A DNA stretch of 62,624 nucleotides, counting the filler, from Rhabdomonas costata (taxonomy: Eukaryota): NCBI GenBank assembly GCA_019059605.1. It is 36 parts of 36 records of this genome, joined end to end, with 100 filler letters (N's around TTAATTAATTAA, not from the genome) between each part and the next. Parts side by side here need not be neighbours in the genome. Positions count along the whole stretch, not along the records: positions 41,826 to 43,467 come from JAHMHO010011438.1; 35 more parts are not named here. One strand, given 5' to 3'. Under the pieces are notes generated by a model. The model was not told where the DNA came from, ran no database searches, and worked only from the letters and a program-made list of their open reading frames with translations. Below are positions 1 to 62,624 of this stretch, in pieces. A program made the position numbers and the translations under genes. Positions within the stretch are counted from its first letter, which is position 1; each line of letters begins with the position of its first letter.

Positions 1-1147
1 GGGTTGTTGTGCTTCCGTCACCTTTCCTCGCTAATTAAGAAGGAAGGCACCACTGAGGAGGAAGGAAGGGGATGAAATGACCCTGAGAAACCCCAAGCCG
101 CAAAGAGTGTCAGAACAACTTCCCTGGGAGCCAGAAACCTCCAGAAACCTCCAGGGCCAGACCCGGCAAGGCGGCAACCATCACCACCCGATTCAGGCCA
201 ATTGAAGCCATCCCCAGCGAAAAAGCACAAGACTGGCACGAAGGCAGAGGCAGCGAAGTCGCGCGTTCACCGAACACGCCGACCGCGTTGCGGACGCGCG
301 TAGTTTCGTGTGCTGTTCTGGAATGGGCGTTAGATGTGGTTGGGAGCCACACCGTCTGGGGTATCATTCCATCGTTCAGTGATTTCTTGAAGACGACCTG
401 TGCGTAGGGTCGGACACATGGAAATACACGCAAAAGCGAAGGAACCACGATGGATGGGGTAGGGAGAAAGCGAGGAGGGGAAGGGGCAACGTTTTCGGTG
501 TAGAAGTGCTACATCCCTGTTGGAGTTGCTGAATATGGACAAACGAAGGCCGGAGAAGCCGATAGTAGAGGTCGAGTGAGAGGTGGGGTGCTCATTGCTG
601 AGACAACGGATTCTCACGCACACCTGCAACCACGCACACTCCCGTACATGCAGAGGGAGTAGAACAGAAAGAGGCCTGTCATCTTGCTCGTTGTGACAGC
701 GAGAGGGCACTTCGGCACTTCTTTGGGCACAGAGTGTGAACAAGGGTTGACCCTTCCCCCCCATCAAAAGGTCAAAGATGGAGAAATGAGAAACCAAACG
801 GAATCCTTCGCATGCTGGCACCATTCAGCTGACAAGAGCCGACAGCTTAACGCTGCAAGTTCCAGCTCCAACTCCAGAAGGAAACCAAACAAAGCTTCGA
901 AAACCCTGACACGCAGACACGCACGTAACACTGGGCAACTTACACGAGTTTGTGGGAGTGACTTTCGTTTGATGTTCCTGAAAGTCGCCTGCTAAACGAA
1001 AGACTCAATCCAAAAAGTTCAATTCAAAGACAGAAATACTACAACGAGTATGCCAAAACCAGTCAAAAACGAACGAGCTGGTTCATGGGGAAGAAAGGCC
1101 GGCGAAAGGCAGCGGGAGGAGAGGACGGGAAAGGGGAAAGGGGTTGT

Positions 1148-1595
1148 TCACGGGTGGGCCCAGCCGTAAATCCACGAAAACTCGGGCTCATCCTCGTCTG
1201 CCCTCTCGCACATGCTTAGCAACTCCGAGGCTGCAGCGTCGTCTGGGGCTTTCTTTATGTACTCCTGAAACCAAATGTGAAGCATCTTGACTGCTGAGGA
1301 TCAGCGGTTAGAACAAACACGTTTAACATCATGTGTCACAATGCTTTGTAAGTTAGATTCGGCTACCAGTTAGCCTCAGCAACACGGGCGATGAACATGG
1401 ATTTTCAATCCAGTTACTTGCTAAACCAGGGTTACAAAACAGCACGACAAGTATGCACTCTTACATTTCGCCTGCGTTTACCAAACCTGCAGGCCAGCGT
1501 GCCCCTTCTGGAAGGATCCGTAGAAGAGGTTCAGCACCGCCTCGTGGTACGCCGCAAAGGGGTCCCCCGACTGCTGTTGCTGCAGCACATACATC
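1148..1595 (-). CDS. Last two exons (1595-1487, 1264-1148) of a probable class III adenylate/guanylate cyclase-like protein, C-terminal tail
   Basis: GT-AG phase-0 join gives MYVLQQQQSGDPFAAYHEAVLNLFYGSFQKGHAGLQ|EYIKKAPDDAAASELLSMCERADEDEPEFSWIYGWAHP*(TGA). Resembles the (W)MYxL...DPFxxY + TPR-like PDD..LL..C tail that follows cyclase domains in euglenozoan and bacterial cyclases (recalled). The catalytic domain is not in the contig. Confidence 0.55.
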
Positions 1596-1643
1596 CTGTG
1601 GGAACGTCCATACCCACCCGTATTGGGGTCCCCACCACAAACC

Positions 1644-1743
1644 NNNNNNNNNNNNNNNNNNNNNNNNNNNNNNNNNNNNNNNNNNNNTTAATTAATTAAN
1701 NNNNNNNNNNNNNNNNNNNNNNNNNNNNNNNNNNNNNNNNNNN
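1644..1743. other. Artificial contig-joining spacer (first of 35 identical ones)
   Basis: 44 N + TTAATTAATTAA (stops in all six frames) + 44 N, recurring every ~1742-1743 nt; flanking contigs are all ~1639-1644 nt, consistent with length-sorted concatenation. Confidence 0.99.
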
Positions 1744-1833
1744 CAGAGAGAAAGAAAGACTTAATTACTTTTCCTCCCTGCAAAACGACCCACCCACCTC
1801 TGCTCTCATGAACTTTGCCTCAGGGAAGATTAC

Positions 1834-3201
1834 CTAACTCTTCAGCCGCGTTGGAGGGTTGGAGGAGCAACTAATGGAAAAGGCGTACACAGGCACAGCA
1901 CGCTCCCAAGGCTCCTTGGATGCAAAATCACTTTGCCTTCTGCGCGGCAGAAGTTGAAAGACAAAAACTGTTGCACAATGGAGAGGTTCAGTATATATAG
2001 AGAAGTAATTTGTCGGTGGGTCGGCACAAAAACTCGCTCTGTTCGAGGGGGGGGGGGGGGGGGGGGTGGGTGGAGACAGACAAAGAAATGCGGCGGCTAT
2101 TGTGAAACAACATGCCCGAAAAGGGCAGGAATAGGGGTGAGAGCTACCGCCAATGGTTCACAAAGGAGCCGGGTTCAGGGAAACTAAGAAATGGGAACGG
2201 CACAGCTAAAAATACAGAAAAAAACGCAGCAGCACAAACGCCATCAGAAGGCGCGGGCGGGCATTCTGTGTGGCACCTCCGATCCACCTGTCTTGATCAT
2301 CATCACATGTGCTAACCAATGCGTCCTTTACTTGCAGCTTTCAGTACTGGATGTTCAAAAGAAAAACCCAGAAGAAAAGAAAAAAGTGAAAAGCGTATGC
2401 ACGGGAATTTCGAAACCCCTCTCCCGACAAAACCACACCCAATACTTTAGGTACACTTGCTCACACGACTAAACGCATCAAAAAGGTGTTCAGAAAAGAA
2501 AATTCAGAAAAGAGTGCAAAAGTGAGGAGGTGGAGAGTGGGCTTCGTGGGTAAAAGAGAAGCCCAGTTGCCAGTGTGAGATTGTCGCTGACCATAGGAGC
2601 AGTGAGAAGCCCTCTTTGCTTTCTCACATGACATTACGCATGTTTGGACTGCAACATCTGCGCGGCTGAGGGTTGCGGATGTCTGTGGAAGGCACTTTGG
2701 CCCCAAGAAGAAGTGAAAACTGGCAAGGCGCGCGGAAATCCGCGGGACAACGGCGGAGCTCACAGGTGTGACGGTTGCACGGTGCTCCACTCCAAAAGTC
2801 CCCCAGTCTCATCTATGGGCAAGGATATGCGGGAGGCTGACACAAAGAAGGGGGGAAACGCGGGGGCTGGGATACGGAAGCCGTCACGGGGGACGACGAA
2901 GAAATGTTCCACACACAAGACCTTCACACGATGCACAAGTGAAAGAAAAAACCATCACACTAGTGCCACGAAGCGCAGCGGAAGGGAAGGAACGAAGGGA
3001 CGCGCTCGCTACACGCGAAAAGCGAAGCAGGTCTCCCAAAGCTCAACTGAGTGCAAATGCGAAAAAGAAAGGCAAGAAAAAGCCACAGCGATGAGCACGT
3101 GTTTGGAAGGCGCGGAAAGACGGTATGGTAGGTTCGTGCTTACACAAACCACAAAAGAAACGCACCATTGCCGGGAAAACTTGGATCAAGGACAAGGTAT
3201 C
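1834..3201 (-). CDS. Micro-exon chain (3201-3166, 2836-2781, 2611-2592, 2287-2242, 1870-1834), possible LamG/concanavalin-like fragment
   Basis: Phase-consistent splicing yields YLVLDPSFPGNASRISLPIDETGGLLEWSTGFSLLLWWIGGATQNARPRLLMLLLQPSNAAEEL. GFSxxxW is LamG-like. One donor is GC and one acceptor lacks a pyrimidine tract. Confidence 0.3.
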
Positions 3202-3486
3202 CTCAAGCAGAAAACCTACGAGCAAAGAACACCGGCCGCAACCAGTCTCCAATCACGAGCAAAACGTAGCACACCCCTCCAGTTCACGAAATATGTAAGT
3301 ATATAGATCCGCGGAGAAAGGTCTCTGTCTCACAGGCGTGAGAAGGAGCACGCGGGGAAGGGGGGTGTGGGGGTGATTGAGGTTGGNNNNNNNNNNNNNN
3401 NNNNNNNNNNNNNNNNNNNNNNNNNNNNNNTTAATTAATTAANNNNNNNNNNNNNNNNNNNNNNNNNNNNNNNNNNNNNNNNNNNN

Positions 3487-4157
3487 GGTGTTGGCTCCCT
3501 CTCGTTGATGACCTCGCTGCAGTCCCCACTCCACCGGCCCAGAATTGTAGCCACCAGGTCAGCACGGGCGTCCCCTTCCTGGCAACAGCTCGCCAGAAGA
3601 CTCTGAAAAGAAGCCATCATTCCCTCTACCATGGTGACTCTGTAAGAAGGAAAACACATCAAACTGGAAAGCCTCGCCGGACTAGGCAGCCCATTCCCTC
3701 ACACGTGGAGAATATCCAGTTCAGGTGAAGTTGAAGGTGAGCAGGCACGCTGATAAGAACCAATTCAATGACATAACCTGCGGGTGTGGGCGCTGCGCGA
3801 CCTGCGTGCCATCCCTGCCAACCGGGAGATAGGGTTTTCGCGCACCTACCATCACTCATTCAGGTGTGCTGTTTCCTTCCTCGGCGACCTCAGTCTTTTC
3901 ATCCCTTTCCCACAACCCGCTTTCACTCATTTCTATCATGCCTGTAGTCTGTCTGCAGCCTCCTCGGGCAGGACCTCACCCCACGGCAGATCCTCCAGGA
4001 TGCCCTGCACCCGCCCGAGACAGGCCTCGACCTCCGCCCGGGCCCCCGCAAGCGCCTCCAGCTCGTCATCAGAGGGGCTGCCCACCTCTCCCAGGGAGGT
4101 GACCTGCAGCTGCAGCTCCCCCAGTTCCTCGAGAAGATCGCCCAGCTCAGTGGCCAT
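3487..4157 (-). CDS. 5' exons (4157-3942, 3602-3487) of an acidic helical protein, possibly leading into ankyrin-like repeats
   Basis: ATG at 4157, MATELGDLLEELGELQLQ...EAADRLQ, then GC donor (CAG|GCATGA), acceptor TTTTCAG|, in-phase SLLASCCQEGDARADLVATILGRWSGDCSEVINERE; strong GC3 bias. Confidence 0.55.
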
Positions 4158-5233
4158 GCCTGTCCTCCGAGCTGCGTATGCACTGCTTTGTCCACACGAG
4201 CACACTCGTTCTCTCGGCAAATAGCAAAAACAAAAGCAAAATTTATAGCTTGTTCGCTTGAATCAGGAAAGCTCCAGGGGTGAAATTAAAAGAAAAAGAT
4301 GAGAAGGTATTTGATCGACCAGGACACCACGTGATCATACGTTGTCCTGAGTCGCCTTTCGTTTTTCCTCTTTGCAACTGGTAATGCCATCACAGGTTTA
4401 CTAGCTTGCATCCGAGCTGAAAGGTTTGGAGAGTATGACAACAGCAAACGTGCTAAACCGTCTCAAACCTAGCAGCTATGAAACTGTATTAGCACGGACA
4501 GGCATCTGGGTAACTGGGGCACGCAGTCCGCACTAGAGCCAAGGCCTGCTAAGTCCGAAATCGTGTGTGTGTATGTGTGTGTGATGCGTGTGCGTTTGCA
4601 CGTTGCAAGCATTGGGAAATATAGCCCCAGCCACCTCAAAGGTGGGGTTTTGAAACGTACTCATAAGGGAGTAATTTTCCTCAACAAAAACGTCTACGGA
4701 AATGCTGGATGTGAACAACCTGATTGTTGGTTACAGGAATCCGTTCACACAACACCCCTGAAAACTAGGAAACCTAGAAATTTCTCCGCTCCAGAAAAAA
4801 CGACCCAGCAAAGCTTGGGCCTCTGTGGAATGGAGCCTTCGGAGACTGGGACACTCCTGAAAGCAGGGCTATGTTGGGGCTCGAACAGGAGTTGCCGGAA
4901 CGTGTTGTCACAGTGTAATTTATGAACTGGGCGTCGAGCGGTGACAATCAGCTCGCCAAGAAAGCCATACCAGGTGCAGGAAAGCCTATTTCGTGGCCTC
5001 ATATCGTGGATGGCATGTTCGATTGGCACTTGTCGCAATTGTTCAACGGGCATCTCCCGTGTCCTTCGCTTCCCTGTATCTTTCTTCCCAGACGAAGTCT
5101 TCCCCAAAACCACACCAAACACACCAACANNNNNNNNNNNNNNNNNNNNNNNNNNNNNNNNNNNNNNNNNNNNTTAATTAATTAANNNNNNNNNNNNNNN
5201 NNNNNNNNNNNNNNNNNNNNNNNNNNNNNGTGA

Positions 5234-5317
5234 TGGTAGTGGTAGTGGTAGTGGTAGTGGTAGTGGTAGTGGTAGTGGTAGTGGTAGTGGTAGTGGTAGT
5301 GGTAGTGGTAGTGGTAG
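5234..5317. repeat. (GTGGTA)n hexanucleotide microsatellite, ~14 units
   Basis: Directly visible at the start of contig 4. Confidence 0.95.
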
Positions 5318-5696
5318 TATTGGTCGTGGTGGTGGGGTGACCTAGTTATCCCTCACCCCCCGCCTCTTTTATTGTGGGCTTGCACTACCGACAGCAAATA
5401 ACTCAGTGATCCAGGATGGTTTTAAGAGCTTCGCGGTTAGGGTTGAGTTTTTCTCTTCTTGTTGGGTATCGCTACCGTCAGGCAGACATCCGCGTTTTGG
5501 TCGAGGGTGTATATGGACACCATGTACCATACTGACACGCACACTGGCCGCACAGTCTTGACAGTGCATCGTCGTCTTCCCTCTGCTTTCTAAAGCTTTT
5601 CAGCTTCGTTTGTTTCATCGTACCCCCTTTTCTGGAGCAGCACAAAACCAAAAACAAAGAAAGCAAAAGCGAAGGACTGCGCACACACGCCAGGAA

Positions 5697-5933
5697 ATGG
5701 CCTCCGCGAAGGTTCCCCCCTGCAAGTGGGCTCAGAACAAGGACCGGATCTTCCTCACCATTGATGTCAGCGACGCCAAGGACGCCACGGTGAGCTTTGA
5801 GGAGAAGAAGGTGGTGTTCCGGGGCTCCGGGAAGGTCGCCAGCGGGGCGGCGGAGTTCGACACCACGATCAACCTGAACAAGGAGATCACCCCCGACGAC
5901 TGCAAGCACAAGGTGACGGACCGCGAGATCCAG
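5697..5933 (+). CDS. p23/Sba1-type Hsp90 co-chaperone (CS domain), first exon
   Basis: MASAKVPPCKWAQNKDRIFLTIDVSDAKDATVSFEEKKVVFRG...INLNKEITPDDCKHKVTDREIQ|GT; the PxxxWAQxxDxxFLTI motif is typical of p23. Preceded by a pyrimidine tract, AG and an A-rich leader (possible trans-splice acceptor). Confidence 0.88.
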
Positions 5934-7056
5934 GTGCAGTTGTGCATGTCCGCTTCTTTGGGATTTCGGGATGTGGTTTGAGGTTGGTCTTTCGGGTCCC
6001 CACCAGCATCTTTGTGTGCACTGTCGCACTGAAAGCCTCGAAAGATTCTGCTCTGCCACCGGTTTTGGGGGGTATTCGGAAGATGCCTATATTTAGCACC
6101 CCTGTTGTGGTGCTGGAGTCTGGGAAGGGGTGTGTGCTTGCAGAATCCAGGGATGCCGGGTACATTCCCCCGAACGCAGACATTTGCCTGTGAATGTAAT
6201 TACGGCCGATACGTGGATGAGGCCGGGCAGAGTTTTCTGTCGCCAACCACTCAGTCATTGTGCTTTTTCAGCAGTTTCTCGCAGATGGGTTCGGTCAGGG
6301 AATTCACGCGCAATCTCACGCAAAAACCATTCAAGTCGTTCAAGACTCCTTATGATTATTAATATATTTTGAACGACCGCATCCATAGCAACAAAGTACC
6401 TCTTTTCAAAGAATGTACCGTTGTCTTCAATGAAAAACCAAGCGCGCTTTTGCAGACGCTTCTGACGCCCAGGTGTGATGGTAGGACACTTCGATTTGAG
6501 CAGCACACAAATAATTCGGAACTTGTTCTCCCAAGCTTAGTTCATAGTAACAGTGAGCCGATCGCGGGTTGTGCATTCCGCTGAAGTTTGATGGGTGTAT
6601 CCAAATTGTAAAGGCGGGTTGCCTTTCATGTCACCGAGAATCTGGAAGTACGCCATGGGAATATGTGATCCGAGAATCCCTTCGTTGAAATCGAAGTTGC
6701 GAAGGGAACTTTGGAATCATATGGACGCCGTCTGGGAGCTGACCTGCGGTGGACTGGTACGGGCTCGGAACAGACATGCGTGGAAACTTGGTTCCTTGGA
6801 GTGCATGTTTGGGCACAGGCTCTCACCCTTTGCCCAAACATGCACTCCAAGGAACCAAGTTTCCACACACCCCNNNNNNNNNNNNNNNNNNNNNNNNNNN
6901 NNNNNNNNNNNNNNNNNTTAATTAATTAANNNNNNNNNNNNNNNNNNNNNNNNNNNNNNNNNNNNNNNNNNNNTGTTTGTTGTGAATATTTCCTATTGTG
7001 TGAACTTCTCATGGTTTTCATTTTCCGCCTGCAGCTGTGCCTTCGTTTTTCTGAAG

Positions 7057-7754
7057 GAGCCTGGGCGTGATTGTTGTGCACCTGTTCACGGGATACCTCC
7101 CCCGAGCCTACACGCGCTGTTCCAACCAGTTGGCTCTCCTGACCGCCATTCAGGGCGCCACCGTGGAGACCATTTTTCCCAGCAGTGGTCTCCCCATCTC
7201 CGGCCCACATTCTTGCCCAGCCGGTCTGAGAGAGTTTGTGGGGCTATGCCTGCAGCGAGACCCCAAAGCGAGGCCGAGCTGCCGGGAATTGCTCAGACAC
7301 GCCTTCGTTCAGCCCTTCAAAGTCCACCCAGGTTGCGCTTTTTCCAGGCCAGGACTGCGACGCCAAATCTGCAGAAATTCGTGCATTTGTCTGAAAGCAC
7401 AACCCTGAAACCTGAGAATGGTCTCCTGCGCCCATGAACCATTGCCTGGAGCCATCACACCACCTCCTGTGATCGTTATCATGATCATCGCTCAGTCAGC
7501 GTTTTTGAATAGCGGTGTTTTTTTTCCGGCAACGTTGTTGCTTTGCAGATGATTCCCATGGAGTGAGTGTTATTTCCCTTTTCTCTTCCCCTTTCTCTTC
7601 CCTTTTTCGTAACAATCAAATCCACTGCTTCTGGTTCGAGGATTTTTTCGGCCCCCCAGATGATATGCAAGCAACTGTGCGATGCCGAGGCGTCGCTGGG
7701 CCGCGCGGTCAGGAGGTCCCGGCCGTTGAGGCCGAACTCCCACCTCGACCAAAG
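7057..7754 (+). CDS. Ser/Thr protein kinase, subdomains IX-XI plus tail (exons 7057-7331, 7660-7754); STE/MAP2K-like
   Basis: (W)SLGVIVVHLFTGYLP...LREFVGLCLQRDPKARPSCRELLRHAFV; phase-1 GT-AG intron to the next exon. Confidence 0.8.
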
Positions 7755-10700
7755 GTATGCCTTGGAGACCACTGTTTTTTCCACCGCTGGCAATTCTCAC
7801 CACCACATCATCATCGTTGACCACTGCACGATCTGTTGGACCTTAAACAGGACCTTGTGGGACGCAGCCGAAAGGATCCTGCCACGGCTCCCCTCCTTTC
7901 GACCACTCACAGGACAACAATACAATTGGTTAGTATGAGATGAGGACTCTCACTGACCATTTTTGGAAAATGGGCATGAGTGTAGGAGTTCTGCTGCACT
8001 CTTTTCAAGATTGCTATCTCATGCTTTCCCATGCCTTTGTGCTATGTAGCCATTGAGCGTTATTCTTCTCCATAACATCAGTTCCTCTCCAGCCCCCGCT
8101 GCAGGACCTGAGAAACCTTTTAGATGAAGACTCTCGCTGACATCTTTGGCAAACGACCATGAGCTTGGGGGAGTGCTGCTGCTCCCACTTCCTACTGTCA
8201 TCCTGCTCTCCCATGGCTTTGTGCAACATAAAATATCAAATTCTAACTGCTGTCCCTCAACACTCAGCGCATTTCTAGCACTCTTATAAGGACACCCTTA
8301 GGTGTCTATTGGCCTCCACCTCATTCGACTTCGCTTTGGGAATAAGGTAAGAACAGGTCACACTCTTCTGTGGTTTTTTTTGCGCTCGATTCAACTTCTC
8401 TTTTCCTTTTCGCTGTGTGTTCTGGTTTTCCTGGACAGACCGTGGAGGCCACGTCCAGCTTCCCCAAGGACATAATGACAGACACCCAAATCAAAGAGGA
8501 TACACTTACCTTTCAAAATTTAAACAAACAAAGAAAGTATGTATTCTGGATGTCCACAGCCACCAAGGCACACAAGGGAGAAAAGGAAAAAGCGGATCTG
8601 CGCCTACCACAACACNNNNNNNNNNNNNNNNNNNNNNNNNNNNNNNNNNNNNNNNNNNNTTAATTAATTAANNNNNNNNNNNNNNNNNNNNNNNNNNNNN
8701 NNNNNNNNNNNNNNNTGTGGGGGGTCCTCGACGCCGTGGGCCCCACCAGCGCAGCCGCCACGGCGTCGAGGACCTCCCGCTCCACCAGCAGAATTGGGAG
8801 CAGCGGACGAGCAGAGAGCTCCTATTGGAGCGCAAAAGATGCCATCGCTAAAAGCAACAAGATAGACAGGACATTCACACGCACCTCCCCCCCTCACACA
8901 GACACTAGATCCACAACCTTGGATGCAACCTTGGATGAAGAGATAGCGAGGCAGAGAGAGAAGTGCAACGCGACGCAACCGCGGCGTACAATGCTCCCCT
9001 CACTCTCTGTTCACCTCATTCTTTCGTTAAAGTTCCATTTTCATTTTTCAACCGGAAGGAAAGCCCTTCCTGTGACATGCATTGCACCGAAGAGAAAGAT
9101 AGCGACCAAAGGGAAGGACTGCGACTACGGGAAAAAGCACTACGTGGTAGTGCTGGTGATGGGAACCATTGCTTCTGGTTTAAGGCAACACAAAATTTAA
9201 ATTTTCCGTGCTTTGGGGCAGTGACCACGAAAGCAGAAAATCGCAGGAAATTGGGCGACTGGTGTGCTCGAAGTGCCCGTGCCACGAAAAGAAGCGCTCT
9301 ATGGAATGCTTTATTCACCAATTCCTAGTGGGCGGATCGGCAGTTTTGACAGTGGAAGGGATTGTTCTGAGTTTGCCATGCAACGTATGATGCCACAACA
9401 CCCAACAGCTCGCATCCAGAAATGGAAGGTGGTTAAGCCCAATGAGATATGAAAGAAACCTCATTACCACAATACGTTTCGGGGAGAGACATAGGCGTCT
9501 GGGTCGCGCGGTCACCTCTCACCCGGTCCGGCTTTTGCCCCCAGTGCGTGTGTTCGAGTTCCAGAAGCCGGGCGAGCCCCACTCCACACTCACTCCTCGC
9601 TAAACACCCGAACATTGCGTGTGCCGCGCAAAGCCACTATTCAAGTCTGGAAGAGGGAGGGAGCACACACACCAGTTTTTGGGAGCAGACCCTCCCAGCG
9701 ATGCTTAGGCTTCCTGGGGAAGTAGGCCACGCACTCTTCTGGACTGTCGTGGTTTGGTGGAACAGGTCCACCACCGCCAACATGGCGTGGAGTGGAGGAG
9801 GTCGAAGAGGGCAATGAGACGGCGGACACTGACGATGAAAGAGTGCCAGGATGCCTGCCCGGGGGACTGGCAACCACACCCAGCCACGTTTGCGCTTTGT
9901 TGCAGTTCTGGAGGACGGTGGGTGTGCTCGGGGTGAGCACTACGTTCACATAAGGCAAACCCAATGCCGCCAGGATGCGTACACCTTGTTCGGCTAGGAA
10001 CAGGCCCAACCGCCACGTTCCGGAAGCTTGGCAATGGTGAAGCACAGAGTACGCCATGTCAGCTTGCGGTGCACCCCACTTCGTATGGGAATATCGCTTG
10101 CGAAATGTCGAGCGATGGTCCGTGAGAAAGTGATCTGAAAGCGGACCGAACCTGAATGATGTCTTTCCTGCCAATCGTTCCCATAAAACGACGTCCTTGT
10201 TCGGCTTCTTGGGCAGTATATACGCTTTGCCAAATCCCAAGGTCAATCACAACTTTTTCTTTTCCTTCACACCATTCCGAGGGTAACTTGCAGGTGGCAC
10301 TGGACTTGGATCAAGTGTGCCAAAGCACAACGGTTTAAAGCTTTAACAAACCCCCACNNNNNNNNNNNNNNNNNNNNNNNNNNNNNNNNNNNNNNNNNNN
10401 NTTAATTAATTAANNNNNNNNNNNNNNNNNNNNNNNNNNNNNNNNNNNNNNNNNNNNTTGTGGTGGGGGGAGGCATACATCCTCTTGTAACAGCCCCGAG
10501 AAAAAACACGGGCGGGCAACAGCACGGCCTGCAACCGGAGCCGACAGGGGGCGGGGTTTTCGGCGGAGCGCAAATTCGCTTTTTTTGAGACACAGGCGAC
10601 CCCATCATTACACATCGTTATCATGGAGATGCCACAAACGGGGTGCCAGCAGTACACAAGGGCGATTTTGCCAAAGGGTATGCACTTTCGTGTCATCAGT

Positions 10701-11378
10701 CTCCCACTGGATCACTGATACCATTTGGACCCAAATCGTCGCTCCAGGAAATGTCTCGTGACGCTCCAGCAGCAGGCTGGGGTGCGCCCCTGACCAAACC
10801 TTTCCTCTGTCCAGCAAGCCCGCGGTGAAAGACCGCAGATACGTTTTTCGCAGTACTGCACGTATCATCGCATAAAGATATTTACACGCACTGCAAGACT
10901 GTAAATAAAAAACACCTACCGACAGAAAAACCGCATCACATCGTTCATTGTCCGACCTAGCCGGGTCCCTGGCTCTTCTTTGGTCCAACCTCCACGAATG
11001 GGATATGAAAACGAATCACATGAGTGATGCGGTCTGGCCAAAGGCTGAAGCTCCGCACGTCTTCCTCGGCATCGTTCGAAAGCTTGGGGATCGGAAGCTC
11101 TGATGGGCTCTGTTGCCCAACACACCCACCTCAATCCAACGCCAACTTCCGCGAAATTGCAAATTAGAAGTATTCCTCAACTTCCCCGCAAACAAGGAAG
11201 GATGTTACGCTTTGTCTCACAGTGCTCTTGGCAATTCGCAAGAACTTTGACCCGGTTCCTCAGGTGAATATGTTTTCAAGCCGAAAACATCATCAATCCG
11301 AAAAACACAAATAAAAAACGTTATCCTCCGAAATTGCTTCATTAACAATACTTGTGTGGTGCTCTGGTTATCGGGGGA

Positions 11379-11690
11379 TAACGGCTACCGGTGGTTGCAT
11401 TTTTCTATCGGAGAATATTTTAAAATCGTTGAAGGCACACCCGTCTTAGCCGCCCGCTCGGCCGTCGCGCCGCTGGCCTTCGCCCCTAATGCTGTCCTAC
11501 TCATCCGCCATGTCCTGGCCATTGGCCCTCAGCCAGCATCCGTTTTGAGCTACTAACTCAATAGGGAGCACTGGCAAAGTTTACGCAACCCCCTTGCAGT
11601 AAATCAAAGGTATTTCGAGAATGGTGGAAACAAAACCGATTTCCAGTTAACTTAGCAAAGCCAGATTGCTGTTACCAGCGGTAGCCGTTA
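11379..11690. mobile_element. Putative MITE-like element with 17-bp imperfect terminal inverted repeats
   Basis: TAACGGCTACCGGTGGT (11379-11395) and ACCAGCGGTAGCCGTTA (11674-11690) are 16/17 complementary; non-coding interior; internal to the contig; no clear TSD. Confidence 0.35.
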
Positions 11691-12336
11691 ACACTCCTCC
11701 GCCCCCCAACTTCCATTGGATCCGAAATCTGCATCGGAGGCTGTGAGGGAGACAGTTTCATAGAATTTCGTACCGGCGGCATTCATTCACCGAAACGAAG
11801 AAGGCTAAGTTCACATTTCGCTTTCTTTTGATATTTTTCAACCTCAAGCACGGGTTACGTGCGTAGGGTCGAATATATTCGTCGTCGTTGAAGAATCGTA
11901 AGCAACTCAACTGGGAGTCTGAAAGAAACTGCTGGGCTGCTGGGATAAAGAACAGCAAAACCGGAAGAGGAGAATAACGGCGAGAAACCTCAAGAGCCAT
12001 CAGACTTCGAGTCACAATTTTCGGGGCCTGCATCGTCATGAAGACAAACACATATTTTCGGGGATCCACAGTTTCACGTCTCCCTGAAAGCCACCCACAA
12101 NNNNNNNNNNNNNNNNNNNNNNNNNNNNNNNNNNNNNNNNNNNNTTAATTAATTAANNNNNNNNNNNNNNNNNNNNNNNNNNNNNNNNNNNNNNNNNNNN
12201 TTTGACTACCATAACTGAATCAGGATTGCCCTCTTGCGCTGCCTGGCGAACCGTCACTTCAGTCACCCAAACCCATAGGCAGTCGGCCAACAGGCAGTTA
12301 GGTAAAAGCCAGCGCCCAAAACAAACACATATGCAG

Positions 12337-13569
12337 ATCGCCTCGCTGGGGAAGCTGAACCTCTCTGGGGTGGCTGGGCTATGCGACTTCTCCGGCCTGA
12401 CTGGTGGCACGGCTGGGCGGCAGCACCCCCCTGACGGCGGTGCCGCGGCCGCCGCTGCGCTACAGGAGGCCTTCGATGGCCTGGACAACGGGGGACTCCG
12501 GCAGAGGCCCGTGCAGACGCTGCACTCCCCAAAGCAGGTTTACTTCAATCTTCTCTTTCTTTCCTCCCTTCGGAAGCTGATCGACCACGAGCCCTGGCCG
12601 CAGCTCGGAGCGCACAGCGACAGAAGTGACGGTTCGCCAGGCAGCGCAAGAGGGCAATCCTGATTCAGTTATGGTAGTCAAAGCGGAGCATGTTGGCCAC
12701 GCAAGCGCCGCACGGTCCCCGCGCTGCTCACAGCCGTAAGGGCTGCCTTCGCCAGCTTGCGTATCAGGCAATGAAAAAAAACAAGGCAAGCCCCACCCGG
12801 AAAATGAGAGATTAGTCTGTAAGATTCCGAACAGAAGTCTTTGTGCCCTGTTTTAATGCCGCTGGTCTCAAAATTGGTCAAAAAAAAGTGCGAAGCCCGT
12901 AGTTGAATTTTGGCCTGGGAGGCGAAATACGGTATGAGAATGTGGTTTACGCGCCGAAGACGCGGTGATTTTTTTGGAGTGTATCTCCGGTCCTTTTCAG
13001 ACCTTTAGGAACACAGGGCAAAAGCGAAGTTTCGGCGTAAAGAGCAGGCTTTAGAAGTTGACGTTGGTGTGTTTCGGGTGCATGGCGTGCAGCTTTAACC
13101 CCAAACTTGAGGCTACACTGACAGCCCTGATTTTGTACCACTCAGCACTAAAGCCTGTGCTCAAACTCCGACAACACTCTCAGTTTACGTTGGGGCTTAC
13201 TATAGCTGCAATTCAAGGGAGACCAGAAGAGGACGCTGCAGCACCCCAACCCTACTCAATAGAAAACGGGCTCTAAAATAGATTCAAAACTTCGCACTGA
13301 GCTGTGGCACACAAAGCTCCCCCGATGCTGAGTGTCACGGCATGGTACACCCCCCACCCCCACGATATATGGGTGGTTGAGATCACATAGCTTTCATAGT
13401 TACGGCTGGAACGTTGGCGGCACAGGCGGCGGCGGCAGTGGCGAAGCTGGACCTTTCCGGAGTGGCAGGGCACTGCGACTTCGCGGGGCTGACCGGAGGG
13501 GAAGACCGAGGGGGTGGAGCTTCCGCTGCTGCGCCTGGAGGACCGCCCCGTCGGATCTCACCAGAAAAG
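12337..13569 (+). CDS. Unknown protein; two paralogous exons (12337-12537, 13426-13569), each with KL[ND]LSGVAG[LH]CDF[SA]GLTGG
   Basis: Both exons are phase 0-0 with CAG acceptors; the first donor is GT, the second probably GC. The motif is conserved in protein with synonymous DNA differences. Confidence 0.65.
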
Positions 13570-14659
13570 GCAGGCGAACCGGTGCGTTCTTCCGTTTGTG
13601 TGAGAGAGACCTTTCTCTGCCGTCATCTCATGTTTCGCTACTGAACGAGGCTTCGGTCAATTTTGAACAGCCAGGATTCACAGGGGAAGTCCTGGTTGGG
13701 GTGACCAGATTTCCCTTCACTGTCACCCTTGCTACTTGGACCTGCGTCCATGATCGCGAATATATAGTTACCCACCCACGCAAACTAACACACACACACA
13801 TTTGCCAGATGCACACCACCCCACCCCACCCACACCCAACACANNNNNNNNNNNNNNNNNNNNNNNNNNNNNNNNNNNNNNNNNNNNTTAATTAATTAAN
13901 NNNNNNNNNNNNNNNNNNNNNNNNNNNNNNNNNNNNNNNNNNNATTTTTCTCGGGAAACAAGACCGAGCACCCATTCCACACCCAACAGTTCACTGCAGA
14001 ATATAGCTGGAGATGGTACCAACCGTGTTCCGTGTAGTAGGGTAAGGTGCGGATTTTTTTGGGACCGTGCAACATCATTCAAGAAAAAGACCAGAAATGC
14101 CGCCGTGCTGCAACACCAACAGCCACGGCGTGGAACCCTGCCCTTGATGCGCTTGCTTTCGTCAGCAATTTTCCACATCACCAAGCATTACGTTACCTTC
14201 CTTGCGTTACCTTCGTTACATAGTGAGTCTGATAGTCAATAGCAAACTCACTATGCAAAAATTCTCTTGGTGTTACAGGTTCCTGACTTCTTCTGGAGAG
14301 AACGAAGCCTTCACAGGCCGGGTCTTTAAAATATACAGCATGCCTTCCAGGTTCCTGTCCCATAAAATGCCGTCCAAGTATCTGGCAACATACCACAACC
14401 TTACAGACCGCGACCGAAGGCTGCATGGCGACGGATGGAATTTGCGCGTTTCAAACTGTGTCCAGGGCTGGGAAAGGAGTGCGTGCTGCAAAATTTGCGT
14501 GGTGAGCATGTACCCCTCTCTCAGAGAGGGGTACATGCTCACCACACAACAGGTCATGGTCCACCCCCGCCCCACGGGTCCCGAGTTTTGCTCTGAACAG
14601 CGGGCTTGCTGGAAGCTTTTGGGAATTCTGATTGAATGGGGGGGGCTCCTATTTTTCAG

Positions 14660-15124
14660 AGCTGGGCGTTGAGGTAGTGAAGAAGCCCCGCCCTGTGGTA
14701 TACCACGACTCGGTGGAGGCCAAGATCGTCGAGAAGGAGGTGGAGCGCCCCAACATTATCCTGGAGCGCTCCAAAGTGGAAACGGTAGAGATTCCGGTAT
14801 GCGTGTGTGTGAATGTGTGTGTGTGGATCTGGAAACGTGCCGTGCATGTTGTTCCTACGCCGCTTTACGTTCTTAACGTGCTGGATTGTATTGTCTTCTC
14901 GATGGCGTTCTATAGTTCTATAGTTCTATAGTTCTATAGTGTATAGTATTTTCTCCTCTTCTTCTGGAAGACGTTGATTGGGAGCCACTGTCTGGGTGTG
15001 TTTTGGTTAGGTGGAAGTGGTGGATGTTCAGCACACGGTGCAGTTTGAGAATGTCACGGAGTACAAGGACCTGCCTGTCGTGGAGTACACAGCAACAGTA
15101 AAAGATGTGAAGAGGATTGTGGAG
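14660..15124 (+). CDS. Articulin/epiplasmin-like V/E/K/P-rich cortical cytoskeleton protein (exons 14660-14796, 15011-15124)
   Basis: LGVEVVKKPRPVVYHDSVEAKIVEKEVERPNIILERSKVETVEIP|VEVVDVQHTVQFENVTEYKDLPVVEYTATVKDVKRIVE; alternating Val/charged residues with xPV motifs; clean GT-AG. Confidence 0.65.
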
Positions 15125-15974
15125 GTACGTCGCTTTTTGTTCGATTGTTTGTAGAGTGGACGAATCCTTCCTGTTTCCTGCGTACTGCCAGCGTTGCATA
15201 TGATGCTTCACATTTCCGTCCTGCCTAGAACATATATGTGACAGAGTGAGAGAGCATGAGAGCCACGAGTAACAGCCACGCAGACATCGAGGAGCAAGCC
15301 TTTGGACACACTGTCAGGTGGACCCCAGACATCGCGTTCCAACCCCCGCACCCAACCCTGTCGACCGACCCACACAACAACACCGAGCCACAGCAATGCC
15401 CAAGGGTGGGCAAGGATGCGGGCAGGGATCAGAACAATGGTTCAAGACTGGCCAATTGCGAGAACGCTGAACATGGCTCGAGGAAGCAACCATACCCACG
15501 CACGGACAGGCACACCCACACCCACACTCACACGACGCTCGCATGGAGGCGAGGTGAGGGAACCGACCCCCTCCCTCTTCCCAAAANNNNNNNNNNNNNN
15601 NNNNNNNNNNNNNNNNNNNNNNNNNNNNNNTTAATTAATTAANNNNNNNNNNNNNNNNNNNNNNNNNNNNNNNNNNNNNNNNNNNNTGTGTTGGGCGTGG
15701 CCGGTCCTTGGGGATTTCTGATCTTTTCCCTCTTTGCCGGTTGTGGAGAGAAGAGGAGAGGAGAGCAGATGCCTCTTTCTTGTGCGATAATTTGATCTCC
15801 CCGCTCTCCATTTTGTGAGTGAGTGCGAGGACTGCAATGAAATTTGTTTTGTTTATAAACCCGCCGGAGTTCCTAAGCTACTCTTGGCGAGGTGCAGCCT
15901 GATCATTGGGTCTTTGCAAATGCCACTCTCAATCACAGTCAACTTACATCGGCGCTGCCAAAAAAAAGGGCCAG

Positions 15975-17060
15975 ACTGAGGTCATGCAATGGCTGAGCCG
16001 GCGCGTGGCCTCTGTGGTGGTGCGGGAGGGCGGGGTGCCCGCGGAGCAGCTGCGGTGTCTCAACCGTGACGAGGTTGTGATGCAGTGCGCTCCAAACGGG
16101 TGGGCGGCGGAGCTCAGCAGGTCCCCCCGCCCTCCCTGTCAACCCCAACACGAAACCGAAGGACGGTGTACCCTCTCCCCCACTAGTAGTGCAGCCTTCC
16201 TCTTGTCCTCTCAAAGTCTCTCGCCCCTGCTTTTCATCCCGGCCCTCCTTTTTTTCACGACCCCACTGTACTCTTGTGCTTTTGTGCCAATGCCGCCGCC
16301 ACAAGTGCAATTATTTGCTAAGCTATCGCATAATTTCTCTATGAAAACTGTCGTGCCACCAGTGACCTTTGATCCCCCGGTGTACCCGCAACCCACAACC
16401 GCACCAGCGGGATGTTGAAGGCTGACACCCCAACGACAGGGTGAACCAGGGACGCGTGCCCTCCTGCCTTCGGCTCTCAGGTTGTGCGCGGTGCTGACTG
16501 GTGCGCTTCCCCCGGGGGTGGGGGAGTTCCTTCGCGTGGAAGTCTTCCATGTACTGCACCTCGAGCCGCACCCGTACTACGCCAAAGAGGTCCTCAAAAT
16601 GCGAGGCCGCATACACACAAACAGACAAACACACACACATGCACACACACACGTGCTGTAGTATCAGGGGTCCGTGTCCATTTGGAATCGCCCTTCTTTC
16701 TCTATTGCCTTGCCGCTGCACATGCCACCCCTGTAAAACTTGAACTGGTGCTTGCGGAAATATGAACTTTTGAATTTTTCCCAGAAAAAAATATCAGTCG
16801 AGGTGCCTTGAACATTAAGTCTGTGTATGTTTGCGTGTGTTTGCGTACTTGCGTGCGTGCTTGCGTGCGTGCTTGCGTGTTGTGATTCTGATGCCCCTGC
16901 CTCTGATGAAAGGCAGTGAACTGTTCTTTGAACCGCTTTTTGGGCTGTCCAGGTGTACTACAACGCCTTTGTCAGCGAAGTGGGCAAAGCTCCGCCCGTG
17001 GAGACCTCTGCCATTCTGAAGGTGGCACTCAAGAACGTCCCCGTGTGTCACTTTGCTCAG
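15975..17060 (+). CDS. Hypothetical protein, three internal exons (15975-16120, 16481-16589, 16953-17060)
   Basis: Phase-consistent GT-AG joins: TEVMQWLSRRVASV...AAELSR|LCAVLTGALPPGVGEFLRVEVFHVLHLEPHPYYAKE|VYYNAFVSEVGKAPP...CHFAQ; family not recognised. Confidence 0.55.
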
Positions 17061-20000
17061 GTTTGCCCCTTCCCGGCCTCAACTTGAACGCTTGAACGAA
17101 GTGAATGCAATTGATGTTGGGTTAACTTGGAAAAGGTTGGGTTTATACTGATTTCAGTACCCGCAAAATGGTTTTTAGTGTAGGGGAGTTTGGTAACCTG
17201 CGGCTGTGTTCCCTAAGTGTGAATTTTTGGTTTGCATGCCAAACTACTGAGAAGGACTGGCCTATGGCTGGGATATGGGTGGCTGAGTGGGACAGCATTT
17301 GTTTTGGGAGCGAATGCTGTCCCACCCCCNNNNNNNNNNNNNNNNNNNNNNNNNNNNNNNNNNNNNNNNNNNNTTAATTAATTAANNNNNNNNNNNNNNN
17401 NNNNNNNNNNNNNNNNNNNNNNNNNNNNNGTGTTGTGTGCAGTGGGCAGATGATGGGCGACAGCCTCCTCCACCTCGACGCTGTCGCCCATCATCTGCCC
17501 ACTGCACGCAAGGAAACAAAGATTCCCGGGACAACAAACCCGGAAGGCAGACGACAACCGCAAAGGAAAGTCTGAAAGAGCAGCAAGACACGATCAGCCG
17601 AGAAACGTTGCGCGAGTCGGGAAACTAGCGGAAGAAATTCGGCACCCAGACCAACGAAGAATAAGAACAATGCGGAACAACCGCGGCGGTCCGACACATA
17701 GGGGAGTGGTAAAAAGCAATGTCCAACAGTTCAACGTTGCTACGGTGTTTTTGCATTGCGGTACCTTTCCTCGGTATTTCAGTGAGTTATTGGTGACATT
17801 GCCCGGAAAGGGAGATGGACGGCTCCCAGAAGACTTAAATGTTCCTCCACCCACTCCATTCGCTGACGCTCATTCCATGACAGATGCTTGATACCCCACT
17901 CGCTGATGACTCGTGGGTCCCAAGATTAGTGCTGTCGATAACAAAACGTGTCAAACTGCGCGTTCACATCCGCCAAATCCCAAAAAACCAGCCCCCCCCC
18001 CCCCCCCAGCCTCCTGTGTCCGTGTGAGACCAACACAGAAGGACGTGTTGAAAAGCAAGTGAGACATACGACGCGAGCTTCACTCGGTTGGCCACGGCTC
18101 CCACGACATCCGCGGGTTGGCCCTTCACAGCAAACAAGGAAAAGTAACAGACGTGCTGAGGGGTGGGGAACTTCGCTCTGGGCATTCGTGTTACACTACA
18201 ATGGCTTCGTTCTAAGTACGCATAGGCGGTGGTGAGCGGGAGGGGGAAGATGCGCTGACACGAAAAGAAAAATAAGACACAGGCCGGGTCACGGCCGGGC
18301 AGGACTCACCCATCCTGCACACACATCCTGCCCCACAATACTGCGGAGTGTGTGCTTGCGCGTTGTGGTGTATTATGCAATGCTTGCCTGCTCAGCTGCA
18401 TTGGAGGGAAGCCGAAGGACGACTCATCACATCGGGTTGGTTGGAGATCCTTCGTGGCATGGGACCTGTCTATGCGTCCATGCGGGAGAAGGGGGAGAGG
18501 TGACAGTGAAGGGAGGTGCAGTTCCTGCTTTGCCCGCCACACACACACACACCGGCTTCGTACCCACCAGCAGGGTGACGCCAGCTCGGCACAGGGCAAG
18601 CTCCACCTTCAAAGAGGGGTCGGGTTTCGCCTGCGACGGTATAACACAGGAATGATTAACGGGAAGGAGAGAGAATGCAAACGAACTAAACCGGAATGGG
18701 AACATAACCTTTCGGGACCAAAACTGAACAATTCGACTCTAAAAAGTCGTTTGGACGAGGCGAGATGGTGGCCTGATGGGAAGGGGGGGGCGTTTGATAA
18801 CTGTCACCTCCCAAAGTCAAGAGCATGGGCACGGAGTGGGCAGGGAGTGGCATTTGGAGGCAATGCTGTGACCCTCCACAAGGGTCACTCAACATCCATT
18901 GCCAAGATTGCCACGGAAACAGTCATTAAAAGGGGGTGCAGTACATTTGGACGCGCCCCCTTCTCCGTTTGCAAACCCCCGCGCAGCGATCACTGCTCAA
19001 AAGTGCTGACATAATTCCTCGAGCACCTTTGAATCTTGGGGACAAGTATGGCCCCCTTACTCCCCACAAAACNNNNNNNNNNNNNNNNNNNNNNNNNNNN
19101 NNNNNNNNNNNNNNNNTTAATTAATTAANNNNNNNNNNNNNNNNNNNNNNNNNNNNNNNNNNNNNNNNNNNNTGAGGAGGCCATATGTGGGATTGTAATA
19201 GAAGATGTGGCAGGGGGTTAGGAGGCGACAGTATCAGCATAAACAAGGGTTACCAGGATGCAGGCCCGACGAAGACGCATCACCGCCCTACTACAACCAA
19301 GCACCATAATTCCTAGTACCCACATGGAAATGGTTTGTCCCGTAAACTGCCCTGGCGTTCAGGGTGATCGGAGAGCGACTAAGTGATTAAAGACACCGGT
19401 ACGGCATTTTCACCTCCCATAAAGGAAGGAAAACCTACACCCGTGGCTTTACCATCAACGGGACACTCACAGACACTCGCCAACCTCAAAGTAAAAAAAC
19501 ACAAATGCAAGCTCTGCCAAAAAGACGATTGGGAGGAAAAACTAAAAGGGGGAGAAGAAGAAAATACCCTCGACACAGCCGCAAAAAAAACCAACATCTC
19601 CACAGCGCCGGGAAGGGTCACTTTCCTGCATCTTATGCAACTCAGAGAGCAGGAGAAAGGATCCAGGATCTGTCATCCAGCCATTCTGAGCTGCCTTGCA
19701 GGAGCCTTACTGTGGTAATATCCCAACGCCGTGAAAGCTCGAACGTCCAGCAGTCCAACAGTTGACCATAAGGCATGGATCGGTGCGGGAGGGTGTGCGG
19801 AAGGCCCCAAAGAGAATGAACCATAAGTAAAGCTTTAAGTGTGAGACTCATTCGACCCCTGCACAACTGAATCAAAAGCTGCGCCTACCCAAGGTACCCA
19901 GAAGGATAAAAAGGACACTGCAGCCGTGGCGAAGAGTAAGCCAGCCAATCGTCCCCATCCCAGGTGCTTGATGAGACACAAGCCACGGGAGAGCCCTGGA

Positions 20001-20239
20001 CCACTGTTCGACTCTTCTTCACCCTTTCCCAACGCGTATGCACAAAGGGCACGAAGTGTCGCGGTCGCTTCTATCCAGACAATATTTACACCAACAACAA
20101 ACGGAAGAGGATGGAAAAGAATAAAGCACTTGAAGCACAGTCATTACAGTGACCTACACAACTGAAAAGGTGGTAAAAGGGTAATCCTAGCTGCCGGGCT
20201 GTCGGCCAGCCGTCAGAACACACTGGACTTCAGACCCAC

Positions 20240-20805
20240 CTCGGCGCAGCACGAGCATCATCTGCTCCCCAGGAGTGACCTGTGTGCCACCCAACCGTAC
20301 ATAACCCTACCACGCACACACCCAATGAGTGCACGTGCCACTGTGCTGCTGAGGCCTTTCCGCTCCCAGCAAGCTTTCAAATTATCTATTTTGATGTTGG
20401 CCCTGTTCTCTTGGGGGGCGTTTAGATAGCTCTATTTGGGATCCAGTTTTCAGCGGTTGCACACCTTGCACCATTATGTCTTGGTGAGCCTCGCTACCGT
20501 GTGCCGAGGCGCTGTTTCAGCTTGTTCGCCTCTTCAGAGGCCCATTCACAGCACTGGCACAAGGCGGGCTGCACCACACCCACCATAGTATGGGTGCGTG
20601 CTGTCTTGTCATCGCCTTTTGTCACGTTCCTTTGAATCATCTGGAAGATGATTCAGAAGAACTCTAACACGCACATGTACAAAGGAATATTCGAACACAC
20701 CGTGGGCAGCAGGTGGGCCAGGTCGGCGCGGCCCCTCACATCCAGCGCACGGGTGACGTTGGTGAGCACGTCGCCGACGCGGATCCCCGCACCGGCAGCC
20801 AGCCC
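20240..20805 (-). CDS. PDZ-domain fragment (exons ~20805-20701, 20279-20240)
   Basis: AAGAGIRVGDVLTNVTRALDVRGRADLAHLLPT|VTPGEQMMLVLRR matches AxxAGIxxGDV...PGxxxxLxxxR of protease-type PDZ domains. Confidence 0.65.
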
Positions 20806-21702
20806 AAAAACCCCCNNNNNNNNNNNNNNNNNNNNNNNNNNNNNNNNNNNNNNNNNNNNTTAATTAATTAANNNNNNNNNNNNNNNNNNNNNNNNNNNNN
20901 NNNNNNNNNNNNNNNGGGGGGGGGGGTTTCGTGAGAAATCTCTCTTCCGGAGGGCTTGCTTGAATGGAACGTGCTGAACTTTTTGGATGAGTGGTTCGTG
21001 TGAGGCTGTCTGACGCGCACTTCGACGCACAGCAGCACATCCACACGATGCTGCATTTCATCGCTCCTTTTTCAGGGTCTATATAAAGAAGGGGAAATCC
21101 TTGCGGGAGCTGGCACCACGACACCCCTTTCTTGTGAACGACTACGAAGGTGTGCTTGGAGTTAGCGTGGCACGTTGAAGCACGAAGTGAATCGCAACTT
21201 GTGAAATATATTCGCCTTTTTCTTCATCACTGATCCTCCACGACCGGCTTCTCTCCGATTTATGGAGCACTCCGATGAAAAACCTCCCCAGGCAACCTCC
21301 CGCCTCAACCACCATTCAATCAATTTCAAGACAATTCCAAGGCAATTGTCTGGAGAACACATGCCTTATGCCTGAGCTCCAGCCTGCTGGTTCAATTGTT
21401 GTCCGATCAACCTGCACCCCTGCCATTGTCTTATCATCCAGCCGCCATCCATTCCGCATATGCGCGCACGCAAACATACCTCCCACCACTCTCCCCTTCC
21501 CTTTTGATTAGTTGGTTCTTTTTCTTTCTTTCTTTCTTTCTCTCTCTCTCTCTCTCTTCTTCTTTTTTGCGAGTGCATCCAGCTGAATCGGACAGGTTTT
21601 GTGTGGGAAGCCTGCCGCGGAAATTCCACAGGGCATCCTTTGACTCACCCCTGCATCCCTCATATGTCCTTGAGCCCGTACCCCTCCGTTTCCGCGGCAC
21701 AG

Positions 21703-21908
21703 CACTGGGGACCTTCGCGTTCTGGAAGATGCGGGGAGCCTTCTCGTGGAGTCAGCGGTGCGCGATGTTCCCGAGCTGCGAGCTGAGGTCCTGGAACGGC
21801 CTGCAGGGCACCCACCGCGCCTTCTATGAGTGCGTGCTGTTCCGTCAGAGGCCTCTCGCAGAGTGTCTCCACGGCCGCCCCACGCCATGCGTTCGGCTGT
21901 ACAAGTAA
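21703..21908 (+). CDS. Terminal exon of a hypothetical Cys-containing protein
   Basis: CAG acceptor, GC3-rich LGTFAFWKMRGAFSWSQRCAMFPSCELRSWNG...CVRLYK then TAA. Confidence 0.45.
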
Positions 21909-23361
21909 TGGGAGGCAATTTCGTTGGCTGAGATCGGGCTGATGGGCGGTTGCTCCAGCCGAAGAGATTCCGCCCTCCATGGGTGTGTCGCACTCTTTCC
22001 GACAGAAGTTCTGAACAAGTACTTTTCCCCGAAGAGAAGAGTCACCACAAGCACCACTCCGGTGGTGGCTTTCCAAGAACCATTCACATGCTTCCATCCG
22101 ATGGTGTGCCCTCGGTTGAAGGCTCCTCAAGAGTTGCTGGGGGTCACAACCTGATGGCTACAAAGCTGTTGCCAAGAGAATGAGTTTTCGCTGAAGCGCT
22201 GGCTTCAACTGCTACCGGTATCAAGCGCTTTGTTATCTGCCACATACACATGTGCAGAAGCTGAGGTTGAAAGGGTGCAAACTGCCAGTACTGGGCGAGA
22301 TGGTGCAAGCAGACCTGTGCTTTCTTGTGCACCTGGTTGCATTGTGCTTGCAACTGTACTTACTTTGACGTCCTTTCTGCGCTTGGACGGTGGATGCAGG
22401 GTTTTGTACCCACGTCTTGTTGCGTTGTCATGATTTCTGCGGTCTTATCACCGTTCTGTTCAGGCAATGAAGGGCAGCGAATGGTTTCTTTTGTGTGCTT
22501 CCGCGGGTACGTGAATTTTCAGTGCCCTTTAACGCATCTTGAACTTGACCTTCCCAAANNNNNNNNNNNNNNNNNNNNNNNNNNNNNNNNNNNNNNNNNN
22601 NNTTAATTAATTAANNNNNNNNNNNNNNNNNNNNNNNNNNNNNNNNNNNNNNNNNNNNTGTTGGGTTTCTTCGGAAGATCGCGGAAAGATCCCTGAAAGT
22701 CATTAACCCTTCTTTGACGTGTTCCCCTTGGGTACTGATTGTCTTGATATTCTCCGCAGTGCATTTTTGGTCGCCCCTTTTTTTTTAAATTCTATAGAGT
22801 ACCTCGAGTACCTCGAGGGAAGGCAAAGCGGAGGCTTTATTCAAAGCCGAAGCAGTGTTGTGGGATAGAGTTCAGGTGAGGCGGAAACGCAGAGAAAATG
22901 TCACTGGGTGGGAAGTTCAACAAGTACGGCACTGCACCCCCCAACCTTACAGACCAGCACTGCCAGCAGGCATGAGGGGTACCGCTTTGAGTCTAATTCT
23001 AACCCGATTTCATCCTCACCCATACGTTTTTGGTGGTATATGATTGATTTGTTCAACATGTGCCTTAACCTTGGGTGTGTTCGATGTGGTTGTGTTCGAA
23101 TTGGTTTTAACGCGTGTGTGAGTTGGAGCCGTGCGCGCGTCTCATACATCGGTGAAGACGTGACATGCTACGTGAGGTGTCTGTTTGAAACGGATCAAGT
23201 TGCGACACGGTGCGAAGGTGTCCCAAACTCTACGTCATATATAAAGTTCTTGAGCTATCTGAGACCCTCAGAGGCGCTTGGGCTTCAGATGTGAGATTGT
23301 GGTTTCAATTGAAGAAACAAAAGGTACATGTCGTATTCACTTTCGTGTTCTGCATGTGCAG

Positions 23362-23487
23362 TGCCTGGATGAGCTGCAGCAACGGGTTAAGGACTTGCTC
23401 CCCGTCAGCAGCCACGACAGTAACGCGATCAGCGATGAGGACGCCCTGATCAAGTTCCTGGTTGCCCGTCGCTACGATGTCGTGAAG
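23362..23487 (+). CDS. Sec14/CRAL-TRIO N-terminal domain exon
   Basis: CLDELQQRVKDLL...DEDALIKFLVARRYDVVK|GT matches the DxxLxxFLxARxxDVxK signature. Confidence 0.75.
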
Positions 23488-24401
23488 GTTCACCCACCCC
23501 TACAACCCGTCCCCGCTGTCCGTGGCAGGAAAGCGTTGGCCCTCTCCAGGAAGTGGGTGCGCGCGTGTGCAGGGAAAAGCTCGCTCGCCGATCCAATTTG
23601 CCTGCAAACGGGGCCCCAGTGGGTCGTTCTCTGTTTACTGGTTTTCGAACAATAGGAGCGCCACACATCCTCATGAATTTCCACAGCACTAATTCGAAGG
23701 CCGATATACGTGATATGCTGGATGCACGTCTTCCCATAGGTTGGCGTCTTGGGAGGAGTTTTCCGTTTTATTTTCTAGTGTCTTGAACTTGAGTATCTCT
23801 CTTCTCTGATGGAATGTGTTTTAGCTGCCGTTCATGTCGCACTGCGTTTTGGATTTAGGCTGAAGAAATGGTGCGGCACTCCGTGCAGTGGAGGAAGGAA
23901 TTCGGCTGTGAGAAAATCTTCACCGAGACCTTCGATCCCGCCTTTCCCACCAAGTACGTGGGTGCGAGATCCCGATAAGTTAGGTGGCCTGTGATTTTTT
24001 ATGAATGGTCCATGGTTTCTATGGTGATCCATTGTGTGTTCCTCATGCATGTCCTATTTTGGTGGTGGCTCCACCAAGAGTGCATGGGAGGTTCTTCCCA
24101 TTCAAGACAATTCCCTTGCCAAGCTTGCTTCCCTTCCCTTCACAGCTCTTGAAGTGACAGGACGTCAAGAGTGTGCTTCGGTTCTTTTTGGCGGTTCGGG
24201 TTCAGCCTAAGGCTCGTGCGTTCTTTCCCCGTTGGGGATTTCGCCCCCCTCCAAGCTCACTCCCTCCACCGGTGGAGAACCATCTCCACCACCCCACAAA
24301 ANNNNNNNNNNNNNNNNNNNNNNNNNNNNNNNNNNNNNNNNNNNNTTAATTAATTAANNNNNNNNNNNNNNNNNNNNNNNNNNNNNNNNNNNNNNNNNNN
24401 N

Positions 24402-24968
24402 CAATGTAGCCCCCAGGGCAGGAGTAGTTGTCGCAGGTTGGGTTCGCTGTACGAGCAAAATAATGGAAGGAAGCCCACCAAGTCGAATGACCCCTTGCGC
24501 CTTCAGTTTTCTGGAGCTTTACTCAAACAATTACCTATTTTTTTCTCGATGCACCAATATTCATGAACGGGGGGGGGGGGCGATGAATCAACGAGCAAAC
24601 CCACCGCTCCAGAAAATCAACCTGCCATGGCCATATTACCGCATTACCGCAGTCCGTAAAGTACATACATCCCACCATCTTACCACGGCACCATGGGAGG
24701 GGGGGGGAGGTGCGCCACAAAATGAATACGCAGGCGACTCCGTCGGAGGAATGCCAAATTACTTGCTCAACAGAACTTTTTCCTGCGGGGTAAGGGAACC
24801 CCCCGCACACGGAGAACGGGCGTGTGATACACATTCCCATGGGCCGAACACTCAGGCAGGTACCAGTGCAGCAATCGGTGCGGGCACAGTTGAGGGAGGA
24901 ACAGGTGGTGGTGGCGGCTTTCGCAGTGTAGCCCCCGGGGCAGGCGTAGCTGTTGCACTTCGGATTGG
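24402..24968 (-). CDS. Cysteine-rich repeat (probably surface/extracellular) protein, one repeat per exon (24968-24864; 24446-24402, truncated)
   Basis: NPKCNSYACPGGYTAKAATTTCSSLNCARTDCCT and NPTCDNYSCPGGYI...; the complete exon is a symmetric phase 1-1 exon of 105 nt. Confidence 0.7.
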
Positions 24969-25521
24969 CTGCGAGAAAACAGCTCATACAAGGCGGGTGG
25001 GTACAATTTGCACGTGGGGTGAGTGTGGGAGACTGAAAGGACAGGTTTTGGAGACCCATCATCCCACACTGTGCAGCAGCCTGCGGCGTTTTTGAAGGAA
25101 GCCATGAAGATGAGGACCATGGGTCAACAGGGTCATGAGGCGATGACGATACGGACTCTGCCTTGGTATAGGGATTGTGGGTACACAAGAAACCAGCTGT
25201 TCATGGTCACGAGAGAGCAACCACCATTCTAATGAGGTGCCCCCCACTACACCAAGCAAGCTTGCGAGCGTGTAGAGGTAGGGTACAGGGCAACAGAGTG
25301 GCCCCACAGGGCTTCAATCTGCAGATTTCAAACGAAGAGGGAAAAGGAGGACAACCCCACGCCGCTTCGTCGAGGGTATTTTTTGCGGGGGGGGGGGTTG
25401 TTTAAGGCGGGGGATGTTAACTGACGTTAAACGATATGGTTCGAATCTCTACAAGTAGGGCCCGGGCGCCCGAAAACCCGCTCATATGTCGACCGGATGC
25501 CGGAAAAAAAACGGAAAATTT

Positions 25522-25615
25522 TATTACTGAGTGTAATCATTTTTTCGGTTGACGTTTTGACAAAGTCCTTTTTTCTTATTTCCCCTTGGATTTTGGTGTG
25601 GTGAAAACACGGGTA
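25522..25615 (+). ncRNA. Candidate spliced-leader (SL) RNA gene or dispersed SL-like copy
   Basis: TATTACTGAGTGTAATCATTTTTTCG|GT: 18/26 ungapped identity to the Euglena gracilis SL exon as I recall it (ACTTTCTGAGTGTCTATTTTTTTTCG), followed by GT, an Sm-like ATTTTGG (25590-25596) and small hairpins. Confidence 0.3.
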
Positions 25616-26599
25616 ACCTTCACAAAGAAAGATAGTAGAAGAAGGAGAGTTACACCCCAAAACTCAGAAGAGCGTATGTGACGTATTTCAACCTTGAGTC
25701 GTCAGACCTCTATATAATTGTCATCGCCTTCAGCAGGATGGTAGTATGGTCCCGCGACTCCCCCTGCCATCTTGGCTTGCACCCATATCAAGGAAAGGTC
25801 TTGTTTTGTGTTGCTACGCGCCGTAGGCGCGAGAAAAAGTTCGATTTTTGCGCCCAGCGGAAATGCTGCCGCATCACGCATGCGGGTTGTGTGGAGTTTG
25901 GTCCTCACACGGGTAGGTTTTCTGCCTGGGAAGCACACAGCTGAAGAAAAGAAGAATTCTGTGGTTCTGAGTTAACGGTGTAACGTACTTTATATGGATT
26001 ATACAAGTAATATAAAAAGTAGAAGAAAGAAGAATTATAGAAATNNNNNNNNNNNNNNNNNNNNNNNNNNNNNNNNNNNNNNNNNNNNTTAATTAATTAA
26101 NNNNNNNNNNNNNNNNNNNNNNNNNNNNNNNNNNNNNNNNNNNNGTGGGTTGTATCCCGCATCTTTTAGACAGAAGGTTAACAGAAATCACTTAATCGCA
26201 GATACCACAGAAGTCCGCATGAATTGTTTTACCATCGGTTGCTCTTTCATCGGCGGCCCCTTTATTTTTTTAGATCATGCACTCCTGTGAAAATCCAGTC
26301 TGTGGTGGCATTGATCGCGTGAAAGCGGTGTGCTTTGCTTCTGCTCGTCTCGGTACGGGAGGTTCTGAAGGTTTCGATGGCTCGGGGCTTGCGGCGAACC
26401 TTTTACACCGGAGTGGCCGGTGTGGCGCATGTGGTGTTTGGAACGGTGTTCTGATCCTGACTGCAGTTGTAAACTGGCCCTGGCTGTAGGGATATTCCTT
26501 GACTTCAGAAATTCTCTTACCACTACCCCAAAAAGTTCAAAGACACATCAGGTTGTCGCCCGCAGGTATGGCCTCCGCATAATTCTGGAAGCCAAGTTT

Positions 26600-27040
26600 A
26601 GTTCGAAGCCATCACATTCAGGGAGTATACGAGAACATGTGAGTATACGACCAGCAAATACTCAAAGGGGCCATACTGGTGCATACGAGAGGGGATTGCA
26701 CATAAAGGCATCTTCATCTACCACCTTCATGCATCTCATCATCGTGCATTCTTACACGTAGCATGGGTCACAAAGTGGACCATGCGTAGTGGGAGGTATC
26801 ATGAATGCACGTAACCACATTAGGGTGGTGGAGTGCATGAACCATCACATTTAGGGAGCACACAAGCGCATGCGAGTATGCGACCATCTATTATTCATTC
26901 TTGGGGGCCACAGCCCCCTACCACATCTCTCATTCCATCTAAGGGTACCCTTATACATCCTTACCTGGTATCATGCATTCACGTAGCATGATGTCACATG
27001 GGGGGCATAATGCGTAGTAATACCACATCATGATACCATT
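26600..27040. repeat. Degenerate repeat region (~230-nt imperfect duplication plus recurring short motifs)
   Basis: TGCATTC(TTAC)ACGTAGCATG..GTCACA...ATGCGTAGT occurs near 26745 and 26974; GAGTAT(A/G)CGA occurs three times. Confidence 0.55.
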
Positions 27041-29663
27041 ATTTACTCTCTTTTGCATATCCACTCTCTTCACTTTTTCTCGGAGCTACTGAGTTGTGGG
27101 GTACACATCCCGGCGCATCTTTTGCCCAAGGCTGGTATTTTTTCCCGCTGTGGTATTAAATTCGCGATCAACGGTGAAAAACATCTTTTTGACTCCATTT
27201 TGCATTCGTGTTATGAGTTCTGTGTTCGGCTTCGCATCTCCGTTTTTGTTTTTGGCTCTTGTGGTTGGAGGAGGAGTTCGTTATTTTGGTTTCATTTTCT
27301 GAGTTCATGCCTTCGGTCTTTGCTTCTGTCTTCGGGTCCCTCTTCGAAGGTTGGTCTTCGGTTTCGGATTGACGATGTCCCCCGGGATATCACAGATACA
27401 CAAAACAATGGGAGTAGGTTAAGCAAAACAACGCCGGACTGCACAGGCTGTAAGGGACATGACGCCCAACCATACGATGATGACAAACGCAGCGACTGAA
27501 TGGCAACGATGAATCGATAAGGATGCGGTCCGAAGCTTGTGATGACCATCACGGCACGTCACTGTACACGTGACAAACATTCCGATAGCACCCACAGAGG
27601 GCAGGATGGCACACGCATCATTAAGGCCACTGACACCTAGCGATTGCAGTGCTCACGTACACATGTTAGAGTGGAGGGTGAGCTGGACCATCACACCAAT
27701 GTGATACAGCCGTCCATGTCAGGGTCGGTCCTGGCACGCACGCTGCCCACCACACTCATGGGTAAAACCACCCTGTTAGCAGTGAGTNNNNNNNNNNNNN
27801 NNNNNNNNNNNNNNNNNNNNNNNNNNNNNNNTTAATTAATTAANNNNNNNNNNNNNNNNNNNNNNNNNNNNNNNNNNNNNNNNNNNNGTGGTGGTTGGTC
27901 GCGGCCCAGAGGCCTGCAAGGGCTGAAACGGCCTGGGGTGGTGCTGTGAAAGGCAGGACATGGTGGCTGCGTATGATGCTTGGTTTCGAAAACCGTGATA
28001 TGGCCGAACTGAACCTGCCATGCTATCATTCCCCTCAGGCGAAACACATGACATATACCCAGCTGCCGGGGTCGGGTGGGGGGAGGCAAGTGTTTGGATC
28101 TGGAATGAGCAGGCATAGCCTCTGTTACAAAGTCCTCTGCGACGGTTTGACATGGACCCAGAATACGGGCTGAAGCATAGCAAACCAGTGGGAATCGCAT
28201 TACCACTGAACGCCGGAATCAACTAAAGCCGACCAGAACAAGTCATCCCTGCAGCACGCACCAAACCGGCCTCTCCAAAAAGACAAAAAAAAAGCAACGA
28301 AACCCTGACCTGTGTAGTAGATGCCGTATCACCCCCTTGCAATCTTGGAACCCAAAATGCTGCCCGGACACGGGAGGCTTCTTTCTCCTCAGTTTTGGGT
28401 GTTGAATTCCACTCACAGCCCCGAAGAGAAAAAGGCTCCAGGAAGAAAACTTGCTGAATACCCTTGTGTGACCCGGAGATCCCGGGGATGGGGCTGGCCC
28501 TGGATCTACCCTGACTGGGGTTCGCTCGCCTCGGCCTGCATAGAAAAGGAGAGAGGGAAAACAGACAGGGAGATGGTCGGCAACCATCACGTCGAAAGCC
28601 CGGACACTGCTCCCCCAGCACCCTGCAAAGCTCAGTAGCGGTAGGTACACAGTATCAGTAATAGTCACCGTACCAGTTTCCTTTTAAAGCTTCCGAAGGA
28701 TATCATTGGAAGAAGCGGAGTGGCGGTCGGGAGGCAGACCACACACAACTAACCCGACATTTTCCTATTTTGCCAACCCCTAGCAGGCAACCCATCAGGG
28801 CATAAAATACTCGCCTTCAAGCCTTCAGAGCGATTTACAACTCGGGGAAGGGGAAGGGCACCAGCAGAGGGATGGGCGGCAGCCGAGTCGTCACTCAAGC
28901 CGCGGGTTAGTGGTTCCCGTGCGATCCCGGCCACAAGCTGCGCAGCTCGCGAGCTGCCCACCAGCACAACAGAGGGCAAGGAAGCCCCTGCGAAACAGAC
29001 GCGATGGATCTCCGCAATGAATTGTTTCGATGGATAGCGGAACAAGGAAGTCATCCAGGGCACTGAAGAACGTGATTGCACTTCTTTTCCGAGGACGGAC
29101 ACAGTTTGCTGACATAAATACTCCAGCCATTAACCACTTGTGGCATCCCCTTTATGTTCATTGACCTTCATTTTCGATGTAAAGGTGGGTGGCCACTTTT
29201 TTGTAAGTGTGCACAGCTGCTCAAAGAAAAAAAACCAAAAACTGTAAAACCTGCAGGGAGAGAAACAGGCAACGTGTTCAAACCCACACCACAGGATCAG
29301 AACAAGGATCGAGAAAATCATCCGGCACTGTCGCGTCCTCCTTGGGCAAAGGATCGCTAATCTTCTCGAAGGTGCCTTTGAAACCTGCTGCATACAGGCA
29401 CATGCACATGCACATGTGCATAAACATGCGGATGCAAACCGCACAAACTCACAGACAAACACTACCCCTAGCACTTTCCTCCCCCACAGCAGAAGGAGGG
29501 AGCGTAGCGACCGACGAACCACCAACACANNNNNNNNNNNNNNNNNNNNNNNNNNNNNNNNNNNNNNNNNNNNTTAATTAATTAANNNNNNNNNNNNNNN
29601 NNNNNNNNNNNNNNNNNNNNNNNNNNNNNGTTTTTTTGTATTAACAGCTTGTCAACAATGTAG

Positions 29664-31151
29664 GTTTATCTCAACTATGCTGGCACTGACGGTCACCCTG
29701 AGCTGAAGTTGAAGCTTACCTTGCCAGAGAAATGGCTGGATGGTCCGGTGCAGAAAGTGACGGAGTTTTTTGTCAAGCAGTACAATGCTAAATTCCCAGA
29801 AAATTGCCTGAATGCGTCTGTGCTTGCCCTTCAAAACAAGCAGGGACTCGTTTTGAGTGACAGCAGCAAGGTCTCCGCGTGCATCAGCGAATACGCTGAC
29901 GTGTTTGTCGTGGACAGACCCCCAGAGAAGGCCACTGCAAGTGAGGCCCCATCTCGGCCCCCAAACAGTTTACAGTGTAAAAACTTGGGTTGCCAGAAGT
30001 GGTTCGTGGAGGCGGAGAACAACGACAGTGCCTGTCGTCACCACAGTGGTGCACCTGTCTTTCACGACCTGGCAAAGTACTGGACTTGCTGTTCTGAAAA
30101 GAAGGTGTGCCTTGCTAAAAAGTATTGTGGTTCAAGCAGAACTTTGATGCTTGTGTCTAGCCGGGAATATGCTGCGTGGGCATTCTCTGCGTTTTTAACG
30201 GAGGTTGGTATCGCTCCCTTGCTAACTTGCTGAATCCCTGGCCCCTTTCTCCCCCCCATCACCCTTGCACGTCACTTTTTCGGGTTTGTTCACTCACCTC
30301 CCTTCCTCCGCAGGCGTACGATTGGGAAGAGTTTCAAGCCATTCCAACCTGTTCAACTGGCCGGCACAGCACAGAACAGAAGGTTGTTAGTTTTATTTGC
30401 ACTTTTCCTCGTTGTTTTTTCGCAGTCGATGTTTCGGTGTTTTGTTGTGTTGATTTCCTGCAATTCCGCTTGGCGCCATTTTCTCAAGAATGAGAGCGCA
30501 TGGCTCAACAGCAACTTTGCAACGGTCAGTTTGGATCAATTTTAGGTTTTTCTCACACGCAGGTCATTGCGGTTTCACCATTGTAGACTTTTGGACTTTT
30601 CTTACCGCCCCGGACTTGCGAGTGTGAACCTGTCGCGATTTTTTCGAACAGGTTCAGCTTTTCAAACCCAGCGAGGAGGTTTCCTCACCTATAATTCCTG
30701 CTCCGCTCACTCCAGAGCAGGTCGCCGTCGCGGAGGCTCCCCCTGCTGCCCCGGTGGTTGAGGACAAACCCGGGCCCATAGTGGACGGTCAAGCAACGTG
30801 TCGAAACAAGGGCTGCGGGAAAAAGTTTGTCGTCGCAGAGAACTGCGAGGATGCGTGCATCTTCCATTCTGGGGTGCCCATCTTCCATGACACCAACACA
30901 TACTGGTCTGTCCTTCTCACTTCGCTTCACGGTGTTTGATGACTCACTGTTCATGGTTTCCTTTTGCCTCCAAAATTGCAAACTAACTGATGCTGACTTT
31001 TTCGGTCTCATTTGAACACAAATTTTGTTGCGTTGTCTGCTGGTGTTTCCCTCTCTTGTAATGCAGGAGCTGTTGCCCTCAAAAGAAATGTTGGGACTGG
31101 GACGAGTTCATGGCGGTGGTCGGTTGCAGTAAAGGACCTCACAAAGTGTGA
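29664..31151 (+). CDS. Two-CHORD-domain zinc-binding protein (RAR1/CHORDC1-like, no CS domain) with an N-terminal extension; exons 29664-30104, 30314-30382, 30652-30905, 31067-31151
   Basis: CHORD1: CKNLGCQKWF...NNDSACRHHSGAPVFHDLAKYWTCC..AYDWEEFQAIPTCSTGRH. CHORD2: CRNKGCGKKF...[38 protein letters not shown], TGA stop. All introns GT-AG and phase-consistent. Confidence 0.92.
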
Positions 31152-31412
31152 GGTCGTGAAGCAGTGTTGACCATCTGCGTTTCTTCTTGCTGTGATAACA
31201 AGTCCTCTCCCCCGCTGTTGCGTCCGCTTTGTTGACGCAACAGCGGGGGAGAGGACTTGTTAACACAACAANNNNNNNNNNNNNNNNNNNNNNNNNNNNN
31301 NNNNNNNNNNNNNNNTTAATTAATTAANNNNNNNNNNNNNNNNNNNNNNNNNNNNNNNNNNNNNNNNNNNNGGTGTGTGGTCGACCTTGTGGTGGGAGGG
31401 CTGAGCGTGGCC

Positions 31413-31634
31413 CCGGTGCAGCCACACCCCGGCCACGCTCAGCCCTCCCACCACAAGGTCGACCACTATAACCACGGCCAGCGACCCCGAGGACTGCGGC
31501 ACGCAGCTCGCGATGTACACCACAAGGGCCCACATGGTGGCGGTCCAAAGCAGGGCTTGCAGATAGCCATCCTTGGCTCGGATGTGCTCAAGAAGCCGGG
31601 TTTTTGTATGAAGTGCACCTCGCAGCAGGAACAT
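31413..31634 (-). CDS. N-terminal part of a probable membrane protein (two hydrophobic helices)
   Basis: ...YLQALLWTATMWALVVYIASCVPQSSGSLAVVIVVDLVVGGLSVAGVWLHR; GC3-rich; truncated by a fold-back at the contig end. Confidence 0.4.
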
Positions 31635-32733
31635 CGAAGAAGTTTAGGATGAAAAGAGTGCGCCGGAAGTGTTGGTACGCTTGTAGAGTTGGTGTGCTAA
31701 CATTAGCAAGGTGCAGGGTTTGAATATGTTCTAAAAAATAAAGCTGCTCGAAGTTGGAGGGCACAGGACTCCTGTTCAAGCGGGGCATGAGCACGTGTGA
31801 ATACATATGCGCGGCGGTTTTGCGACGGCAACAGCAGCTGCTGCGACGGAAGACCAAGGGCCGAGCGCATTTATATGACAGTGACCTCGCTTCCGTCGGT
31901 CTGATGCAAAACGTCATGGAATCTTTCGAATCACAGCTTCAGGGCCCCATTACATATTGACAAAAGTCCAGCTTGTCATCACATCATCACAGAGATTCCC
32001 AAAATGAACACGGCAGGCACCAAAAAACGCTGCCCCAGGAACTAAGAACTTCACAGCGTCAATTATACTCGATGGCGGAACTATGCACGATAAAAGAGGA
32101 GAGAGGGTCAGGGTCTCTTGGAAAGAAACGGCACCATTATCACCCAAAGATTGCTGTCAGGGAAAACGAACGCCTTCCCACATGATGATTTTTAGTTTCT
32201 GATGACCGTTCACAGACCAAGTGAAGTGAGGAACCAATTTCAGAGCTCTATCCTCAAAGGCAATGGAAGCTGAAGGAGAAGCGTCCCACAAAGGACTCAA
32301 ATCGGAAGCGCAAAAAGGTAAAAAAAAGTCATGTACAGAAACCGGTAGCCGTGCACGAAGAAGAAAAAACGGGAACGCTGCCCGCCCCCATCCACTATCC
32401 CACCAAACAGGAAGCTGCGGCATGATGACCGGGAATGTCGCGAAGTTAGGATATGGACGGAGACAGAGAAGACAGAGAGAACTAAACTTCCGCAGAGCCT
32501 CATAACTGTTCATAAAAGCGCACTCCTGCAAACGAACCCACAGCAAAAAGGAGTGCACAGCCAAGGGGCTTTCCAGGCTGGGGATTCGGGCTGCCGTAGA
32601 ACGCCCCTTAAAAAGAAAAAGAGTACGCAAGAACCAAAGCAAGACATCGACAGTCTCCACACGCGCTTTGTGAGGACAGAAAAAAAAGGAAGGCATACAC
32701 TCAGCGAAGAAGCCAAAGCAAGTTTCCTTGTTA

Positions 32734-33000
32734 CTAAACTTCAATGGATTGCACAGTCCCGACGATCTCAACGATTCTTCGCCAGTCTTGCATCGACACA
32801 GGCTTGCTCATGAAGTGGGTCATCCCCGCCGCCAGGCACTCCTGCTCGCTTTCCAGGTTGGCGGTCAGCGCGATGATAGGGGTGTTCTGGTGGTGGGGCA
32901 GCTCGCGAATGTGGCGGGTGCACTCCAGCCCGTCCATCACGGGCATGAAGGTGTCCATGAGGATGGCCGCGTAGCTGCGGATGAAGTCCACAACTGGTTG
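32734..33000 (-). CDS. Response-regulator receiver domain, C-terminal, hybrid histidine kinase type
   Basis: YAAILMDTFMPVMDGLECTRHIR...TPIIALTAN...ECLAAGMTHFMSKP: phospho-Asp (MD), MPxMDG, TA and KP motifs all intact. Confidence 0.9.
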   Translation of the reverse strand, partial: QPVVDFIRSYAAILMDTFMPVMDGLECTRHIRELPHHQNTPIIALTANLESEQECLAAGMTHFMSKPVSMQDWRRIVEIVGTVQSIEV

Positions 33001-33302
33001 GCTAACCCACACCCNNNNNNNNNNNNNNNNNNNNNNNNNNNNNNNNNNNNNNNNNNNNTTAATTAATTAANNNNNNNNNNNNNNNNNNNNNNNNNNNNNN
33101 NNNNNNNNNNNNNNTGGGTACCAAACAGAAACCTTCACACAGATAAGTGCTCATTATTCGAAGAAATGATGTCCGCATTTTTCGCCCGATACCAAGTGTT
33201 TGGCAAGACGGAGAGCGGGGCGTTCAACTCGTTTCGCACCCCTTTACCACACTAACAACAGGAGGTGCAGGCGCAGCAGAAGACATGGCACTTGGTGCCA
33301 AC

Positions 33303-34357
33303 CTGCTCCTTGAGCTGAGCCACCTCTTGGTCTTTCTTCTCGGCGTACTCCATGTAGACGCTGAGTAGGTGCTTGAGCTCGTTCATCTGCTTCCCTCCTG
33401 GCACCACATCCCTTTCAACTTAAATTTAAAATTTTATCCCAAAACTATGCCGCGGGGAGGGCGTACTGACAGTAATGGAGGGTGCAGGTGGTAGAGGGTG
33501 CGGTAGTTGATGTGACTTTTGGTGGAAAGAGTGGTGCATGGCTAAGTCAAAGCGACACAATCCGCAATGCATGTATACATCTGATGGAAGCAAGCCAAGA
33601 CTGAAGGAATCTACGCTTGCAGGATTGCTGTGTTAAGCTGAGATTCTGCACAATGGCAGGAAGGAAGCAAGGTTTGGCAGAAAGGAGACCTTCAAACACG
33701 GTCGTGCTTGGGGGGGACCCGATCAGATCGTTGGCGTCCACGTCGGGCCCCTCGACAGCGCGCTGCCCTCTCTTAGCCAGGGTGAGCAGAGTGTAGCCAT
33801 AGCCTTGGCCCTGAGTCACCCGGTTCCGGAAGAGGAAAGAGAGAGCAGTTAGGAGCAGGGCCGTATAAAGACCATGCCGAGAGCCGCAAAAATGGCAGAG
33901 GCGATGTTCGCCGCACCACTTCCATGCTACCATGATACGCTTTGGGCAAATTTGGGGTTCAGAGCAGTGTAGCAGTGTACAGCTGGCAGGAAAAGGCTCT
34001 CGGAATCGTACAGTGACGCCGCAAGAAGGCGATAGTGCGCAGCAAATGTTTATAGTTGATACAGTGCAGGCAATCAGCAAAAATACAAACGAGAAGCAAG
34101 GAAAGACACCCAAAACGAAAACACCGCAAACCCAAAGGCAAGCCTCCTTCCGCGACACCAGCTCAACTCGAAGAAATAGAGGGGGGTTTTTACACGTTAG
34201 GTGTACTGAGTATCGTCCAAAACAAACAAAACAAAACAAAGAGCACCGGCTGGGCCAGGCGGATATCATCAGGGTGGTGGTTAATCGCGTCCAACGAGGA
34301 CGAGAGGCCCTCAATGCGGTGCAGGGAGGTCGTCATCGAGGAGACGTCCTCCGTCCA
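33303..34357 (-). CDS. Hypothetical coiled-coil protein, exons 34357-34247, 33810-33690, 33397-33303
   Basis: Phase-consistent GT-AG joins ending GGKQMNELKHLLSVYMEYAEKKDQEVAQLKEQ. Confidence 0.55.
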
Positions 34358-35962
34358 CTACAATTTCGAAGAAGCCCTCGCACCATACTTACCAAAAACC
34401 CAAGTGAAGGAAAGCACACCTAGAGAACCAAAGCCGCGGGTGCATCACGCCAGGCTCATGCACAAATGAACGCCCCGCAACGTGCATAAAAAGGGATGAG
34501 AAATGCCACGTCAACGCCCTTTTTCCACGTGCATACAGCCCAACACACACACACACACACACACACACGACGCACTTCGTGCACAACAGGGTTTTGGTAT
34601 AGGTCTTTTCAGCCTACAGCGGGCTTTCAAACTCTTTCCGGCTGCTGGGGGTGTTCTCTCCATCTCGCGATCCACAGTGCAATCTAACCATTCCTCTGCC
34701 TCCGGCCCGTTGTGCCTGTACACAGTACACACGGTCTCTACCCGTTGCCCACACCACNNNNNNNNNNNNNNNNNNNNNNNNNNNNNNNNNNNNNNNNNNN
34801 NTTAATTAATTAANNNNNNNNNNNNNNNNNNNNNNNNNNNNNNNNNNNNNNNNNNNNTGACGTAGTGGATCCCCGCGAAAGGGGCCTGGGCAGCGCTGAA
34901 CAACCCAACCTGAGACCCAAAGCAGGTCACCTACCCCTGTCAAGGCCCAGTTGCTGTGTTCTCATTCTTCCTTGTGGTACCCCAATTCGAACCCGCCTCC
35001 GCCTTGTGCTCTTCTTGTTGCCCAGGAATGTGGTGTGGGTCCACGGCGTTTCGATGATGCACTGCAGGGGACCCAATTCAGCTCGATGATGCCGGGGTCC
35101 TTAAAGAAATCCTGCCACCAATGGAGGGTTCCCGACCACCCTCCCTTGCCCGGAACTAAGCCTTCACTTTGGGGATAATGGAACCAGCACAGGTGTATGC
35201 GGTGCGGTGTTTCCATAGAGAGTTTCCGCATGCCAATATTAACTGCTTTCATTTGGCTTTGTTTTTGGAAGGTGTTCAGTTTTTCTTTCCTTTTTCGAGC
35301 GAAGCTTAAATCTCTCATTTCATTCTCGCCGCGCCGATTTCACTCGCGCATTCCTTTTTTTGTGAATGTCGCAGAAGAGTTGCATAAAAAATACGACTCG
35401 CTTCTCAACACGCTATTTGCATTGTGCTTGTTTTGTGGGCATCTTTTGGAATTGTTTTCTCCACTTTGGGTCCCCTCGGGGACCTTTCACTTGCGCACTT
35501 CGCCCCGTAAAGCTAGCGGCAAATGTGCGAGGGCAGTTCTGCTGCTCAGTCTGCATTCTCAGGCTTTGCCAGTTTGGCAGACGTGCAAACAACGCCAGCT
35601 TCAACCCGGGCATTGTTCTCCTGTCAGTTTTCACGTTCTTTCGGTTGCGGCAGTTTAGGTGGACGCGGTTGGGTAGCGACATCACGGCTCATCACATTCC
35701 CAAATTCCCAAGCTCAGTTTTTTTTGTGGATGCTGGGTTGCAACGATTTCTTCCCAGTATTGGAGAGTTGGTTCCTTTTTTTGCCCAATGGCTTCGTGGA
35801 CATGCTTTTGTCATCCACGAGTATTTCAAAACCCTATGCACCTTCTTCCGACCGCTGACCTTTACCACATACTCCGCTTTAGGCCTACGTCTGTCGAAGT
35901 CTTGAAAAGTCGTCTTTCAGTTTGGTTTCCAGAACCCCGCCTCTCTCGTACTTTCACCCACA

Positions 35963-36157
35963 ATGGGTTCCTTTTTCTCCTTTCCGAACCCGGTCAATGA
36001 GAAGGCCGGACGAATCTCCGCGGCATTCACCGTGGCCGAGGGCGCGGTTTTCTTGGCGACCGAGAAGACCTGGGTGCTCGGGATAATGACCTATGGCCTG
36101 CTCTCCCGCGTCCTAGCGGGCCGGAGGCTCAGCCCGATGGCCAACCTGATTGCCAAG
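35963..36157 (+). CDS. DUF4395-family membrane protein, first exon
   Basis: MGSFFSFPNPVNEKAGRISAAFTV...LGIMTYGLLSRVLAGRRLSPMANLIAK|GTACTG; FSFPNPVNE and YGxxxRVLxGxxLSP match bacterial (notably actinobacterial) DUF4395 proteins as recalled. Confidence 0.7.
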
Positions 36158-37158
36158 GTACTGACGGTTTCAGTACGCATGTGAGAGAAGCGCGCGCCTT
36201 TTTTTTCTGCGGTTGTTGTGTGCGTCTCCTCTGTCAGATGGTTATGAAGAAATCCCTTTGCTTCACGTGCGCTGAAAGTCAAGAGAGCGCGTAAGTTGTC
36301 TGCATAGCTGTGTGACCCGATGCGGCGTTTGTTCCTCCGTTTCCATGTCGTTTTCACTTGCGTGGAGACTGTTTTTGTTGGAAGTGTGCGCAAAATTGGT
36401 GTCAAATCGAAAAGAGGAGCCGTAGAAACGAACACTATTTCTAGTTAGTATCACCTGTATCCATGTTTTGTGACACCCCAAACCAACCACACCCACCACN
36501 NNNNNNNNNNNNNNNNNNNNNNNNNNNNNNNNNNNNNNNNNNNTTAATTAATTAANNNNNNNNNNNNNNNNNNNNNNNNNNNNNNNNNNNNNNNNNNNNT
36601 TTGGGTGGGAGCGGGAGACCCACCGGTACAGCCACACCTCCGGTGTGGTGGGGTGGGCCTCGCAGCGGAGGTTGCAGTGAGTGTCATTGTCCGGGGGGAA
36701 GGCCCCCGGGGAGACCCCACGGGGAAGCTTGCGCAAGTCCAGACCAGGGGGGTGGAAGTAAACCCTGGGAAAACAAAGTAATTGAAACAACAAAGCGCAA
36801 TGGAAAGCCAACTGCGAACATCCTCGAAAAGGATGGTACAGGAAGAAAAAGGTCATTACAACGAGCTGGGCTGAAAGTCCAACCGAAAAAGAAACGGAAC
36901 AATAGCAAAGGGCCAATAAAAACCGAAAAAAAAGCCTTCCATCTACCATTGGCGCATTATAGATATTCACGGTAACATTTCCCTCTCCCTGGTTTCTTGG
37001 AAGAAACTACGTGTCGTATCCTCTTCAAGACACAGCCCTACTCTGCTGTGTGAACGGGATTCACGTTGATCTGTTCTGACTTTTGGTCCCAGTCAGAAAA
37101 GATGTCATGTCTTCTAGTGGGAAGCGGGGGGGGTATGTCGGAGACACGTCGCAAATAC

Positions 37159-38127
37159 CCTGAAGCCAGGGTGCTCAGGTTGTTCGCGACCAAAGCACGC
37201 AGCCAAGCCCGATAGCGGGGCACCCCACCGCCCCCTGTCGAGGCCCCATCAGTTGCCCAAGAATTCGAAAGGCCTGCCCCGTCACTGGCCAGAACCCACA
37301 GCCCCAGCCTCTGAGCCGCTACAGAGCCCCCGCTGTGACCCGCCCGCAGCTCCTCGGCACTCAGGAGGTGCCGTAGCACGTGCACGACTCGGGGAAGCAC
37401 GATGCGGTCGGTGGGGTTTACCCGCATCGCCACGGCGGGAAAGTGGAGGTGCGGCAGAATGGCCAGGGTACCATTGAGGGAGTGAAAGTGTCCAACGATC
37501 TGAAGAATTGGAAAGTTCAGTTCACAACAATGTTCACCGTTTGGATGGAAGGAAAGGGCACTGAACAATTTTACAAGACAAGGTGATGACAAAGGGAATT
37601 GAAAGGGGGCTGCTGGTCACTTTGCCTCTCTTTCTGAGCAGACTTGCGGACTTTTCAATCAATCTCCCGTGCCTTTCAACACGGGAGCGCACACCTCTGC
37701 AGACGGTGTAGACCCCCCCGATGAATCCAATCGAGGATTTGGAAGCAAGTTACAATTCACGTTTCTGTGGGATCTCTCTTTCTCTCTTTCCCCTCCCCCC
37801 CCCATACACACACCATCCTTCGCAAAAAAAAAAAAAAGAATTGCACCAGTACTCTGGCATCTGACGGGAACCCTCACTCCATCCTCCCACACTCCATTAT
37901 ATATTTCCAAAACCAGCAGAGCCCAAACCTCCTGGTCATAGCCCTTCAGGATCAGCCCCTGGTGGTACAGACTGCGGGGACGCCCCCGCGGCAGAACCCA
38001 CCTCACAGAACCCAGCGGAGGGGGCTGACAGAGTGCCACATTGAGGGCGTCACAGAGGGTCACCCAGCGCTGGGTGGCCAGAACTCGGTGGTACAGCATC
38101 AGGAACTTCTCCGAGAAGTTGGTGGGC
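37159..38127 (-). CDS. Hypothetical protein, two exons (38127-37929, 37499-37159)
   Basis: Phase-0 GT-AG join ...LILKGYDQE|IVGHFHSLNGTLAILPHLHFP...LGLWVLASDG...; GC3-rich; family not recognised. Confidence 0.55.
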
Positions 38128-38940
38128 CTGAAAGTGTAATGCCAGAAAGGGGAGGAGGTGACTGGAAAGGTGACACTGAGCGCACTAGGAAACAAATGCG
38201 AGAAAGGGTAATGGGTAATTTATATTCTGTCCCACTCACCCNNNNNNNNNNNNNNNNNNNNNNNNNNNNNNNNNNNNNNNNNNNNTTAATTAATTAANNN
38301 NNNNNNNNNNNNNNNNNNNNNNNNNNNNNNNNNNNNNNNNNAATTTTTTTTTTTTTTGGGGGGGGGGGGGTTCAGGTTTCAGGATTGCGATCCCGCGGTG
38401 GGCTGATGTGAGGCGGCTGATTCGATTCTTTACTAGTCCTCAGGCCTGGAAAAGTTCGCCTCATCCTATAAGTATGGGACGTACACGACTACGGGGGGAG
38501 GATGTGCAGGATGGTCTCTCAAAGACGTCAGACGCTACAAATTCACTTTTATTCTTGAAAATTTTCGGGGCCCATCATTTGAGGTGGTGACTCCATTCGG
38601 ACCTTTTGTTTCTGTTGTCATCAGAATTGAGCCGGCTCCGGCCTAAGCCGCACTGGGAAACCCCGACCAGCCGAGAGTCTCTATTCAGAAACCATCCAGA
38701 GCCTGCAGAAAAGACGAGGGAGAGGTGTTCGTCAAAGGGAAAGCCACTCCCAGAAGAGAGTGTAACCAGACAGGAGGGAGGATACAGCTATACAGCTTAG
38801 GGGCATCGGGCGGACGCTTCATCTAGAGCAGGGGGTGGCGTCCCGAACTGAGGGCTCTGCGAAGTACCGAGCTAATTCATGAATGCGACTGCGTCTCAAT
38901 GTGTGTAGTGTCTGAGTGTGCGTTCGGAGGAGGGTTCTAC

Positions 38941-39499
38941 CTTGCAGGCGAAGGTGTAGGCCTTCTGCACCTGGGACCCCCAGAGCGGGTTACCAGGCAC
39001 CCCTGTCTTCTGGGCGTACAGGTTGAACAGGCTGCGGGCAGGCGTATGTGTGTGTGCGGGTGAGTGGGTCAGTGGGTGGAGGAAGTGTTAAGATACCTTT
39101 CCTTTCTCGGAAAAAGAGTTCCGAGTTACCCAGAACGCATTCCCATTCCGAGTGCAACCTCTGTCCACATGAATCAAGACGGAACTTGCTTTCGCGGTGC
39201 AGCACACGTAGAAAGAGACGACCAGCCTTCAAAAGAGAAGAAAAGCAGACAACCGAAAAGGAACACGCAAGGTTCACAACTTATTACTAGCAACAAGGCA
39301 GGAAGGAGTTGTGGATTCAGTTGAGGTAATAGCATTCGCGATTCTCTGAACTCCAGACCACAGGCAATTTCGGACTGAAAGGCGGGTGTTCCGGGGGGGG
39401 GGGGCAGGGAGCCCGCAAAGAATAGCAGCAGGGCCGCCACACGTACTTTGCTGCGCGCTCCAAGACCTCCACCGCAGGCTTGTACTTCCTCATGGCAAC
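38941..39499 (-). CDS. TPR-like helical protein fragment (exons 39499-39447, 39031-38941)
   Basis: VAMRKYKPAVEVLERAAN-LFNLYAQKTGVPGNPLWGSQVQKAYTFACK through a phase-2 GT-AG intron. Confidence 0.45.
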
Positions 39500-42364
39500 C
39501 TGAGCAGCAACCCGCATACCACAAGGTTTTTTGGGGTCCTCCGCCCCTTATCAGTACACCGCGCAACCTTCCTGTTTACTCAAAAACCCTCCATTCCAAC
39601 TATTCCAACTACATCGGTCTCACAAGGCCCAGGAGCGAGGGCTCGGTCTCGAGCTCTCCAGTGGAGTTTTTCCTAGTTAATAAATAAGTGCAGGTTGCAG
39701 TCCGACTAAAATGTGGACACATTGAAATGTTTGCATTGTATCACCGGCAGCTTCATTCTGGTTCTTTGGTTGACACACACATACACATACTCCGGTGTAC
39801 AGGGTAAACACTGGTACGAACACTATCAAGCATCGAAGTCAGCTGGAATCCATATTTACAGTTTACCATGCTGGTCTCCGGCGTGATGGTGAAGGCAACT
39901 CTGGCCTCTGGCCCCAACCCATCAGGACTTCCCCTGTATACACGGGGCAACCAGGTGTCTGCCAACCACACACCCACACCACCNNNNNNNNNNNNNNNNN
40001 NNNNNNNNNNNNNNNNNNNNNNNNNNNTTAATTAATTAANNNNNNNNNNNNNNNNNNNNNNNNNNNNNNNNNNNNNNNNNNNNACAAATCACAAAATTAC
40101 GAAATTTCCCTTACATCCAATTTACGTCTAATTTAGAAAAATGTGTGGACAACAGGAGTGATCTACTCCACAGCACTGTGTCATACAAAAGCTTGATAAC
40201 TTCCAATTGTGTTTCTTTGCAATAGGGCTCTCTTTAGATGAATTTAGTGGAGGGAAGTATTGGGTGCTTTGTTATGCTCCTTCAATTGTATTTTTTCATT
40301 CAATGTGCTTAACTTCAATCTTTTATTACGTGCAAAACGTGCTTTGCACTTGTACGTCTTGTTTTCTCACATATTGGTGCTATGATAACTTGTCGTGCAA
40401 AATAACCGGATTGAGTAGCACATGAAGTCAAATATACATGACAGTATAATTCTGGATGTGATACATACTTGTGGTTTAACTTGTGAACGCGAAGTAAACG
40501 TCATTTCACAGTTTCAATGTCATATTGCCAATTTAAACTATACATTCATGTCATGTTCATTATGCACAAGCGTTCGCACCTTTACTTCAATCCATAGTAA
40601 CACATAATCTACAAATCTAACAAAAGAGCTTACAATAAGGTGCACATAAGTCGGCCAACTTTGTGCGCGAACATGAGTGATACACTGGCTTCGAGGAGAG
40701 TTGGATAGCACGTGTGTGCAATGACTGGTTTCGTGAGGTTTTGTAGATATTACGTCAGATCTACAAATTTAACTTCACTGACAATAAACATTTAAACATT
40801 ATTGTACTTCAGACGTGATACAAGAAGTATCATGTAAGGTGTCTTTACTAGGTATAAATGAGACGACGCAGTAAGTGCAATATGTGCACTCTTTTCCAGT
40901 CATTTACTCCAGGTTTGCGATGAACTGGCGTGGGGACATGGAAAAAAGATTTCATAATGTCATATATGGTATTACAGCAGGCATTTCCGCACAGGATTAC
41001 AAATCACTGAAATTTAAGTGACTCACAGAGCTGGAGTTTTATAATATTACAGATAGAGAAGGCTTAGGTGTTACGACAAGTTTGTGCTCCACCAAGACAG
41101 CCGGATGTTGATACAGTAGATGAGAGAGTATGTTTTGAGTCTTTGGTGGTTGCAGGGCTTTTTCCAACCTACGCTATGCTAAATGCCAATAAGAAGATGA
41201 TTTTATTGTACGCCGAGACAATTTAAGAGGGTTTGTCGGACGTTTACACCAAACTTACGTATCAGTATGCAGATGGAGTGGAGTGCGGAGAGGATTATGT
41301 GTAGAGGAGTAAATGGACAGGTTTCAGAGTTTCTACCTTTGAAAGCAGACGTTCTTCATAGGAGTAGTGGATATTTAGTGCTCCAGATGAATCTTAAATT
41401 TTCAGAGTGATGGAGGAAGAGCAGGCGCCACCGTCCACATGTGCTCAAGAGGAGGTGTTTCATAGAAATGAAAAAGAAAACGATTCAGATACTGATATTG
41501 GTGGCCCAGTTGGGCTACAATTGCAGAGAGCAGTGCAGATGGAGGTGCACAAAAGAGTGTGGGAGTTGCAGCCCCACCAACCCAAGGTACATGTGAGGGC
41601 GGAGATAGGAGTTCCGCAGATAATGGTTGCACGGTAGTGAGCTTCAGTGCGAATGGTACAGAGGTCATTCTAGATCCACTTGAATATCTCAGAGATCATG
41701 ATGAGGAGGCAGTTGACCCAAAACCNNNNNNNNNNNNNNNNNNNNNNNNNNNNNNNNNNNNNNNNNNNNTTAATTAATTAANNNNNNNNNNNNNNNNNNN
41801 NNNNNNNNNNNNNNNNNNNNNNNNNGTTGGTGTTGCCGCCGAGCGAGTCAGATGGCCGAGTCGGAAGAGGTCTGTCTACTTGGTGGGTGGGCTTGCAGTG
41901 ATGGTCCAGGCGACCAGTGCAGGGTTCTTGTTCTCGGCAAGGTTGTCGTGTTTCTTTTTTCGCGGTTACATTGCTTTTTTATTGGCTTAGGCCTTTGTGA
42001 TCTGCTCTGTATACGGTGGGTCACTTCAAAATTGCTTTGAAGGGATTGTTGCTTTGTTCTGCACTGCGATGAAGGCAAGCGATGCATTGAAAATCCATAG
42101 TTTGTGTGAACAGCTCTTCACTTGTAGCTTACATAGACCGCTTGATGTGCGCCCTCCATCGTAGTATGAAATACCGCGATATACGAAATGGCACGTACCT
42201 TTCTTTGTCTCCCTGACTTTACATTTTCTGTGGCTGGGACTATCAGGCCGCGACATTCCAGTTCTTCTTGGAACCCACCTTTTCCATCACAAAAGCACCT
42301 AGACCTATTGCTTCTGGATCCCGGCTCACAAAACAAAACCAGGCATAACAGAGGAATGTGAAAC

Positions 42365-42587
42365 CTCTCGGCACTGAATGGTAGAAGTCATTCTCGGATC
42401 CCAGAGATGCGCCTCCTTGATGGCCACCGGCTTCTTGCTTGTCTTATCCATGGCGAGGTAGACACTTCCGCACCCCCCATCACCCAGCAGGCCTTGAAGA
42501 ATGTAGGCCCTTTTGCGGTTGCCAACCTCGCCGGAGGAACCAGCGATATCCAGCAGAGAGCCGGAAAGAAGGTACCCAGACGGGTTG
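42365..42587 (-). CDS. Ser/Thr protein kinase N-lobe exon (subdomains I-III), spliceable in frame to the upstream ART-like exon
   Basis: YILQGLLGDGGCGSVYLAMDKTSKKPVAIKE...CRE|GT; GxGxxGxV and VAIK present; phase-2 acceptor CACACAG|. Confidence 0.85.
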
Positions 42588-42840
42588 CTGTGTGAGAAAC
42601 CCAGGGGTGGGAATAGGGGAAGTGCAGAGGTGTCCATTATCAACAGGACCCAACATCTCCTAACCCATCGCTCGAGTCCATACCCCCCATACCCACTGCA
42701 CCCCACCCTCCACCTGGATTCATTCAGCAAATGAAACTGGACTGAGAAGTGGGGGAAGAAGAAACCCCAAGCAATATACGGATGGCCCCTCGACAAAGCG
42801 AAACCGGCTAATATCGACTTGAACATACCAAACACTCGAC

Positions 42841-43466
42841 CAGTGCAGGTAGTTGATCGATGAAAGCCGGTTGTACTTTCCCTTCACCGTGACCAGGCCG
42901 GGACTCACTTCGCCCGCACCAATGGCCACCGTGTGGTGGTCGACAATCTGAACGTCGACGGCCGCCCCGAACTCCACAAGCACATCTCTTTCTTTCCTGT
43001 TGCACGACAGCTCGGCAATGTTGTAGCCCTCAATCTCGGACACCGTGTACAGGGTACGGTCGCCTGTTTTCTTGGTCCTGAAATCGGCCAGCACATCGCG
43101 CTCTGTGGTGAAGAAAGTCAGATCGCTAAAGAAGATCCTGGGGACCTCACTCTCGATGGACTCCTTCACTCCACGTTCCACACGGAACCCCGTCACCCCA
43201 GAGATCCGGAACCGCTCCGGAAGTGACCGCAGCCCGATCAGAACCAACTTCGCAAAGAACAGCCCGTCGGAAAACCGCACACTCTCCCCGTTAGTCATTA
43301 GGTACTTCAGCACGTAGCGCAACGACGATCCGGTAAAGCTTCGGACGGCGGCGAGGCAGTCGAGCCGGACTGCCCGACGGACGTCTTCTAGAGCGCTGTG
43401 CTGGGCCCAGTGGAGGCATTGCTCCAGGCAGTTCTCGCACCCACCCCAGGCTTCGTTAAGCCAAAA
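42841..43466 (-). CDS. ADP-ribosyltransferase-like (R-S-E clade) domain with degenerate catalytic motifs
   Basis: Open from the contig end: LAAVRSFTG...FAKLVLIGLRSLP...TGFRVERG...DLTFFTT...F...GDRTLYTV...GYNIAELS..KERDVLV, collinear with AIxxYT / LxxLP / YRG / FTSxS / GxRTLF / GxxIxxxS / ExEVLL. Confidence 0.65.
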
Positions 43467-43760
43467 ANNNNNNNNNNNNNNNNNNNNNNNNNNNNNNNNN
43501 NNNNNNNNNNNTTAATTAATTAANNNNNNNNNNNNNNNNNNNNNNNNNNNNNNNNNNNNNNNNNNNNCAGTGATATGCGTAAGATATGGGTGATGGTTCT
43601 CCACCCAAAATATGCGGTGTGCGGATAACGGTGATACGTGCGTGCATATTTGCTATGCCGGAAGAGAAGTACGTATTTTTATATTTTTCTCATCCCATGC
43701 CGTGTAGAGAGTATTGCGCCCACTTGGGGCGCATCAGTGTGCTTCCTCGTCACTCCTCAG

Positions 43761-43878
43761 GATGCCCTCGGGAAGAGACTGAGGAGGACCCCGCCGCAGT
43801 GGTGCGGGCGCTGCAGGAACAGTGCTGGGCAGAGGTCAGCCGCTCCGGACTTCTGGAGTTGCTATTCTCGGAGCTCAG
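43761..43878 (+). CDS. Isolated exon of a hypothetical helical protein
   Basis: CTCAG|...EETEEDPAAVVRALQEQCWAEVSRSGLLELLFSEL..|GT; GC3-rich. Confidence 0.35.
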
Positions 43879-45823
43879 GTGGCTTTTTCCCGATCCACCC
43901 TGAACTTTTTTGGAACCACTTGGAAAAGTTGAGTGCGCTTGCCCCATGTATGGGGAGGCGCAGAGAGAGGGCGGGTCTTTGTTTCAGGTGATTCAAGAAA
44001 GTAGTTGACCTACCGTAAGATCAACATGCATTCTCACCCTTCAAGGCCACCCTTGTGTTGTTCTCTTTGCGAGCGTATCACTTTGGTGCAGAAACTCAGG
44101 CTCCACAGCGCTTCCGGCCGAGGCCGCAGAGTGCCTTTTTGTTGTGGTGCTGCGGAACCCCCACGGCAGGTCGGCCTTCATTGGTGCCCATGGTGTGCCT
44201 GTGTGGGCGTGTGGAGTCACAGTGTTGGAGAGCGCCAAACCGCCAGCAGACCGGTGCCCGTGTGAGGGATATGCGGTGCAGAATGCACGGTGAGTATGTA
44301 TCACTTGAGGTTTCTCTTGATTAGCGAGAGACATCGGGTTCATTTTGTTTACCTGAAGCCGAAAACTGCCAGCCCCCGAATTACCTCTCCGTGTTCCTGC
44401 ACAGCAGGTGAGTGCTTGTGGCACATCTGCGTTTTGACAATCGGCATGGCTGTGTTGTTGTTAGTTCGCGTTTGCGTATGTGTCCGAGGGACCTTTCTCA
44501 TCTGTCATCTCAAACATCGCTGTGCAGGACCTCCAGGACCCCCGAGTTTCTAAGGGGAAAGCTTGGCTAGGGGTAGGGGCCGGAGTGTCCGTTGGTCCAT
44601 ACCCGACCATAGAAAGGGTGATGTGGGGTTTGGACCTCGAGCGTACCCCAGAAAAGAGTTGACCTTGTCGTGTAATGTGTGGTTGGGCGGGTGGCTCGCA
44701 GGGGTATGCCGAGTGCTGCTCATCCTGCAGGGCGATGCCCCCTTGGAGGTTCTGAATTACCTCTGCGCCACGCTGCGGTGTGTGGGATGCGCGGAGATGG
44801 GATGGGTGGGGGAGCGCTTTCCACGAAGGTGCGTGGGTATCCGATCCCCATACACAGCTACAGCAGCAGAAGTTCAGCAGTCAGGGGTTGAGGTTGTTGG
44901 TAAGCCATTGAGACTTCGAGACCCCTCTCTTTCCTTTGAGGCTGTTTACTGATGAACAGTACCAGTCACCCTCCCCTTCACCGGCGCTAGCCGTCCGCGA
45001 CTTCCCAAAAGGTTGCCACGGGTACCACACAAGAAATTCCCTGCAGATCATGAATTCTCATTGTTTCGCGCTTCCCTTTGCTCTGTTGTGTCATGATGCT
45101 GTCGTATCTTGTGTATCATGTTTTGCCACCCCCCCCCCCCCCCAAAAAAAAAGTGAGGTGGTGGCGGAATGCCCGGAGGCCTTCATTGCGGAGGACTACC
45201 CACCAAACANNNNNNNNNNNNNNNNNNNNNNNNNNNNNNNNNNNNNNNNNNNNTTAATTAATTAANNNNNNNNNNNNNNNNNNNNNNNNNNNNNNNNNNN
45301 NNNNNNNNNGGTTGTTTTGAGCACTGAGACTCGTTGTTGTCAAGAGGAGTGTGCATCCGGTACTTCGCAAGTGTCGAAAGAAAGGACCAGGTATACAGGA
45401 TACATGGAGCCAAGTTAAAGAGATTTCACGCAAGTCTCCTGCTGGCTCGGGGCGCCACCCCATGGTTGGCGATTGAACCTGGGGCAGTGTGCAGCCCATA
45501 GGGACTAGCCAGGGACCAAACAAAACGAAAATTTAAACATTATGCAACGACTGCGCAGCTGAATGCAGTGTTCAGGGCTGCAAGGTGGATGGGAAAACGC
45601 TGAGCAGAATATTTAACCACTGTTCTTGCTGTGTGGATTATATGATCGTTCGAATATTGGCAAGGGACAGAAAACCGCATTTCTTTTAGGTACGCACTGC
45701 ATGAGTTTTTTTGCCCATTCCAAGGCGCCTTGTGATGCCAATGCCGGACTTGATGGGAAAGGTTAGAATCCTTTTCTCCCACAACGTGCTCAGAGACCGA
45801 CACCCACCCACGTTTGCTCTCAG

Positions 45824-46295
45824 GACCACGCTGCCTCTGCAGTGGCCAAGGCTGGTGTCCCTGTGTTTGCCTGGAAGGGGGAGACCATGGAGGAGTACGA
45901 CTGGTGCATCGAGCAGACGATCAAGTTTTCCGGTGGGAAGTATGTTCTTTTTCTCTTCCACTCTGCTCGGCGCTGCTTTGCGGTCTTTTCACTCTTTTTT
46001 TTTTGCTCGTTTCCCCAGGGGCCCCAATCTGCTGCTTGACGATGGTGGGGACCTCACCAACCTCGTTCACGACAAGCACCAGGAGCTCATTCCTGAGATC
46101 GTTGGCGTTTCTGTATGCGCTCGCCTTTTCTGAGTTCTCAGGAGTTGTGCGTGGAAAGACAGAGCAGGCTGTGCTGGAAAAGGCTTCAAGAAAGCAACCA
46201 CATTTGGTGAAAAGTGTGTCTTCTCCTTCTCTCAGGAGGAGACCACCACTGGGGTGCACAACCTGTACAAGAGGTTGAAGCTGGGTTCCCTGAAG
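45824..46295 (+). CDS. AHCY: S-adenosylhomocysteine hydrolase, three internal exons (45824-45939, 46019-46112, 46236-46295)
   Basis: [32 protein letters not shown]...[45 protein letters not shown]; lacks the ~40-aa plant-type insert; GT-AG introns of 79 and 123 nt. Confidence 0.97.
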
Positions 46296-47084
46296 GTTTG
46301 CTGCTGACTCGACCTCCTTTGCATTTTCGTTGTGTTTCTTCCTGATGCCATTCATGGCGGTAATGCTGATGCCCCTTCACCGCCACCACCCTGTCGTGCT
46401 GCACGGGGGAGTGCGGAGATTCCGCTTATGTGGAAAGGCCACCCGGGAACGGACCCCCGACCCCGACCCCCTGCGGCGGGGCCACTGGGTGATTGGAGAC
46501 TGGGTCCGTGGCACCGCAACCTCCAAGCCGCACAGGAAGAGAAACCAAAGGCCAAATAGCAACGGGGATCTGTGAACTGAAGGCGCACGACCAAGCCTGT
46601 TGCAATAAAGAGTGGATCAGTGGCAGCAAAGGACCTGCACTCAACGAAGAGGTGTTGCGGAGAAGGTGAACCACCTTTGCGGTCCGGAGAATATGCCGCC
46701 TGCGGATCACCCAAGCACTCAAGCTTTTCCAGGGCTGCTTGTAGGTTGTTGTGCACCTGTTTGAGCTCGCTGCGAACGTAGGAGGCGCGGCCAATGGGCG
46801 TACTCATAATTTAACTCCCGCTGTCCACGAAACCCAGAGGATGCGATACCTTTCAAGCAGCAAAGTGAACCAGGCTCCCAGTGCTTGGGCTAGCTGCGGT
46901 TCAGATTCAAACCGATCGCTGCAGCTGCTGTCTCCAAGTTTTCCACAACCTNNNNNNNNNNNNNNNNNNNNNNNNNNNNNNNNNNNNNNNNNNNNTTAAT
47001 TAATTAANNNNNNNNNNNNNNNNNNNNNNNNNNNNNNNNNNNNNNNNNNNNGGTTGGTTTGAGCAAGAAAAGGAAGGCAGTGAC

Positions 47085-47258
47085 CTGGGTGACCCCTTTT
47101 CCCAGGGTCTTGGCCAGGCCCAGGGAGGCGTCCTCTGGAGGCCGGGTGCCTGTCTTGAACCGCGCTCCTCCCTGAATACATGTCGTTACGAAGAACTTAG
47201 CTGCAAGAACGATGGTCGCTCCCAGAGTGACTCTTAGCGCCAACAAGTCCACCGCCAT
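47085..47258 (-). CDS. MAPEG-superfamily (MGST1/PGES-like) membrane protein, first exon
   Basis: MAVDLLALRVTLGATIVLAAKFFVTTCIQGGARFKTGTRPPEDASLGLAK...Q|GT; TM helix with K, then QGxxxFxxGxRPPED, a motif I recall from protist/oomycete MAPEG proteins. Confidence 0.65.
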
Positions 47259-49468
47259 ATGGAAGACAAAGGAAGACTGGAAGACAAAAGTAGGCTGTGC
47301 AGCAGTGTTCCGAGCGAACAGGTCAAACAGGCATTCAGAGATATTGGTTGCGCTTGTTCCGCAAGTGGCGAGTCGGACTCTTGCACCCCACCTACCCCCA
47401 ATTGGTTTACAAGGGGGACCGCGCCACTTCTGCAGCTCTTTTTCATACCTTCTTGGGATCGTCAGATAATCTGCCGACTTGCATTGGGAGGAGCAAGCGG
47501 GGGGTAACAGCCCGCATCGGGAAGCAGAACACGGTCCAAAGTGCGAACGAGAAGCTCGAATACACGCAGTTCAACTGAAACGTATACACTGTTGCACACC
47601 ACCACCACCACCACCCCTTCATTCAGTGGGGTTTTCCTCCTGCCCCCCATTAAACACCGTACTTATGGTGGTGGTGAATTGGTTTTGGGTTCCGCTCTGT
47701 GATTCCACGAAAAGTTTAGCAATCTTTCTAAGAAACGGTTCAGCTGGGGGGCAGCTGGATTAACCTCCAGAAAACCAGGATAATTAACTCTGCCACAGAA
47801 TATCAAAATGAATCCCTCTGAGGCTCTAAGTCCCGTTTTATTTGCGCAGCAGCGTCAGTCACCAGCTCAGATTTCACATCAGGGTTTCCATTACCCAAAA
47901 CTAATCCAATAACGTGAAGACTCATTCGGAGGCTGCGGTACCGCCGCGCAGAGAAACCATAGTCCTCAAGATACTCCGGTTCCCGACAAAGAGAGCACGG
48001 GATCATAACGGGGAAAGGCACCAGCGTCAAGCGTAGCGCTCATGGGAAAAGGTAATCCAAGCCCACAGCAGTATCTATACAAAGCAAGTGGGAAATTCCC
48101 AGTACCAGCGGACGTGCCGCTCTCTGGGGAGGTGCCTTTCAAAGGCTTTGCAAGGGGGGGGGCAGTCACTGCACAACCCCACCTGTGGAGATCACACACC
48201 AATGAAGCGAAAAAAGGACCGAATTACATTGTTTAACCTGAAGGGCGTCCTCACACACAAAAGGACGTAAATTTTCACCTCCCTGGGGGGGGGGGAGGCG
48301 TATGAGCTGGGTGCCTTCGCTCATCTTCCCTCTGCAGTCTGCGTTTGTTCGCCTTTGTTCAGAGTGGGGCTCACAAGATCCCTCAAACCTTCTCTTGAGT
48401 CCCAGTTGGTGCCTACATTGTTACTCTTAACCCTCTATTTCCTTGATTCTCTGTCTGAATCTCATAAGGAGAAATTTCATTTGGAGTTGGGGAATATTTT
48501 TCCGTTTTTATAACCGCAACTGTTTCAGACTCACTTAATATCGAACTAACCGATCCAAACAAACGGACTAAAAGCACCACGTCTGAAAGTCTGAAAAACC
48601 CCAAGATAATGCGTTAAGAACCCCGACAGGTAGCCAAACAGCACCGCTTTCCTGCTGTCGCACAAGGGAGTTAAAACGAGCCCACAAAAACACNNNNNNN
48701 NNNNNNNNNNNNNNNNNNNNNNNNNNNNNNNNNNNNNTTAATTAATTAANNNNNNNNNNNNNNNNNNNNNNNNNNNNNNNNNNNNNNNNNNNNGGTGTTT
48801 GGTCCTCCTGTCTGTACTTTGGCGCTTTCAGGAGATACCAGTTAGTACCCCCCACCCCGCCCTTCCCATTCTTCTGCCGTTCTCGTCTGCCTCCCAATTA
48901 GCTAGAAAGTTGCAAGCAACCAGCGAAGTGGGAGGACTTGGCCAAAGTACAAACAGGAGGACCAAACAAGCTCGGAACTGCATGGTATGGCCCGCGTGAC
49001 CTCAGAAGTAAAAGGTGATAGTAGAAGTAGAAGGTCAAGCACAACGGATATGCACTGGAAATTAGTATTTTCAGTTGTGAGTTTTTTGAGGTGACGGGGA
49101 CAATATTTACTGGAAGGCTTCTGTCGCAGGTAAAAAAAAACTACATCGCAGCCACACATGTGAACAGATTTGGGGGAAAATGGATAAATTGTCTGAGGAG
49201 AGGGAAAAGGGGTGGTGCCGATCTGTCTCATTTCCCGAGCATTACAAGTTGTCAATTTGTACGGCCACCTGAACTTGACGCAGCACGCGGAAGGTCACAA
49301 ACCACCAAAGGACGGCGGTTAACTTGAACTCTTCAATTACCGTGATCCTTGAGGCATATTAAGCTTATCCTCCAAATTTCCCCCTTCCCCGCCAAATAAC
49401 GCATGACCTGTTAAGGAGGAGGAGAGGAAACCAGAAAGGGGGAAGGAGGAGGGGGGGGAGACACCCAC

Positions 49469-49612
49469 CTCCGCAGATGGACCCTCGGCGGTGAACCCCC
49501 CCAGCAGAAAGAGCTGCCCCTGGAACGGCTGCAGCGCCATCGCGGAGCGGCTGGAGAAAGGGGTTGCGGCCACGGCCAGGCTCCACTTGTGGCCATCCGC
49601 AGTGCTCCAAAC
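49469..49612 (-). CDS. Kelch-like beta-propeller blade exon
   Basis: VWSTADGHKWSLAVAATPFSSRSAMALQPFQGQLFLLGG; phase 0-0 exon of 144 nt, about one repeat. Confidence 0.7.
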
Positions 49613-51314
49613 CTGTGGGTAGAGTATGCAGTCCACTATGGCTTATGGAAGAGACTGCACTATCGAGTGTTCCTGGGCTCATGCCCAATGTCAGAGGAAT
49701 GGAGTGCAGGGAGAGTTTGGGTGCATCCAAGTCATTGTCTCCATTCGCTATCAATACTGCGAAGCGAAAAACAAAGAAAACATGCAAGAGCAACTGCCAC
49801 CCGTCCTCTTGGAATCCCACAAGAAGCACAAGAAGCTACGCTGACATAATTTACAAAGTGTCAAAGACCACCACAGAACCCCGTCACCGGAGGCTGGTAT
49901 AAATGTTCGAATCGACGTATAGACTCCTTTTTCAACCCCGGCGTGACAGAAACACAGTTCGAATGGGCTGGTGGTGGGAGGTCGATATTTCACCCAGATG
50001 ACTTTTGACCCTTCTACGGTGCCAATGAAGCCTAATAATGAAGCCCAGTATACCCATAAAGCATCCCATTCCACAGTCTTCAGCTGCAAAGCATGTTTTT
50101 CGAGTTCCCAGTCCTCCCCCCCCCCCATTCAAAAGGAGGGGTCATCTTTTGCGGCTTGAATTCAACCGTACTTGTGGTTTCAAACCAGGACTACTTTTCG
50201 ACCCAGCCCACCGGGACCATCTACATGGGATAGCTCATTCATTCATCCATCCAGCCAAAGCTAAGCAGGCAGGCTTGGTCTGCATCTGAATTCAAAAAGT
50301 CATAAAACGTACATTCAGTCATATCTCGGCAAAGACATATGCACACATGAACTGTCCAACTTAGCTTTGGAATAACACCACAACATCAATGTGACCTCGC
50401 ACCTTTAGTTCGAGTTCCGAGGTCAAGTCTAATCANNNNNNNNNNNNNNNNNNNNNNNNNNNNNNNNNNNNNNNNNNNNTTAATTAATTAANNNNNNNNN
50501 NNNNNNNNNNNNNNNNNNNNNNNNNNNNNNNNNNNGGGGTGGTGGTGACTGCCCCGACGCTGGTGGCGGGTATAACACGCTGGGCTGACTGACCTAGCCC
50601 AACAGAGATTCGCGAAATTTGGGCTGAGGAGCAACATTTCTGGGACGAAGAGAAAATGGCGCAGGTGGTTTCCATCCTCTGAAGTCCGGCCGCAGTGCTA
50701 AGGCGCCTAAACCTCTCAGAGATATGCTGTCACACACAAATCGCGGCCACAGCCAGCGCGCGAGTCACATGCCTTTATCGCATTGGCCGCGGCTCCGGCT
50801 TGAACGAGGGCCTGGAAAAGCTCTCCCGAAGCACTCTTTGCCGATGCCGCATAGCGTAGCGGAGTGTTGCCATGCAGATCCTATATAGGAGGAACAAAAC
50901 AAATACACCCACGCGCAAAACGCGCCAAACAAATCACCATCCCGTAGAATGGAAAAGATGTGAGATATCTCATGCATGAGGTGTGGAACTTTCATTCGCT
51001 GATTCCTTCACAGCACAACAGTCGCGGAAAAGGAGAGATAGCTTGACTATCTGTCCTCCCCACTTCCTTTCAACGGCACAATGCAGAGCAAAGGTGGTTC
51101 TCTTGGTAGGTGTGGGCACCCCGGAACGGGGTCGCGCCAAAACCCTCCGCAGAAACTGCCAAAATGGTCTTGTGCGCATGTCGCCGTCACTTTGCTGCGT
51201 CTTTGGTTATTGGCTTGCAATAAATAAGACCTACTTGAGTGAGCGTACAGCAATGTCTTGGGGGCACCCAGCGTTGTTTCCAAATGACGGTATCCTCGAC
51301 ACAATGACACGTAC

Positions 51315-52177
51315 CATCGCATTGGGGTTGGCCTTTCTGCTCAGCAGGGTAGACACCACCTCCTCCAGCTGCGGCTGAACTGTAGTGCTCTGTACGGGGG
51401 AGAAAGGGTTGCAAAAAACCAAAGTCACAGCGACGGAGATCCGCATAGCACGCGGGCAGAAGTCGGAAGGAGTCGCAGAGGGACGGGCTGGGATGGAAAG
51501 AAAGCTCGATGGTTTCTGCATATTTTCTCCTGCACTCTCCTGAGCGTTCGAGTGCAAACTCGAGAGCAGCCACCAATCTTAAAAAAATTATGCAGAGACA
51601 ACAGCGGCCGGGATGGCTTATATCGAAAACACAATCGAATAAGCTCTCCGGTGATTGTCTTGTACTCCTTCCCTAGAAGTGGTGAGATGGTACCAGAATC
51701 TGCTATCAAAAGCGGAGGCGTCCGAGACGTCTGAGGCTGAGTCAAGGTGGATGCAAAGGCGCAGAAAAGAAAGACAACTGTTTTCCTTCTTTTTTACCCA
51801 ACGTTTGTAATGATGCGATGAAACGTTCCGCATTTTCCAACACTCAACTGTAACCTGAGCGACATAAATTCAAGTGATTTGGTAAAGCTAATGAAACTTG
51901 TTTCCATACTTAAACTTAGAGCTCAATGCCCGCTAGGGTGCACAGACCCTACAAGGTTGAAGAAAACCAGTAACAGTTACCTCAGCGAGCCTCTCTGCCA
52001 CATAGTGCAACGCGGTCTTGTTGTCCTTGTCCTTTACATTAAAGTCTGCTTTGAGATCGAGCAGCTGCTGAGCCAGCTGGGCCCGACCCTTGTGAATGGC
52101 ATGCATGAGCGGCGTCTTGCCCTCCTTGTCCGCATGCTTGAGTTTGGCGCCAAGCTCGACTAGCTTCAGAGCCAGCT
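51315..52177 (-). CDS. Ankyrin-repeat protein (exons 52177-51981, 51374-51315)
   Basis: LVELGAKLKHADKEGKTPLMHAIHKGRAQLAQQLLDLKADFNVKDKDNKTALHYVA...LLSRKANPNA. Confidence 0.9.
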
Positions 52178-52559
52178 NNNNNNNNNNNNNNNNNNNNNNN
52201 NNNNNNNNNNNNNNNNNNNNNTTAATTAATTAANNNNNNNNNNNNNNNNNNNNNNNNNNNNNNNNNNNNNNNNNNNNTGGGGAGGCGGGGGGGAGAGTAT
52301 TGGTTTCAGATTTTGTAGGTCGGGTCAGTATTTGAATTAGGGGCATAAGTCCGTTACTGTAACCCACACATGCATGTCCAGGTGTGGGTGCCGTGGGCCT
52401 CATTCTGATTTAGTGCTGATAATGGCTGCTGGTCTGCTTTCAATGCATTCAACTGTTTCTCCTGTTGGAGTCCTTCCCGCGTAACGCTGTGTGGACGGGA
52501 GATACGGGAGGTGCTTCAAAGCCTGTGGGTCGGTGGGTGGGTGGGGACTCAGTCCACAG

Positions 52560-52663
52560 CCCTGGGGCGGCAGCTGCAGCGCCATCCTGCCGAGGCTACC
52601 CAGTGCCTGGAGGAGATGCTGCGGCTCTGGAGCAGCGCCTACTACCTCAACGGCCCTCACGTG
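52560..52663 (+). CDS. Isolated exon of a hypothetical helical protein
   Basis: CACAG|..LGRQLQRHPAEATQCLEEMLRLWSSAYYLNGPHV|GTGAG. Confidence 0.4.
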
Positions 52664-54043
52664 GTGAGGTGGTTATGTTTTGCCCCTCACCCCGTCTTTT
52701 TATTGTCGTCGGGATCATCGCTTCTGCAACGTTCCCTTCGCTAAAATCCTGATGGTGTCCAGTTTGGGTTTAAGACAATCCGTCATTTTGTTCATTGTTC
52801 GGTTATCTTCTGGGGTCGCCTTCTGAGGTTGTCCTGATGAATATTAGCTTCATGATCTGAATCCCCGGTCAGAAAGTGACCTTGCCACCACTATTTGGAA
52901 ATTCGTCTTCACAACTCTGCTGGATCCACACCCCCCCCCTCCACCTTTCATTTATACCGGGTACTGAGCGTACCCTTTGTTTATACGGCAAGCCCTGACG
53001 CTGCACATCATGGGACAACTCTGCCCTCTCATAAGAGGTTCAAAGGATTGACAGACGGATGAAGTAACTCGCATGGAATGAACCCGCAATTCAGTTCACT
53101 TGTGTCTGCGAGCAATGGGCTTTGGTGACGGCCACTCTCAGGGCTAAATATGCAAGTCTTCTGTTTCACGGTGTGTCCACGGAGTATCGGCCCCCTGCGG
53201 AGGTTCCCCTCCCAGTGTAATGGTGCGGGAGGGGGGACCTCAGATGGCAGCTGTTTGTCTCGCCTCTTGCGCAACTCTTTCTCTCTCTCTCTCTCTTCTT
53301 CCACGAACCGCCATTGGAGGACCCCACTGTGTGAGCTTCAGCGCTGTTTGTAGATGCCCTGGGCCCAACCCTTCCCTCCCCTTTCTCTCGTTTCTTCCCC
53401 TTTCCTTTTCACCTTCTTTTTCATTTATCCTTGGGAGGCATGGGATTTGCGGAAGGTGCGCTACACCGCATCATGGGCAACTGATGTATGACGTCTCTTT
53501 CCTGAGCCGATTGTGTCATCTCTCGGGAATTAGCCGCAGCCGTGTAGGCCCTTTCACCACATTCTCTGGTGTGTGTGTGTGTGTGTGTGTTGGAGTTTTT
53601 GGTAGCTGACTTTTCTTTTTCTTTTTCTGTGCTCGATCAGTCGGGGCTATTGGGCTTTTTATGGGAGGGGGGGCGTTCACCACCATTACACTGTTCAAGA
53701 ATATTTCTCTTAAACTGTTCTCTGACTTCATGTCGGGGCACTGGCACAGCGTTCGTAAACCCTAATGTCAAATGTCTTCATCCCAAGGGTGTATCCCAAC
53801 AGTGTACCCACACCCTGTGCTTGGAACAAAACACCACCAAAAAGCATAATTCAGTCTTTTTACGGTGCAAAACGACCCGAGTAAGATTTTTAAATTCACC
53901 CCCAACACACCCAACAANNNNNNNNNNNNNNNNNNNNNNNNNNNNNNNNNNNNNNNNNNNNTTAATTAATTAANNNNNNNNNNNNNNNNNNNNNNNNNNN
54001 NNNNNNNNNNNNNNNNNTTTGTTTGTTGCATCTGCATTGTCAG

Positions 54044-55467
54044 GGGCAAGCTCTCGTCTCGCGACGGTGGAGCCCCGGTTGGCTTCTCGGAGCAGGTTGG
54101 ACGAGACGGCATTTCTCCCTTAGGAAAGAGAAAAGAAATAAAGATACCTCATCAAGGATCCGGCTCTAGCGGGACCCGACCTCCCGCGAGTCCACTCGTT
54201 TTCACATTTCTCACCCAAAGTGATATAGTTCATGAGGTTTGGTGTGTCAGCAATCAATTACTCTTTTGCAGTTGTTGGCTGGTCATGATGGCATTGAAAA
54301 GACAAAGTCTATTCGAGAAAACATTGTCCATTTCTCACGCCCTCTTGTCTGCACGCCGCGACTTCGGGCATTGCTTGAACCCTCCTGGAATTGCTCTGCA
54401 GAGCGGCTGTGTGCATTCCTGTCTTCCCTGTTTAGTTGTTATTTTTCCATGTATTTTCCTTTCCAAGGAAAATCGTGCACCCAATCCCACTTCCCGAACT
54501 GCGCTGAGCTCCAGGGCTGCGACCTCATTGGACGGCGTGACGAGTTGCACCCAGGTCTGTCGATTTCCGTTTCTTTCGTTTTCTCTTTCCCCTCAAGACT
54601 TGGAACCTCACGAACATGCGTAACCGAGCCCAGATTATTATTCTTGTGAGTACTGAATGACTGATGAAGGGGGAGTTCATACTTTCTTTCTGTATACGAT
54701 CCTCAGGTTTGGCCAATTCATTCAAATCATTTTAATTTGCAGTCGCTGGCTCAACGCATTTTATCCGCATCCCCGACAGACCATAGATTTTTTCTGCCTT
54801 CCGATGCAACTTTTGGCCGGGCAGGTCGTTCCCACAACGGAGGTGAGATTTATGGTCAGTGTCGGCGAAACTGTGTGGTGCGCTGAGCGGGACGGCAGCA
54901 TCTCCGTTCGCTCTGTCACGGTGCCTCCTCTCCTCTTCTTCCTCCTGTGTTCCTTTCCTTTTGCTTCGGTCATTGGCCAATCCTGGGCCTTCACCCTCAG
55001 TCCCGGGAACTCTACCAATTCTACTAATTGCCTGAGATCAGCTTTATGGGGGTCGGGCTCCTCTTTTGGAGACTTGAAAAACTCGACCCACTTCCGCTGA
55101 TTCCCTGACGCCGTTGTTTTTTTATGGCCTGATTTGGGCGATGCTATCCTGGGGTCCTGGTACGTACAGGTACGCAGCGTCCCATCTGAAGTGGTGTGGA
55201 GGCGGGGAAAGTGATTGTAGTCTCACTATGTCTGTCATAATACACCGATCTCTTTCGTGCCGGAAATATTTGCTTTGAATTTCATTGCCCAAAGTGGTTG
55301 CAAAAGTTTGGACATGGGTGGGGTGCACCTGTTTTCAGACAGCGCAGACCTTGTACACGATTGACTTCAAGGACACTCAGTTCTGCTGGTGCCTGCTTTA
55401 CATGGAGTCCTCCCGCACCGTGTGGGCGGGGTACAGCGGCGGCCAGATCCGCCTGTTCTGCGCTCAG
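54044..55467 (+). CDS. WD40-like beta-propeller protein (exons 54044-54095, 54468-54554, 54825-54920, 55339-55467)
   Basis: VRFMVSVGETVWCAERDGSISVR|...CWCLLYMESSRTVWAGYSGGQIRLF; repeated VWxxxxDGxIxx blades; all phases consistent. Confidence 0.75.
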
Positions 55468-55756
55468 GTACTGAGCTGAGTGGAAGACTTTCGTTCCCCA
55501 GCGCTGTCCGTCTTCTTCTGAATCTCTTCTGAAGTGCTTCTGCGGACCCCAATCCTCATGTTTCGCGCAACCTGCTTGTTTCGAGCCTCATGCACATGCG
55601 CTTTTTCTTGACTGTGATCTGCAACCCAACCCATCTGAGTACTTATTCGATGTGCTNNNNNNNNNNNNNNNNNNNNNNNNNNNNNNNNNNNNNNNNNNNN
55701 TTAATTAATTAANNNNNNNNNNNNNNNNNNNNNNNNNNNNNNNNNNNNNNNNNNNN

Positions 55757-56295
55757 GGACACACTTTCTTTGCCCTTTGAAGCTCTCCATGGGTTGCTGT
55801 TCTTCCTCCGAAGAGGAAGGCGATCTTGCGCGGCCCGGTCTGGCACTGTGGGAGGGCTTCCTCTCGCCGGCATCTCCATCAACTAAGAACACGCCGCAAA
55901 TCCCAAGGTTATCAGCGCTCCAGTATTTGAAACTCAGAGTCTCGTCTGATTCAGACAGATTTGGAGCAAGAAAACAACAAGGTGACACTCACGAACATCC
56001 AACGCTCGTATCAAAGTGACGGTGCTCTGGTCAACGTGTGGTTCGCGACGACGGTGCCATAGCCGAGTACCAAAATTGTGTTGCGACATCTGAGATGCCT
56101 CGCGCGTGCGCAGCATCTGCAGCGCATACCTTCCTCGCGGTACCCCTCCGCCGCGGGGAGGTACTCGGTGTAGTTGACCTTCCGGTTGGTCACCCTCTTC
56201 CCGCTCCTCTTCCGGGAGATCACCTCCGCGGGCGCCGTCACCGAGCCTGCCCACGGGAAGCACGTGAACTCCATCACATGGAGCTCAGGGTAAAC
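55757..56295 (-). CDS. Hypothetical, possibly nuclear, protein (exons 56295-56130, 55882-55757)
   Basis: VYPELHVMEFTCFPWAG...SRKRSGKRVTNRKVNYTEY...; basic cluster plus VNYxE; phase-1 GT-AG join. Confidence 0.5.
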
Positions 56296-57498
56296 CTGCA
56301 AAACAGCCTCTCATTGGCAGGAAAAGCTGGCGAGAGCTGAAGCCTGGCGCATGGCGCAAGAAACCCCCTTCGCCTCCCCCGCACCAAACCTTCCTGTCCA
56401 AACGCAGGGGAGGAGTGTTTATGGGTTTCCTTGGCGCAAGCGAAGGCATAGAAGGCAAATGAAACAGCAGGTCCTAAGTGGGCCCGAGGACTCTGATAAA
56501 GGTCGGAACGGGCAAAAATATGAGACGGACACTCCCCACGGACGCCACGGAAGCATTCGGCACACGAACAAAGGTTTGAACCCTCGCAGTCATGAGCAGC
56601 GGTACGTACACACGATCAGTGGACTAGCTCAGGGATTAGTAAGTAGGTTTGCTGAAGGCATTAAGTACAATCTTTGAATCCATTGTCCAAGTAATGCCCA
56701 CTGCAAAAACATACGCAAATATTGATAGTATAGATGGTATGGTCCCCTGTTACGAGCAAAGGGTATTTGCTTCACGGGTTCAAACCCCATTCTGCAAGGC
56801 TCCATTCTGCATTTCCACAACTTGTCGGTCACGCACCAAAAGTTCAACCCGGCATAAAATCCACCCCCGCTCACGTGTTGTCGCGGCATCATCTCTCTGA
56901 GTTCAACTTCTCAAAGAAGTTGCATATGCGGTGGTTCCAATCCAGAACAGGGCACTTTGGCCCCAGTTTGGAGAACCCTCCTTTTCATCATTTTCTACTG
57001 TGCTTGTTGTGTTCCTTTCGCCTGTTGTTCTGCTCGAAACGATGGATTTAGAAGACTCTTGCTCGCAAAAGTCAGTCATAACCGAAACTCTGGTTCACCT
57101 GCTTCTTCTTTTTTTTTACGTGCCTTTCGCCTTTGTGTTGACCTTAAAAGGCTGTTATGCCCGACATCCATAAACGGATGCAGAATCATTCGGTGCTCTT
57201 TTTTAATCAACTGAGCGCCCAAGAGGCAAGCACACCATCCTCTGTTTGTGCACCTCTAACAATCTTTCCCAAAAAACCTATTCAAAACAAAACAACTGAA
57301 CAGTGGAATACTTTATATATTCAGATATGTTGTTTTCACACTTCTTTACTTCGCAGAACAGTGAAGAAAGACCACCACCCCCCACACACACCCAACACNN
57401 NNNNNNNNNNNNNNNNNNNNNNNNNNNNNNNNNNNNNNNNNNTTAATTAATTAANNNNNNNNNNNNNNNNNNNNNNNNNNNNNNNNNNNNNNNNNNNN

Positions 57499-58587
57499 GG
57501 GGTGTGGGAGGTGGTGCCCCCTGTTGTGGAGGTGGGGGCCGCAGAGGCAGAGGCAGCGCCCTGGAGGGCCGCACGGCGCTGCTGCTCACGCTCCTCGCGG
57601 AGCTGTGCGATGGCGCGGTTGATCTGCTCCTGCGACGGGGTCCGCACCAGCTCGCCGTCCTCCAGCGCAGAGTCGTCCCAGTTCACGCGGAACCAGGGGT
57701 CGGCAATTACCTGAACAGCGGGGAGGGGGAAGACGGGAAGGAGGAACCAGGGCAGCGGCGTTGCCGCAGGGCTCCCCAGATGATGTGTGCTGGGTACAAA
57801 GGCTGAACTTTGACCTCAAAGAAAGTCAAAGAGCAAAAGAGACACGCGATCATGGTGACAAAACTAGGTGATCAAAACAGAAGAAAACCCGCACCTTCGC
57901 ATGTCTGATGCAAAATAGAACTTTATTAAAATATCTCGCAGGTTGAAACAAATCCACGCTCTCCCATTATCTCTCTCTGAAAATTAGGTCTCATGTTGGA
58001 TGCCCACAAAACGCCAATTCAGTTTGCTTCCTTTCGGAAATACGAAAACGAAAGTCTCTGGTGCATGCACGGCATATGTGGCGATGCTTCTACGTTTTGT
58101 TATTCACTCCGGTGATCGTCCTCCCTATCCAATCAGATCCATCTCGTCAACACACGCACGTGCACCTGCTGTATGGTAGCGCGGCGTTCGGGGTCCGCGC
58201 AGATCAGCTTGTGGATCAGGGCCAGGGCCTCGGCAGAGAGGTGAATGGGCTCCTCAAAGGCCCCAGCCTGAATCTTCTTGAAGAGGTTGGACATCACCTT
58301 GCGGTGGGGTGGGGTCGTGGTATCACACCAGTTTGCCACTTGTGCTTGTGAAAGCTAGAGCAACCTTCAGAATGACTAAATTGCGACCGACGACGCTTTT
58401 GAAAGCCTAATAGTTCGTGATGGGGTGTCGACCTCCCGCACCCCACCCCATACGAACCTCCCGCTACACACGCACACCTTGTCGAAGAACGGCAGCTTCC
58501 CCGTGAGCATCACGTACAGAATCACCCCACAGGACCACATGTCGGCCTGGAAGCCATTGTAGCCCTTCTCCATTAGCACCTCAGGGG
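57499..58587 (-). CDS. SNF1/CIPK-like (CAMK group) Ser/Thr kinase, C-lobe and tail (exons 58587-58478, 58297-58166, 57710-57499)
   Basis: [48 protein letters not shown]...[21 protein letters not shown]. Confidence 0.92.
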
Positions 58588-59372
58588 CTGTGACATTACG
58601 CAAAGGGCAGACAGACAGGCAAAGCCAGCGTCCGGCAGCGAAGCCTGAGACACGCCGCAACACGTCAAAACACACCACCGCATCACGTTCAGAGGAGTCC
58701 AGCCCTGTATTACTGTTTACATTGCCTCAACACTGCGGGCTCCATCCTCAAGCCCTTACCTTTCCCGTCATTCCGCGCTTTTCCATGGTATTGGCTTAGA
58801 CAGTTCAGGCGGAGATCCCACAATAAAGGGCAAAAAGAGAAGGAACAAAGTCAAGGAAGCAGCACAGCTTCGACAGCAATCAGTAGAGACAAGCGGTGTC
58901 AAAGAAGCCGGAAGTTGGCGAACCTTTCCCGCTCGCAAACAAGATTTACCAAAATGGAGAGCGTTTAGGAGGAGAATGAATCCACAAAAAGAGGGCCAAC
59001 TTTTCCGGAAAAGAAAAAAGATGAACGAAAAAGGATTTTTACAGGCTTCTGGTCGTTTGTGCGTGAACGTCCGGCACTGAAAAAGGACAATGATAGTGGA
59101 CGTAGGGGAATTGACCACTAAAAGCAGGTGCCCACAAACANNNNNNNNNNNNNNNNNNNNNNNNNNNNNNNNNNNNNNNNNNNNTTAATTAATTAANNNN
59201 NNNNNNNNNNNNNNNNNNNNNNNNNNNNNNNNNNNNNNNNTTGTGGTTTGTAACCCAGCGTTACTTTTGTACCACTTCTGTTTCTGTGTCGCAGAAAACC
59301 AGTTCTTCCTTCCTTCCTTCCTTCCTGAGTCTGAAACTTTCACGAAGAGAGAGGACAGTCGGAAAAAAGTAC

Positions 59373-59569
59373 CTGCAGGCGGTGGAGAACACGACCAGGG
59401 AGGTAAGGTCAAGATTCACCAGGATCAACCGGACCAGCTCGATAGGTAACTCCAAGAAGTTCGAATGCAGCCCCTCATCCTCCTCAAGCTCTTCGCTGGA
59501 GAACTCGACAGACACGAGAGAGTGCTTGTCGTGCACAAGTTCCGGTCCCCATTGGGGCCGCACACCGAC
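59373..59569 (-). CDS. F-box-containing exon
   Basis: FLELPIELVRLILVNLDLTSLVVFSTACR: LPxE...I...LD...L...C(R) F-box pattern; AG/GT bounded. Confidence 0.75.
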
Positions 59570-61635
59570 CTGAGCAGCGAAACGAAGGGAATTTCCGCAC
59601 TCACCATTCAGAGCCAACATGTCGCAAGTTGCAAGTAGACACGTTAAATGGCTCAAGGCATCATGTTGGTGAACCGTGTTATTGAGCCTCCCTCCTTTAG
59701 ATCCCGTGTGGAGTTAATTCACACGTACTCCCTTGCTTTTTTCCTTGGGTGGCAGCAGAATCAAATAATGCTTCACAGGATCCCTGCGGTCTGTGTCCTT
59801 CTCCCTTCATCCCAACACGTCCCAGAATCACTGTTAGCGGTTACCCATGTCCCCACGCCCCTCTTCCCTCTCGGCGCACAGTCCCACTTTCATTCTCGTG
59901 CTTTGTGGTGCACCACACTCCGCGCAAGAAGCACTCAAGCACATCCATTCCCATCAGTACGCCGAGCGTAATCAACATAAGAATCGCAAATGAAATAAAA
60001 CTGTGGTCACTTACATATATGCTTTTGGCATCCTACCAAACGGTTAGCACTGCTGCCCAAGAGTCGGAAGTGCCGTTCCTGACAACGTTTCGTTGGGTAT
60101 GGAGCTAACTGGGGTTTCGTAAGAAACTGTGGTTCTCCGTCACGTTCGTTCGTTTCGTTGCCACAATACAACAATACCCCAGAAATGTACGCACATGCAC
60201 ATTTTTAAGAGGATTTACCTTCCTTCTCTTGGACTTTGCCGCCGAAGGCTGTCGGCGTTTCTGCCCAAGAACTTCCATAGACGCTAGTAGATACTCCCTA
60301 CTGTTACAATTTGGAGGACTGAAAGGTAAATCAAGCCATTAATGATATTTTAATTATTTAAATGTACCATCCGTTCTGGCGTTCTACAAAACCCCGAAGT
60401 TTACGTGTGCGGCTTTTCATTTTTGATTTTATATCTTAAAAAATGACCATTTTTTTGAGAAAACGAAGACCTAGGGACTGCTGTGGCGAACATGGTCCAG
60501 CACCATGATAACAGAAACGAATGACAACGAGGTTCCATACGCAGAAGAATGGCAGAACAAAAAACAGTTGAAGACAGGGTACGCTGCTAGAAGAAATCGA
60601 GGGGTTGTAGGAAAGGGGTGCTGGCTGCCACGCTGAACATGGGAATGAAAACGAGTGGACCTTCTCTCTGTGCTTCTCTCTCCATGCTCTCCACCAATAC
60701 CAAAGACACTTCACTGACCACTGGGCAATGCTACCGCCACTGTACAATCTAGTCTCAGCACCAACAAAAAACTTCGAAGCGTCGCCAGTATATTTGCAGC
60801 GAGTGGTAAGCGGGCTCACCTCCCTGAAAAGCACCCATCCAAAGTCCCGTACGAACACCCAAACCCCAACCACACCCAACACNNNNNNNNNNNNNNNNNN
60901 NNNNNNNNNNNNNNNNNNNNNNNNNNTTAATTAATTAANNNNNNNNNNNNNNNNNNNNNNNNNNNNNNNNNNNNNNNNNNNNATCCAAAAATGGAGAGAG
61001 GTCCGGTAATGGGACATCGCCCCCATAGGAGATCACGCTACTATGGAAGATCTGTCTCATATTGGTAATGAACAACCATTTAGTGTGGTTTGAATCCTTT
61101 CTTTCTATTCATATTTCCAACAGGCTGCCAGTACAACCGTATTTTGTGTCCTGATCCCTTGCATCGACCCCGAGCGCTTTTTTCGTACTGCTCTTTTACT
61201 CTACTCTCTCGACCAATGGACTCCCTTCAGCTTGCCATTGAGAAGCTCACCGGCCTGCGCAGCGCAGACGTAGTCTCGGAGGAGGTAGCTCGCCTGATCG
61301 ATAGTGCCATGCGTTTGTTTTTGCTCTGGGGTTTGTTGTGATCTGCTCCCAATAAAGCCAGTTGGTATAACCTGAGGAGGACGTTGTTTGGTTCAGCGGA
61401 AGCTTTCCGGACAAGCGCATATTTTCGCAGCAATTGGATGTGAATAGGGGCAGTCTCGCTTCCTGTCTTACACTCCTCTTAGCTGCTCTGTGGTTGGACA
61501 TTCACTTCACTTCACTTCTTTTGTCCCAACTCTGACAGTCGATCTCCCCTTCAAAAAAAAAGTGAAATGAGTGACATGAAAGCCGTTCTATGAGGCCATT
61601 CCCGCCTGGAGGGTTTCGGTGTGGACAGATTCTCC

Positions 61636-62105
61636 GGTGTGAGGCTGAAACTAGACCCCCCCACCCCCGTGAACCACCTGATTCACGGACTTGTAACATT
61701 TTTGGTTCATGGGCGTGAACCACAGTCTTTTTTCTCCGTCTGTTTGTCTTTTGGCTCCCTTGATGAGTTTCTCTCTGCTGTTTCGCGATGGGCGGTAAGT
61801 TGGGGATGTGGCAAAGGTGGGTTGGGTACAACTCGGGAGTGGGGTGGCACCGGCTGCGTCCTAAATAATCCAATCCCTCTGGGGGAGTTACACTCAAGGG
61901 AACAAATAGAGGCCCACTGCACGGGTATGCGCTGGCATTGGGTTGGGGGTTTTGTTTCGGCTTTGTTTCGGCAACACGTTTGCACAACACAGCATCCCGG
62001 TCCCTCCCCAGACACTTTGGTTCGCGTCCGTGTACCAGGTGAGGTGGTTCACGGAACCAGAGGGTTGGTTCACGGGGTGGGGGGGTCGAGTTTCAGCCTC
62101 GCACC
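61636..62105. mobile_element. MITE-like element, 470 bp, with ~43-bp imperfect terminal inverted repeats
   Basis: Left arm GGTGTGAGGCTGAAACTAGA-C-run-A-C-run-GTGAACCA (from 61636); right arm TGGTTCAC-G-run-T-G-run-TCGAGTTTCAGCCTCGCACC (to 62105); arms differ by substitutions; subterminal GGTTCACGG repeated. Confidence 0.6.
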
Positions 62106-62624
62106 TTGGGCTTTCCGAAACTGAGCGCTGACCGTTATAAGCAATGTAACCTAGCGAAATATACTTTTCTGCTGCCTCTAGGGATATATGTATGATGGGT
62201 TTTTTCCTCAGTGGTCTCGCATGAAGTGACCCTCTATGAAGTGACCCTTTGGCGTTTCCTTTGCACAAGTTTGTCTTCCTCGCTCAGGAGAGGTCAGTCG
62301 GGAGGGTAATTAGGCTTGATGTCCTCCTACCCACGCGCGTTTTTTTCTTCTTCAGATTCTTTCTGGGATAGACGTGTGTGTAGTCTTTTGTGTTTGACCA
62401 AGCTGCCTCACGGCAGTGGCCATGACGGAGTGGGAGGAGGCTGTTGAGGCGGTGGAGGAGCCCCCGGTGTCTTGTTACCAAGTTAACCCTGAAGCTCAGG
62501 GGCGCCCCCGAGTCTTCAAAGTCAAGGCTTCCTCGTCGCCAATGGCGCAGAGCTCGCCTCCTCCAGCGCTCAATTCCCCCCGGGATGGGACCACACCACC
62601 CGCCGCCGCCGCCGCCGCCGATGC

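Follow-up and report, generated by a model that had tools for sequence, protein, structure and literature searches.

The gene fragment described here encodes an ADP-ribosyltransferase (ART) domain with an altered active site, followed by what appears to be the start of a protein kinase joined to it by splicing. We consider it probable that the gene is one paralog of an ART-kinase family in which the ART head has been catalytically weakened and acts as a non-catalytic module positioning or regulating the kinase. Our comparisons establish the fold and family of this protein, its domain order, the canonical motifs of the family and the residues changed in this copy. In the complete product, a mono-ADP-ribosyltransferase domain of the arginine type (R-S-E clade, ExE-type) would lie at the N-terminus, followed by a short linker and then a Ser/Thr protein kinase of the eukaryotic type.

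The window, a 62,624-nucleotide stretch of DNA from Rhabdomonas costata, is a chain of ~36 unrelated ~1.64-kb contigs joined by N44-TTAATTAATTAA-N44 linkers. Because of this concatenation, the ORF is cut at a contig end and its genomic context is limited to positions 41826-43467. The gene fragment occupies most of that contig on the minus strand, and the contig probably carries the central part of a single protein-coding gene from a euglenid-like eukaryote. The predicted layout, in which P0003 is a protein from the R. costata transcriptome set, is as follows.

42829..43466, minus strand: exon 1, partial; 212 codons plus 2 bases, encoding the R-S-E-clade ADP-ribosyltransferase domain and aligning with P0003 residues 38-250
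42588..42828, minus strand: intron 1; 241 nt, conventional GTATGT...TTTCTCACACAG, phase 2
42365..42587, minus strand: exon 2; linker CNPSGY...SLLDIAGSSG and protein kinase N-lobe, ending GAG/GT in phase 0
41826..42364, minus strand: start of intron 2; GTTTCA donor, reaching the other contig end

On the minus strand, 248 codons without a stop (P0001) run from the contig end at 43466 to the stop codon at 42722-42720, in agreement with the uninterrupted exon of more than 200 codons proposed in the initial annotation. The further statement that this exon is unusually long for the genome holds only in part: the 248-codon frame is real, but three other stop-free frames in the window reach 245-261 codons (33547-34332, 18259-19014 and 24358-25095, the last with 245 codons, 15 of them linker N translated as X). 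None of these three looked protein-like when inspected by eye. Exon 1 is open at the 5' contig end, where ~37 N-terminal residues of the homologs are absent, and its translation presents GFRVE, LTFFT and ERDVL in that order. A 120-residue antisense ORF (42864-43226, plus strand) had no Pfam match and was treated as a shadow of the coding strand. The contig gave no Rfam match at E<=0.1, and tblastn with P0003 found no further copies of the gene in the window. An unrelated ankyrin-like stretch at 52008-52175 was also seen by tblastn on the window. On another contig of the window, a CHORD-domain exon (29664-30233) had 45% identity to its best match.

Structural comparison supports the ART fold originally assigned to exon 1. 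An AlphaFold2 model (mean pLDDT 82.9, pTM 0.76) predicts, together with Foldseek, a split beta-sheet core with an N-terminal helical subdomain. More than 30 R-S-E ART chains were matched by Foldseek at probability 1.00 (E 1e-9 to 1e-5), with Vis, XopAI, HopU1, C3bot and Tre1 at E 1.3e-9 to 1e-6. The family profile matched XopAI (1.4e-13), Vis (9.7e-10) and rat ART2 (3.4e-4) in the PDB, and a single-sequence PDB search with the window protein returned XopAI alone at E 0.5. The initial annotation had also pointed to PF01129, and here the outcome was negative: the window ART ORF matched 0 Pfam families at E<=10, and the PF01129 gathering cut-off of 22.3 bits is thus not reached. The four euglenid homologs likewise had no PF01129 match at E<=0.001, so membership of the window protein in PF01129 is transitive only. 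Of the 31 proteins scanned, 12 exceeded the PF01129 cut-off, and a further 2 matched with scores under it.

The sites needed for splicing to a kinase exon are present as first annotated. Candidate donors follow exon ends at 42841 (GTCGAG) and 42829 (GTATGT), both in phase 2, and a CAG lies directly before the phase-2 acceptor at 42587. When 48 open GT/GC-AG combinations were scored against P0003, the 42829/42587 pair ranked highest, with donor 42841 close behind (score 722 vs 726); the choice of 42829/42587 rests on homology and motif quality. A conventional GT-AG intron would thereby separate the ART exon from the linker/kinase exon. The exon-1 frame itself continues through intron 1 for 36 codons past the donor, up to the stop at 42722-42720. 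In the AlphaFold2 model, pLDDT exceeds 80 to residue ~209 and is below 50 after 210; this collapse at residue 210 coincides with the predicted end of exon 1, and the read-through residues 210-248 are predicted to be disordered.

The downstream frame contains the kinase N-lobe that the initial annotation had placed after the acceptor: the Gly-rich loop GDGGCGSV (42484-42461), the VAIK lysine (42427-42416) and the alpha-C Glu in CRE, which aligns with LRE of P0003. Exon 2 matches Pkinase (PF00069) at profile positions 3-38 with 17.4 bits, below the cut-off of 31.7, because the N-lobe alone is present, with 36 residues matching. Among the matches listed by tblastn with nine homologs (E<=50, word size 2), none revealed a further kinase exon on the minus strand beyond P0003 residue 326, and the C-lobe (HRD, DFG) is therefore off the contig. 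An intact kinase is accordingly a prediction for this gene.

Indirect support for the fusion comes from P0003, which is 64% identical to the window protein, was placed in the same subclade (98/97 support) and has a Pkinase score of 42 bits. In tblastn, P0003 matched the two exons in colinear order on the same strand, with residues 38-264 at E 2.7e-80 and residues 265-326 at E 7e-5 (40% identity to exon 2), putting the two-exon arrangement beyond chance. In P0003 the ART domain is followed by 'SWCNP', a linker and the kinase, while the 42829/42587 splice in the window would yield '...SSV|C|NP...'; the two genes have in common both the 'CNP' junction and the linker pattern 'SL.DI..S.G'. Given that a transcript-derived protein has the same domain order and junction, the predicted splice is supported, and the proposed fusion of ART and kinase through splicing is strengthened. 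P0003 also provides an ART+Pkinase protein among euglenozoan transcripts, where the initial annotation had suggested that such fusions be sought. A second transcript-derived R. costata protein, P0004 (269 aa), stops soon after the ART domain and has a tail unrelated to a kinase. Since this stop is its own, ART-only products or unspliced transcripts exist.

Alignment of the window copy with Vis and ART2 confirms the altered catalytic residues reported from the sequence, namely a retained Arg accompanied by TFFT and ERD. The three motif positions lie at the following codons.

43182..43184, minus strand: Arg95, motif 1 (FRVE); NAD-binding Arg kept, R in 24/26 homologs, aligned with YRG of Vis
43113..43115, minus strand: Phe118, first Ser of S-x-S/STS; TSFS in the family and TFFT in the window, S in 25/26 homologs
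42984..42986, minus strand: Asp161 (GAT), second Glu of ExE; ExEVL in the family and ERDVL in the window, E in 25/26 homologs, Q in 1, D in 0

Family motifs are canonical (YRAE / TSFS / ExEVL), and Arg95 in GFRVE aligns with the family YRAE. Phe118 aligns with the first Ser of TSTS in Vis and TSSS in rat ART2, and Asp161 with EAEVL of Vis and QEEVL of ART2. The window copy thus lacks the motif 2 Ser and the motif 3 catalytic Glu characteristic of the R-S-E clade; the first Glu of ExE (Glu159) and Glu165 are kept. The aromatic residue of the ARTT loop, Y or F in 24/26 homologs, is also changed (Y156N). The ERD and TFFT changes turned out not to be conserved: Phe at the motif Ser occurs elsewhere only in P0004 (1/26), alongside an intact ERE. 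Given the canonical R-S-E motifs of the family, the changes are peculiar to the window copy, apart from the Ser to Phe shared with P0004. Of the 34 columns conserved in 21 or more of the 26 homologs, the window copy retains 31. The 3 deviations compare with 0-12 in other members, and two of them fall on the four catalytic columns (p about 0.03, hypergeometric sum). In diphtheria toxin, exotoxin A and C3, activity falls by orders of magnitude when the catalytic Glu is replaced by Asp. Asp can at times support residual catalysis, and Thr117 and Thr120 flank the lost Ser. With Phe in place of the first STS Ser, Asp in place of the catalytic Glu and Asn in place of the aromatic residue of the ARTT loop, the window copy probably has a strongly weakened or dead transferase that retains the fold and the NAD-binding Arg. 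The head may then serve as a non-catalytic module that binds NAD/ADP-ribose or a partner and positions or regulates the attached kinase.

The gene appears to be a paralog in a lineage-expanded family with a constant ART head and varied tails. An exhaustive search of 1.84 billion proteins recovered 30 representatives at E<=1e-3. Pkinase is carried by 7 of the 31 proteins scanned, and other members carry Ank, TPR, Sel1/PB1 or WD40; the tails joined to the ART head are kinase, kinase+WD40, kinase+Ank, Ank, TPR and PB1+Sel1. In complete members the kinase consensus includes HRDxKxxN and DFG. The nearest relatives of the ART domain are from R. costata (58-64%) and Petalomonas (39%), and no identical or near-identical protein was found in a collection of 5.8 billion proteins, where the best match was 64%. 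A word-index search for longer relatives (435-2000 aa) passed 0 of 2878 candidates, although the exhaustive search did find long members. To ask whether the kinase fusions of the euglenid and metagenomic clades had a common origin, the P0003 N-lobe was compared with six metagenomic kinases; it was 29-37% identical to three of them and had no match to the other three, which reads as generic kinase similarity.

Pattern scans of 185,579 prokaryotic species genomes and of IMG/VR viral contigs gave 98 and 60 pattern matches, respectively, 0 of them confirmed in either set. These absences are weak evidence, since the patterns came from the metagenomic clade (A4). As the prokaryotic scan turned up no relative of this clade, the main one of the family, bacterial contamination does not simply account for the family. 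A crude Kyte-Doolittle scan saw no hydrophobic N-terminal leader in 9 of 10 homologs (the exception being P0026; two of the ten do not start with M). Judged by this hydropathy heuristic, the family is probably intracellular. Most members are probably cytosolic dual 'writers' that place ADP-ribose onto arginine and phosphate onto Ser/Thr, with the tail picking targets.

The family has its fold and its R / S-x-S / [EQ]-x-E active-site layout in common with the vertebrate arginine-specific ecto-ARTs (ARTCs: ART1, ART2, ART5; PF01129). These are ectoenzymes of a single domain, either secreted or GPI-anchored, whereas the family has a conserved non-hydrophobic N-terminus (9 of the 10 homologs examined) and, at the C-terminus, tails with a kinase or repeats. 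The window protein differs further from ARTCs in scoring below every Pfam threshold and in lacking the motif Ser and the catalytic Glu. The best profile and structure matches are to bacterial R-S-E ARTs of the HopU1/XopAI/Vis/ExoS-ExoT group (Foldseek ranks 1-9), which, unlike the family, are secreted or injected toxins and effectors without a kinase. Vis and HopU1, as their PDB molecule names indicate, are arginine-directed ExE enzymes. Like the pseudo-ARTs human ART3, human ART4 and XopAI, the window copy keeps the ART fold with triad residues replaced. XopAI lacks the motif Arg in the profile alignment (FTGE vs YRAE), and the triads that PMC7955679 lists for ART3 and ART4 are K-L-V and G-S-E. 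By comparison, the window copy keeps the Arg, loses the Ser and Glu and appears to be fused to a kinase; its inactivity is suggested by these residues. For human ART5, Table 1 of PMC7955679 gives the same ERE triplet that the R. costata paralogs have.

Protein kinase and ADP-ribosyltransferase domains have been described on one polypeptide in phage and plasmid polyvalent proteins (Iyer et al., 2017, PMC5512222). These combine truncated phage kinases with non-R-S-E ARTs in another order and belong to injected conflict biology. In tankyrase (ankyrin repeats and PARP), a repeat module selects the ART targets, by analogy with a possible role for the repeats of the Ank, TPR, Sel1 and WD40 members. 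Tankyrase, however, has a C-terminal H-Y-E PARP domain, and the family an N-terminal R-S-E domain.

Could the ART head still be active? We think it unlikely, though a serious possibility, that the protein truly has both activities, with an ART of changed chemistry or acceptor specificity in which Asp161 serves as the catalytic carboxylate and Thr117/Thr120 stand in for the Ser. The retention of Arg95, Glu159, Glu165 and 31/34 conserved columns is consistent with activity, as is a model that is confident through the active-site strands. Moreover, because P0004 combines Phe with an intact ERE, the Ser to Phe change alone may be tolerated in the subclade. The catalytic position argues otherwise: Asp is found there in 0 of 26 homologs, the ARTT aromatic is lost to Asn, and Glu to Asp is strongly deleterious in studied ARTs. 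If such changes instead reflected decay, the gene would be a truncated or decaying pseudogene paralog of the R. costata-type ART-kinase genes, yielding no functional protein. Alteration of two of three catalytic-triad positions could be read this way, as could the 64% identity of the best relative, with nothing near-identical in the 5.8-billion-protein collection, and the 539 nt past the N-lobe in which no kinase exon was found among the matches listed. We nevertheless regard decay as improbable. The 212 + 74 codons contain no stop or frameshift, the two splice sites and the donor that follows them are undamaged, and structural columns are as well preserved as those of other members; introns of more than 540 nt would account for the missing exon.

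Two further explanations were considered. In one, the ART ORF stops at 42720 to give an ART-only product resembling P0004, and the kinase exon is either part of another transcript or included in only some of the messages (through alternative splicing or intron retention). P0004 is indeed a transcript-derived ART-only protein, and the window frame stays open for 36 codons beyond the donor. Against this, the fused P0003 falls in the same subclade, the read-through tail is predicted to be disordered, tblastn similarity to P0004 ends by residue 250, and exon 2 begins in phase 2 and has no start codon context of its own; we therefore consider two products or genes very unlikely. The other explanation is an artefact, either a chimeric contig in which an ART gene and a kinase gene were joined, or errors in base calling that produced the Asp and Phe codons. 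The assembly is made of very short contigs, and given this fragmentation single-base errors are possible; each substitution could arise from a Glu or Ser codon by changing a single nucleotide. Yet the ART-linker-kinase order, the 'CNP' junction and the linker 'SL.DI..S.G' recur in the independent, transcript-derived P0003, and the deviations lie at three separate functional positions. We give an artefact hardly any credence. The interpretation we favor is the weakened ART head attached to a kinase that it would position or regulate.

What is described here is a gene fragment on a 1.6-kb contig, each of its domains is individually well known, and the role of the fusion is predicted. As far as our literature search reached, it found no published description of a protist protein that joins an R-S-E ART to a eukaryotic protein kinase. 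To our knowledge, R-S-E ARTs inside eukaryotic cells have barely been studied, vertebrate ectoenzymes and bacterial toxins aside. A conserved ART-kinase fusion would physically link two major protein-modification systems, in euglenids and relatives whose signalling is largely unexplored. Because the family offers natural pairs of canonical (ERE, Ser) and altered (ERD, Phe) copies, the choice between enzyme and pseudo-enzyme regulator is directly testable. Tentatively, we propose as a broader and more speculative reading that euglenids and other aquatic protists possess an undescribed family of cytosolic dual writers, each with an arginine-specific R-S-E ADP-ribosyltransferase permanently attached to a Ser/Thr kinase or to repeat tails, in some paralogs of which a dead ART head acts as an NAD+/ADP-ribose sensor gating the kinase. 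If so, NAD metabolism would be coupled directly to phosphorylation.

The window comprises ~36 unrelated pieces of ~1,642 bases each, with N44-TTAATTAATTAA-N44 linkers between them (70 N runs of 44 across positions 1-62624). Since it consists of joined contigs, the 1.64 kb at 41826-43467 are the sole real context of the ART-kinase gene fragment, and neighbours in the window are not genomic neighbours. The fragment has the following features:

Features of the ART-kinase gene fragment
43466 (contig end) to the stop at 42722-42720, minus strand: exon-1 ORF P0001, a stop-free frame of 248 codons
After 42841 (GTCGAG) and after 42829 (GTATGT), minus strand: candidate GT donors
Ending at 42588, minus strand: acceptor TTTCTCACACAG
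42587-42365, minus strand: exon 2, a linker followed by GDGGCGSV and VAIK, with a 3' end of GAG and GT after 42365
Directly after exon 2, minus strand: GT donor opening a second intron

P0001 contains GFRVE, LTFFT, and ERDVL in the motif order described in the initial annotation. The description of this exon as unusually long held only in part: its 248 codons are indeed free of stops, but three other stop-free frames in the window reach 245-261 codons. None of these appeared protein-like, a judgement made by eye alone, and in one (24358-25095) linker N translated as X accounts for 15 of the 245 codons. Elsewhere in the window, we spotted by eye an exon of a CHORD-domain protein (29664-30110, plus strand; CxxGC...CxHHxGxPxFH...WxCC), which has two database relatives with PF04968, at most 45% identical. 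An ankyrin-repeat-like coding stretch on another contig (52008-52175, minus strand) was matched by the Ank region of P0023, one of the scanned proteins (tblastn E 4e-4).

The Pfam scan of the exon-1 ORF itself returned no matches at E<=10, and a single-sequence PDB search recovered XopAI alone (E 0.5). Exhaustive HMMER searching of 1.84 billion representatives identified 30 relatives at E<=1e-3, 13 of them at <=1e-10. Among 31 Pfam-scanned proteins, 12 matched PF01129 (NAD:arginine ADP-ribosyltransferase) above the cut-off and 2 more fell slightly under it. When searched against the PDB, a profile built from 27 aligned family members (A2) matched XopAI (1.4e-13), Vis (9.7e-10), and rat ecto-ART2 (3.4e-4), as well as ExoT and Tre1. 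The AlphaFold2 model of the ORF, based on A2, was confident (mean pLDDT 82.9, pTM 0.76), and Foldseek placed it with the R-S-E ARTs Vis, XopAI, HopU1, C3bot, Tre1, Certhrax, and CDTa (E 1e-9 to 1e-5). Together, the PF01129 matches in the family, the profile matches, the model, and the Foldseek placement bear out the ART fold proposed for exon 1, which, judging from sequence, would belong to PF01129 only transitively, via its relatives.

The two closest relatives of the window copy come from the EukProt Rhabdomonas costata (R. costata) protein set, which was predicted from a transcriptome according to the genome paper (PMC8219788). P0003, an R. costata homolog of 363 aa that is 64% identical to the window copy, runs from its ART domain through '...TSWCNP...' and the linker 'SLKDIVDSAG' into the N-lobe of a kinase, which scores 42 bits against Pkinase. 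Both exons of the fragment match P0003 colinearly on one strand (tblastn; residues 38-264, E 2.7e-80; residues 265-326, E 7e-5), with 40% identity in the kinase exon. All 48 frame-preserving GT/GC-AG combinations, drawn from 23 candidate donors, were scored against P0003. The top pair, 42829 to 42587 (GTATGT...CAG, 241 nt), scored 726, whereas donor 42841 reached 722 and the ORF left unspliced 651. Joining 42829 to 42587 restores the 'CNP' junction of P0003. In the AlphaFold2 model, confidence drops at this very junction: residues 1-209 are ordered and those from 210 onward mostly have pLDDT <50; the predicted exon end lies inside codon 213. The R. costata introns looked at in six genes are conventional GT/AG (PMC8219788). 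Taken together, the colinearity, the pair score, the 'CNP' junction, the loss of pLDDT, and the conventional introns provide good, indirect support for the predicted splicing of ART to kinase. With the predicted conventional intron removed, the gene fragment encodes, as originally claimed, an R-S-E ART head that continues in frame into an ePK N-lobe. Tblastn with homologs placed no kinase exon, among the matches listed, in the 539 nt of contig remaining after exon 2, so the kinase C-lobe lies off the contig. P0003 and P0004, a second R. costata homolog, are identical over their first ~135 residues and ~60-70% identical thereafter. Chimeric assembly of the transcripts could explain this, as could a very recent duplication with a shared 5' exon.

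In HMMER alignments, the family motifs YRAE, TSFS, and ExEVL align to YRG, TSTS, and EAEVL of Vis and to TSSS and QEEVL of rat ART2.

Catalytic positions in 26 homologs and in the window copy
Motif 1 Arg: R in 24/26; Arg95 in the window, kept
First motif Ser: S in 25/26, F in P0004; Phe118 in the window
First Glu of ExE: E in 24/26; Glu159 in the window, kept
Catalytic Glu: E in 25/26, Q in 1; Asp161 in the window
ARTT-loop aromatic: Y or F in 24/26; Asn156 in the window

This alignment to the homologs, Vis, and ART2 confirms the altered catalytic residues reported initially: Arg95 is retained, Phe118 replaces Ser, and Asp161 replaces the catalytic Glu. Among the 26 homologs, Phe at the motif Ser occurs only in P0004, and Asp at the catalytic Glu in none. 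The family triad is canonical; that of the window copy is altered.

In the maximum-likelihood tree of ART domains, the window copy groups with P0003 and P0004 (support 98/97), followed by R. costata P0005 and then Petalomonas P0007, while the metagenomic members cluster apart (99/98). Both the euglenid and the metagenomic clade include proteins with kinase tails; the P0003 N-lobe matched only 3 of 6 metagenomic kinases, at 29-37% identity, a generic level of kinase similarity. Pkinase was present in 7 of the 31 scanned proteins (P0003, P0009 with WD40, P0017, P0018, P0019, P0023 with Ank, and P0026); other tails were Ank, TPR, and PB1+Sel1 (R. costata P0005), and many of these other proteins are fragments. 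A consensus of the kinases from complete members shows HRDxKxxN and DFG. A scan of metagenome contigs yielded 25 loci, in 15 of which the match covers both the ART and kinase parts of P0018. One ART-kinase copy from the metagenomes (L017:4516-5526; 79% identity to P0018 residues 239-574) lies in no ORF of at least 120 aa and may hold introns or frameshifts. The sparse ORFs and a HEAT/PDS5-like neighbour on longer metagenome contigs suggest eukaryotic sources for these members. In the ESM Atlas the P0018 head adjoins eukaryotic ART clusters, which is a lead only. Pattern scans, which are weak evidence of absence, confirmed no prokaryotic relatives in 185,579 species genomes and no viral relatives in IMG/VR. 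P0027 (metagenome, 685 aa) matches only query residues 14-108, which form the N-terminal helical part of the family (E 5e-7), ahead of PAS and GGDEF domains; this architecture is bacterial-style, and P0027 may share only the helical subdomain.

The head resembles arginine-specific R-S-E ARTs (ARTC and the Vis, HopU1, XopAI group) but departs from an active member at two of three triad positions. XopAI, human ART3 (triad K-L-V), and human ART4 (G-S-E) are precedents for inactive ART folds (ART3 and ART4 per Table 1 of PMC7955679). Kinase and ART also share a polypeptide in phage polyvalent proteins; those described in PMC5512222, however, have other ART clades or kinase types, domain orders, and biological settings. 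None of the papers searched describes a protist protein that joins an R-S-E ART to a eukaryotic protein kinase, which makes the architecture a candidate for novelty in print. Nine of ten homologs, two of the ten lacking an initial M, have a conserved non-hydrophobic N-terminal motif and no signal-like leader by crude hydropathy, from which we infer a probable intracellular location, in contrast to the extracellular vertebrate ecto-ARTs.

We favour a weakened ART head on a kinase as the probable reading. Thirty-four alignment columns are identical in 21 or more of the 26 homologs; the window copy matches 31 of them and deviates at the other three (C50R, S118F, and E161D). Two of these three deviations fall on the four catalytic columns (hypergeometric p ~0.03). 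A fold that is kept while the chemistry changes is what a pseudo-enzyme or an enzyme of greatly reduced activity would show, not what random decay would produce, and a pseudogene is improbable. Glu to Asp at the catalytic Glu cripples the ARTs diphtheria toxin, exotoxin A, and C3; an active ART with changed chemistry, which the retained Arg95 and Glu159 would favour, is unlikely. P0004 (269 aa) indicates that ART-only or unspliced transcripts also occur in R. costata, and separate or ART-only products are a highly doubtful account of the locus beside the splice evidence. An assembly artefact would be very surprising alongside the colinearity with P0003.

Overall, the window holds an uncharacterised member of an ART-kinase family with a degenerate ART active site, known from a fragment alone. 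Canonical members would probably be cytosolic, ADP-ribosylating arginine (ExE type) and phosphorylating Ser/Thr, with targets selected via their variable tails. The head of the window copy probably retains little transferase activity and would work as an NAD/ADP-ribose- or partner-binding module joined to a kinase.
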